DNA from: Catajapyx aquilonaris
Lineage: Eukaryota
DNA length: 49,275 nucleotides
Direction of reading: 5' to 3'
Assembly: GCA_000934665.2 (NCBI GenBank)
Contig: KZ538763.1
Location: forward strand, 1-49,275
The notes below the pieces were generated by a model. That model was not told the origin of the DNA and did not search any database. It worked only from the letters and a program-made list of their open reading frames with translations. The first letter of the stretch is position 1; each line of letters begins with the position of its first letter. A program made the translations under genes and the position numbers. Of the stretch, positions 1 through 49,275 are shown piece after piece.

Positions 1-64
1 ATGTCACTGGTATGCCATAATTATTGCAAATCAATGAGTCACTCCTATGGAAAAGTATTTCATA

Positions 65-92
65 ACCCGAGCAACGCCGGGTATCCTGCTAG
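65..92 (+). mobile_element. Helitron 3' terminus
   Basis: GC-rich hairpin ACCCG-agcaacgc-CGGGT (65-82) followed after 6 nt by CTAG (89-92) and a T, the canonical Helitron 3' end; the rest of the element probably lies left of the window. Confidence 0.65.
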
Positions 93-3000
93 TCTTTTCT
101 AATAAAGACGTCAATGAACCAATTAATAATTTCTGACAAGCCTCTCTAGCTTTAATCACTTAGGCCTAACTCCTTTCAGCAATGGACGTCAAACGCAATG
201 AAAACTTTTCCATTAAAAAAAAACTTTTGTATGAACCACTCGGGAGGATTTTCTGCCTTTTTTGTCGCTTGTAACAGTGTGTTCAGTGTTTGAGTTCTCA
301 ATTTTTCTCTCTGGCATTAACCGGATCAATTTAATATGTCACTTTAAAACAGCTATTTCTAGTGCCTTTCTAAAATATTATCTCCTAATATTGGGTTTTT
401 CAATATAATGTTATGCCGTTCGCCTCCGGATAAAGGCTGTAAAACTACTGTAGCGAAATCGGTTCGTTCGGCCAATTTTATTTTGTGCCAAACAAATACA
501 TAGAAATACACTGAAATATTTGCGTAACTGACGGGACACATTATTGCGCAGGAAGGAGTGACTCGACTACAAACATGTACAAAACATGTGCAAACTGCAA
601 CTTGCACATTCGCACCAGCATATATGAAAACACAAAAAAATGTCAAGCTTTTTAAAACTTTAAATAGCCCTCAAATATGAATTACTCAGACTGTGATATT
701 GTAACTTTTCACTCTTTTACGCTATGCCAGTAACTCTCATACAATATTGTCCCTTGTTTACGGATCCGTTTAGTCAACGTTGTCGTTACGCCATAAAAGG
801 CTAATTAACTAAGCAAACTAATATACTGCACGTTGCACATTCACGCCAACGAAGCACAAATGAAAAGAAGAAGAAAAAGTGTGAAAAATATTGATCCTAA
901 AATAATATTCTACACAATTTTTAAATTTTTAAAGCCATATTTATTACTCGAGTATGACATTGAACTTTTCACTATTTTTGCCTCATACCATTAAATTTAT
1001 TTCTGACACCTGCCAGGACCGTAGGCTACATAATGTTGGGGTTACGCAAAAAAATGTCAATTAACTTAACAACTATTTCGTCATCGTGGGATCAATTGCC
1101 CGATTAACAATTCTATTCGAAAGTGTTTCCATATGTACTCGTATTTTAATTACCTAATTTTTCCCTACGTCTCCGGTGGTTACTCTCTGCAAGTGAGCAA
1201 CCAGGTTTCGCAAATCATTAAGGAAAAATTACCCTAGATGCTGATTCCATCGGAATCAATCGGGTTGTAAGCAGGCAAGGTCATGGGGAGGAAACCAAAA
1301 CCACAGGGGCAGCACACACACACAAGAAAAAATTGTCATCGATCACTATGAATTATTGACAGCTAGTCCCTTACAGGCTTAGAGGACACCCCCTCGATTT
1401 TTAAGAGGGGGCCGTCGTTTTTTTACCTCCAAGGTCAGGTGGACCCCCCCTGTCCTTCAAGGTCAGCTCTTCAACGCGCTCCCAAGTTTTACGGCGTTGC
1501 ATAACCCTCATCGGTTTTGTGTCCCATTATTTTGGAAGGGCCATCACCTATAGGGCCACCAGCGTTTAAAAAGCAGGTGATTTGCGAATCCGTCGCCAGG
1601 TGGGATCCGCCGACAATGAGCCCACCGGACTTTAATCGATTACATGCTTAGATCGATATAAGGCCCCATTAATTTTCTTCTTCTTTTTTTTTTACATATC
1701 CGTATGTGTATATGTGAAGTTGGTAGGCCTCTATATTCCGGCGGTAGATGGCGACTTGTTACGGGGTGTCGCACAAAATGTGAGCGACTGACGAAACTAT
1801 TCCGCTCGGCAGCACGTGACATTTTGACATGCATGAAGCATGTCACGGTCGCTTACAATTGGGGGAGGTAGGGCTCAAATGTAATTAATGCGATTTAATG
1901 ACGTCGTCATTGATGATGATGACTGTCCCGATTTTGATCGCAAAAATTATTGCAGAATGATAACACCCAACAGCAAGTGGGGCCAAAGCAAGTGCTAGTT
2001 TCTTTCCAGCCAATTAAAAGAAGCAATGATAAAACTTGTTGAGTTTAGAAAGAAAAATTCATGGAAGCAAATGAAACTGCGAATTGTTGGCATGGTTTTT
2101 TGGGCTTAGAATTACAAAAAAAAGAAAAGTTTGCAAAGCAGCCGCGTCTCCAGTGTGGGCGGCCTGCAATGCCGCCAGCAACACACAAAAAAAGAGCTCA
2201 TTAATTAATACGGCGCATTGTTACAAATTGCATGAAGCAAAAGAGAATAATTGGCCAGTGGCGTCCTGCAATTAACCCAACCCTCCCTAATTCAAAACGC
2301 AGCATAAATACACTGGGAAGTAATGGTGGCGACTCATTACACGCTTTACATAATTGGAAAATCGGTTGTTGCGTCAGCTGGTAAGTCCACACGCCTTTAA
2401 GTTTTTTAAAAAGCTCTCACAATATTATCACTGGTTACTAGATCGAAAGAGTTGTTATAGGTCCGTCATCATCGACATATGAGAATTAAATTAAACGTGG
2501 CTAAGTGATTGCAATATTGTATGACGACCAAGAAAAAATATGGAACAATACGACCATATTTTTTTTTACAGAGCAGCATTAACATGAATTATCCAGTCCA
2601 TCCCTTGCAAGGTAAATAATGCAGTTATGCTGCACATGACGCTTGCAAGTTAAATATTCACCAACCTTACTTTGGAGTAAGGTCGCATGAAAACCATAGC
2701 AGTGTGTATCAGTAAGGATGGTCCTCACAGTTGAAAAATTGTTGCCCTGGCCTGCTGTTCAAGGCGACTGATGCTAAATTTGTAGATAATAACCATAGTA
2801 GTTATATTTCGCGACGGCAGCGCATTCTCATTACAAGTGCTCACTTTAATTTCACGGTATATTTTAATGGAGATTCTTCATGACGACTTTTTGATTTTAA
2901 ATTCTATTTAATTCCCCTGAGTTCTCTGTACATTCATATTTAAACTTTTTTTCAACTACCTTCTGGATATTGGATTTATAGTTACTTAGATTCTCTCCTG

Positions 3001-3415
3001 CATTTTCACTTGTTCTCAAAATATTCCTTTTTTAAACAGTATTACTATATTTTCAGGAGCGCTTGCTCTTCTGTATTTCTCTCCAGACTTCATTAGATTT
3101 TCCCTTGTTTTCTGCCTGATTCCACTTGATTTCCCCTGCGACCGGCTCATACCATATATTTCCGAAGTGCATCTATTCAGCATAATCGCATTTTTAGCTC
3201 GTGATGTAGAGCCAAGTGCACGGACGTTTTTCTATATGAAGAGAGTTTTATAATAGTATCGACAATCTCACTTATGCAGAGACGTGTATTTGTTGTTGGA
3301 AACCTCTTGTCATTAATCACAATGTTCTATTGTGTCGCAGATTCAGTTTATCATCCGGTGTATTAAAACAATAAGGTCCGTCGAGACAGCAGCCAAAATA
3401 TATGAGAATACTCAC

Positions 3416-3575
3416 ACTGTGAAGTGATAGATGAAGCACTTCCATCCCGTGGGCCTCTCAAGGAAGTTGTAGACTTTCCCCTGGAAGGTGGTCTTCCCCG
3501 CCTTGCGATGGTCCTTCATCAGGTAGCGGCTCTCCCAGACGCTTTTCTCCACCAGCAGCGGCCGAGGATCCACAC
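3416..3575 (-). CDS. KCNQ1: KCNQ1-type voltage-gated potassium channel, coding exon (N-terminal/pre-S1); gene continues beyond the left edge
   Basis: Polypyrimidine tract and CAG acceptor before 3575, GTGAGT donor after 3416. Translates (G)[53 protein letters not shown]. The motif [21 protein letters not shown] is the KCNQ1-subfamily signature (KCNQ2-5 have ERPRGW), and from memory the phase-2 intron within the final Val matches the end of vertebrate KCNQ1 exon 1. Not in the ORF track. Confidence 0.92.
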
Positions 3576-4863
3576 CTGGACCAGGGGAGGAAAAAAAGAA
3601 ACAAAAAGCTTGAAATTCCAGGGATCATGCGCTCCAGGAAAAAGGTACACGTGCCCAAAGAACAAGGCTCCCAGCTCTCTGCGCCAAATATTATTCATAA
3701 TTTACATATCGGGGGGGNNNNNNNNNNGAGGATGCAACTGAATTAGCTCAACTGCAATTCCATCCTCTGCTCTCCCACAGCAGCGCAGTGTTTTAAAGTT
3801 CATCTGCTGCGGAGCTTACTGAATAATGGATTGGGCGTATATAGCCTGCTGCACTTGCTTCCATTTCTATTGCCTGTCAGTCCGGGACGTCCGCACTGTC
3901 CGGGAGTGTCCGGGTTGGCATCAAAAGCTCATTAAGTTGGACAAGGACGGGCCTGTATATACACACTGCTGTGTACGCGTTCACATACACTAATCAATTT
4001 AAAACTGCTCTTCTGCGGGCTCATGTCCTTTGTCATGTGATGTACTCCAAGACGTCATCACACGTAACGACCAATGGGGAGGAAAGGTCTCATCAAAATG
4101 TTTACAATTTCTCTTTAAAATTATTTACAGTAGTTTTTCTGCCACTCGCTCAGAGTCCGATTTAAAAAATCATTACATATCACTAACACGCAATTATCCA
4201 CTGAATTATGCACGATTTTGTGTAAACAAATTAAAGGTGTCGTTACAGCTTCTTAACAATGCAGTAATTTTTAAAGCATAAAAACTGGGAAAATTTGTTG
4301 ATATTGTACTCATAGAAAATGGACATTACTTCTCTCAATTATAACATAATTCGTTCCAGGTTAATTATTCAGCATTGCAAATCGTGTTATTTGCGATTTA
4401 TTTTAATTTGATTTAACTTCAGTAATTTTCACTCTTTCTGCGCTGTTATTAAATTGGATGATTTTTTGAAGAAAAAAAGCAGAATTAGAACCAAGGTATA
4501 GTGTATGAAAACTAATTAGAAAAATGGCAAACAAACCGTAACTCAGAAATTCATTTTTTTTGCAAACCACTTAATTATGCAGTGCATCTTCCTTGATATC
4601 AGGTTGATCGAATGATTCCAATTATTTGGAGTGGTTTCATCTTCTCCGGTTTTCAGTCTTTCAGCACTAGACAGCACACCCAATTCCTTTCGAGGAGAAT
4701 CTTTGACTGAATCAATGAAAGGAAATCAATTTTCCCTAATACTATTTCGGCAGATGAGGATATAAATAGCTATATATTCAAAGCAACAAAAACGAACAAA
4801 AATATCACAGCAATTAACCGATGAGTCAAGTCATCATTATAATCATCATCACAACAATAACCA

Positions 4864-4865
<2 letters not shown>

Positions 4866-4913
<48 letters not shown>
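4866..4913. repeat. (TTA)n microsatellite
   Basis: Perfect trinucleotide run visible in the sequence. Confidence 0.95.
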
Positions 4914-4914
<1 letters not shown>

Positions 4915-7900
4915 AGCTTACAACACCATTTTCGTAAAACTGTACAAAGGCCTTTTGCTGAAGTGTACTTTGGCCACTCTCAATCTTCTCCGTCATTATT
5001 TTCCTTTGTCCTGAGGACGCAAAAAAAACCTTATATTGGAGAGAGAGAAAAAAAGTGTGAGTTATAGTAAGGCCCGATTCCAGTCCTCCAAAAACGGGGC
5101 CATAAATACAATTAGGACCCCGGAATAGTCTGGGCAAAAGGGCAATGATCTCCTGGGCGTCTAAAAATAGATGATTGATTTCCGAGCCTTCCCCAACTTC
5201 CAGCAGAGCATCTATTGACCCGCCGACGTCACCAATTTTGGGAGGAAGAGGGGGCGTGGAGAGAGGAGAGGAAGTGGAGAGAGACGTGGGGGGGGGTCTA
5301 ACCCTTTGGGGGGGAAGAAGGAGGGGGAAGTCTAACTTCCAAATTTATCCCGGTCCTCAAGCGAATTGTTCAAGGGAAGGTATCCATCCACACTGCTACT
5401 AATTTTGAGACAAGTTACTTTGTAATATTACGCTGCAAAAATGTTCAGCCATCATGAGACAAGTGCGAATCTTTCTCCTTAAAGGATTTTTCTCTCCGTC
5501 TGATGTTCGTCCGACCCGATAGTACCGTTACCTCTCGCACGACCTGAAGGTGGCAGGAGTGTACAGACGGAGCCTGCGCCATCTATGTTTCAAGAATAGT
5601 ACTACATGGTAAATCGGTGGGTCATCTCATTATTAAAGTTGTTTAATTGTCACTTTCATTGTGTACTGATTACAAATTTTGCTAAATTTTGGCAACTGCT
5701 TCACTAGTTGTATAATAGTGCAGAATATTAGCAAAGCTACAACGTTTGTATGTTTATTTTGTAAGCTGCTGTATTTTAATAATTTCTTTGCGTATTTACG
5801 TATCACATGTAACATTATGGTCTTTGTAAAGCCTAATTTTCAATTATGATATGACTTTATTACAGCAAGTAATTATGCGCAGTGCTGTGTTATTCTCCCT
5901 TCCTCTCTCCCACCGCCACCTCATCCATTTTGTCAAAAATATGTGGCATATGCAGTCACATTTCCTGATAGGTTTGGGGCATCATCAAATATTCAAAGCT
6001 GGCGTTCACAGTTCAACACACAGAGGACGCAATCGATCAATGGTGGGGGCCAGCCAATTATTGCGAAAATATCAATCCAAGCAGTGCAGTGGCGCGTAAC
6101 TGGGCCCACAATTTTTACGTAAGTGATTATTTTCTCAAACAATTCGCGCCTATAGAAGAACACATGAAAAGGACTGGAACTGCTTGTTATTACGTTTCAT
6201 AACATTAATGTTGGGTACAGCTGCACTGGACAAGCACCAGATTCAAGAAAATTTGTTCACTCCAGCAGCAAATTTTAAAATGAAGCAATTTATGTCAAGT
6301 AATTATTATTGTTCCGAGTGGGTTTGCACTATTTTTTATACGCAACTACTGGTAATTGATAGACAGTTGTAGAGTTAATAGTTCAGATTTTTTGAACCGA
6401 GGCTCGACCACCATCTCGTGGCGAGGAAAACAACAAAGGGGGGTGTGTTTTTGCCTAATTTAATAATCCCGTGTCAGGAAAAGTGATCGTGACCATTGCA
6501 ATTACCGGAACCCGCGATCATCGCGTGTCCCGTAATGGTCCGTAATAGACCCCGGGTCGCTCCTTTTCATCACACTATTATCCCAACGCTCATTTGCAAA
6601 TTTGGCCATTGCAACCTTACATGCTCCGGATTATCAATTACGCAAGAAAAAATTGCGTAACGTCACTATATTTATCTGGGTGTCACACTCGTCCGGTTTC
6701 TGCGACTGCCAGCATGAAATGGTAACCTTTGACCTGAACTTACTGTCAGATTTGGCAGCATGTTTCATCGCAACAAAGCTGCTTATTTTTAAGTCGTTAC
6801 TTTGGTAAGAAATATTAGTTGCGTGTCACCCACATGTGACCTCACCTTGGTCATGTCTCCTGAAGGTCAAGTGCACCATGTGCCACTTCCTATAGTTTTT
6901 AGGCGGCAAAGCGATGTCGCGTGGCAGACAAATTTCTGCCGGTTGTAGTAGTAGTAGTAAAGTAGTAAAGTCAGTGGTAGTAAGTCGGAGTCGTCCTGGA
7001 TTCTATCGCGCAGCCTTAGTCTCTCACTTGTACACTTTATAGTACCCACCCCTCACCCCTTAACCATCGATTTTCACTGGCCAGGAAAACGAGGACAGAA
7101 CTCTCTAGCGACCCTTGGCGACCCTGACTTGGCGGGAAAATATTCCGGTTTTCAAATCTCCAGGTGAGGAATAATTCCACAATTTTTTTAAAAAAAATAA
7201 TAATCCTGGTGCACTGCACGCGGATTTAACAGATTCATTCCGCTACTGTGGATTCCCCCCAGTGAATTCTGACAGGTGGTGCACTGAATGTCCGCCGGTA
7301 AATTCAGTGTGGAGAATTACACACATTGAATTGTGAGATAGACTCATACTAGTCATACCGAATTCCGTCCGGATTTCCTGGATTCCGCCTGAATTCTTCA
7401 GACATTAAAAAAAAACTAATCCAATATTGCGCAAACACCTTGTGCGTTCAATATATGAAATGGTTGCAGTCTTATTTTCCGCAATTATTTTGAGTATCGG
7501 TTCAGGTGTGGATAATGTCTGGCCACAAAATGACGTCACGCCTTTTGTCTTGGGCAGTCAAACACCGGAGTGAAATTAGTCTGGCGAAACTTTTACGGGC
7601 AGTTATTCCTCAGGGTATATATGACGAAAGAAATGATTTTCCTCTCCGGATCAAAGGGTTTTCACACGTTCTCTGAACAATAAACACACACACACACAAA
7701 AAAATTTTTTTGCGACGATAGTGTCCTTCATAATGTTTGGGTTATGGCATGCTACCATGATTTGAACAGTTTGTTCCCAAGATTCTGGTAAGCACTCAGG
7801 GTCCACGGGCCAAAAATCAACTCAGCTATACGTATAAAATATTTAATATTTTAAAGCTACTGTTATATAATTATGTCAAAAAAGTTTCTCTCAAATAATT

Positions 7901-7947
7901 ATGTCTCTCCATGTCCATAACCACCATCACTCTACCAATGTGAAGGT

Positions 7948-7949
<2 letters not shown>

Positions 7950-8016
<67 letters not shown>
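7950..8016. repeat. (TTA)n microsatellite
   Basis: Perfect trinucleotide run visible in the sequence. Confidence 0.95.
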
Positions 8017-8017
<1 letters not shown>

Positions 8018-8775
8018 ATAGAAGAAGGACAATAAAATGGTAATGTGGGCAAAATGAAAAGCCTTTTCAGCCTGTGATTCCCTTCGAGCAATCACAACTG
8101 ATTAAGGTCATTAGTGCAAAACTGAATGCGATTAAAGTGACAACAATTCGCGGACACCTTTAGAGCATAACCCTATTCCGGGCTTAATTCCCGCCGAGAC
8201 TTGTCTCAGCCAATTTGCAATCCTCTTCTGCTGCTGCTTTTTTTTATTAAAGAGTGCCAACAGTTTTGGCTTGCTAATTTTTTTTTTTGCTGTAAGTGAG
8301 CCAGAAGCTTTCCCCTCCTGGCAACACTTACTGCGACCCTTAATCTGAATTAAAGCCTCGGAGGCACCTTAATGAGATTGTTTTGCATCGGGACCAATCA
8401 TCTGAAAGACTCCAAGCAATCTCGTTACCTCCAACAAAGTGACACGTTCACGCCCCCCACCCACTACTTGTAATTGAAAAACAACAATAACACAGGGTTC
8501 GATTTTCGCGTCACTCTCTTTAGGTTATAAGCAGAGAGAGAAAAAAACAGGACTAGTTGCCAATATAAATATTGCTCCATCTTATCATAATAAGGGGGAA
8601 AAAATTAGACGAATTGTTGATATGAAAATCTGCCACGTTTTCACGCAGAAGATGGCAGCACCCTGCACACATGTGAAGGTGCTGCCACCTGTAAAAACAA
8701 TTCTCCTTAATTTTTTCTTATTATGATAAGAGGGAGCAATATTTATACGGTATTGGCAACTTGTATTGACAATTT

Positions 8776-8959
8776 GTATCTTGGGTTCAAGGCAGGTGAC
8801 GTCACGGCCATTTTTACGATAAAACTTCCCGGTAGATGGCAGCACCTGCATATGTGCAGGGTGCTGCCATCTACCGGAAGTTTTATCGTAAAAATGGCGT
8901 CGCATCGCTTCTGGTTGCCGTGACGTGGCGTGACGTCACCTGCCTTGAACCCAGGATAC
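8776..8959. mobile_element. Foldback/palindromic MITE
   Basis: Almost entirely self-complementary: gtatcttgggttcaaggcaggtgacgtcacg...cgtgacgtcacctgccttgaacccaggatac, with an approximately 30-nt insertion in the right arm and TA at both ends. A copy of the central hairpin lies at 8650-8690. Confidence 0.75.
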
Positions 8960-11701
8960 CAAAATTTGAGTCGCATCCGGTACCATCCTTCTCCTACCCG
9001 TCATCCATTTGGGACACGAAACTGTGCTGCTCACGCGAGTGATTCCCATCGGGACGGAAACATATTTTTTTGTCCGTCACGATCGCTTCCAGTCACGCAT
9101 TTCGATGACGTCATCGCGTCGTCACGGCATCTCACAAGGAAAAAAAAAATACCTGAAGGGCGTTTCCGTATATTCCGAAAAAATCGATCAGACCACCTTG
9201 TCTTTTTTTGGTTTAATTCCATTGAAAGAGTTAATTTTGTGGAGCAGCACAAGAGATGCCGCTTTTGGTTGTTTTCCAGGTAAAACTGGGTAGGATAAGA
9301 TAACCATATGGCTGCAACTATGACGCACGTTGGGCGTAAAAAGTGCAAAGGGGGTAAGGGGATTTCAGATTACGCATTTTTTATATACAAGTGCTGCACA
9401 AGTGATTGACTGATCCTGATCGATTAGGGGAGAGAAAAAAAATTGGGGCCATTCAATTAAGCTGACAAAAAATGAGGAATTGGCCTGAAATATAGACGGA
9501 AAGATAATCAATAAGAAAATGGGGTTACATTTAATGAAGGTGAATCTTGGGAACATGTCAGGGAATTCCGAGTAAACTGATTGCAAAAGTATGTCTGCAG
9601 AAATCCATAAAAGTGGACGGTATATGTACAGAACATTCAAGTTATTAATAAGTGAAATATTTCAGCAAAGAGAGGCGTTACCAATAACTTAACTACTCTG
9701 CAGAATATTTACTTTCGTATGCCAACAATAGTTGCCAACAATAGACAGTGATACGACTCTCTCGACACACGGAAGCTGCATAAAGTAAATTTGCAATAAA
9801 TTTTTCATCCGCAAATTTCGGGGGTTCTTGACTGATATTTTCTTCATGGGACCAACACGCGGATGAGAAATTAACCGTGATCACGAAACCCTGCTGTTCG
9901 TGAAAAATAACAAGCAACATCGTGAATAAACAGTCAGCTGATTTGTCGGCCATCTTGGCATTGGCGTTAACCTGTGCATGCAACACTCGAAATACACGCG
10001 AATCGTAAAAAAAAGAAAAGAGAGTACGTTTGGCGAAGGCCATTCAGCCCCCCTCCAATTTGCACAATTGATACGACCACCTCGGGGGGGGGGGGGGGNG
10101 GGGGGGGGGCGTCGTCATGCGGCGTTTATTGTCACGGAAAATAAGACTGCGCCTATACAAATCACGAATCACCAAGCAAAGAAACAACACTGATAACATC
10201 AGGAAAAAAATCACAGCTGCAAATTGCATTGTTTTTATGTTGTTACAGGCAGTCCTATTTGTCACCAAAATTTTTTATGGTGACTCGCCACCATATTGCA
10301 TTGGATGATCGTAAATGGTGATAAAAATTGGCTGACATAAAATGTTTGTGTGAAGTCGCCAAAATTATATTTTGAGTCACTCCTACTAATGTACTATTAA
10401 AAGTTAGTTTGTTGTAGTCAGTTAATTATTAACGGCCAGTTAAAATGCTGGACAAACCGGTTAGATATTTGTCCCAAATCTTGTGAATCACAAATCACCA
10501 GCAGAGTTTACTAATAATTAGTGTTTACATGTAATTGTTGTTACCTTTGACACTAACTTACACCCGACTCCAGCCAATCGCCACATTGTTGGCTCGACGT
10601 CACCGACAGCCATTTTTGGATCACTAAATCACCCCCCCCCCCCCAAAAAAAAATAGCATATGGGACTCACCCCAGTCTCTGAGGAAGGGCATCGTGTTCG
10701 AGGAACCAGGCGGTACTGGGACCCGAAACGATATCGAAAGGTAAACCGCCCCACGTGTCCGCGTTATTGTTGGCTATAATATTTTTATGAGGGACGTAAT
10801 CAAGTGGGAGGGGTTAGAAAAAAAGGGGTGACTATATAGGGTAGAGGGAGGGGGAGAGTCACTATTTTAACAAAACCTCTGTATTGATACAGGCTCAATT
10901 TTTTAGTGACACTAGTAGTAGTAAGTAGGTCAGGTTCATTCTAGTTAATGTCACGACTAGTGATCGATATGTCTATGTTTTTACGGTACGTGCACGTGCG
11001 GTTTTTTTTCCTGCATTGTTCCTGCGGAAGCTGAGGACTATTCAATCAATAGGCGCAGGATCTCCCGTGCGTCACACTTCTTATATCATTAATGAAACAC
11101 ATTTTTTTATAATAGTTGTAATTCACAGGGTAAGCAATATTATTGGCTGATTTCACACGTTTTGTTTGTTAAAGAAAATATCTTCCGGTGCAACATACCT
11201 GGGCAGCACTTGTGTAGGAGGAAAAACGGTCCCATAGTGTTGACCCCGGGTCAACATCTCAGTCCAGGATGTGACCTGACTCACTTAACACCCGCGCTAA
11301 ACTGCAACCGCACCTCCGAACTCCCGCCCAATCCGATTTGCTGGGGGGGGGAAGGGGGCCATAAGAGGGGGGGGGGAAAGGTGGGGGGAAGTATAAAGGT
11401 CACGTGCTTCCTACTACACCGTCGCATAGCTTATTATTCCAGGGGAGGGGGTTTCATATACCAAAATTGGGTCCGCAAAAATTCGAGAGTCAATATTGGA
11501 TTGTTGTGGCTGGATTCCAACTTCGGGCCAACAATAATAGATCGTCATGAACAGGAGATGGAATTTATTGAAGGGTTTTATCCGCATTATGCGCACCCGG
11601 TGGTTAACGAGGCGTCACTTTTTTTTTGTTTGAAGAGCACCGACTGAACTCTGTTTCTTGCATCGGATTTATTCAATCACTTATGATTCATCGAGTCTTA
11701 A

Positions 11702-11815
11702 CCTCCTGAGACCCCTAGTACACCTTTCAATCACCTTTTTTTAACGCGTTTGAGTTAGTCAGAAGGTGCTGGAAAAAACAAAGGTACAGTATACTGTACC
11801 AGGGGTCTCAGGAGG
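11702..11815. mobile_element. piggyBac-like MITE
   Basis: TIRs CCTCCTGAGACCCCTaGTACA / TGTACcAGGGGTCTCAGGAGG; left flank TTAA, right flank ATAA (mutated TTAA target duplication). Confidence 0.75.
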
Positions 11816-12195
11816 ATAAGTTAATTCACTGGGTAATTTTCGTTGATTTGAAATGTTCTCTACATGTTCGTTCGGATTTTCTCAGGGTTCGTTCTCATCA
11901 GTATATTACAAATCCGAGTTTCTTTTTCGAAAAATCCCCAGTTTTCATTGTTGACAACAATGGTTATTGCTAATGACAATAAATATTCTTGTTATAACCG
12001 AAGTTATGCTGAGCTCGGTGAAACTGGCTCTAAATTATGTATTTACTTACCCCGTTCTCATATTTTTACGCTCAAAAATACATCACATATAAATGCTTCC
12101 CTATAAGAATCGACGAAAATGGCAGAAACCCCTCAAATAAAATGTGGGCAACAGATTTCTAAAACTTTTCTAGATACTGATGCCACATGTTTTTA

Positions 12196-12675
12196 GATAA
12201 AGACTCCGGATGTAACAGACTTCAAGGCACCAAAACGTATGCTATATAACCGAAGGTGTGTCATAGCGGCCACATACTTGGCAATTCCGCTTTTCATATG
12301 CTTATAATGCACACTGCTTTATTTATTCATTGAAACTGTGGACAAAAATGGAAAATTAGGCAGGTCCATAAAAACCGTAATAATTTCTTCTTCCGTCTCC
12401 TTGCTGCCAAATATACCAGAAAAAGTATGATTTTGAGTAACGTATAGATCAGTGACAGATGATAAAATCATTCCCTCCAGTATTCTCTGCCTTATTCCTG
12501 CGCGTGGGAAAGGCAGTTGAATAATTAAAATCATGGTAAATTTTCCCGCCGAGGGGGCCAAAAAAATGGTATGATATAGCCGAGGTGAAGTGGAAATGAG
12601 TATTACGTCACGATGAAAAATTATGGAAATATGGCGGGACCAGACTTTCGAGTCTGTTATATCCGGAGTCAACTG
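12196..12675. mobile_element. pogo/Tigger-like non-autonomous element
   Basis: Right end AGTCTGTTATATCCGGAGTCAACTG|TA; inverted, partly decayed left copy GACTCCGGATGTAACAGACT at 12202-12221. Confidence 0.55.
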
Positions 12676-13766
12676 TACTAATTAACATGCAGTGAAATAA
12701 TTTCACTAATATTGCACACATCATATTATGCACGTAGACAATCAGCGAACACCTGAACTGCGCAACACCTATTTATCCACGCCGGTAATCCGGGTATGTC
12801 ACGTGCTACTATACATTATTGCGGTGTACTGTACATAATTACTGTCCCAAAAATTTGATACGCCATTTTGCGTGTCCCCGAGACTCAAAACTGCAGCAGT
12901 GTTTTCATATTTAACCGGACCGCACAAATTGAGAGTAAATACTTCATGATGTAATCGATTCATTCTCCCTGAACGCGTTTAAAACCCAGCTTTTGGAGGG
13001 TGGGTGGGGGGGGGGGGAAGCCGTATTTGACGCGTGTCAATATCGCATAATCGAAGGGCAAATCGGAGATAAAACTATCGCGTCACCAAGGGCTATCGGT
13101 GGGTTAGAAAAGTGGTTGGTCGGTTGTTCTTGGCCTGTGTGTAGGGGACACAATAGGCTTATTATTGACTCTCAGCAAAACCGGCACATGCCAGACATAA
13201 TTTTCCAAGTATCGGAAACCCATACCAGCGATTGAACCGATAATTCCGGCTCGTATTTCACCGATTGTGTCCTATTAAAAGTGCTCGGGCAATTTGTCCA
13301 AACACGTTGAGCTTAAACTGTAAACACATTGCACTGTATTTTTTTTAAATGGTTTGCTGTGGTGTATACAGCCTGATCACGTACATTAGTAAAATAAATG
13401 ATTTTTAAATATTTTTTAATAGCGTCCTGCGAGAGAGGCGGGGTCATACATCGTGCCATCTAATGGTCATTACTTTGGCGTATATTGCTGTGTATGGAAG
13501 TGGAGTAGTTAATGAGAGCTGCTCCCACACAGCTTGCATAATTATTCTGCGCTAATCAACAGAGGCAGACTCGCCACGGATATTTCATGGGAAGTGGTCT
13601 CGGGGAAACGTCTGGGGGCCAAATAAAACCCCCTATACACGTGAGTTTAGTGGCCATTAATAATTGCCAGCACTCTAGTGGTCCATGCGTGGGAGGATTT
13701 AATTTAACCTGTACATTCAACGAAAATTTTTCTTGAATATGACAACAACAATGTATGGCTCCCCAC

Positions 13767-14045
13767 CTGTTCCGCTGCAGGTGTCCCCAGTATTGTTGGA
13801 GAGGACAAAGTCGACCAGACTGGCGCTCCTTTGCTTCTGGGGGTCATCAGGTCGTAGTGCAGACGAGGACTGGTCACCGTGACCTCTAGGTGAGTGGTTG
13901 GAGGGTGGCGGCGGGTGGGTCAGCACCATGTCATCTGCTCCAGAAGCTGTATCTGGTCCCAGCGAGCAAAGGCTTCCGGCGTCTAAGACGTTGATGGACA
14001 CCCGGGAGGACGGAGGAAGAGGAGGTACGACCCAACTCCTCTCAC
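13767..14045 (-). CDS. KCNQ1: Probable upstream N-terminal exon of the KCNQ1-like gene
   Basis: GC-rich 279-nt open frame between a tttatcAG acceptor and an ACAG|GTGGGG donor. Phase 1-1, so it joins in frame to the 3575 exon. Ser/Pro-rich disordered peptide with an in-frame ATG at 13929 (MVLTHPPPP...). No recognisable homology. Confidence 0.6.
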
Positions 14046-14210
14046 CTGATAAACAAAGTGCCAACAACTGGTCAACAAAAATAAGTCATCGGTTGACGAA
14101 AGTAAACACTAGTTAACAATACCCAGCACTCGTAGTTTTGTTTACAATAAGCCTTCCCATGTCGCGGCCGTCGTTCAAGATTCAAAAAATGGAAAAAAAA
14201 ATGCGCGTCG

Positions 14211-14290
14211 CACATCTAGACCGCAGTAAAAAAAAATCGCATTTACGTAGTGTTACGTAAATGCGAATTTTTTACTGCGGTCTAGATGTG
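14211..14290. repeat. Near-perfect 80-bp palindrome (foldback MITE remnant)
   Basis: cacatctagaccgcagtaaaaaa...tcgcatttacgta-gtgt-tacgtaaatgcga...ttttttactgcggtctagatgtg. Confidence 0.85.
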
Positions 14291-14435
14291 ACGACGGGTT
14301 AGTGAGACGCGCAATTTACGCAGCAGCGTCGCATTTCATTAAAAATTGCAAATGGTGTGAAAACAACAATTGCGCAATAAGTACTGTCTTTGACGGCATA
14401 TATTTCATCAGATCATATTCAGATGAAAAAAGTTA

Positions 14436-14526
14436 CAGTGTATTTTCGATTATAAGACGCACGGCGATGTTTTTGAGCCATTTTTTGGGGGGAAACAAGT
14501 ACGCCTTATAATGTCGTCAAATACTG
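14436..14526. mobile_element. Tc2/pogo-like MITE remnant
   Basis: Imperfect TIRs cagtgtattttcgattataagacgcac / gtacgccttataatgtcgtcaaatactg preceded by TA. Confidence 0.5.
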
Positions 14527-17500
14527 CAAACTTTTCTCAACAGATTTTAACTACCTGTACTTGTAAATTATTTGACCTTCCCAGTCAGTATGAAGTGACA
14601 GCTGCAATTGAAGCCTATAGTTAGTTTTCATACATTCACCCCAATTATAAAACGGGTTCATTAATAAATTGAGGAGGTGATTCAACTCATCGATAGTCCT
14701 ACACACAAAAGCAAACGTTTGCCAACCAAAACCTGTTTTGAAATGCACAATTGTTTTCAAAAATTGCTAAGTGAATGCAGACTTTTTTAAAAATACATCA
14801 AACGCAAAAAAAAAACTATTTCGGACAGCACTCGGGCAAGTTAAACGCGGTATTTTCACTTGATCCTTGTGCTAATTAAGCTGTCACGGTATTTCACGTA
14901 TTTGATACAAATTGCCAATCTGGTTTGCTAGGGTCGCGAAAGGGCCGCGTTTGAACGCCAGCACTCCAGCAAGCTATTTTCACTCTATTCTTGTTAGAGT
15001 CCTAATGAGGTTCAAGTGTCCGAAACATTTTTTGGGGGGGATACACATTGCTAGGTTGCTAGGGGTGCGAAATGGGCGCGTTTGAACACCAATCGCCTGA
15101 TTGATAGCTTATTATCAGGCAGCGACCCCATAAACTTCGCACCCCCGTTTTTCCCAGCGCAATTAAAAAGGCGGTCCTAATTATCTCAAGAGAGGTTCGC
15201 TGACCTTCCATGACACTGCGGTTGCGCAGCCATCCTAGTCCTCCAGTGCTGAAGGTGCTCTGCCACCCGCATCACTCCTGGTGACACCCCACCTCACATC
15301 GCCATCTTCCTTCCAACTGATGGGCCTTTTTTCCCCCCTCCTCCCTTCTTCTTCTTCTCCACCACCCTCTCTTCTCCCTCCGAGCTGCAGATTGGAAGGG
15401 ACCTGTTTCCGAGATATATATACGATGGTGGGGGAGGGGTTGTTGGAAGTTGGGTGGGTGGTTGGGTGGAAAAGCAGCATCGATTTCTAACCAAACTCTT
15501 CCACACACCCCCCCCCCCCCTCTTCCCAACCCTCATTTGGCACCAGGTCACGTGATTCCAACCTTGTCAGCACCCCCAGCATCCGATAACAGACTCAAAT
15601 AAAAAGGTACTCGGATTACTTGATTTTCAGAGGAAATTGGCCGAAACGCGGTCACGTCTGACGAACACTGTACACAACAAAACAGAGGGGGCCAGAAAAG
15701 CAATACAAGTCGGCAAGCACAGAATGGTTCATAAACTCCAAGTTTCGTTATGAATCACCCTGTGCGGAGGAGAAATTGCGTTTCAAAACCGGAGAGTGAC
15801 GGGAGTATTTATTTCGCGTAATGAGTTCATTAAAACGGGTCGGAAAAGGAGAGGTCGCTGGTTGATTAGGTGACGTAAAGTGACAATATCACAGTGGTGC
15901 TGCACTCCCATGAGGTTGTAACCTAACTCCTTTTTCCATCAGCATTACAGGACGCTGTGAGCGACCTTCCTAAAAAAAACCCGCGTGGAGATTGAGAAGG
16001 ACACATGTGCAGACTACGCAATTTGAGCAGCCTTTCCCAGCAGCAGATGACCAATCTGACGGTGGGGATATGGCCCAGAAGATTGGTCAGTTTGGCCAGA
16101 TCCAAGCGGATCTGTCCCAAGTGTCCATTTTTGCCACCCAATTGCCACGGGCTGTGCCCTTCAGGAAGGTCGATTTGACATGGACCCCGGTTGCAGCAGG
16201 GTTCCTCATCCGACGTCTTTACAAAGTTCTATCACGTGTGGAATTATATGTCTCCACACCCTGGCAACCCTTCCCCAGCGTAATAAGCCAATAATTAACA
16301 GAGAAACAGGACACCCACGCCCACTTCCTTCTTACGTTAAAATATCCGGCAGGAAACATTGTCTGAAACCGCTCACCATTCGATGTCTGAGACTCTCAGT
16401 AACTTCCCAATACATTTCGTCCAGAGGCCTCTCCAGAGCTTTGGCAACATCGCAAAAGTCGGTCACATTGTTACCCTCGCAAGCTTAGTGTTGGAAACAA
16501 TTTGCGCGAACTGTGTTGCGCACTCGGTTGCGCTCATTTACAAAAAGCCTAGCCGGATGGTTACATATCCTGGTAGGTATGCTTCCCTCCGTACAGTTCC
16601 CTCGGGATTTACCTATATACTTTCTTCTAACATGTGAATTTTTCCCCCCGCTGGTCCCTTGCACACGGTTCTGCTGTCCAAATACGCAGTACGACCCAAA
16701 GGTTAAAGGGTCACCCTTAATTTCCCCCTGGATACTCGAATAATCTCCTTTATTCAGGACCTGTTCAGGACGATGAACTTGCAGCTCTCCAGCCAACCAC
16801 GGGCATTATTCATGACCCTTTTATATTTCCAGGCCTTCTCTCTCTCTCTCTGGGAAGAAGGTTGTAAGTGGAGGAATGGATAGGCTGCATATAGGGTTTG
16901 GGGCCACACACAAGGTGAAGGAGTGACCTATCACCTTTGCTATTACACCACTTGTGGAGTTGCTAACCCCCCACCAGTCGTGTTGGTTTGGGGCTGGGTT
17001 GGAGGGAGAAAGTTTGCCAACGCAATTTCAGAAAAGGTTTCCAGGGAATTCAGAGGAAGGAAATGGGCAAACATCGAAGCAAAGGCAGGAGTTGCCTCAA
17101 ATGGCCAGAATAAAATCCCTCCACCAACTCGATTGCTGGAGGGAAAAAGTGGGGTGTGTAGAATGCCATATATATAAAAAGAGAATGGGAGACCTCCTAC
17201 TGAAGTTGGACCCCCCTCCGTCATGCAGTGGCAAAAAGCCACCAGAAGTGGGGGGCGTTTTAATTATAGCCCCCCCGGTCCGGAAGTGCAAACAAACGCC
17301 GACTACTCAGTTTTTGTTCCCCCTTTCAACCTACAGCTATTTTTTTTTCTCTCCATGGAGGAGATTCTGAGGAATTCTCTTCCTCAGCGCATTTGTCGCA
17401 TCGTTAGGACGTCAGAGATGCGAACACGTGCGTCGTGTACAATGTGCCGCCAACATTGTAAACGTCGGGGGTATACAAGTGCGTAAACAACGTTTCAGTC

Positions 17501-20500
17501 TTAATGCGCGTAAAACTATATATAGGACTTAGGACTATAATTGGCTGTGAAAATCTGGTCAAAATAGGCTATAAATAATATATATGGCGTCAAAAAAGTA
17601 TCATCCGCCCACATTGCGATATACGTCATGGCCATTCTCAGAGCTGACAACGTGACTTTGACATATATGAAGACCTCGGGGGAAAGAAACGATTAAAGGT
17701 CCACCTCAGGTGAAACTGAGATAATCCTATTTTAAATTTCGAAAGGAGTCCGGGCCTTCCATAGTGACCTATGATCATTACTCCACAACCCCGACCAAAC
17801 CATCATAATTATTCTACACTAGTTAAAGTATCTTCCGAGATATGACACACACAAAAAATGGACTTTGATCGTTCTTCCCCCCGAGGTCTTCATATATTGC
17901 TGACAGAATTGAACTCAAAAGATTCGCCATTTTTGTTGTTGTTAAGCGTCATACTTATGTTTCTTCATGACGTCCTCCGTATTTCCATAATATGGTTAAT
18001 TATCTTTCCTATTTCATATTTCCATGAATTACATGGGTTTCCTATATTAATTAATTTAAGTATTGTCAGGGTCTTGTTGCGGATTCCCCTGATTCATATT
18101 GTATGCCAATAAACAGTTAAAATACAAGTGCAAGATAACGTCTTATCATTCATTGGAAATATTGTCACCATATGGTGTGCCGATATGTGTGGACAGTCCT
18201 TCCTGGTATTTTCATGATACACTTTCGTTATTTCGGTTGGATTCATCTGTTTCAATAGTATTACTGATTTCGACAAAAAGCTTCAAGTTCACTTAATGAT
18301 TCCGGGATATCAGTTCGATATCCAGGATTTACGTCATATTCTCGGTATTCATTCAGTTATTTTATATCTCGCCTTTTAACTGTCCTCGGAGGATTATTCC
18401 TTCTATAGCTGCAATAGTACAAGTCTTATCTCAGGATCTCTTCCCCCTTGGATTCTACCCATTATTATCCTTCTAACGCCGATAATTATCTCCCTGCAAG
18501 AGAATCCCAGGATACACCAGCCACTGTGGGATGGTCGGATCATGTCGAGGACGAGTGTGAATAGGCCGGGCCCTGCTCAGCAGAAAGAGAGATAAGACAT
18601 GGTGTGACGATGCTATAGTTAAGTAGGTGTCGGGTAACAGCTTACTCTCTCTCAATAATGCGCAGAAACAGCTGCTGCTTCTATTCAGAAATCAACAAGG
18701 TCAGTGGTCGTATAACAATTTGTCCGAACCATTCTCGTTTCTCAGAAAGACCTTTCTTCCGCAGGAATTACTGCAATCACCCTTTTTTTCGTTTCAAGCT
18801 ATTGTTTTCAAGCAGTAACTATATGCACCAAGGTTTCGTTAAAATACTAGCTCCAGTATTAGTTAACTTCCTTTTTAAACAAATTTAGAAGGGTACAACC
18901 TTATTCATAGAGTGTTGGTCACAGTTGGTAAAAATTGATCAGTTGTAATGTGCTGGAAAATTCGTTACAGTTCAAGGCCTGCGGGAATGTGCCTAATAAA
19001 ATTTTAGCAGCGAATACTTACAGTAACTGTTCCAAATTCTGATTAATAATAAGCCATGCATTTGGAACAGTGTAGAAGTTGACTCAATTAGACAAATTTA
19101 ATCCATTTTGTCCCTTTACAACTAGAGTGACAGTACTTTTAGCAATTGAGACGGACTGAAGCACGCTGCAGAAAACATCAATAGGACATTTCAGATTGCA
19201 TTAGCCATAACTCAAGAGTCATGAACAGTCCAATAAACAAGTACACGTCCCATGTGTATTTATTTGATAAAAGCGCGCAAATAATCGCATAAACACGTGA
19301 AAGTTCGACATCCCAGGAAATTTTGCAACTCCGAAAGAGTCCGGCACAAACCAATGGAATTCCGAATAAATCATCAGAAACCACGAAGCATCAAAAAATC
19401 TTCGTCAAATATGTTTAGTAAAACAACTCCACGTCCTGAGAATGCACCCCCACACTTTAGCAAACAGCTATCTGCACTTAATTACTGCCTTATCTTTATG
19501 AGAGTGACGTCACCACTTGGCCGTAACGAAATTAAACGGACTGGAACCGATCAAGTTGGGCAACATTCAAACATCGATTTGACCCTTATTTGAAGCTCAT
19601 GCGAGCGAGGACATCCCCCCAATATTTTTTTTTGTGCAAATGACGTCATCTCAAAACTTTTGACATTTTCCCGCCCACGTGACACCCCCTCCCCCCTAAA
19701 CCCTCCCCAAAAAATTAGCTGGAACAGGTCATCAATCACCAGCAGATGCTGGATCGATTTACCTTCCCGCCTTAAAATATTAAGTAGTGTCCAGATGGGA
19801 GTCTGGACCAAGGTCAAGGAACTGACTAAAATGTGGTGATGATACTACAGTCCAGCACTTTCTCCCCCCCTCTGCCTGTTTGTATGGTGACAAAAGTGAC
19901 GATGTGTACGTACGTACCCCCCGAGAGGCAGAGAGAGATCCGTCCTCACAGCTTCCTGATCCAGACGCGTCTCCGGATTATTTTTTGCTGGCTCCCTCCT
20001 TTTTTGCACCCTCTCCCACCCACCCTCTTTTCAGTTGAACAAATGGCCAAAAGGGAGCAGCAGAATTGAGACCGGTTTCTGCATGGCTAGAACCACCTAA
20101 CGGATGAGCTGGAAACAACGCTAGCCTCAGGCTAATCAATATAGGCGCACATGATTTTAATTGTCACACAACTCACACTATCAAGTAACGTACACAGTGT
20201 ATACACAATGTATCTTTTTTTTTGCGACTTTGGAAATGGCTGTGATGTACGCCATTCGGTCAAAAAATGACAAACAAACAAATAGTTGAAATGGATAACA
20301 ATAATAATCACACGGAATGTCAACTCCTGCAGTATTTTTATGCAGATTGTATATACACGAGGCTTGGGCGTCACAAAATTGCGAAATAGTTTTTCTGGGA
20401 AGTATAGCTTTTCCAGTTGTCATTTAGTGTGGCTTGATTGCATCATGGGCAGGTTCAATTTCAACATCAGCGAGCAACATCGTGATGCCAAATCTGAATG

Positions 20501-20811
20501 AGTCGGATGGTGTGTGTGTGTGGGTGTCAAGTTGCGACGAGCGTCTTATCCAAGCGAGAGGATACGCCGAAATCATATATGAATTTGCAACAACCCTCTC
20601 GTCTTCTCAGATGTCAGATGTGACGTCACACAGTGATTTTTATGAGACATTGTATTTTATACACTCCAGGATGCATAATATTGACAGGGAGCATATTCGT
20701 AATGTTTAGGTGATTTATCGGTGACAGTGTACATCCTCATTACTGAAAACAGAGGAAACAAAGAATTCCGTGACATTTTCATGAAACATTCTCTAAGAAA
20801 AAGATAGCAGG

Positions 20812-23519
20812 TTACTCCAAAAACGGATATTTTGGTTGGTACTTTGGAACCTTTTTCCTGCTGCAGCACCTCTCAAGCACAAAAGCCAGGCAAGACGAAG
20901 TCAACCCGATCAGCCAGGCATAAAATATATTGGCTAACTTTCCCATGGTGACCAAACTTCCCTGGTAAGAATACATGGTTTCGTGATGATCTCGACGAAT
21001 CTTGTAATAATTTCTTAAAAAGTTGGCGTAGTTTATTCGGGACTCCATTTGGGACCAAATGGACATTTCCCACAGACGCATACAAATTGTGTTCGCCATG
21101 ACAAAAAATGTCGAGTCTCGACTGAGAGCCGGTCCCGAGTATATCTGACCAGCGGCAAAGTGTTGCCAAAACAGCAGCTGCACCTTTCCTTTCTCATCCA
21201 TAAAATTATCACGTTCACGATCAAATAACAGATCAGCGGTGAGGCAGGCGAATTCGTCTGTTCTGGCTCGTTCTAGGCAGTCATACATAGTTGGAACCGT
21301 AATTACCTGCTCAAACACAGCATTGAACATATGATCTTCATTATTTTGCAGCACGAGGGACATGGCTACTGTCACTAGCTCTGTTGCTCCCCAGGACATG
21401 TCCGATTCAAATAATTCTTTGAAATTTTGCGGGAGGTTTTCCAATGGTGGGTATGTAATGAACGACACGAGCTTTGACTTGTACAACGTAACTATTACTA
21501 TTGAGAACATTGAGAAAAATACTTTAAAAGTGCGATTTACGGCTGAATCTCGTGGCTGCTCTATTAGGATGCGAGAGAGGTGGGACAGCTGGGTCCCAAA
21601 CGAAGAGAGAATAACCTTGCAACTTTTCCGAGAAGGCTTCCTGTGGCTGTCACTATGCAGGATGTGCAGAAAGAAAGAAGACAAGATCAGTGTGACTAGG
21701 AGCAAGAGCCACATTCCAGGAGAATAAGGTTGGAAAATGAGGTACCACTTGATGTCAGGTAGTGGTGTACGGGTGACAAACCCTGGGGCAAGATAGAAGT
21801 AGGGATAGACCAACCTTGTTGCCCTAAGAGATATATCTGAAAAATAGGTAGCCACTGCCATATCAATCACACCTGCTACCACCTCATAAGATATTCCTGT
21901 AAGGCTACCATTTGGGTGCAATTCATTCAAGCTGAGTTGGTGCTCAACAACCTGTATTACTACATTTAAACACTCCTCCAGAAGCAGCATCCCCTCTTCT
22001 AGAAATGTCATAAATTCATTCTTAATTTTTTTAAACCTCGCCGCCTCCACATCTACGTATTCAAAGTAGCCCACTTTAATTTTCTTCCCATTCATATCTC
22101 GAGGAGGACTAGGAAACAGACTTTGAGTATCGTGTTGGTGGGCATAGTGGAAGGGAGGATTGAGCGAGTCCTCCCCCGCCCTGCAGTAGTAACAGACGGT
22201 GTGAATGATGAGCTTCCTTTCCCTCCGACTGAACCTGGAGAGTGCCTTCAGCCTGATTCCCTTGGCCGGGTCCCCTAGAAGGATCGTTCCTCCAGCATCC
22301 GATGGACCAGTGAGGTGGATGAAGAAAGGGTCGTGGAGGTTCCTGGTGTCCACTAGAGAGGCTGTGGTGATGATGAGTTGTGGCAACTGGGAGGTGTTGG
22401 CGCAGAGGACGAGGGTGAGGGCGCATTGGCCCCCGGGCCAGGCCCTGCCCCTCATCTGGGGAGGCAGGGTCCGGAAGGAGAGGAGGTGCTCAGGTCTCCA
22501 CACCCAGGGGTGGTCACCTGGGTCAAAGGTGAAGGACTCCATCCTGCTGACCACCACGGGTCATCCCCCCTTCCTCTTCTCCCTTCCCTTCCCCTCTCCC
22601 CCTCCCATCGACCAGGCCAGCGTCTCTTGCATGGATGGACCCAGGGAATCAGGGTGGTCCATCCCCACAGACAGGGAACACTCCGGGTAGTGGGTGGTCA
22701 GGACGTCTCGAACTGCTGAGGACAACGCCAAGTCTTCCTCCTTCTTCCACACATCTGTCCCCGTCTGCCCAACCTGAATCAAAACATAAGCATCGCTGTC
22801 ACACTCCGCCTTTCCAATGCTGAACGGGATATGAATTCAGTGTGTTCCAACTCAATTACTAAAATGTCCAATCGTTCCCAATTTTTGCAATTCCGCTTTT
22901 TTTTATTGGCAGTTACGATTAGAAAATGGGAAAAATTACTTACTGACATTACTCTGAATAGAAGCCGTCATTCTGCCCTTGAAATGTGACATATTTCCAA
23001 ACTTTATTACCTTCAAAAAAAGTTTTTTTCGAAACATTTGTCTGACTGCAGGCACTTGCACCGACTTGCGCGAACAAAAATACGGTAAGTAAACTTGCAA
23101 AAGTAACATTCATAGAAAAATCATTATAATATTTTGTAGTAATATTATGTGTTTTTCAGTTAGCCAAGTGCAATCATGTCGTATTTGGACGATTTTTTTG
23201 TAGCAATGATTTATACTTAAACTCCAATGAAGTCGCGTTTAAATGCTTCTTTATTGGGCAAATATAATTAGCACCCTAGTTAGGATAACGGAGGTAACTC
23301 GTCCCTGGCCAAACTAGTTCTTCTCTTCTCGTATATATCAGACAGGTTATCCCCATGCCAGTTACCTGTCAGACAAGGCACAGGGCGACAGGGGTACTTC
23401 CAGCAAGAGATCATCCCTGATAAAAAAAAGGGCCTTACCTCCGGTGGTCTTCCCTTCCCTAGACAGAATAAGCAGGTGACAATCACCCAGCAGAGGAGAA
23501 TCCATGGTAAGAAAGACAT
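20812..23519 (-). CDS. Divergent ionotropic receptor A1; exons 23519-23439 and 22773-20812; single in-frame TGA at 22563-22561
   Basis: Exon 1 is a signal peptide, MSFLPWILLCWVIVTCLFCLGKGRPPE|GTAAGG; phase-0 intron to ttttgattcAG. Exon 2 has S1 (NGSLTGISYEVVAGVIDM), M1 (IFQPYSPGMW), an M3 SYTANLAAF-equivalent (LYKSKLVSFITYP), S2 and M4 (LANIFYAWLIGL). About 680 codons if the TGA is decoded; otherwise a pseudogene. Confidence 0.85.
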
Positions 23520-23645
23520 GATAGTGAAACCACTCCGGCTCCAAGAAGTAACTAGCTCTTACTGGAAGTGCTAAACAGGGTTTATTTTACGTGTCCAAGT
23601 GCACGTGTCATACTTGGATGTTTGCAAATTATTCAACACGCTTCC
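23520..23645 (-). promoter_or_regulatory. Conserved upstream region of IR A1 (homologous to 32660-32788 upstream of A2)
   Basis: Shared blocks TTGAATAATTTG, GTATGACA..ACTTGGAC and CGGAGTGGTTTCACTATC-ATG in both A genes. Confidence 0.55.
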
Positions 23646-24954
23646 GTCGTTTTGAAATATCCCGGAACACGGAAGTAGTTACTGTGTTCTAATTACGCGT
23701 AATTATACGTGAGGCCTCACTCACCCAAGGATACGACGTATCTCCCAAGCCGAATGAATGTCAAAGTCAAGTCCAGTATATAGGCACGTAACATTGACGC
23801 TCGTATAGTATCAACATGAGTATGAATTGGTATGAATATCCTTGGAAACTGATGATAACCAGCAATAATTCATGGTCTGCAAGAAATATTTCTCAATGGC
23901 CAGAAATATAGGCTCGAAACCACCAGTCATCGTGAGCTTGCTGCTTGCGAACACATCTTTAGACATATTGTCATTTCTTTGTACAGTCTCTAGAAGTCTA
24001 CCGAAATGGAAGCAATTTACTGGAAGAATTTGCGGGACTGTTCTGGATCAACATTGCAATAGTGAAAGATAAAATTGGTATTAATGAGGCGGTTCTGCAA
24101 AATTAATGAAAAAAGAGAATATGTAAATATGAATCTGACCATATTTCCAAAATTCAATAAAATGTCGATCAAGGTTCAATTCCGCTTATATACGACTTTC
24201 AAAAATACTAACAAAACAAGTTACAATAAAGAACGGACTCAAAGGGGACATTATGTTGTGCATCTTTAAATCGCTTTATTTCCACTAGTAATGCAGGACA
24301 CATTTCGTTCTAGGAATTTTGATTCAATCTTGGCATGAATTCCATGGGTCATATCTCGCTATCCATAGTAGCCGCCTGCAGTCAACCTTTAAGCACTCAT
24401 GAAAGTGGTGAAAATATCGGTGCAATAACTTATGTAATGTAACTTGTCTTCCTAGCAATAAGCACTTAACACTTTGTACCTCTTTGTACAGAACCTTTAC
24501 CTCCAACTACTCAGTTAATACCCTAAAAGGTTAGATGTAGATCTAATACCTTTTTCAAGGTTCCAATGGTGCCGTGTTCAAGAAAATGACCATCGCTCAT
24601 GTATAGGCTATATAATTTGTATACCACAGGAGTCGCACTCGTAACCCCAAACATATTTTATTATTAATGCCACCTAGCACATTGGATACGTAAACAACGT
24701 TATCTTGAAAATGGTGTCACTTGCCTTCATGATACAGCATACAGTGTAAAAATTAGGTTATTGTCCTAAAAGCAGTTTTGAATAATATATGACGACAATA
24801 TTGAAGCTATTTAGCTGTGCTTTCAAATCACCAGACTTGATCATATAAGCTCATAGCAAAATCTACTATGTAATTTTCGAGTCCCATTATGGGGATTTCA
24901 TATACCAGACCCTGCTTGGGCCAAACCTCTTCAGTGCATTCCAGACATATAGAC

Positions 24955-25688
24955 ATGGAAGGCTGCGGCATGTGGTTGCTTGCAGGCCTCCTCACTCTGG
25001 CCAGAGTTCAGGCTGGGAAAATGGACATAAGTGGAATATTCTTAGTGAAGGCAAAGTGGTCTCTTTCCTGACCTGGCCTCCTAGGGAAACGGTTCCGACC
25101 ACTCTTCCAGAGTTAGCCGATTCCAACTGGAGGGTACAAATGGCGTTCATGGATTATTTAGTTCTTCATCATGTAGCATCCACATCAAACAACACTTTTG
25201 TGAATAAGATATTAGACACTCTCTCTATAGCCGAGAGCCTCCCTCATTGTTTAGACAAAACATTCAGTGAGAAGATAGCTTGTATCGGGCTCAACTGGTT
25301 CATAGATCCGGAACTCTATCGGTACAGGCCAGAGGAAGGTGAGCTTCTTGTTCAGTTCGCTGAGGATAAGATATTTTCTAGATACACATTCGCAGTCTTC
25401 TCCAGAGGAAATGCCCCGTTATTGCACGCTGTCGACAAATATTATATCAGAGTAATGGAAGAAGCCAATCTGTTTCATAAATTTCTCCAAGACGAACGTT
25501 ATGGGAAACTGTTGAAAAATTTGAAAACTATTATTGTATTATGGAAGGCGAGTATTGATCACATAATGGCAGATGAAATTGTGGACGTTTACAAGTTGTC
25601 AGCAGTTTTTAATATGTGGCTTTTGGGTCTGGGGTTCAGTTTCGTAGTTTTTGCTGTGGAAAGTATGAGATGCGTTAAATCTGTATAG
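24955..25688 (+). pseudogene. Ionotropic receptor B0, internally deleted pseudogene
   Basis: Signal peptide MEGCGMWLLAGLLTLARVQAG is fused out of frame, at about 25048-25051, directly to GKVVSFLTWPP (M3). About 1.25 kb is missing relative to B1/B2; the S2-M4 portion is still open. Confidence 0.88.
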
Positions 25689-26619
25689 AAAAAGCCACGA
25701 AAACTAACAATAGATTTTAAATAAAATGTCATCCAAGGGAAGGAGCGACACGTATCGACAGCAGGAATGCTTACAGACGATTCGAAACTCATTATTGACT
25801 GCAATATGACTGTGATCGCTCAGCAAATGAGGGAATCAATAATTTGAATTTTATGTGTTAGGCCTGTAAGGTACATTATATTGTATGATACATCATAATA
25901 TCCGAAACATTAGAAGCAAGCCATGGTTCCATTAACGTTAAATGAGAATTTTTAAAATTTACATAAAGCAATGGGGTCCTAGGCCACATTTTGCAAACCC
26001 ATGTTAAAAAATCGTCCTTATTTTAAATGAATTTTGGTGTTTTTTTGTTTGAAGAAATAAATGTTACGGTGCTATAAATTGAATTGCAACTAACATGAAT
26101 CAATTTATTGATGTTTTATCCATGCTTTCATGCCACAAAGTCTATCTTAGAGAATTTTACATAATAGATAAACATGAGTAATTTACTAGTGCATTTTATT
26201 CGTGACAGTAATTTTCAGGATACCATTTCCTTCTTAAATTAGGTCCAATGGCCTTGGGATTTTAACAAAGCAAGAGTAATATCTACCAATTCAAGTAAGC
26301 CTCAAACGATCAAAGCTATTGGACTCAGGAGAGTCGCAGTCCAAATACTGCATAATTATCTTAAATTAGTAATGGCACCTAGCGCCTTATTACACATGGA
26401 ATGATTATTACCTTTCAAGATGTATCTTGTATTTATGAAAAATTGGACTAAAATTAATAGTTGGCCAAAAGGCAGCTTTGAATAATACATAACAACCATA
26501 TTGCAGGTTTGTTGCTTCGGTCCCAAATACGGGCAGCACGAACTGACTTGTAATTATCACCGTTTCATACACCAGACCCTGCAAGTACCAATTTTTTCCA
26601 GTTTGTTTCCGACCTAGAC

Positions 26620-28630
26620 ATGGAAGGCTTCGGCATGTGCTTGCTTGCAGGCGTCCTTACTCTGGCCACAGTTCAGGCTGGGAAAATGGACCCAAACGGA
26701 ATATTTATTGTAAAAGAAGGTGGCGTGAGTGAAGTGGACATGTTGGAGGAGTTGGTTCAACATATACGCTCCAAAGGGAGGATCTGAAGTCGTGTGCTTT
26801 GGTCCTGTCCACAGAATCTGATCCATCTGCAACTACTGTTGGCCTCCATAAAATATTGGCGGGAGACAATCGGACAGGTACCTCCCATCCTTCTCAGTGC
26901 AAATGACCACCTTTCCCCACTCCTTTGGAGTCTACCCGTGGCTGACCAAGCAGGAGGAAATGCTGGACTTCAGGACTGTCCCTCCGGACATCCTGTCCCG
27001 GGTGTGGTCCGGACTGCCCTGCACCCTTCACCTCGTCCTTCCTTCCACTCCTTCTTCCTTCCCACAGCTGCTCATGTTCACCGCCTCTCTGGTCAACATG
27101 TCCCCTGGACAGGACAGGTTCATGGTCCACTTTCAGTCTCCATACAAGACGAGTGAAGTGCACCGAGTGATGACCTCACCACCTGCCAGTGCACTCAGGC
27201 TGAAAGTGTTCACCAGCATGGAATCGGGACAGATTCGGGTGGAGACGGTATGTTTCTTCTGTGGACAAGGTGGACAACCCCACATTCAAAAGCTTGGACA
27301 CGTCCGTAAAGGAAGTAAAATTAATCTAAATCCACTATTGAACAATAACGAGCACGACTTGCACAACAAACGTGTAAGAATTGGTACTTTTTTCAACTTT
27401 GACGTGGAGAAAATTAGGAAATTGAAGCGAGAAAACAGAGAAATGGAGCTAACTTTACTTGAGCGAATGTTCATAACTTGTGAAGAATTATTACATGGGA
27501 TTATTGTTCTTGAATACATGGCCATCAAAGAGGCAACATTTGACTATCGAAATTCAAACGGATCATGGGAAGGACAGACGGGATATATTGTACGGGATCA
27601 AGCAGATGTAATGGCCCTTCACTTTCTCAATGACGACACCCTGCAGTTCCTCTTGAACAGTCCTCCCACCCTGTTCGGTTATGGGACATTTCTAACAAGA
27701 CGACCTCGTGGGATTGTGACTTGGAAGTTCATTTTCGAACCATACGATGGGTCATTTTGGGTTGTGTTTCTATTCACTATTATAGCTTGTGCCGTCTCAC
27801 TTTACATGCTCATCAAGTTTAATCGAAATCGTCCAAAAAACATGACCATATTAGAGTCGATGGGATTGGTCCTCAGAGAAATGGTCGAGCAACCCCACAA
27901 CTATGCCAATGTAATTCCTTTGTTGCTTGCGGTATCGTTTTGTTTCTTCTCAGCAGTGGTCACCTGTGGGTACAAAGGCAAAGTGGTCTCCTTCCTGACC
28001 TGGCCCCCTAGGGAAAAGGTTCCGACCAATCCAAAGGAGCTGGCCGATTCTAATTGGAGAGTGCAAGTGAGCTTGGTTGATTATTTCCTTCTGAAACATG
28101 TCGCATCCTTTTCAAATGACATGTCAATAAGAAAGATTTTAGACACCCTTGAAATTGCCGAAAGTTTGTCGGATTGTCTAGAGAAAACATCGAAGGAGCA
28201 GATAGCATGTGCCGGAATTAATTTGTTTCTGCAGCTAGAGCTGTACCGGTACAAAGGCGATGATGGTCATCTTCGGCTTCAGTTTTCTGAGGAGATAACA
28301 CTCTCTACCTATGCTTTCGCCATTACATCCAGAGCTAATTCGCCGTTAATGCATGCTGTGGAGAAATATTGCGTCCGAATTTTAACAGAAGCCAATCTGG
28401 CTGAAAAATTCTTGCAAGATGAGCTTTACGTGAAGCTTCTTAAAAATCTGAAAGCTGTAATTGACTTGGAAAATATAAACAAAGATCGCGTAAATGAAGA
28501 TGAAATTGTAGATCTTCATAAGATTTCGGCCGTATTTAACATCTGGCTTGTCGGTCTTGGTGTTAGTTGCGTGGCTTTTGTAGTAGAAAATTTCAAAGTT
28601 AGCACACCATGTGAAAGAATGTTCCCATAA
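26620..28630 (+). pseudogene. Ionotropic receptor B1, intronless CDS with two 2-bp insertions near the 5' end
   Basis: ATG at 26620 (MEGFGMCLLAGVLTLATVQAG). Relative to B2 there is an extra TA at 26763-26766 (stop TGA at 26785-26787) and an extra GA at 26863-26866. The downstream 577-aa ORF is uninterrupted, with NGSWEG, IFEPYD, GYKGKVVSFLT and M4 motifs. Confidence 0.85.
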
Positions 28631-29270
28631 TATTGAAACCATCAACGATATTCATTATGTTATTATACCTAACAGTTTATACATTTTACACGGTATTTCA
28701 ATATTACACTGATTATGGCGTTGTTTTTCTGAAATTTGTTTCGCCTCATTTCCATGTCGTATGGTAAGTATAGCATATTGAAATTGTTCTTATTACTCCA
28801 AGTTTGGGATCCCAACTTTTTAGTCCAATTTATATCCCTCTTTTGATGAATTCCATCGAGCTCTGGGTATGTCCAATGAGCTTGGGATAAATAAAATACA
28901 TGGGTAATAGCTTGTCTTACTATTACGGCGATAGCAATCGGGCTAGAATCCATTAGGAAAGTTGCGCTGCATGGCCCCAAACATATTGCATTATGAATGA
29001 CAACTATAGCCTTGGATTAAAAAAAGAGCTTTGCCTCCCTAGTCGTACTCCTTTTCTTCGTAATAAATTATTGGCCTAAAATTAGTAGTTGTCCTAAAAG
29101 CTGATTTGAATAATGTATAGCAGCAAAGCAATTTAGCTTTGGTCCCAAATGGTCAGACATGTTCACATGCTGGGTGCATGAGTGCCTTGTAATTGGCTCT
29201 GAGGTGGCTTTCATACTGTACAACAGATCCTGCAAGCACCAATTTTTTCCAGTTTGTATCCGACCTAGAC

Positions 29271-31281
29271 ATGGAAGGCGTCGGTATGTGCTTGCTTGCA
29301 GGCGTCCTTACTCTGGCCATAGTTCAGGCTGGGAAAATGGACCCAAACGGAATATCTATTGTAAAAGAAGGTGGCGTGAGTGAAGTGGACATGTTGAAGG
29401 ACTTGGTTCAACATACGCTCCAAAGGGAGGATTTGAAGTCGTGTGCTTTGGTCCTGTCCGCAGAATCGGATCCATCTGCAACTACTGTTGGCCTCCATAA
29501 AGTATTGGCGGGACAATCGGACAGGTACCTCCCATCCTTCTCAGTGCAAATGACCACCTTTCCCCACTCCTTCGGAGACTACCCCTGGCTGACCAAGCAG
29601 GAGGAAATGCTGGACTTCAGGACTGTCCCTCCGGACATCCTGTCCCGGGTGTGGTCCGGACTGCCCTGCACCCTTCACCTCATCTTTCCTTCCACTCCTT
29701 CTTCCTTCCCACAGCTGCTCATGTTCACCGCCTCTCTGGTCAACATGTCCCCTGGACAGGACAGGTTCATGGTCCACTTTCAGTCTCCATACAAGACGAG
29801 TGAAGTGCACCGAGTGATGACCTCACCACCTGCCAGTGCACTCAGGCTGAATGTGTTCACCAGCATGGATTCGGGGCAGATTAAAATGGAGACGGTATGT
29901 TTCTTCTGTGGACAAGGTGGACAACCCCACATTCAAAAGCTTGGACACGTCCGTAAAGGAAATAAAGTTAACCTAAATACACTATTGAACAATAACGAGC
30001 ACGACTTGCACAACAAACGTGTAAGAATGGGCACTTTTGTAGAAATTGATGTGGAGAAAATAAGGAAGTTGAAGTTAGAAAGCAGAGAAATTGAACTTAA
30101 TTTTTTTGAGCGATTGTTCATGACCTGTGAAGAATTACTTCATGGAATCATTGTTCTTGAATACGTTGCCATCAAAGAAGCAAGATTAGACTATCGAAAT
30201 GCCAACGGATCATGGGAAGGGCTGACGGGACACCTTGTTCGGGATAAGGTGGATGTAATGTCGATTACCTTCGTTACTGACAAGTCGCTGCAGTTCATCT
30301 TGAATAGTCCACCCACCATGTTCGGGTTTGGAACATTTGTAACAAGACGACCCCATGGGATAGTAACTTGGAAGTTCATTTTCGAACCATACGAATGGTC
30401 CTTTTGGGCTGTGTTTATACTAACTACGTATTATAGCATGTACTTTGGCACTTTTCATGTTCACTAAGACAAATCGAAATGGTTCAAATAACATGGCCAT
30501 ATCGGAGTCAATGGGATTGGTCCTCAGAGAAATGGTCGAGCAACCCCAAAACTATGCCAATGTAATTCCTCTGTTGTTTGCGGTATCGTTTTGTTTCTTC
30601 TCAGCAGTGGTCATCTGTGGGTACAAAGGCAAAGTGGTCTCTTTCCTGACCTGGCCTCCTAGGGAAAAGGTTCCGAGCAATCCAAAGGAGCTGGCCGATT
30701 CTAATTGGCGAATGGAAACCAGCGTTTTCGAATATTTCCTTCTGAAATATATTGCGTCCGGTTCACACGACGCTTCAGTAACGAAAATTTTAGAGACCCT
30801 TGCACTTGCCGAAAGGGTGTCAGATTGTCTGGAAAAAACATCGAAGGAGCAGATAGCATGTGTCGGAGTCAACTTGTATCTGCAGCAAGAGATGTACCGG
30901 TACAGAAGCGATGATGGCCATCTTCGGCTTCAGTTTTCTGAGGAGAATACATTTCCTACTTATGCTTTCGCTGCTACATCCAGAGCTAATTCACCTTTGA
31001 TGTATGCTGTGGAGAAATATTGCGTCCGCATTTTGACAGAAGGCAATCTGGTTGAAAAATTCTTGCAAGATGAGGTTTATATGAAGCTTCTGAGAAACTT
31101 GAAAGCTATTATTGCCTTGGAAAATCTAAACAAAGATCAAGTAAATGCGGACGAAATTGTAGATCTTCACAAGATTTCGGCCGTATTTAACATTTGGCTT
31201 GTCGGACTTGGTGTCAGTTGCGTGGCTTTTGTAATGGAAATTTTCAAATCAAGAGCATCATGTGCAAAAATGCTCCCATAA
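29271..31281 (+). pseudogene. Ionotropic receptor B2, intronless CDS with one 4-bp insertion in M1
   Basis: ATG at 29271 with signal peptide. Open until ACT[ACGT]ATT at about 30425-30430, which shifts the frame relative to B1 (ACT ATT). The remaining 278-aa ORF is collinear with B1. Confidence 0.85.
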
Positions 31282-32659
31282 TACTGCAGCCATGCAATTT
31301 CGACTGGATTTTTGCAAGGTGTTATTAGACGATAAAAATGGCTCATCTCAACAAACGAAGTAACAATTGAACAGTTGTGTAACGGTTAACAATGCATTTG
31401 CACTAATTGCGCAGGATCCTCCGTCATGAATCCCATGAATGTGTCTATTTTTCTCGCATGTAAATTAAGAGTAACAATTATTACATGGTTCAGGGCGAGA
31501 TTTTTAACATTCGTTGTTTCTTAATTGTCAGGATGTTGTGCGTGTTATGTATGCCCTATTTGTTAATAGACCTAATTATCTTGTATATGGACACCTCGCC
31601 CCCTTTCAACATGTCATTATGTTCATTGTAATCATCACAATAAGTTCACGAATGACTAAATAAATGAATGGATGTAAGAATTAAAATGATTCACCTGGTA
31701 TGACTTTAGGCATTTTCAGGAGGATACACCTCTACAACTACGGGTGGAATATACCTTGTTTTTCCTAAAATAATACAGTATATTATTTCACCCTATGACA
31801 AATCCAGCTGAAGGGAGTGAATTCATCAAAAGTGACAGGAATAGTTTTGGTCCACTCGCAATCACCAGTTTTCCTATAGCTTTTGAGCTCACATTGACAG
31901 TATATGATTAGCCATGACTTTGACACTGACATTCACATGGCTTGGGGGATAAGCAGGTCTGAGGCCCCGTGTATATAATTAATTTGAGAGCAATCACTAC
32001 TGCCACGTTCTAGGCTATGCCAGCAGTACACAGAATATTCTCGACAGAAACGTGGTTGAATAATATATTCGTAAAAATCCAATGGTGCCAAGTAGACTTG
32101 GACATGTAGCTTACCGCGGCACTTCACTCAGGTCAATCTGATAATGCTAACAAATATATCCAACTCACTTGCCATGTAGAATACAGCAAATAAAGACGAT
32201 TTCTTGTAAACATAGAAAACTGATAATTTCTAAGATAATCTAAGTTTACCTAAACTCATCAAAATGATACACACTACCTGCAAGCATATTCATAGCGTTT
32301 CTTGAACCAACAAGTACCGCTGAGAAAAAAGGCAACTGTTATCGCAATGAAAAATAACCTCGAATATTAATAATATCGTGCAGTTTTAAAATAATATTAT
32401 AGCGTTCTTCATATTACACTACTCGTAATACAAATTAAACTTCTTGGTGCATTTTGTTTCGAGGGACTATTGTTGTTGTTATGTTAGTCAGGGTTTTATT
32501 TCCAGGTGTACATAGGATTCCAAGCTTTGTCTTTGACACTGACATGACTTGGGAGATGATAATGAGGGAGTTTTATCGAGGCACCGTGCATAAGTAATTT
32601 GATGTTAATTACTGCTGTTGCTTTCAAGTCGATACCAGCACAGCGGAATAGTCTTGACA

Positions 32660-32788
32660 GAAAAGCATTGAATAATTTGTAAATATTCCACGTATGGTAT
32701 GACAAGTCTACTTGGACGTGTAGCTCACTACTATAGGTACTTGCAATAACAGTTTGTTACTCCTTGGTATCGGAGTGGTTTCACTATC
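32660..32788 (+). promoter_or_regulatory. Conserved upstream region of IR A2
   Basis: Same blocks as upstream of A1, with TTGAATAAT at 32668-32676. Confidence 0.55.
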
Positions 32789-35700
32789 ATGTCCTCCTTT
32801 CCATGGCTGCGGCTCTTCTGGGTGATGGTAGCCATCTTCTCTGGAGGGAAAGGAACACCACCACAGGTAAGGTTTCATTGTCATTTTTGTCAAGAATATT
32901 ATCTTTTGAATGTTTCCCTTGGTCTACGTAGTCTGAAAGGTAACTGACGTAGCAGGGTTATAATGAGGGATTCTATTCAACCTAGGTAGCACGTAATTAT
33001 TTGGTAACACATAAAAATAACTCTTCAAAAGTTAGTTCTTGAAAAGAAGCAGGTTAGCAAAAAATAATAATTGCAAATCACTCCAGACATGAAATCTGTC
33101 GGCTTCAGGATTGAATGTGTCATTATTAACATGAAAGAGGATTATGAAACAACTGGCTTCGGCCCGGACCTTTTTCCAATAGCGAATAGTTCCTATTCTG
33201 ACAACCCAATATAATTCTCTGTAATTCGTCTTATTGTGAAGAGATGAAGAATCAATATATGTGACACATGTGACACAATAATATCAAGTTGTGAAAAAAG
33301 AGAGAGAAATTACAAGTTGTGAGTTGATAAAATACTTAGCCAAGATAATTTTAATGGTGGAAAATGACAAGTAAGGCGCAACCAATTAAAATGTTAGATT
33401 CGTGAAAATGCCAATTGAGAGGCACATAAACGAATGTCTTGTGGAAAATACACACAAGCATGCTGTATTGTTTGCGCAACAGAAATAGCTATTACATAGA
33501 TATGCAACGTGCATAGCGAAATGAGTGAAGTAAGTCTCTCAGTGAAAATAGTGGTTCAAATCTGATGGTAAAATGGAATAGTCCCAATGAAAAAAAAGTG
33601 TCAGTGAAGTAACAGTGAAACCCAGTATCAGGAAAACTGATCCAGATCAAGTGACAAGCAGAAACTAGTGAATCGTTAATGGAGTCATTAACGCTGCAAA
33701 ACAATGGTGATGACCGAGTGCCAAAACAAGTTGTTTTTTTCGTGCATGAGTGTGTCCTAGATTGTGCGCATAATATTGCCGGAAATAACACGATAAGAAT
33801 AGTAGACATACATACTGTGAATCGCAACAGACCATTCGAAAACATTTTCTTTTGTGGGTGTGAAGAACAAGTGCCTGTCTGTAATCATTGTTGATTTTGG
33901 TGATAATTTTCGAGGGAAGTAATTTTTTGTAATTTCTTTGAATAAAGGTATGCCTAATAATTGTACTATCCCTATTAGCAAATTCGTGGCAGAAATAGCG
34001 CATTCCTGGAAGTTTTTGTTTTACTCCTGGATTGCGTCATCACTTTAAATTTCGCCACCTTACAGTAATTTTTCCGTAATTGCACCTACCGTACCGCCCC
34101 TAAAATGGTTAGTTGGAACGAACTGTGTTAATGTCCCATTCAGCATGGGGAAAGCAGAGTGTGATGGTGTTGCTTATGTTTTGATTCAGGTGGGGCAGAC
34201 GGGGACCGATGTGTGGAAGAAGGAGGAAGACTTGGCGTTGTCCTCAGCAGTTCGAGACGTCCTGACCACCCACTACCCGGAGTGTTCCCTGTCTGTGGGG
34301 ATGGACCACCCTGATTCCCTGGGTCCATCCATGCAAGAGACGCTGGCCTGGATGATGGGAGGGGGAGAGGGGAAGGGAAGGGAGAAGAGGAAGGGGGGAT
34401 GACCCGTGGTGGTCAGCAGGATGGAGTCCTTCACCTTTGACCCAGGTGACCACCCCTGGGTGTGGAGACCTGAGCACCTCCTCTCCTTCCGGACCCTGCC
34501 TCCCCAGATGAGGGGCAGGGCCTGGCCCGGGGGCCAATGCGCCCTCACCCTCGTCCTCTGCGCCAACACCTCCCTGTTGCCACAACTCATCGTCACCACA
34601 GCCTCTCTAGTGGACACCAGGAACCACCACGACCCTTTCTTCATCCACCTCACTGGTCCATTGGATGGAGGAACGATCCTTCTGGAGGACCCGGCCAAGG
34701 GAATCAGGCTGAAGACACTCTCCAGGTTCAGTCGGAGGGAAAGGAAGCTCTTCATTCACACCGTCTGTTACTACTGCAAGGCGGGGGAGGACTCGCTCAA
34801 TCCTCCCTTCCACTATGCCCACCATCACGATACTCAAAGTCTGTTTCCTAGTCCACCTCGAGACATGAATGGGAAGAAAATTACTTTAGGCTATCTTGAA
34901 CAAATAGATGTGGAAGGGGCGAGGTTAAAAAAGATTAAGGATGAACATGTGACGTTTGTGGAGGATATTATACTTTTGCTAGAGGAAATCTTTAACATAG
35001 TAATAGTGTGTGTTGAGCACAAACTTAATTTTAATGAATTGCACCCCAATGGTAGCCTTGCGGGAATATCACAAGAAGTGGCAACAGGTGTAATTGATAT
35101 TGCAGGCAATGGAATTTTTTCAGATACAGCTCTAAAGGCAACAATGATGGCCCATCCCATCTTTTATACAGGGCCAGGGTTTGCCACCCGGACACCACGA
35201 CCTGACATCAAGTGGTACCTCATTTTCCAGCCTTATTCTCCTACAATGTGGCTCGTGCTGCTCCTCAACCTCATCTTGTCCTCTTTCATTCTGAATATCC
35301 TGCACAGGGACAATCCCATCAGGAAACACTTCCGTAAAAATCCCACGATTGTGCTATTTGTGCATTCGTTTGGGAGCCAGCTGTCCTACCTGTCTCGCAT
35401 CCTACTAGAGCAGCCACGAGATTCAGCCAGAAAATCACGAATCCTCACTTTTAATGCATTTTTCTTAATGTTCTCAACCGTAATAGTTACCTTGTACAAG
35501 TCAAAGCTCGTGTCATTTATTACATATCCGCCACTGGAGAAGCTCCCGCAAGATTTCTATGAATTATTCGAATCAGGCATGTCATGGGGAGCAACAGAGT
35601 TTGCAGTTGTTGTTGCCTCCATCTTGATTCAAAACAGTGAAAATCCGTTATACAAGGATATGTTTGAGCAGGTAATTATAGTTCCAACTATGTACGATTG

Positions 35701-36163
35701 CCTAGAAAGAGCTCGAGTTGACGAATTTGCCTGCATGACAGTCGATCTGTTATTTGATCGAGAATGTGACAGTTTCATGGATGATAAAGGGAAGCTTCAG
35801 ATCCTATTTAGGCATCACTTTCCCTATGGTCAGGCATACACGGGGCCATCTCTCAGTCGAGATGCCATTTACTTTGTCGAAATGAACACAGTTTCTTTGA
35901 AGCTGTTGGAAGGGTCCATTTCATCCCAAATGGAATCGCAAATAAATTACCGCAACTTCTTAAGAAATTACTTCAAAATTCGTCAAGAACATAACAAAAC
36001 CATGTATTCTGAGCAGGGAAGCTTGATCACCATGGGAAAGTTGGCCAATATATTTTATGTCTGGCTGATCGGTTTAACTTCGTCTTCTCTGGTTTTTGCG
36101 CTTGAGGGATGTTGCAGGAAAAAGATGATAAATAACCAGCCCATCTATCCATTTTTGAGATAA
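32789..36163 (+). CDS. Divergent ionotropic receptor A2; exons 32789-32866 and 34190-36163; single in-frame TGA at 34400-34402
   Basis: Exon 1 MSSFPWLRLFWVMVAIFSGGKGTPPQ|GTAAGG (homologous to A1 exon 1, not in the ORF track); phase-0 intron to ttttgattcAG at 34189. Same domain motifs as A1; about 683 codons if the TGA is decoded. Confidence 0.85.
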
Positions 36164-36469
36164 CTTTCCGCATTCTTGTAATTGCCCTTTTCATGCAAGT
36201 GTAAATCCTTCTTGATTAATTTGTTAGAATATGATTATACACTCTCACAAGCACAGACTGTTAGAACCCATCAAGGATAATTATTAACTTATGAGAAAAA
36301 ACACCTCTTTATATACTGTATGTTCCTGGATAATTTATGTAAAAATGTAATCCTAAATGTGTACAAGTATGAAATAAAAGCCTTAGAATGCGTATGCTTA
36401 TGATGCGTATAATAACAATTGATAACAAAATAACAAAACCTTTCCATATTTTTTGCCATTGCGTTACTT

Positions 36470-37010
36470 CTCTCCTCCGTGCATCTCGGTACTTCCTGCC
36501 TCACACGTTACATTTACTTTTTGCTCCACCGTACCTGATTTCGGTGTCCATTTGTCTCTGCCGCTTAGGCAAAATGTCAAGGAAACTCCACAGTTCCTAA
36601 TTCTTGCATCCGTTAGCTTTTGGACATAAGAAATGCCCCCAGTTCCCAGGACATTAGCCTTTGCGTCTGATTCGATACAGTCAGTTAAAACACTTTCCAA
36701 GAGTCAGTCAACAATTTGCATTTTCATATACTACAATGTATCTATTATGTAGCAGTCAGGTTCAATGTTAAAAATGAGAAGATGACGGACCCCGTGATTA
36801 GCATCAATGTAGTCCTGCTGCGTGGTTTCGAGCGACCGCTTGCCATAATCATTGACATCTGTGCACCACAAGTTGTCGCTAAAAACCCTGCAGTATATAC
36901 AGGGATGTTTTGAGTTGGCGCTCATTAGCCCCATAACAACAAGAATTTCATATCTCCTCTAATGACCAGATTTGTTGTTATCCGCTGCTGTCCATCAACC
37001 ACTACACCTG
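36470..37010 (-). mobile_element. Decayed DDE transposase fragment (RAG1/Transib/Chapaev-like)
   Basis: Translation across one frameshift and stops: GDMKF..VVMGLMSANSKHPCIYC...HGV...IFNIEPD..IIDTL*YMKMQIVD*LLE...IRNCGV. This matches the D-x-K...GL-x7-CxxC arrangement of RAG1/Transib-type transposases. Confidence 0.55.
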
Positions 37011-37250
37011 ATGCCAAATCTTGCAAATCTGTGATAAGGTTGCAGGTGGGGTCTCTCAACACCCCCATATGTCTCCATTGCTTCCATTATCAAGATAGTT
37101 CGGTGAGATTCCATCTACATGCGAACCCCTATACGTGCACATTTCGATCCACCAATATGAAATGACAGGTAAAGAGTGAAATGACCTTACCTTATGGTCA
37201 TGATTTTCAAGAAAGATAGCATCATTTTGTGAAAAGAATTTGCTACCCTC

Positions 37251-37318
37251 CCTCGCGACCCCAAATATTATTTTCACGACCCCAAATGGGGTCGTGACCC
37301 GCAATTTGGGAAGCACTG
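37251..37318 (+). mobile_element. hAT-like MITE 3' end fragment
   Basis: Repeated CGACCCC motifs, a GGGGTCGTGACCC palindrome and terminal TTTGGGAAGCACTG, resembling hAT (Charlie-type) ends; no matching 5' TIR seen. Confidence 0.45.
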
Positions 37319-37957
37319 CCTTAGGGAATGTGTATAACAAAGAGGATTCATTCCCTGATAGCTGAAAATGGCAAACATACTGTGATAATTTCAAAAAACG
37401 TCACATCTACACTGTAAACCGGAAACCATTAAACGAGCATCACTACTGAGTCTCCCGTAAGATAATTTCAAAGATGTTAAAAGCATTATCATGAGATGAA
37501 AGCTCTTTTTGTAACAGAAAGCTAATGTTCTAATTTTATTCATTTACCAAGAAACATCAAAAATAAAAATCACTGACGAATTCTGTAACAAGGATTCATT
37601 CATATGAAGAACACTTCCATACATTTCCTGATAAAATCCGCATATTAAAAATAGTAGATTCTCTGCTAAAATAAACTTTCTGGCAATTGAAACATACATT
37701 TAAACTTATGTGTCAAATAGGAACATGTAATATGACTTCTAATGTAACTGAATCAGACTCTTACTTCAAACAGGCACTAAAGTCGCAATAAATGCAATGG
37801 CTAAAATTGGGCTAATTCCAATTAAAGTGTTAGTGGCATCACTTACACAATCACAAGTACACTAGACTTGGTCTAGATCTGGTCCACTATTTAGTTTCTA
37901 GTAGTTATTTACCTCCCTCACTCCAGGAGTAAGTGATGCCTTTAACTTATCAACACT

Positions 37958-40900
37958 TTAATTGGCAAAAGTTTCTCCAAATGGAATCAATATTTCTTTG
38001 AACCTGGAGGCACGTAAACTCATTTCCTTCCAGTCGTCCACATTTGGATCATCCGGACACTCAGAAATCCACACATCTTTGTCAGCAACATTTTCTAGCA
38101 CAATTTTCCTCAAATTATCATTGGCGCTCAGACACCATATTGCCTGGACATCCCTGTGGCCAGAGAGTGTCCGAGTCAACTCCTGAGTTGGTCCAGACAA
38201 AACAGAGACTGTTCCAGATGGAATGTCTGAGTTTTCCGTAAACAAACGACCCAGCTCCAAGACAAGGTGTGGGTTCTGAGAAGGTGCAATGAGGACGACT
38301 GAATTTCCAGAGACTAGTGTCCAGGCCAGTGCGGAAACAATGGCCATTAAGCCACTGTCCACATCAGGACATATGATACCTATTATTCCCACAGGCTCGT
38401 CAAGCATGATTGCAGACAAACCAGGTCCGACCTGTTTATTCCGGCATCCAAAGTTATGCGTACCAGCTCGGAATAAGCACCGAACACACTTGTCCAACTT
38501 ATTGGCCCACTCATCCTGTGAGGTGGCGGAAAAGAGTGAGATCAAGTGGGAAGACTTGTTAGACATAGAGGTGGCCTGGTTGTACATTGCTTTAGATCGG
38601 ACTGCACCCGAGGACTGTGCCCAAGTGGACTTGGTGGCTCCTTCCACAGCGTTACGCACATCCTTTCTGAAATTGTCGTTTCAGTTGAATAACTCTCACT
38701 TGCATTGCCAGTAGTTACTCACCTGGATGCATGTGGCACAAGTGCTATCCTGTCACCTGATAAATTCCGGATTACCCTCCACAGTCCAGATTCAGCAAAC
38801 TTGGTCCCACCTCCGTAGATCATCGGAAATGAGGCCACGCTGCCACTTTGTCCTGGAACCAACACTTCTGGATTCTCCTCCCCCATAATCTCTGGTACAT
38901 ACGTCTGTACTTTTGACATGTAATCCAGAAGCAGGCGCTCCGGACATGATGTCTTGTGATTTATGTGGTGGTTGTTCAGCCACACATTATTTGTCTGGAA
39001 TATATGCAACGGTTCATTAGTTGTAGTGAGACTGTAAGTGCTTAGAAAACACAGCTTGTGGACAATCACATGCAACAAAACGTAGTGTCTCATGCCAAAT
39101 CCAAATGAGACAAGATTTTATGCTAACGATTACAATTTTTGGTAACCGACATATTTACAAAGTCTTTTAAAAAGTGTGCAATTTTCTGAAAATATACATG
39201 CAAAAAATAAATTAGGGAGTACCCAATCAGCTCAGTGATGCAAAATATTTCGCTGACCATTTTGCGCTTACTTTATTTTGGACTAGAGGAACAGTAAAAA
39301 AAATCTGTATCAAAATGTTGAGATGTCTTGAGAGGAGATTAACTACAATTGTCATGAGTATGATTATACCTTGAGAACTCCGGCTAATTCCATCCCAGGA
39401 CTGATATCTTCACTCCAAACGCTGATTCCACAATATCTTTTGCCCCCACTGTTGGCTAAATTGGCAGCTTCCTTGATTGTCCTAAACGGCAATACAACCA
39501 GCAACTGTCCTGTTTGGCACTGAGAGACTCGGCTGGCCGGTTGCGCCCCAATAATTAACGTTGGCGGAACAAAATCACCGCTCTCTCCGGAACACGCAGC
39601 CTGGACTACCTGCAAAATGATAATTTTAGTATTATGAATTAAATTGTGTAAATATGTAAAGCACACATGTATGGATCATGTACATGGCAGCAAGGAAACT
39701 GAACTAGGACCAGACTTGGGTCACTACTTGCAATAAACTACTGCACTACTGTGCGGAAAACAAAAGGACGATCTGACGTCATCATCACACAACAATATGA
39801 GTGAACAGTGTCAACAAAATGAACATATTGTTTACTCCTATTGTTGCATGAGAACGGAACAGAATGATGACGTCAGAGAGCCGTTTCGTTTTTTTTTCCG
39901 CAGCCACGAACCTTGACACCTTCTGATTCTGCTTCCTTCAGAATCTCCATAACATCGCGAGGATTGCAGCAGCCTGCAACGGACACATCTTGGTTCTTAT
40001 CTTTAAGCGGTCCCACTCTCAGCGAAGACACTTTGGCTTCCAGCCGACTGATGACTTTTCCTGATATGCTTTGCTGTACATAGATGTCCACTCCCATAGC
40101 CCCATGGCAGAGGGAGTCAACAAGGGTATCACAAGCCGAGTCGATATCTGCGGATTCCAGCACAACAGCAGCACTCTTGTACTTGCGCTCTGTTGGCAAA
40201 AAATAATAATTAAGGTACAATTACAGGAAATCTTTTATTGCGTCTACTTACCAATCACCACATTTCCAATTGCGGCCAGCTCAGCAGTGTACTGTGCTGA
40301 CCCGAAGACACTGATTTGGTTGGCTATTTGGAAGTTTGGTCTCTCTTGTGTCACAAGAACACTTATTACTCCAGAAGGAATCCTGATATGATCAATAAGT
40401 CACTCGTTAGCTACAGCAAAACAGTGCATGTGCTTTCAGTAGCATTGTTTCCTACACGGGACAGCTGAATTACAGACGCATACACTCACCCTGCCTCCTT
40501 ACACAGGTCGGCCAAAAGAAAGGATGAGAGACATGCCAATCTGGGCGGCACAATGACAATCCCATTTCCTGCCACCAAAGCCGCAACCAAACGATGCGCC
40601 AGGGAAAACACAGGTGAACTCTCTTCGCTGGACAAAACAACCACTCCGAGTGCCCTCCGCTTCCTCTCCCGGAATGACTCGCAAGTCTCCGCCCAAGACA
40701 CTCCCTCATACAAGGCAGCAACTAAGTCTGGCACATCCAAACGAGTCCTGTGGAAGGCACGGCCAGACTCCACACTTGCGGTGGACGCCAGAAGGGATGA
40801 ATGGCGCTCAACAGTGCGGGCCAACCTGTAACGACCTGCGTGAGCGAATGTGGTTACACTTCGGCTGACACGGTGACGAACCTGTGCATATGCCGTCCCA

Positions 40901-41312
40901 TGTCAAACGCGTTCAGCAGCCCCCACGCATTCTTAGAGGTGTCCCTAGCCAAGCAGACGGCCGTGTGGAAGTCCTCCGCCTTGGCCACGGCCACCTTCAC
41001 CAACTCATCTCCATCCGACCGCACCTGGAAGCTGGAGCAGCCCTTCGGATAATGCCACTTCCCATCGCAGAAGAATCCCAGCCTGTTGCTGTGGCTCGCA
41101 ATCCATTTCTGCAAATTTTCCAATTAAACATGTGCAATGCAAAGCTTATGTCTAGAGTCCCGGCACGTTCAAAATCTTATGTCTAGAGTCCCGGCACGTG
41201 CACAGTTGTGGGCGTCGCTGGCGTCTCTCACCTTGACGTCCCCGTCGCCTCCTTCTTCGGCCGATCCGTACTCCATGCTCTCGAATATGTCTCGGACTGA
41301 TCTATCGGACAT
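37958..41312 (-). CDS. ALDH16A1: Aldehyde dehydrogenase family 16 member A1-like; exons 41312-41232, 41108-40882, 40825-40490, 40382-40252, 40189-39912, 39609-39370, 38994-38723, 38666-37958
   Basis: All introns are GT-AG with compatible phases. N-terminus RDIFESMEYG..KWIASH..LGFFCDGKW, a second truncated ALDH module beginning RKDVRNAVEGA, and the C-terminus IPFGETFAN are characteristic of ALDH16. Confidence 0.92.
41145..41199. repeat. 31-bp-period tandem duplication in ALDH16A1 intron 1
   Basis: CTTATGTCTAGAGTCCCGGCACGT occurs at 41145 and 41176. Confidence 0.9.
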
Positions 41313-41379
41313 TTCTATGCCTACGTGGCTATCTGTGTGAAGGGCTGTGAAGAAGAGAGACTTTAAAAAAAATATTTTG

Positions 41380-41445
41380 TGATATCACGTGCGAGACACG
41401 TGCGCACTCCGCGCATGCTCACTAGATCGATATATAATTATCGCA
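41380..41445 (-). promoter_or_regulatory. Probable housekeeping-type promoter of ALDH16A1
   Basis: CpG-rich patch 70-130 bp upstream of the ATG with two CACGTG E-boxes (41386-41391, 41397-41402), a GCGCA/GCGCATG NRF1-like stretch and a DRE-like ATCGATA (41426-41432). Confidence 0.45.
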
Positions 41446-41869
41446 ATTACGCGGAATTCAAATCGGTCAATAACTGCACGCAGTTTTTAAGACTTCAACA
41501 GCTTACCATGAAATATTCAGCGTTTTTTTTCGCTATTTATGTTCCTCCACCAATCACCATTGTGCTCAGGAGTAAAATATATAGGTGACACACGGATTTC
41601 CCATTTTTATTTCATGTATCATACTGTAACTACAATAATTATATTCTTGGCATAAATTAACGTGTACGTGTAGGCAGATAAACCTAAGGAGAAGAATCAA
41701 AAGTTATTTCCCATTCAAAATATCCACACTTCAAACACCTGTCATTTGGCCAAAATGTGGCCAAAATCCTGTCTAACTGACTCTGAGAGAGGGGCATACA
41801 CCCTAGGCCCGCGGGGCCCCTCTACTCTGTACACAATAAATGAATATTCACCAATATTATTAACTTGAC

Positions 41870-44800
41870 ATAAATAAGTGGCTCTGCTTGTGAACTCTCA
41901 AACACCTTTGGGTTTGATATTTTTTCTGGCAATGGGGGCAATTAAATAGTTTCTCCTCGAGGTGGGTTTCCAAATGTTCTTTCATGTCGCTTTTCTGACA
42001 AAACCTTCTCTGGCAAACTGGACAGCTAAATGGCAGTTCTCCCCAGTGTGTGTTCTGATATGCATTTTCAAATTATGTGCGCATCGAGACCTTCTCTGGC
42101 ATATGGGACAACTGAAGGGTCTTTCTCCCGTATGCGTCTTCATATGCCTATTCAAATGTCCGGCTTGGACGAATTTTTTTTTTGCATACATTGCAACAAA
42201 ACGGCATATCACCTGTGTGCCTTTTCATGTGAGCTATCAAAGAATATGCACTTCTCAAATTTTTCTGGCACACTTGGCATGTATAGCATGCCTTCCTTTC
42301 TGCTTCTGTCTTCCGTTCACCATGCACATGTGAGTCATTCTTCTCACAACCGTCATAAGCTCTCTTCTGCCTTTCCTGAAAAGTTAACAGCAATATGCAC
42401 CATTTTATCTTGTAGAGTAGATGTTTACAAAATTATAAACTAGTGGGAAACACTACATTTTAAAAACATATAGCTGCAACGTGTGTGAATTGCATTCATG
42501 TTCGAACAATAACATCTGTCATGATTACACATAGGCCTAGTTGTTATAGAGCAGGTTACTTGAAACAAACCTGTTTCGGAATATTCGCATTTGGCCGTCT
42601 CACAGTGTGTGCCAAAAAGTCGTTCTCATTTGCTTTGGCCAGTTGGAGCACACGCCATTATTACAAAGCTGTTTTAAGAAAAGGTCCTTTTCTCCATCAT
42701 GATTTTACAGACATGATTTTACAGACATGATTTTACCTGAGACAGTTGGTCGGAGAAATGTTCCTTCAAGATATGCTCCTCAATTACTTCTCGGTCTGGA
42801 AATAGCTTCCCGCAATGATCACACATGAGGATCCTGTCCAGAGACATGTCTGGATCCTTCTGCTGCTAAAAACAATGAGTTTAATTATTCATACTGATCA
42901 TAAACAGCAGTGTCGCCCACACTATATTATATCCAAAAATAAGTTACACCGTAAGCATGGGGGTAAGTGGAACCCAAGGGCAAAATAATATCAAACTGAA
43001 AAGTGTGTCCTGGGTGCAATGTGCCGGGGAACAATGTAAACGACTGGTGCAGCCAAGTGCTGCTAGGGCAGTTCATCATTCGCGCTAATGTTATGTAGAT
43101 AATATCATTATTTGTTCAATAAAATTATTTGAAATGCTTTCTGTCATTTCCCCTTGGCACTGCATCATTTTTGGACAGTTATTTGGGTAGTTCAGGGCTG
43201 GGGTCCACTTACCTCACATTTCAGGGCAAGTGGGACCCAGAGTCACCTACCATCTCTATTCCTGATGCACTTGGAGTGGTGTCCTGCTTTGAGTTTGTTT
43301 TCCTGTAACTCCTCAGAAATCTTCTAATTCGAGCCTCCTCCTCTGCATTCAGGATTAATCTTTCAGTGGCACACTTAGCAATTGAATGGCTTTCCCCACT
43401 GTGTGTCCTCACCTGGGCTCTCGAATAATGATTTCCCCGACCAAATCTTTTAGGGCAAAATTTGTAGCTGTATGACTTCTCCCCAGTGTGTCTTCTAGCC
43501 TTCAAATCATAATCCGTATCAAACCTTTTATGACATGTTGGACAATTGAATGGTTTCTCTCCAGAATGAGTTTTCATGTTATTAATAATAATAATTTTTC
43601 TAGCATATGTTAATATCTTCTGGCACTTATTGCAATCAAGTGGCACATCCCCTCTGTGCAATAATTTCATGTGAGATTTCCAATTATATGCACTAATCAA
43701 ATGTTTATGGCACACCTGGCATGCATATGCCTCCCTTTCTTCTTCTATCTTCCTTCCACTTTGCAAGCGAATGATTTCATTTGCATCATGAGCTCTCCAT
43801 TGTTGTCCCTGTGAAATGAGTAGCAAAATAAATAATTGTCACCTAGTAGTACCGTATACCAACATTTGCCAATATTGAAATAGTGATGACTTATAGGCCT
43901 AAGGAAACATACTTTTTCCCCCCAAACAGTATTGTAGCACATCTAGTTTTTTTGATGTGATTTTACAGAACATCATTATTTTTACCTTGAGTTGTTCGGA
44001 AGATTGTTCCTTCAAGATATGCTCCCCACTTTCTTCTCTTTCCAGAAAGTGTTTCCAACAGTGCTCACAGAGGAGAATCCGCTGCAGCTCTATGTCGAGA
44101 TCTTTAGTCTGCTAAAAACACAATTGTAATTCACAATGATGATATTACCACAACTTGTGACTTTTTACAAAAGATTCATTCACAGCATGCAGTATGTAAT
44201 CTGACATAATTATGATATTAGCAAATATTCATAATCATGAGTGCAGGTTCGTTTTTTACTTGCTCATTGTTTGACTGTAGACACACAGCATCAATAATTC
44301 TACAAGTATAAACTTGGCACTCCATGTAACTAATCAAACACGTATAACTATTCAATAATAAGAAGTTCGTGCCAAAAATAATTATTTTTCGACATGTAAT
44401 TTCCCTTAGAACGCACTCTTTTATTAAGAAGCATTTTAAAAATAGTTCCTTTGATATGATTCCACAAATCAACTTTTTACCTTTAGTTGTTTGGAGACAT
44501 GTTCCCTCAGGATATGCTGCTCAATTTCTTCTCGAGTAGAAAGTAATTTCCCGCAGTAAGCACAGAGGAGGACATTGTGGAGGGACATGCCGAGATCCTT
44601 CTGCTGACAAAAAGACCGATTTCAATTAGTCAAGAAGATCATATCACCATATCTCGCCACTTTTTACAACAGATTTCACTCACAAGCATGCATATCTATT
44701 ACCATGGATTCATGAAACCTGTACTGGGAGAATCATTTTGATGAACAAATCACCGCAATAAATTTTAAAAAATGTTAAACAATGCCAAGAGAATATATTT

Positions 44801-45613
44801 TTGTGTTTCACGATGTACTGTAGGTGCATAACATAAAATTATGTTGACCAGCCACAGAGATTGTCCAATTTTACACGTGCAACTCTGCTCAAATTGGCAT
44901 TGTTGCAACTTGCAAGTGAGCCTTTAATTCGTTTTATTCCTGCGTGTTCGTGGAATTTAAGCTGAAATTAATTTCAGCCATGGCCATGGGCTTTACAATA
45001 ATTAAGCAAAGGTGGAAGTAGGCCTACGTGATGGGCATCACGTACTTCCACCTTTATGTTCCACCTTTATTAAAACTGTTATGTAGAGTGTAGACTCTAG
45101 AGTCTAGAGTCTACACTCTACATAACAGTTTTAATAATCAGGGGTTAAAATTGGCCATTTTACAATATTTGGTCTCCTCACCTGCCCTTGATTTCCTGCC
45201 ACATCCTCATCATCTGCCTTTTCCTTGATTCGACCCGTGACCTTGAACTGAGCACCACTGCTTTCCACTTCTTCATCCTCAACCTTGACCTCACTCTTTA
45301 ACACCGTTTCCCACTGTGGTGTTTCATTTAATATCTATATTCGCACAAAAAAATGAAAATAATGACAGAATTATTCGCTTGTATAGCGCGAAGGTCTCCT
45401 CACCTGTCCTCCACTCCCTGTACCATCCTCCTCCTCGTCCTGAGGCTCTTCCTTGATCCGATCTGTGACCTCCAGCTGACCATCACTGGTAAGGCCCTCC
45501 TCCCCATCCTGCAGCTCCCTCTTGACCTCACCCCCTTTGGAGTGTCCAATAAGTGTGCACCTTTTGTGAAACGCCATGCCGCAGTACGGGCAAGGGAAAG
45601 TCTCCAAGTCCAT
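41870..45613 (-). CDS. C2H2 zinc-finger gene with duplicated exons, partly degenerate; exons 45613-45404, 45334-45182, 44603-44481, 44111-43986, 43808-43221, 42865-42737, 42375-about 41870
   Basis: Phase-0 GT-AG exons; CxxC..HxxxH fingers with HTGE(K/R)PF linkers. The last finger array has frameshifts (poly-T 42174-42183, about 42040, about 41935), and the 43808 array has several broken fingers. Confidence 0.7.
45008..45055. repeat. Hairpin with a 6-bp insertion in one arm
   Basis: AAAGGTGGAAGTA[GGCCTA]CGTGATG-gg-CATCACGTACTTCCACCTTT. Confidence 0.85.
45067..45137. repeat. Perfect 71-bp palindrome
   Basis: 35-bp arms TTATTAAAACTGTTATGTAGAGTGTAGACTCTAGA and its exact reverse complement, separated by one G (45102). 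Confidence 0.95.
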
Positions 45614-45859
45614 CGTGTAAATCTTGAGATCAAATGCCACTAATCAGTCACTGGTATTCTAAAAAGCGTAGGGAAAATAAATGCTCGGTGCTATACACCG
45701 ACCATTCTCTATAATATGTACTGGGATAACCTTCAGAGCATTGACTGTGAGTAAACTGGACCTATTCCTGACCCAGTACATTAATTGGTTGCTATAGGCA
45801 CAGTCTGGCCAATCCACACAGCTCACCATGCTTGACTTTCAATGTGGATGAATAATAAG

Positions 45860-45929
45860 AGCGATTTCCCAAAACAAGTTCAGTCCCATATGTTGCAATA
45901 TTGGACTGAACTTGTTTTGGGAAATCGCT
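45860..45929. repeat. Inverted repeat, 27-bp perfect arms, 16-nt spacer (mini-MITE)
   Basis: AGCGATTTCCCAAAACAAGTTCAGTCC / GGACTGAACTTGTTTTGGGAAATCGCT. Confidence 0.9.
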
Positions 45930-48183
45930 ATTCTTTTTATTCTTAGTTTGCCAAACACACACCTCTTCAACCAAGTGTTCATAAAAATCACATGTTACAT
46001 TACCCTTTACCCTTATTCGCCTCAGAGTTATCCATTATTTTATCATTAAATTCTTCATTTCAGACAAAATGCCGGTGAATGCAGCACTGATGCTCATTCT
46101 CACTTTCACATATCTGCAAGTTCATATTTGTTTTGGATGGCATTCATTATTATTATTAGGTTTACTGTAACACATGTGAGGATGCAGAAGGATCATGCCA
46201 GCTTCCCACTATCCGACGATCCATTACATAATTATTAATATATTATAATTATCAATTCGATTGTACTTGTTACTGCTGATTTACCCGAAACATCAAATTA
46301 CTCACGCAAATCATTTATTGCAAAATCGAAAATCCCGCCGTCCAAAACACTGGCACATCAAAATAATGAAGAGATCGATAAATCAATTTTCAGTAATATT
46401 TTGAATATTGCATTGTATGGTGACGGCAGGTATTGTGACGTGGCTTAGCCTTATATGAATTGGACCACTTTTCCCTTTCATGTGCCTTATTTTTAGCTGG
46501 GCATTTTGCAGGGCTCTGATGGTCATATCATTTACATGATTCCCGCTACGTATTTTCCGTCAACAGAATTGTTCTTCCGACACAATAAGTGACTCTTAGG
46601 AGTACACACTGCTTTAATGACTTCACTTCCGAAATGAAAGGATCTTCACTAATCTCCAGTGAGTCAAACCAGACCTTCCCCTGAACTCTTCACAAGAAGT
46701 CTGTGCACATCACTCACTCCACCATCACGTATTTCTAGTATATTAGGCCTACCTGGTCCCCCTTTTGTCCTGTACCTTGCCTTCAACCGAGAGTCGCCTC
46801 CAGTCAGGTGTTTCCACTCTTCCTTCCTTCCTCGGACAGGAAGTCTCGTTTGACTGTCGGAGAAATATCGAACCAGGGTTGCGTTCGTGTGGCTGAATTG
46901 AAAGAGGGGATCCTGACATCTGGATGGATATCCGGAAACCTAGCGTAGCCTGCGATGAACACCGGAATCACCCGAAATAAATAAATAGGCCAAAATAAAT
47001 AAACAAATAAATAAATAAATAAATCACGAGAAATCTTTATCCTGTTCATAATAGCAATGTTACAGGTTAGGGTCGTTTTAGGGTTTTAAAAATTCTCGAT
47101 TTTACCATTTGCAAATTTTGAAATGAATGCGGAAACGGGTTGGTCCTGCTGTATATTTTCCGAACATTTTGCTAATAAGAAACAAGAAAAATGTAGTTCA
47201 AAAACATTGACAAAATTCATGGCAAAAAAAAAACAATGTCCTCAAATAAGGGACATTAGGATTCAACGGGATTCAATGGTTGCCACAAAAGCAGAACGGA
47301 TGACTGCTGAAAAGTAAAATGAGACTTAATGGTTCACTCTCTATCCTCCAAGCAAATCTTTTTTACATTCATTTGTGGAATTCGTGACAAAAAAAGAGTA
47401 ATTCCTCTCGAAAGACAATACTGATATGAAATTTTCTGTGCACTTTGAATTAAGAAATTTTAAAGTAATTTTACTTTAATTGAATCGGAATTTTTATCGT
47501 AGCACATTGTACTGAGTTGTAAATAAGCAATACTATAGGCCTGCATTTCAAGCAAGAAAGCCCACGGTATTGCATCACTAGGTGCAGAAGCAACCTTTAA
47601 AAAGTGCAGTACCAGAGAGAGACCTTGGACAAAATAATCACCTCTCACTGCTCTCAGACATTTTCGTAGGTCAATTGAGGAAATGAGCGTAGTTGTTGGA
47701 AATATATCTAAAACCGCCGCGCCGCCGCGCCGTTTAGCATAAATGAGATTTTGACTTTTGGACTTGTGCGCGTTTCATTCTGACCGACTCAATAATTGTA
47801 CCTGTCCTCCTTTCACTCATGCAGTCATGCCATTTGGCCCCTTTTCCAACAAAAAAGCTTATTGTCCGGAGCCAAGTACTGTTGGTTGTGACACATTTTC
47901 CCCATCTTATTTTTGGTATCCTTTATTATCGAGTATCAACTTGTACACAGACATTCCCATGCAAAAGCACCAACACTTGTTATCAATCCAATGACCCACA
48001 TTTTAAACATTGCTGACAAGTACAGAACTAAATATTTGGTTTATTATGAATATATGTATTGTACTGTACTAAGATTATTTTATGACACATATGTCCATTT
48101 TGAAAAAAAAGAAGGTTCCAGCGCTTATTATAGTCTACACCAGCAGGATTCTCGAGGGAATTGGAGAATGAATTGAATGCCTG

Positions 48184-48308
48184 CTGGCTGGTAACCCGTT
48201 ATTCCTATAATTATGGTAGAAGGGAAGGGGGCGGTAGGGGGAAAGGGGCGATAAGCGGGATGGGAATGGGACAAACCGACAAACTTTGCCTTTTATACAA
48301 GTTGAGGA
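48184..48308 (-). mobile_element. Possible short Helitron remnant
   Basis: Minus strand reads TC...TATAAAAGGCAAAGTTTGTCGGTTTGTCC, resembling arthropod Helitron 5' ends, and ends near ACGGGTTACCAGCCAG (decayed CGGGT...CTAG). Confidence 0.35.
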
Positions 48309-48685
48309 AATTTAACTCGCCGTCTCTTTAGGGTATGGTAGAAGGGATCTAGCCGATCGTTAATATAGGAATCCTGGGGGTACGAAGCATATAGTTACCA
48401 AGAAAATAAGCATTAAAATCATAAAAAGTGCATTATACCAGCTTGTATGTTTCGGATACAGCCTACGACACTTCCTTCGCCTAGGCAATTGCCTGCTACG
48501 CCTAATGGGATCGTATCTAAAAATGAAATGACATGATAACACCTAAAATTTAAATTAAAAATGCTCTTGCGCGTGGAGGGACGCATACCTGCCAGGATAT
48601 TTTTATACCTTGTGTTTGACACCTTTCAAAACCATTCGGACAATATTATTGGTGCTCACTCTACACATAGTTCCTTCGTATGTAC

Positions 48686-49030
48686 AGGTCTTCAATAAAT
48701 TCGCTCTGGGGACGGAAATGGGAGTTTTTACTGTAAGTTAACTGTGGGGACATCCTCCGATTTGTGGCGACATTTTCGGTCCCCACAGTTAAAACGCCTG
48801 ATTTGGTGCTGTGTTAGTGGGGACATGTCCCCACAATATTATTAGGGATCTTTAAATTCCATTTATCTCAGCCTAGGTTAATTTATTATGATAGGGTAGG
48901 TTAGGTAGGATAGGATATGTTATGTTAGGTTAGGTTAGGTTAGGTTAAGTTAGCATAATTTAGGTTAGGACAAGCTAGGTTTCAAAAGTTGAGTTGGCCA
49001 TGTCCCCACAGCTAATTCAGGACAAGACAG
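48686..49030. mobile_element. Non-autonomous element with GGGGAC/GTCCCC subterminal repeats and an internal TTAGG tract
   Basis: Imperfect terminal inverted repeats (gtcttcaataaattcgctctggggac / gtccccacagctaattcaggacaagac), several TGTGGGGACA motifs, palindrome GTGGGGACATGTCCCCAC (48817-48834), degenerate (TTAGG)n at about 48890-48980, and GT repeats on the right flank. Confidence 0.55.
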
Positions 49031-49275
49031 TGTGTGTGAATGGGTGCTATGTGGGTGGGTGGGAGAGGATGCCATGCAACATTTCATCTTCTTTGCCAAA
49101 AGAAACCTATGCTAGAAAAGTTGGCAAGAGAGGGCTATTTTCCAGTGTATTTCATGGCATTTATACAGTATATATATACATATATATAAAGCTCAAAATT
49201 TGTACGTATTAATAAATGTATGTATGTCACGCCTAATTAAGCCACTTCCCGGGCACGGAGAGCGCTCAAATTTCT

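Follow-up and report, generated by a model that had tools for sequence, protein, structure and literature searches.

We consider it likely that the genes on this contig are old duplicates of divergent ionotropic-receptor (IR) genes under recurrent germline interlocus gene conversion that is both segmental and GC-biased. The initial annotation had proposed segmental gene conversion, and three lines of evidence bear it out, with a bias that raises GC: silent sites are homogenised in parts of the genes, trees built from different segments conflict, and GC rises in the N-terminal segments. The genes in which the pattern was noticed are themselves broken, and a stop codon appears to have travelled with a converted tract.

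Results

The window analysed is the entire contig KZ538763.1 of Catajapyx aquilonaris, 49,275 nucleotides long. It carries five divergent IR-type genes, A1, A2, B0, B1 and B2. A1 (- strand) and A2 (+ strand) are transcribed divergently, and B0, B1 and B2 form a tandem between them. The A genes have one 5' intron each; the B genes are intronless, with a single exon. The features are as follows.

20812..22773, - strand: A1 exon 2, with N-terminal domain, S1, M1-M3, S2 and M4, and an in-frame TGA at codon 71
22077..22792, - strand: A1 homogenised tract, covering the intron end and the complete N-terminal domain
22561..22563, - strand: A1 premature TGA, also in A2
23439..23519, - strand: A1 exon 1, 27 codons resembling a signal peptide; the next intron (GT..AG) is 665 bp long
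24955..25688, + strand: B0 remnant, ATG at 24955, with M3-S2-M4 left after a deletion
26568..27381, + strand: B1 homogenised tract, covering 5' flank, signal peptide and N-terminal domain
26620..28630, + strand: B1 gene, single exon, with 2-bp insertions at ~26762 and ~26863
27852..28060, + strand: B1 pore/M3 island of near-identity to B2
29219..30028, + strand: B2 homogenised tract, core 29538-29837
29271..31281, + strand: B2 gene, single exon, with a 4-bp insertion (30425-30428) in M1
30503..30710, + strand: B2 pore/M3 island of near-identity to B1
32789..32866, + strand: A2 exon 1, 26 codons resembling a signal peptide; the next intron (GT..AG) is 1323 bp long
34171..34883, + strand: A2 homogenised tract, whose youngest sub-tract (34208-34574) contains the TGA
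34190..36163, + strand: A2 exon 2, with N-terminal domain, S1 (from 34883), M1-M3, S2 and M4, and an in-frame TGA at codon 71
34400..34402, + strand: A2 premature TGA, also in A1

The genes are of the divergent (tuning) IR type, with a predicted iGluR-type S1/S2 ligand-binding domain and channel fold. The predicted structure of an intact paralogue, C548 (pLDDT 84.7), matched iGluR structures in Foldseek (E 1.6e-18) and VIA (Z 17.4, rmsd 3.1, 234 aligned). Its modelled ligand-binding domain begins at residue ~249-251, and in the full-length matches the model aligns to GluA2 only from residue ~105-112 on. The N-terminal domain of the full-length model is a ~210-residue alpha/beta domain, short and atypical rather than a full ATD. 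A1, A2, B1 and the 3' piece of B2 scored 18.5-25.7 bits against PF00060 (Lig_chan; curated cut-off 30.8). The top Atlas clusters were arthropod IR-like (score 0.98), and none of 8000 candidates from a protein database matched A2 at E<=0.001. As for family size, two genomic searches returned 76 and 74 matches (1339 and 1375 candidates; 75 and 74 scored). Gene structure, intron-poor and in lineage-specific clusters, fits the divergent IRs of arthropods, to which these genes are alike in iGluR fold, few and 5'-biased introns, lineage-specific tandem expansion and frequent pseudogenes, features described by Croset et al. 2010 (PMC2924276) and Ni 2021 (PMC7882480).

The near-identity of A1 and A2 was confirmed at the nucleotide level. 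Across ~713 bp, A2 34171-34883 and A1 22792-22077 are separated by 16 substitutions and a single 3-bp indel, and their longest identical runs are 144 and 221 bp. The block extends from the intron end to the first strand of S1, with its 3' edge 3 codons past the N-terminal/S1 junction. Within it, the sub-tract 34208-34574 shows a single two-base difference, and the next 308 bp hold 12 substitutions and the indel. Silent divergence was low in the N-terminal part (dS 0.031 vs. 0.53 in the rest of exon 2; pS 0.02 vs. 0.42 in the ligand-binding lobes, Fisher p = 3e-20 against S1+S2), and GC3 was high (0.73/0.71 vs. 0.43/0.46 in the rest of exon 2). Exon 1 is diverged and not homogenised (dS 0.53), and the introns are diverged and not alignable beyond the tract, so the pair is not a recent whole-gene duplication. 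A pore island was not significant between A1 and A2 (pS 0.30 vs. 0.42, p = 0.11).

B1 26568-27381 and B2 29219-30028 are 93-100% identical per 100 bp, in agreement with the initial annotation. So is the abrupt fall at S1, where B1/B2 identity drops to 74-87% per 100 bp, beside the rise in dS already given for A1/A2. The B1/B2 block ends 4 codons past the N-terminal/S1 junction. A second island at pore/M3 was also recovered: pS was 0.05 in the N-terminal domain, 0.39 in S1, 0.09 in pore/M3 and 0.31 in S2 (Fisher p = 1e-9 and 4e-4), with 0.34 for the lobes overall. Silent divergence along the genes is non-uniform in both pairs. GC3 was 0.62/0.60 in the N-terminal domain, 0.38/0.40 in S1 and 0.59/0.53 in the pore, and across A and B genes the homogenised parts are GC-richer, as had been remarked (GC3 0.60-0.73 in the N-terminal blocks vs. 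0.31-0.41 in S1 and S2). On two further contigs, C961 and C548, paralogues (that on C548 intact) match the B2 core (29538-29837) at 97-100% identity; counting the window pair, four genes on three contigs share the core at that level, against 52-70% in the lobes when the window pair is compared with the other two. A 40-nt core described as common to B1, B2 and B0 is real, but B0 is only 84-86% identical over 83 nt and the core is mostly present in the C548 paralogue too; since it encodes the most conserved motif, it cannot tell conversion from constraint.

Near-identical blocks could arise if a short-read assembler collapsed similar copies and placed one consensus in both. The assembly is fragmented (285.6 Mb in 20,583 contigs), and several family members start at contig ends within the N-terminal domain. 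Contigs from four read runs were placed on 29000-36400; the runs come from a single sample, probably the assembly's own source, and are therefore a check on the assembly only, and because contigs drop variants they show presence only. In these contigs A1 and A2 letters are mixed within the A block, differently in each run; the reads therefore contain both alleles, and the A1-specific and A2-specific S1 contigs both start within the shared block. With the 16 substitutions and the indel between the A blocks, this upholds the earlier argument that scattered differences speak against pure collapse. Contig depth of the A block in the four runs was 41.5/25.6/40.4/41.4 vs. ~37/21/39-46/40 in unique flank, that is about equal to the flank to 1.2-fold, where ~1.6-fold had been forecast for two copies (318/541 31-mers common). 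This shortfall favours collapse, but GC drop-out is a plausible source of it (the block is 63% GC). The B core reached ~2.2-3-fold (96.8/63.7/95/86 vs. ~37/21/39/40), as expected of several real copies. Collapse can neither lift silent-site GC nor yield the graded N-terminal pS of 0.02-0.3 seen over 20 family pairs, and we regard such an artefact as very improbable.

All five genes in the window are disrupted, A1 and A2 by the TGA and B0, B1 and B2 by frameshifts, a point that the initial annotation had missed. The TGA at codon 71 of exon 2 lies inside the youngest converted sub-tract. Of the 24 closest paralogues, 16 encode Arg at this position, and the change was probably CGA>TGA. Read contigs showed no differing letter there in three runs; for the fourth, 11 of 12 block-contig differences were listed. 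Inspection of the aligned block by eye gave no GT..AG candidate for an intron excising the TGA. The lobes of A1 and A2 have dS 0.6-0.7 and dN/dS 0.3-0.5, which implies that the stop arose long after the duplication; most simply, judging from the sequences, it would have reached the second copy by conversion. A1 and A2 are otherwise open for >580 codons and the stop context is TGA-C. Readthrough, with both genes as working receptors, would be a less likely twist, and we give it little credence.

At ~25049 B0 has lost ~1.27 kb, from the N-terminal domain through M2; the frame is not preserved, and a stop follows after 38 codons. The deletion joint (29355>30626) was found in 4/4 read runs. In B1 the 2-bp insertions at ~26762 and ~26863 are without counterpart in B2, C548 and C961 and lead to a stop after 55 codons; they were absent among the 12 indels listed from read contigs. 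The 4-bp insertion of B2 shifts the frame to give a 398-aa product and was matched exactly in 4/4 runs. The family is largely intact, 105 of 137 aligned sequences being open from N-terminal domain to M4, in a set that excludes B0 and ORFs <300 codons and so under-samples broken genes. A maintained functional scaffold, as first envisaged, cannot be claimed for the window copies because none of the five is intact and the stop codon was apparently copied by conversion.

Among the 137 aligned sequences, 112 span both regions and yielded 56 independent pairs, picked by ligand-lobe protein distance alone; Fisher tests, change-point fits and AU tests were applied. In mid-divergence pairs (lobe pS 0.15-0.6) the N-terminal pS was lower in 20/20 and below half of the lobe value in 13, and pore pS was below half in 8 of the 20. 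A lower pS in the N-terminal domain than in the lobes was also seen in 9/15 young pairs and 15/21 near-saturated pairs (under half in 1), and 19 of the 56 pairs were significant after Bonferroni correction. Instead of an independent origin in two subfamilies, as first suggested, the pattern appears in all 20 mid-divergence pairs and in 11/11 clusters. Trees from N-terminal and S1/S2 segments conflict: in three clades of other family members, outside the window pairs, AU tests rejected both ways in two and one way in the third. Homogenisation of the N-terminal domain tracked its GC4 excess across the 11 clusters (rho = -0.68, p = 0.02), whose definition used N-terminal similarity and is partly circular. 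Some close pairs could be alleles. The corresponding relation for the pore island was not significant (rho = -0.45, p = 0.17), and GC4 was flat along 44 singletons (0.50/0.46/0.49/0.47).

Silent sites would also stay alike, with no exchange, if codon usage, RNA structure or regulation placed the nucleotide sequence as such under strong constraint, and the high GC3 of the block does somewhat lower the ceiling on silent divergence. Between subfamilies, however, N-terminal silent sites are saturated (median pS 0.74 in 21 distant pairs), the tract runs into the intron or 5' flank, and broken genes have the block too, stop codon included. The common stop and the tree conflict largely refute such constraint, which we hold to be extremely unlikely.

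The initial annotation took the N-terminus to be the least conserved part of such receptors. Among 34 singleton paralogues, identity was 0.33 in the N-terminal domain, 0.26 in S1, 0.22 in S2 and 0.38 in the pore, so that, in contrast to divergent IRs generally, the N-terminal domain here is better conserved than the ligand lobes. Active diversification of S1/S2 is not shown either: pooled dN/dS was 0.30-0.63 and never >1. In the 15 young pairs pN/pS was 0.58 in the lobes vs. 0.44 in the N-terminal domain (p = 0.004) and 0.34 in the membrane parts (p = 1e-6). A general shuffling of S1 and S2 lobes into new combinations was also considered and rejected (1/64 genes at p<1e-3, 3 at p<0.01).

What sets the limits of the converted tracts can be read in two further ways. 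The boundary may be set mainly by selection, if converted S1/S2 are purged for loss of ligand specificity, giving a Teshima-Innan divergence peak, and a homogenised ATD and pore keep co-receptor compatibility. This reading is a variant of the conversion explanation and does not compete with it. In both window pairs the edges lie <=4 codons from the structural start of the ligand-binding domain, and divergence is highest in S1, which has an island on either side (dS 0.56 vs. 0.15 and 0.29). The higher pN/pS of the lobes in young pairs points the same way, as does cryo-EM work that shows the ATDs of tuning IRs in contact with that of the co-receptor, and coupling between the pore gates (bioRxiv 10.64898/2026.09.30.755715). 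The same source, however, describes contacts of the ligand-binding domain with the co-receptor as well. Across the family the boundary is not fixed at the S1 start, with only 4/21 edges <=5 codons from the junction (range -102 to +48); dN/dS exceeds 1 in no segment, and the stop codon spread to both A copies. We regard selection as the main determinant of the boundary as a tentative possibility, somewhat less probable than not.

Alternatively, double-strand breaks near the 5' end of the gene would produce tracts that span the first long stretch of homology and thin out towards the 3' end irrespective of domain. Conversion polarity gradients occur in other organisms. Silent mismatch climbs gradually from 0.02-0.10 to 0.3 across the first 320 codons, and weakly conserved N-terminal windows are homogenised too, the best-conserved M3 window less so. 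Per window, deep conservation and homogenisation are only weakly related (rho = -0.27, p = 0.13), so a simple barrier model is incomplete and 5' polarity may contribute. The 30 genes without an N-terminal partner likewise have a slightly higher N-terminal GC3 (0.54 vs. 0.49; 21/30). Against polarity as the explanation stand the pore/M3 islands, which lie 3' of a diverged S1 (in a 25-gene clade the successive segments have pS 0.22, 0.54, 0.18 and 0.43, with pore GC4 0.84), and exon 1 of A1/A2, which is not homogenised. We consider it unlikely as the main cause.

Discussion

Recurrent segmental conversion with GC bias could have shaped these genes as follows. We infer that conversion persists only where paralogues stay alike over a long stretch and would halt once divergence passes some level, a threshold for which theory is given in PMC3924837. 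The ~700-bp N-terminal domain would be the longest contiguous conserved block, conserved probably because it is docked on the co-receptor ATD. Being long and conserved, it would stay convertible, and GC-biased repair would lift its GC. The faster-evolving S1/S2 lobes would have diverged beyond the reach of conversion, and selection against overwriting ligand specificity perhaps helps to keep them apart. Such conversion would be blind to function: the latest A1/A2 tract seems to have copied a nonsense codon, and the B copies are frameshifted. Across IRs generally, the cryo-EM study describes tuning ATDs as often poorly conserved (bioRxiv 10.64898/2026.09.30.755715).

A bolder proposal is that selection confines conversion to co-receptor docking surfaces (N-terminal domain and pore/M3) and purges it from the lobes across hundreds of IR genes. 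We think this doubtful; if true, the family would hold a germline constant/variable receptor repertoire with subfamilies defined by a common co-receptor interface. The pattern indicates surfaces that are likely important for co-receptor assembly and that can be compared with IR cryo-EM structures. If the N-terminal domain evolves in concert and the lobes do not, gene trees, duplication dates, selection tests and short-read assemblies of such families would all be biased. The shared stop illustrates a cost of conversion, in that one event can silence two long-diverged receptors.

Antigen receptors (Ig/TCR) combine constant and variable regions. The likeness to them drawn in the initial annotation is one of outcome only, a common scaffold with a variable binding part. 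In mechanism the analogy fails because each gene here carries a germline constant block of its own, which shares an exon with S1/S2, and because conversion acts on the constant and not the variable part. There is no common constant exon and no sign of somatic rearrangement. Somatic conversion in antigen receptors (PMC3924837) diversifies the binding part, whereas conversion here homogenises the scaffold and lobe dN/dS stays below 1. Neither the pooled dN/dS nor the reciprocal S1/S2 swaps, seen in a single one of 64 genes, indicate targeted diversification of the binding region.

Birth-and-death with little conversion is the usual model for chemoreceptor families. The mechanism is a known one; its extent here is unusually pervasive for a chemoreceptor family. 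In Drosophila IR paralogues, conversion is reported in few groups and with minimal effect (PMC4122928), whereas here it marks most subfamilies sampled. The account of two Polistes OR arrays gives no conversion as detected there (PMC8383895). A search of titles and abstract openings of mainly open-access papers found no report of domain-restricted conversion in IRs. Divergence peaks under interlocus conversion are described for the primate red/green opsins and a Drosophila transporter pair (PMC3924837, PMC2588116). As here, the ligand-tuning region is divergent between homogenised flanks, and loss-of-function alleles can spread too. Those pairs have a narrow peak, homogenised flanking introns and orthologue support, whereas here most of the gene is divergent and the introns cannot be aligned.

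The closest known case is not antigen receptors but regional conversion in the clustered protocadherins of teleosts. For fugu, Yu et al. 2007 (PMC1852091) describe regional conversion with a discrete boundary, silent identity and raised GC3. Both systems consist of mostly single-exon tandem paralogues with subfamily-specific near-identity of one region up to a discrete boundary; GC3 is raised in the converted part and the specificity-bearing domains stay divergent. They differ in that the constant part here is N-terminal, with an internal pore island, and belongs to chemosensory channels; that conversion here extends to genes on other contigs and to two inverted copies separated by 11 kb; and that identity here is graded (pS 0.02-0.3), whereas in protocadherins it is >99%.

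A-type and B-type copies

A third A2-like copy, L029 (G000:C10931:1-948, G000 being the Catajapyx aquilonaris assembly), begins at the first base of contig C10931 and shows 94.9% identity to window positions 35587-36532. The likeness spans the S2-M4 end of the gene and continues for about 370 bp into the 3' flank. L029 would be either an allele or a recent partial duplicate. Directly before the TGA stop shared by A1 and A2, about 10 extra in-frame, purine-rich codons are found (A2, 34353-34399; A1, 22564-22610). These codons were not present in the closest paralogues. Among the B-clade genes seen, 4/5 were broken, the copy on contig C548 being the only intact one. In the B-clade paralogue L067 (G000:C961:38403-42269) the frame is shifted after S1.

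Repeats and non-receptor features

The A2 intron contains multi-copy sequence at 33199-34186, where contig depths add up to about 3-4-fold; repeats have probably inserted there. A 191-bp element (31476-31666), with 96% identity to part of contig C10931, is a small dispersed repeat. An inverted repeat of 41 bp (90% complementary, loop of 6 nt) lies at 45851-45938. Two further features were annotated:

37958-38680, minus strand, an exon from a gene in the aldehyde dehydrogenase family (match to Aldedh in Pfam at E 2.6e-16)
41950-44650, minus strand, C2H2 zinc-finger repeats, apparently degraded

Constant blocks and mosaics in other family members

Members of one 11-gene clade (L034, L073, L081, L083, L084, L086, L087, L146, and L147) mostly start at contig ends. 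These starts fall within the N-terminal domain or beyond it, the pattern expected had assembly broken off at a common constant block; N-terminal silent-site difference (pS) in the clade was 0.03 where measurable. Two extreme pairs combined low N-terminal pS with ligand lobes near saturation: L074 vs. L079 (contig C3232; 0.21 and 0.77) and L036 vs. L076 (0.11 and 0.69). L003 vs. L004 displayed the reverse mosaic, with pS of 0.03-0.15 in the N-terminal domain, S1, and S2, and 0.55-0.67 in M1 and pore/M3. Such distant M1 and pore/M3 segments within otherwise close genes suggest that the membrane block was swapped.

Follow-up and report, generated by a model that had tools for sequence, protein, structure and literature searches.

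Conserved programmed stop-codon readthrough in arthropods, including the UGA-C / UGA-CUAG class, has reportedly been described by Jungreis et al., and the Ir75a gene of Drosophila sechellia is said to have been introduced as a 'pseudo-pseudogene' by Prieto-Godino et al. (2016, Nature 539:93). In its programmed form, arthropod readthrough extends a complete protein at the normal stop, and this stop is kept across species. Catalogues of arthropod readthrough exist (PMC13278127), and further sources state that readthrough at UGACNN reaches up to ~3% in mammalian cells, with UGA-C being the weakest stop context (PMC5829715), that in flies it is the neurons which show the highest readthrough of premature stops (PMC7244557) and that Ir75a is a precedent among ionotropic receptors (IRs) for readthrough of a premature stop (PMC5615767). 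Of the 2,424 mostly intronless IRs described from the dipluran Campodea augens, no fewer than 901 (37%) have been found to be pseudogenes; most of these carry a single lesion, and the authors read them as young (PMC6938034).

Here, we compare these systems with two genes, A1 and A2, that lie in a 49,275-nucleotide stretch of Catajapyx aquilonaris DNA (GCA_000934665.2 KZ538763.1:1-49275; this whole analysed stretch is referred to as the window) and show one single interruption each, a TGA followed by CCC in the long exon 2. As Ir75a is described in PMC5615767 and PMC7244557, it resembles A1 and A2 in being an IR gene with one premature stop, an intact frame and presumed neuronal expression; in case of Ir75a, however, experiments have demonstrated both that the stop is translated through and that the receptor works, whereas A1 and A2 are known from sequence alone, and unlike Ir75a the present stop is absent in relatives and has clearly dead neighbours that look equally 'intact'. 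With programmed arthropod readthrough, A1 and A2 share the UGA followed by C, but their stop cuts into the frame at codon 97 of ~680, and relatives lack it. The young single-lesion IR pseudogenes of early-branching hexapods and the cockroach, Campodea augens among them (PMC6938034), are similar to A1 and A2 in their place within a clustered array of divergent IRs: the single disabling mutation per copy, the open frame and the fast turnover of the Campodea arrays are also seen here, with neighbours carrying frameshifts and deletions. In contrast to what is described for Campodea, a 0.7-kb gene-conversion tract spanning the lesion accounts here for its presence in both inverted paralogues, and the A genes have a separate signal-peptide exon.

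Between ~20.8 and 36.2 kb of the window, a single divergent receptor family is present in five copies. A1 (-) and A2 (+) are arranged head to head, inverted relative to each other and ~9-12 kb apart, with B3, B1 and B2 (+) in between. The features of the two A genes are as follows:

32789..32866, plus strand: A2 exon 1, ATG and 26 codons, signal-peptide-like MSSFPWLRLFWVMVAIFSGGKGTPPQ, donor CAG/GTAAGG
32867..34189, plus strand: A2 intron, 1323 nt, phase 0, 3' end ttgattcag
from 34190, plus strand: A2 exon 2, ttgattcag then G
34190..34882, plus strand: A2 side of the gene-conversion tract, start of exon 2, 97.7% identity to A1
34357..34399, plus strand: A2 polypurine (GA-rich) tract, 43 nt, encoding GGGEGKGREKRKGG
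34400..34402, plus strand: A2 in-frame TGA, codon 97, CCC next
34403..36163, plus strand: A2 open frame past the stop, 586 codons and terminal stop, ligand-gated channel region
34478..34507, plus strand: A2 CT-rich tract ending in CAG, a 3' splice site lookalike whose putative use skips 318 nt
23439..23519, minus strand: A1 exon 1, ATG at the 23519 side, 27 codons, signal-peptide-like MSFLPWILLCWVIVTCLFCLGKGRPPE, donor GAG/GTAAGG
22774..23438, minus strand: A1 intron, 665 nt, phase 0
from 22773, minus strand: A1 exon 2, ttgattcag then G
22078..22773, minus strand: A1 side of the gene-conversion tract, compared with A2
22561..22563, minus strand: A1 in-frame TGA, codon 98, CCC next
20812..22560, minus strand: A1 open frame past the stop, 582 codons and terminal stop

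In both genes a GT..AG intron of phase 0 separates the signal-peptide exon from the long exon 2. The first exons were located by searching for ATG...GT segments with a hydrophobic core, and the signal peptide call is a Kyte-Doolittle heuristic rather than the output of a dedicated predictor: the 9-residue maxima lie between 2.8 and 3.1 in the exon 1 cores of A1 and A2, and the B2 N-terminus is hydrophobic too. The two first exons are homologous (the 23 nt that end with the ATG identical, one 3-bp indel, donor conserved), and both A1 and A2 retain exon 1 with its donor as well as the 5' flank; the A2 splice sites reach a donor score of 8 of 9 and an acceptor pyrimidine fraction of 0.71. As an alternative start of A2, the ATG at 34145 (ATT in A1) was rejected, given the homologous signal-peptide exons upstream and the position of this stretch at the 3' end of the intron. 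A preliminary description had proposed these gene models with their ATG, signal-peptide exon, in-phase splice sites and stops at codons 97 and 98, and rebuilding them led to the same result. Its count of about 580 uninterrupted codons past the stop agrees with the 586 (A2) and 582 (A1) codons found here, and the UGA-C context that it noted can be read directly from the sequence at 34400-34402 on the plus strand and at 22563-22561 on the minus strand. Apart from the TGA, neither A1 nor A2 has a stop or frameshift in ~1750 bp. This codon is common to A1 and A2 by descent or by copying: two independent nonsense hits are not credible.

The assignment of the A/B family to the divergent IRs is one of transitive homology, for which the case is good. 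The Pfam family PF00060 (Lig_chan) was matched by all three long ORFs (A2 25.7, A1 22.9 and B1 24.2 bits), none of which reached the cut-off of 30.8. A profile built from the A and B copies retrieved 2224 proteins at E <= 0.001 and 13 at <= 1e-30 from a library of 1.84 billion proteins, with a springtail Orchesella protein as the top match, named in its source as an ionotropic glutamate receptor C-terminal domain protein. Five of the six full-length profile matches scanned pass the Lig_chan cut-off, and it is because of these profile relatives that we regard the family as divergent IRs. PF10613 (S1/S2 ligand-binding domain) was not detected in the A or B copies and is below cut-off in three of the six full-length relatives scanned. 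Word searches found no protein at E <= 1e-5 with the 586-aa A2 frame and none at E <= 0.001 among shorter proteins with residues 20-260, and from a metagenome scan with the N-terminal alignment 207 pattern stretches were obtained, 0 of which were confirmed by tblastn.

That the stop is internal had been suggested from the alignment of the upstream peptide with the B-family N-terminus, and this holds: the peptide 5' of the stop aligns as described, with a sense residue at the stop column. This column reads L in B1, B2 and P0084, K in P0010 and M in P0037, whose gene model starts with this residue; P0010, P0084 and P0037 are metagenome-derived fragments from the profile search that were aligned with B2, and among A-type sequences P0010 comes closest, with 46% identity over 170 columns. 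The column is flanked by the motif [RH][YH]-x-P, and the Met seven residues on is invariant. All relatives that cover the column (4/4) have a sense or start codon there. Directly before the TGA, an insert of ~10 codons is present in A1 and A2 only (absent in 4/4 relatives), which forms part of the 43-nt polypurine tract at 34357-34399. Since relatives carry a sense residue at that column, the TGA is, as judged from this alignment, internal and derived.

Comparison of A1 and A2 reveals two very different levels of divergence within exon 2. At the exon start, 16 differences and one 3-bp indel were counted in 693 bp (97.7% identical), whilst from 34883 to the exon end 283 of 1260 bases differ (77.5% identical): the homogenised tract begins exactly at the exon 2 boundary and ends at ~34882. 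This abrupt switch within one exon is the likeness to interlocus gene conversion between inverted paralogues (concerted evolution), and the lesion, which is disabling relative to the intact relatives, lies inside the sharp-bordered tract; donor copy and direction of transfer are not readable from two sequences. Outside the tract, dS is 0.53, dN 0.21 and omega 0.39, and all of the A1/A2 indels, exon 1 included, are multiples of 3 (6/6). This divergence, omega and indel pattern mark A1 and A2 as an old pair that was under purifying selection. The preliminary description had taken the diverged yet lesion-free 3' regions as a sign of selection; this stands for past selection, and it does not stand for selection after the origin of the stop, in view of the conversion tract and of the B1/B2 control described below. 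As the stop sits in the tract that was copied later, the intact diverged 3' regions are most readily understood as a record of selection that preceded the conversion now placing the stop in both copies.

Within the tract, the TGA lies in a 222-bp island that is free of A1/A2 differences. When 16 events are placed randomly, such an interval around the TGA has P = 0.018 and any gap as long has P = 0.032, whilst a fixed split of the tract into zone I and zone II shows no significant difference in divergence (Fisher P 0.07). This island suggests that the stop region was homogenised last, via a more recent and shorter conversion over the TGA, which would leave little time and lead one to expect few further lesions; the point estimate of the time since homogenisation is nil for the island, given its zero divergence. 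The differences in the tract that postdate conversion comprise 11 nonsynonymous (N) and 5 synonymous (S) changes, and the tract part 3' of the TGA accounts for 9 N and 3 S (omega 0.92). With just 16 differences, the ratio of 11:5 is compatible both with omega 0.39 (P 0.21) and with omega 1 (P 0.32), and the changes after conversion appear to fit neutrality slightly better without rejecting anything. Approximately 4.1% of random substitutions in the A1 and A2 frames create a stop, and for a TGA of the same age as the entire tract (2.3% divergence), ~1.7 new stops would be expected over both copies, with frameshifts extra. The probability of zero lesions would then be estimated at ~0.003-0.2, a range that involves an assumed rather than measured indel rate.

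An internal control is provided by the remaining family copies in the window, all of which (3/3: B1, B2 and B3) are disrupted:

24955..25688, plus strand: B3, internal deletion, B2 residues 1-32 (signal-peptide region) abut B1 residues 375-582 (C-terminal third)
26620..28630, plus strand: B1, two 2-bp insertions (26762 and 26863), first 77 codons out of frame
29271..31281, plus strand: B2, contiguous signal peptide intact, frame-shifting 4-bp insertion at 30425

In spite of their frameshifts, B1 and B2 show an omega of 0.40 at a dS of 0.25 when compared with each other, with no further stop or frameshift, and thus an omega below 1 together with an open frame is here no sign of current function. 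Their identity is a mosaic similar to that of the A genes, ranging from 100% to 73% per 100 bp. One lesion, an otherwise open frame and an omega of ~0.4 are, on the evidence of these neighbours, the look of a young pseudogene in this cluster.

We consider it probable that the shared TGA is a null mutation which gene conversion carried from one paralogue to the other, and that A1 and A2 are young dead genes in a decaying cluster. A1 and A2 would be old head-to-head duplicates of a two-exon divergent IR gene, and purifying selection would have maintained both through most of their history. The TGA would have arisen in one copy, beside the lineage-specific GA-rich insert in a poorly conserved N-terminal linker, and gene conversion (non-reciprocal recombination) that homogenised the first 0.7 kb of exon 2 would have moved it into the other copy. 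The outcome would be young single-lesion pseudogenes or null alleles in a five-copy cluster under birth-and-death turnover, with full-length A1 or A2 protein made only through the basal leak of the UGA-C stop. Direction and timing of the copying, as well as the loss of function of A1 and A2, are what we infer from this pattern. A recent null mutation copied by gene conversion had been named in the preliminary description as the alternative to its main proposal, and it is this alternative that fits best (16/693 versus 283/1260 differences).

The surroundings of the stop were also analysed for signs of recoding. Both copies show the UGA-C context, and the sequence reads TGA CCC GTG, in which the extended CUAG-type motif, the longer form belonging to the leaky readthrough context, is absent after the stop. 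RNA folding of the 91 nt 3' of the stop gave a z of -0.48, with 52 of 200 shuffles folding at least as well, and the 201 nt around the stop showed no excess stability over shuffles (z +0.36). An Rfam search of the whole window returned no family, SECIS included, at gathering score, and the relatives show L or K, and no Cys or Trp, at the UGA column. Neither the combination that marks programmed readthrough (a stop conserved in relatives and a stimulatory downstream structure) nor that which marks a selenoprotein (a 3' UTR SECIS, with homologues having Cys at the UGA) was found. An intron inside exon 2 spanning the stop was rejected as well: 87 in-frame GT..AG pairs introduce no new stop, and none of them has both a good donor and a good acceptor. 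Strong pairs within exon 2 arise only via 34190, which is the exon 2 start and not a donor, so that this candidate collapses into the use of an alternative acceptor.

Dependence on readthrough, the main proposal of the preliminary description, would imply that sensory neurons decode the UGA-C often enough to supply full-length A1 and A2 and that selection keeps the downstream frames. The leaky context in both copies (PMC5829715) and the precedent set by D. sechellia Ir75a and other fly receptors (PMC5615767 and PMC7244557) are in line with such a role, as are the position of the stop within a linker of low complexity, which should accommodate whatever residue is inserted, and the intact state of exon 1, splice sites and ~580 downstream codons in A1 and A2. 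Its main point is the missing second lesion, which is mildly to clearly surprising if the TGA is as old as the tract. Set against this, the intact diverged 3' regions are older than the conversion tract that carries the stop, the frameshifted B1 and B2 equal the A genes in omega and openness, the stop is absent in 4/4 relatives, CUAG-type motif and downstream structure are both lacking and the changes past the stop within the tract stand at 9 N to 3 S. Functional readthrough is hence possible but unlikely in our estimation, and the proposal gained no positive support: the tract, B1/B2, the relatives and the absent structure all point against it.

Bypass of the stop by splicing would join the exon 1 donor to the acceptor-like site at 34507/34508 (A1: 22456/22455), removing 318 nt including the TGA in frame and yielding a putative receptor that lacks 106 N-terminal residues. 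The CT-rich tract and its CAG/ATG score like the real acceptor (pyrimidine fraction 0.76 versus 0.71), and of the acceptor-like sites past the stop it is the first to keep the frame of exon 1; however, the same crude rule finds six such sites in exon 2, two of them in frame, and the CT-rich tract also encodes the conserved LSFRTLPPQ with the family-conserved FRT.PP motif. In addition, the skipped part includes columns without any variation across the 6-sequence alignment (M93, F96, F115, T117 and P119), and B2, P0010, P0084 and P0037 read the stretch as continuous coding sequence, leaving splicing bypass as a very unlikely explanation. Other forms of recoding, namely A-to-I editing of UGA to UGG or insertion of selenocysteine, would both use the UGA codon, and IRs are neuronal, with ADAR editing being most active in neurons. 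Nevertheless, the site is no more structured than its shuffles over 201 nt, a SECIS is missing at gathering score from the 49-kb window and relatives have Leu or Lys rather than Cys or Trp at the column, which makes either route highly improbable. We give just as little credence to functional truncated products, whether a secreted N-terminal peptide of 96 residues or a receptor whose translation restarts at the Met seven codons past the stop. The ATG at 34424-34426 (M93 in P0001 numbering) follows soon after the stop and is invariant in the family alignment, and exon 1 encodes a signal-peptide-like sequence, but a receptor started at M93 would presumably lack the signal peptide needed to export its N-terminal domain of ~300 residues. 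The 96-residue peptide, in turn, has a C-terminal tail of low complexity, and no free-standing homologue emerged from the search: the short profile matches come from a metagenome-derived catalogue, in which short length is no proof of a small gene.

With spread of a null mutation by gene conversion as the preferred reading, A1 and A2 would represent a clean and ordinary case of chemoreceptor turnover, in which old selected duplicates had their 5' coding ends repeatedly homogenised and came to carry one null in both. The two genes also offer a caution: one stop in an otherwise intact gene with a dN/dS below 1 is no proof of function when this stop lies in a conversion tract, and the frameshifted B1 and B2 share the same signature in the same cluster. 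There is a small chance that A1 and A2 are instead readthrough-gated IRs of an early-branching hexapod, with the UGA-C in a disordered N-terminal linker being decoded in sensory neurons and kept by gene conversion. If this were true, 'pseudo-pseudogenes' and neuron-specific receptor readthrough would reach well outside Drosophila and the flies, and some of the very many single-lesion 'pseudogenes' of expanded IR families might be functional as well, which would bear on how the fractions of 30-40% pseudogenes reported for such families are counted.

The presence of the TGA in sequencing reads could be established in part. Four DNA runs of one sample contain the stretch, and a fifth run, from another sample, matches 3 of 30 bins with the gene not covered. 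Contigs from public DNA reads (3 runs, one sample) cover 34400-34402 with TGA as the only letter listed; these contigs are mosaics of A1- and A2-type letters from which rare variants are dropped and may derive from the assembled sample itself, so that they prove the presence of the TGA and not the absence of a sense allele. A dispersed repeat is located in the A2 intron at ~33975-34066, where contig depth rises to 4-6x that of the flanks and many loose ends are seen.

Over 34208-34824, within the conversion tract at the start of exon 2 that carries the TGA common to the paralogous divergent ionotropic-receptor (IR) genes A1 and A2, the contigs built from public DNA reads (three runs of one sample) were found to be mosaics: A1-type letters only were present in all three runs at 34352/3, 34575, 34592 and 34751, the runs disagreed among themselves at 34626-34686, and contig depth over 34208-34824 reached only ~1.1-1.3x that of a single copy. 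The assembly's separation of A1 from A2 within 34208-34824 is to be taken as provisional. Since loose contig ends at 34883 and 35038 are A1-like, with at least one base different from A1, and since 10-11 contigs per run display 90-95% likeness, the genome may, on this hint, contain a second haplotype or additional A-type paralogues at other places.

Ahead of their start codons, A2 and A1 are still alignable over 90 nt at ~75-80% (32700-32790 versus 23520-23610 on the reverse strand), and the two 5' flanks exhibit a run of 23 identical bases that closes with the ATG: judged from sequence, a core promoter or 5' UTR common to both genes may have been kept in each. A short stretch of high depth was detected within the A2 intron:

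33975-34066, A2 intron: contig depth 4-6x that of the flanks

This stretch is probably a dispersed repeat. The contigs covering it show many loose ends and small indels, and it is the sole place near A2 touched by run X5, which derives from another sample.

The B-type copies of the same IR family are all broken (3/3), each by a different lesion:

24955-25688, forward strand: B3, internal deletion, ~340 codons
26620-28630, forward strand: B1, two 2-bp insertions
29271-31281, forward strand: B2, one 4-bp insertion

Identity between B1 and B2 is itself a mosaic: per 100 bp it ranges from 100% down to 73%. This pattern suggests that repeated gene conversion has taken place between these two copies as well.

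Three other open frames were identified in the window:

4826-5344, reverse strand: 16 consecutive Asn codons, a low-complexity repeat
37958-38680, reverse strand: aldehyde dehydrogenase domain (Pfam Aldedh, E 2.6e-16)
43221-43838, reverse strand: C2H2 zinc fingers (zf-H2C2_2, E 2.7e-14)

The Aldedh match spans profile positions 29-210 of 461, and this frame is probably a single exon of a multi-exon gene adjoining the IR cluster.
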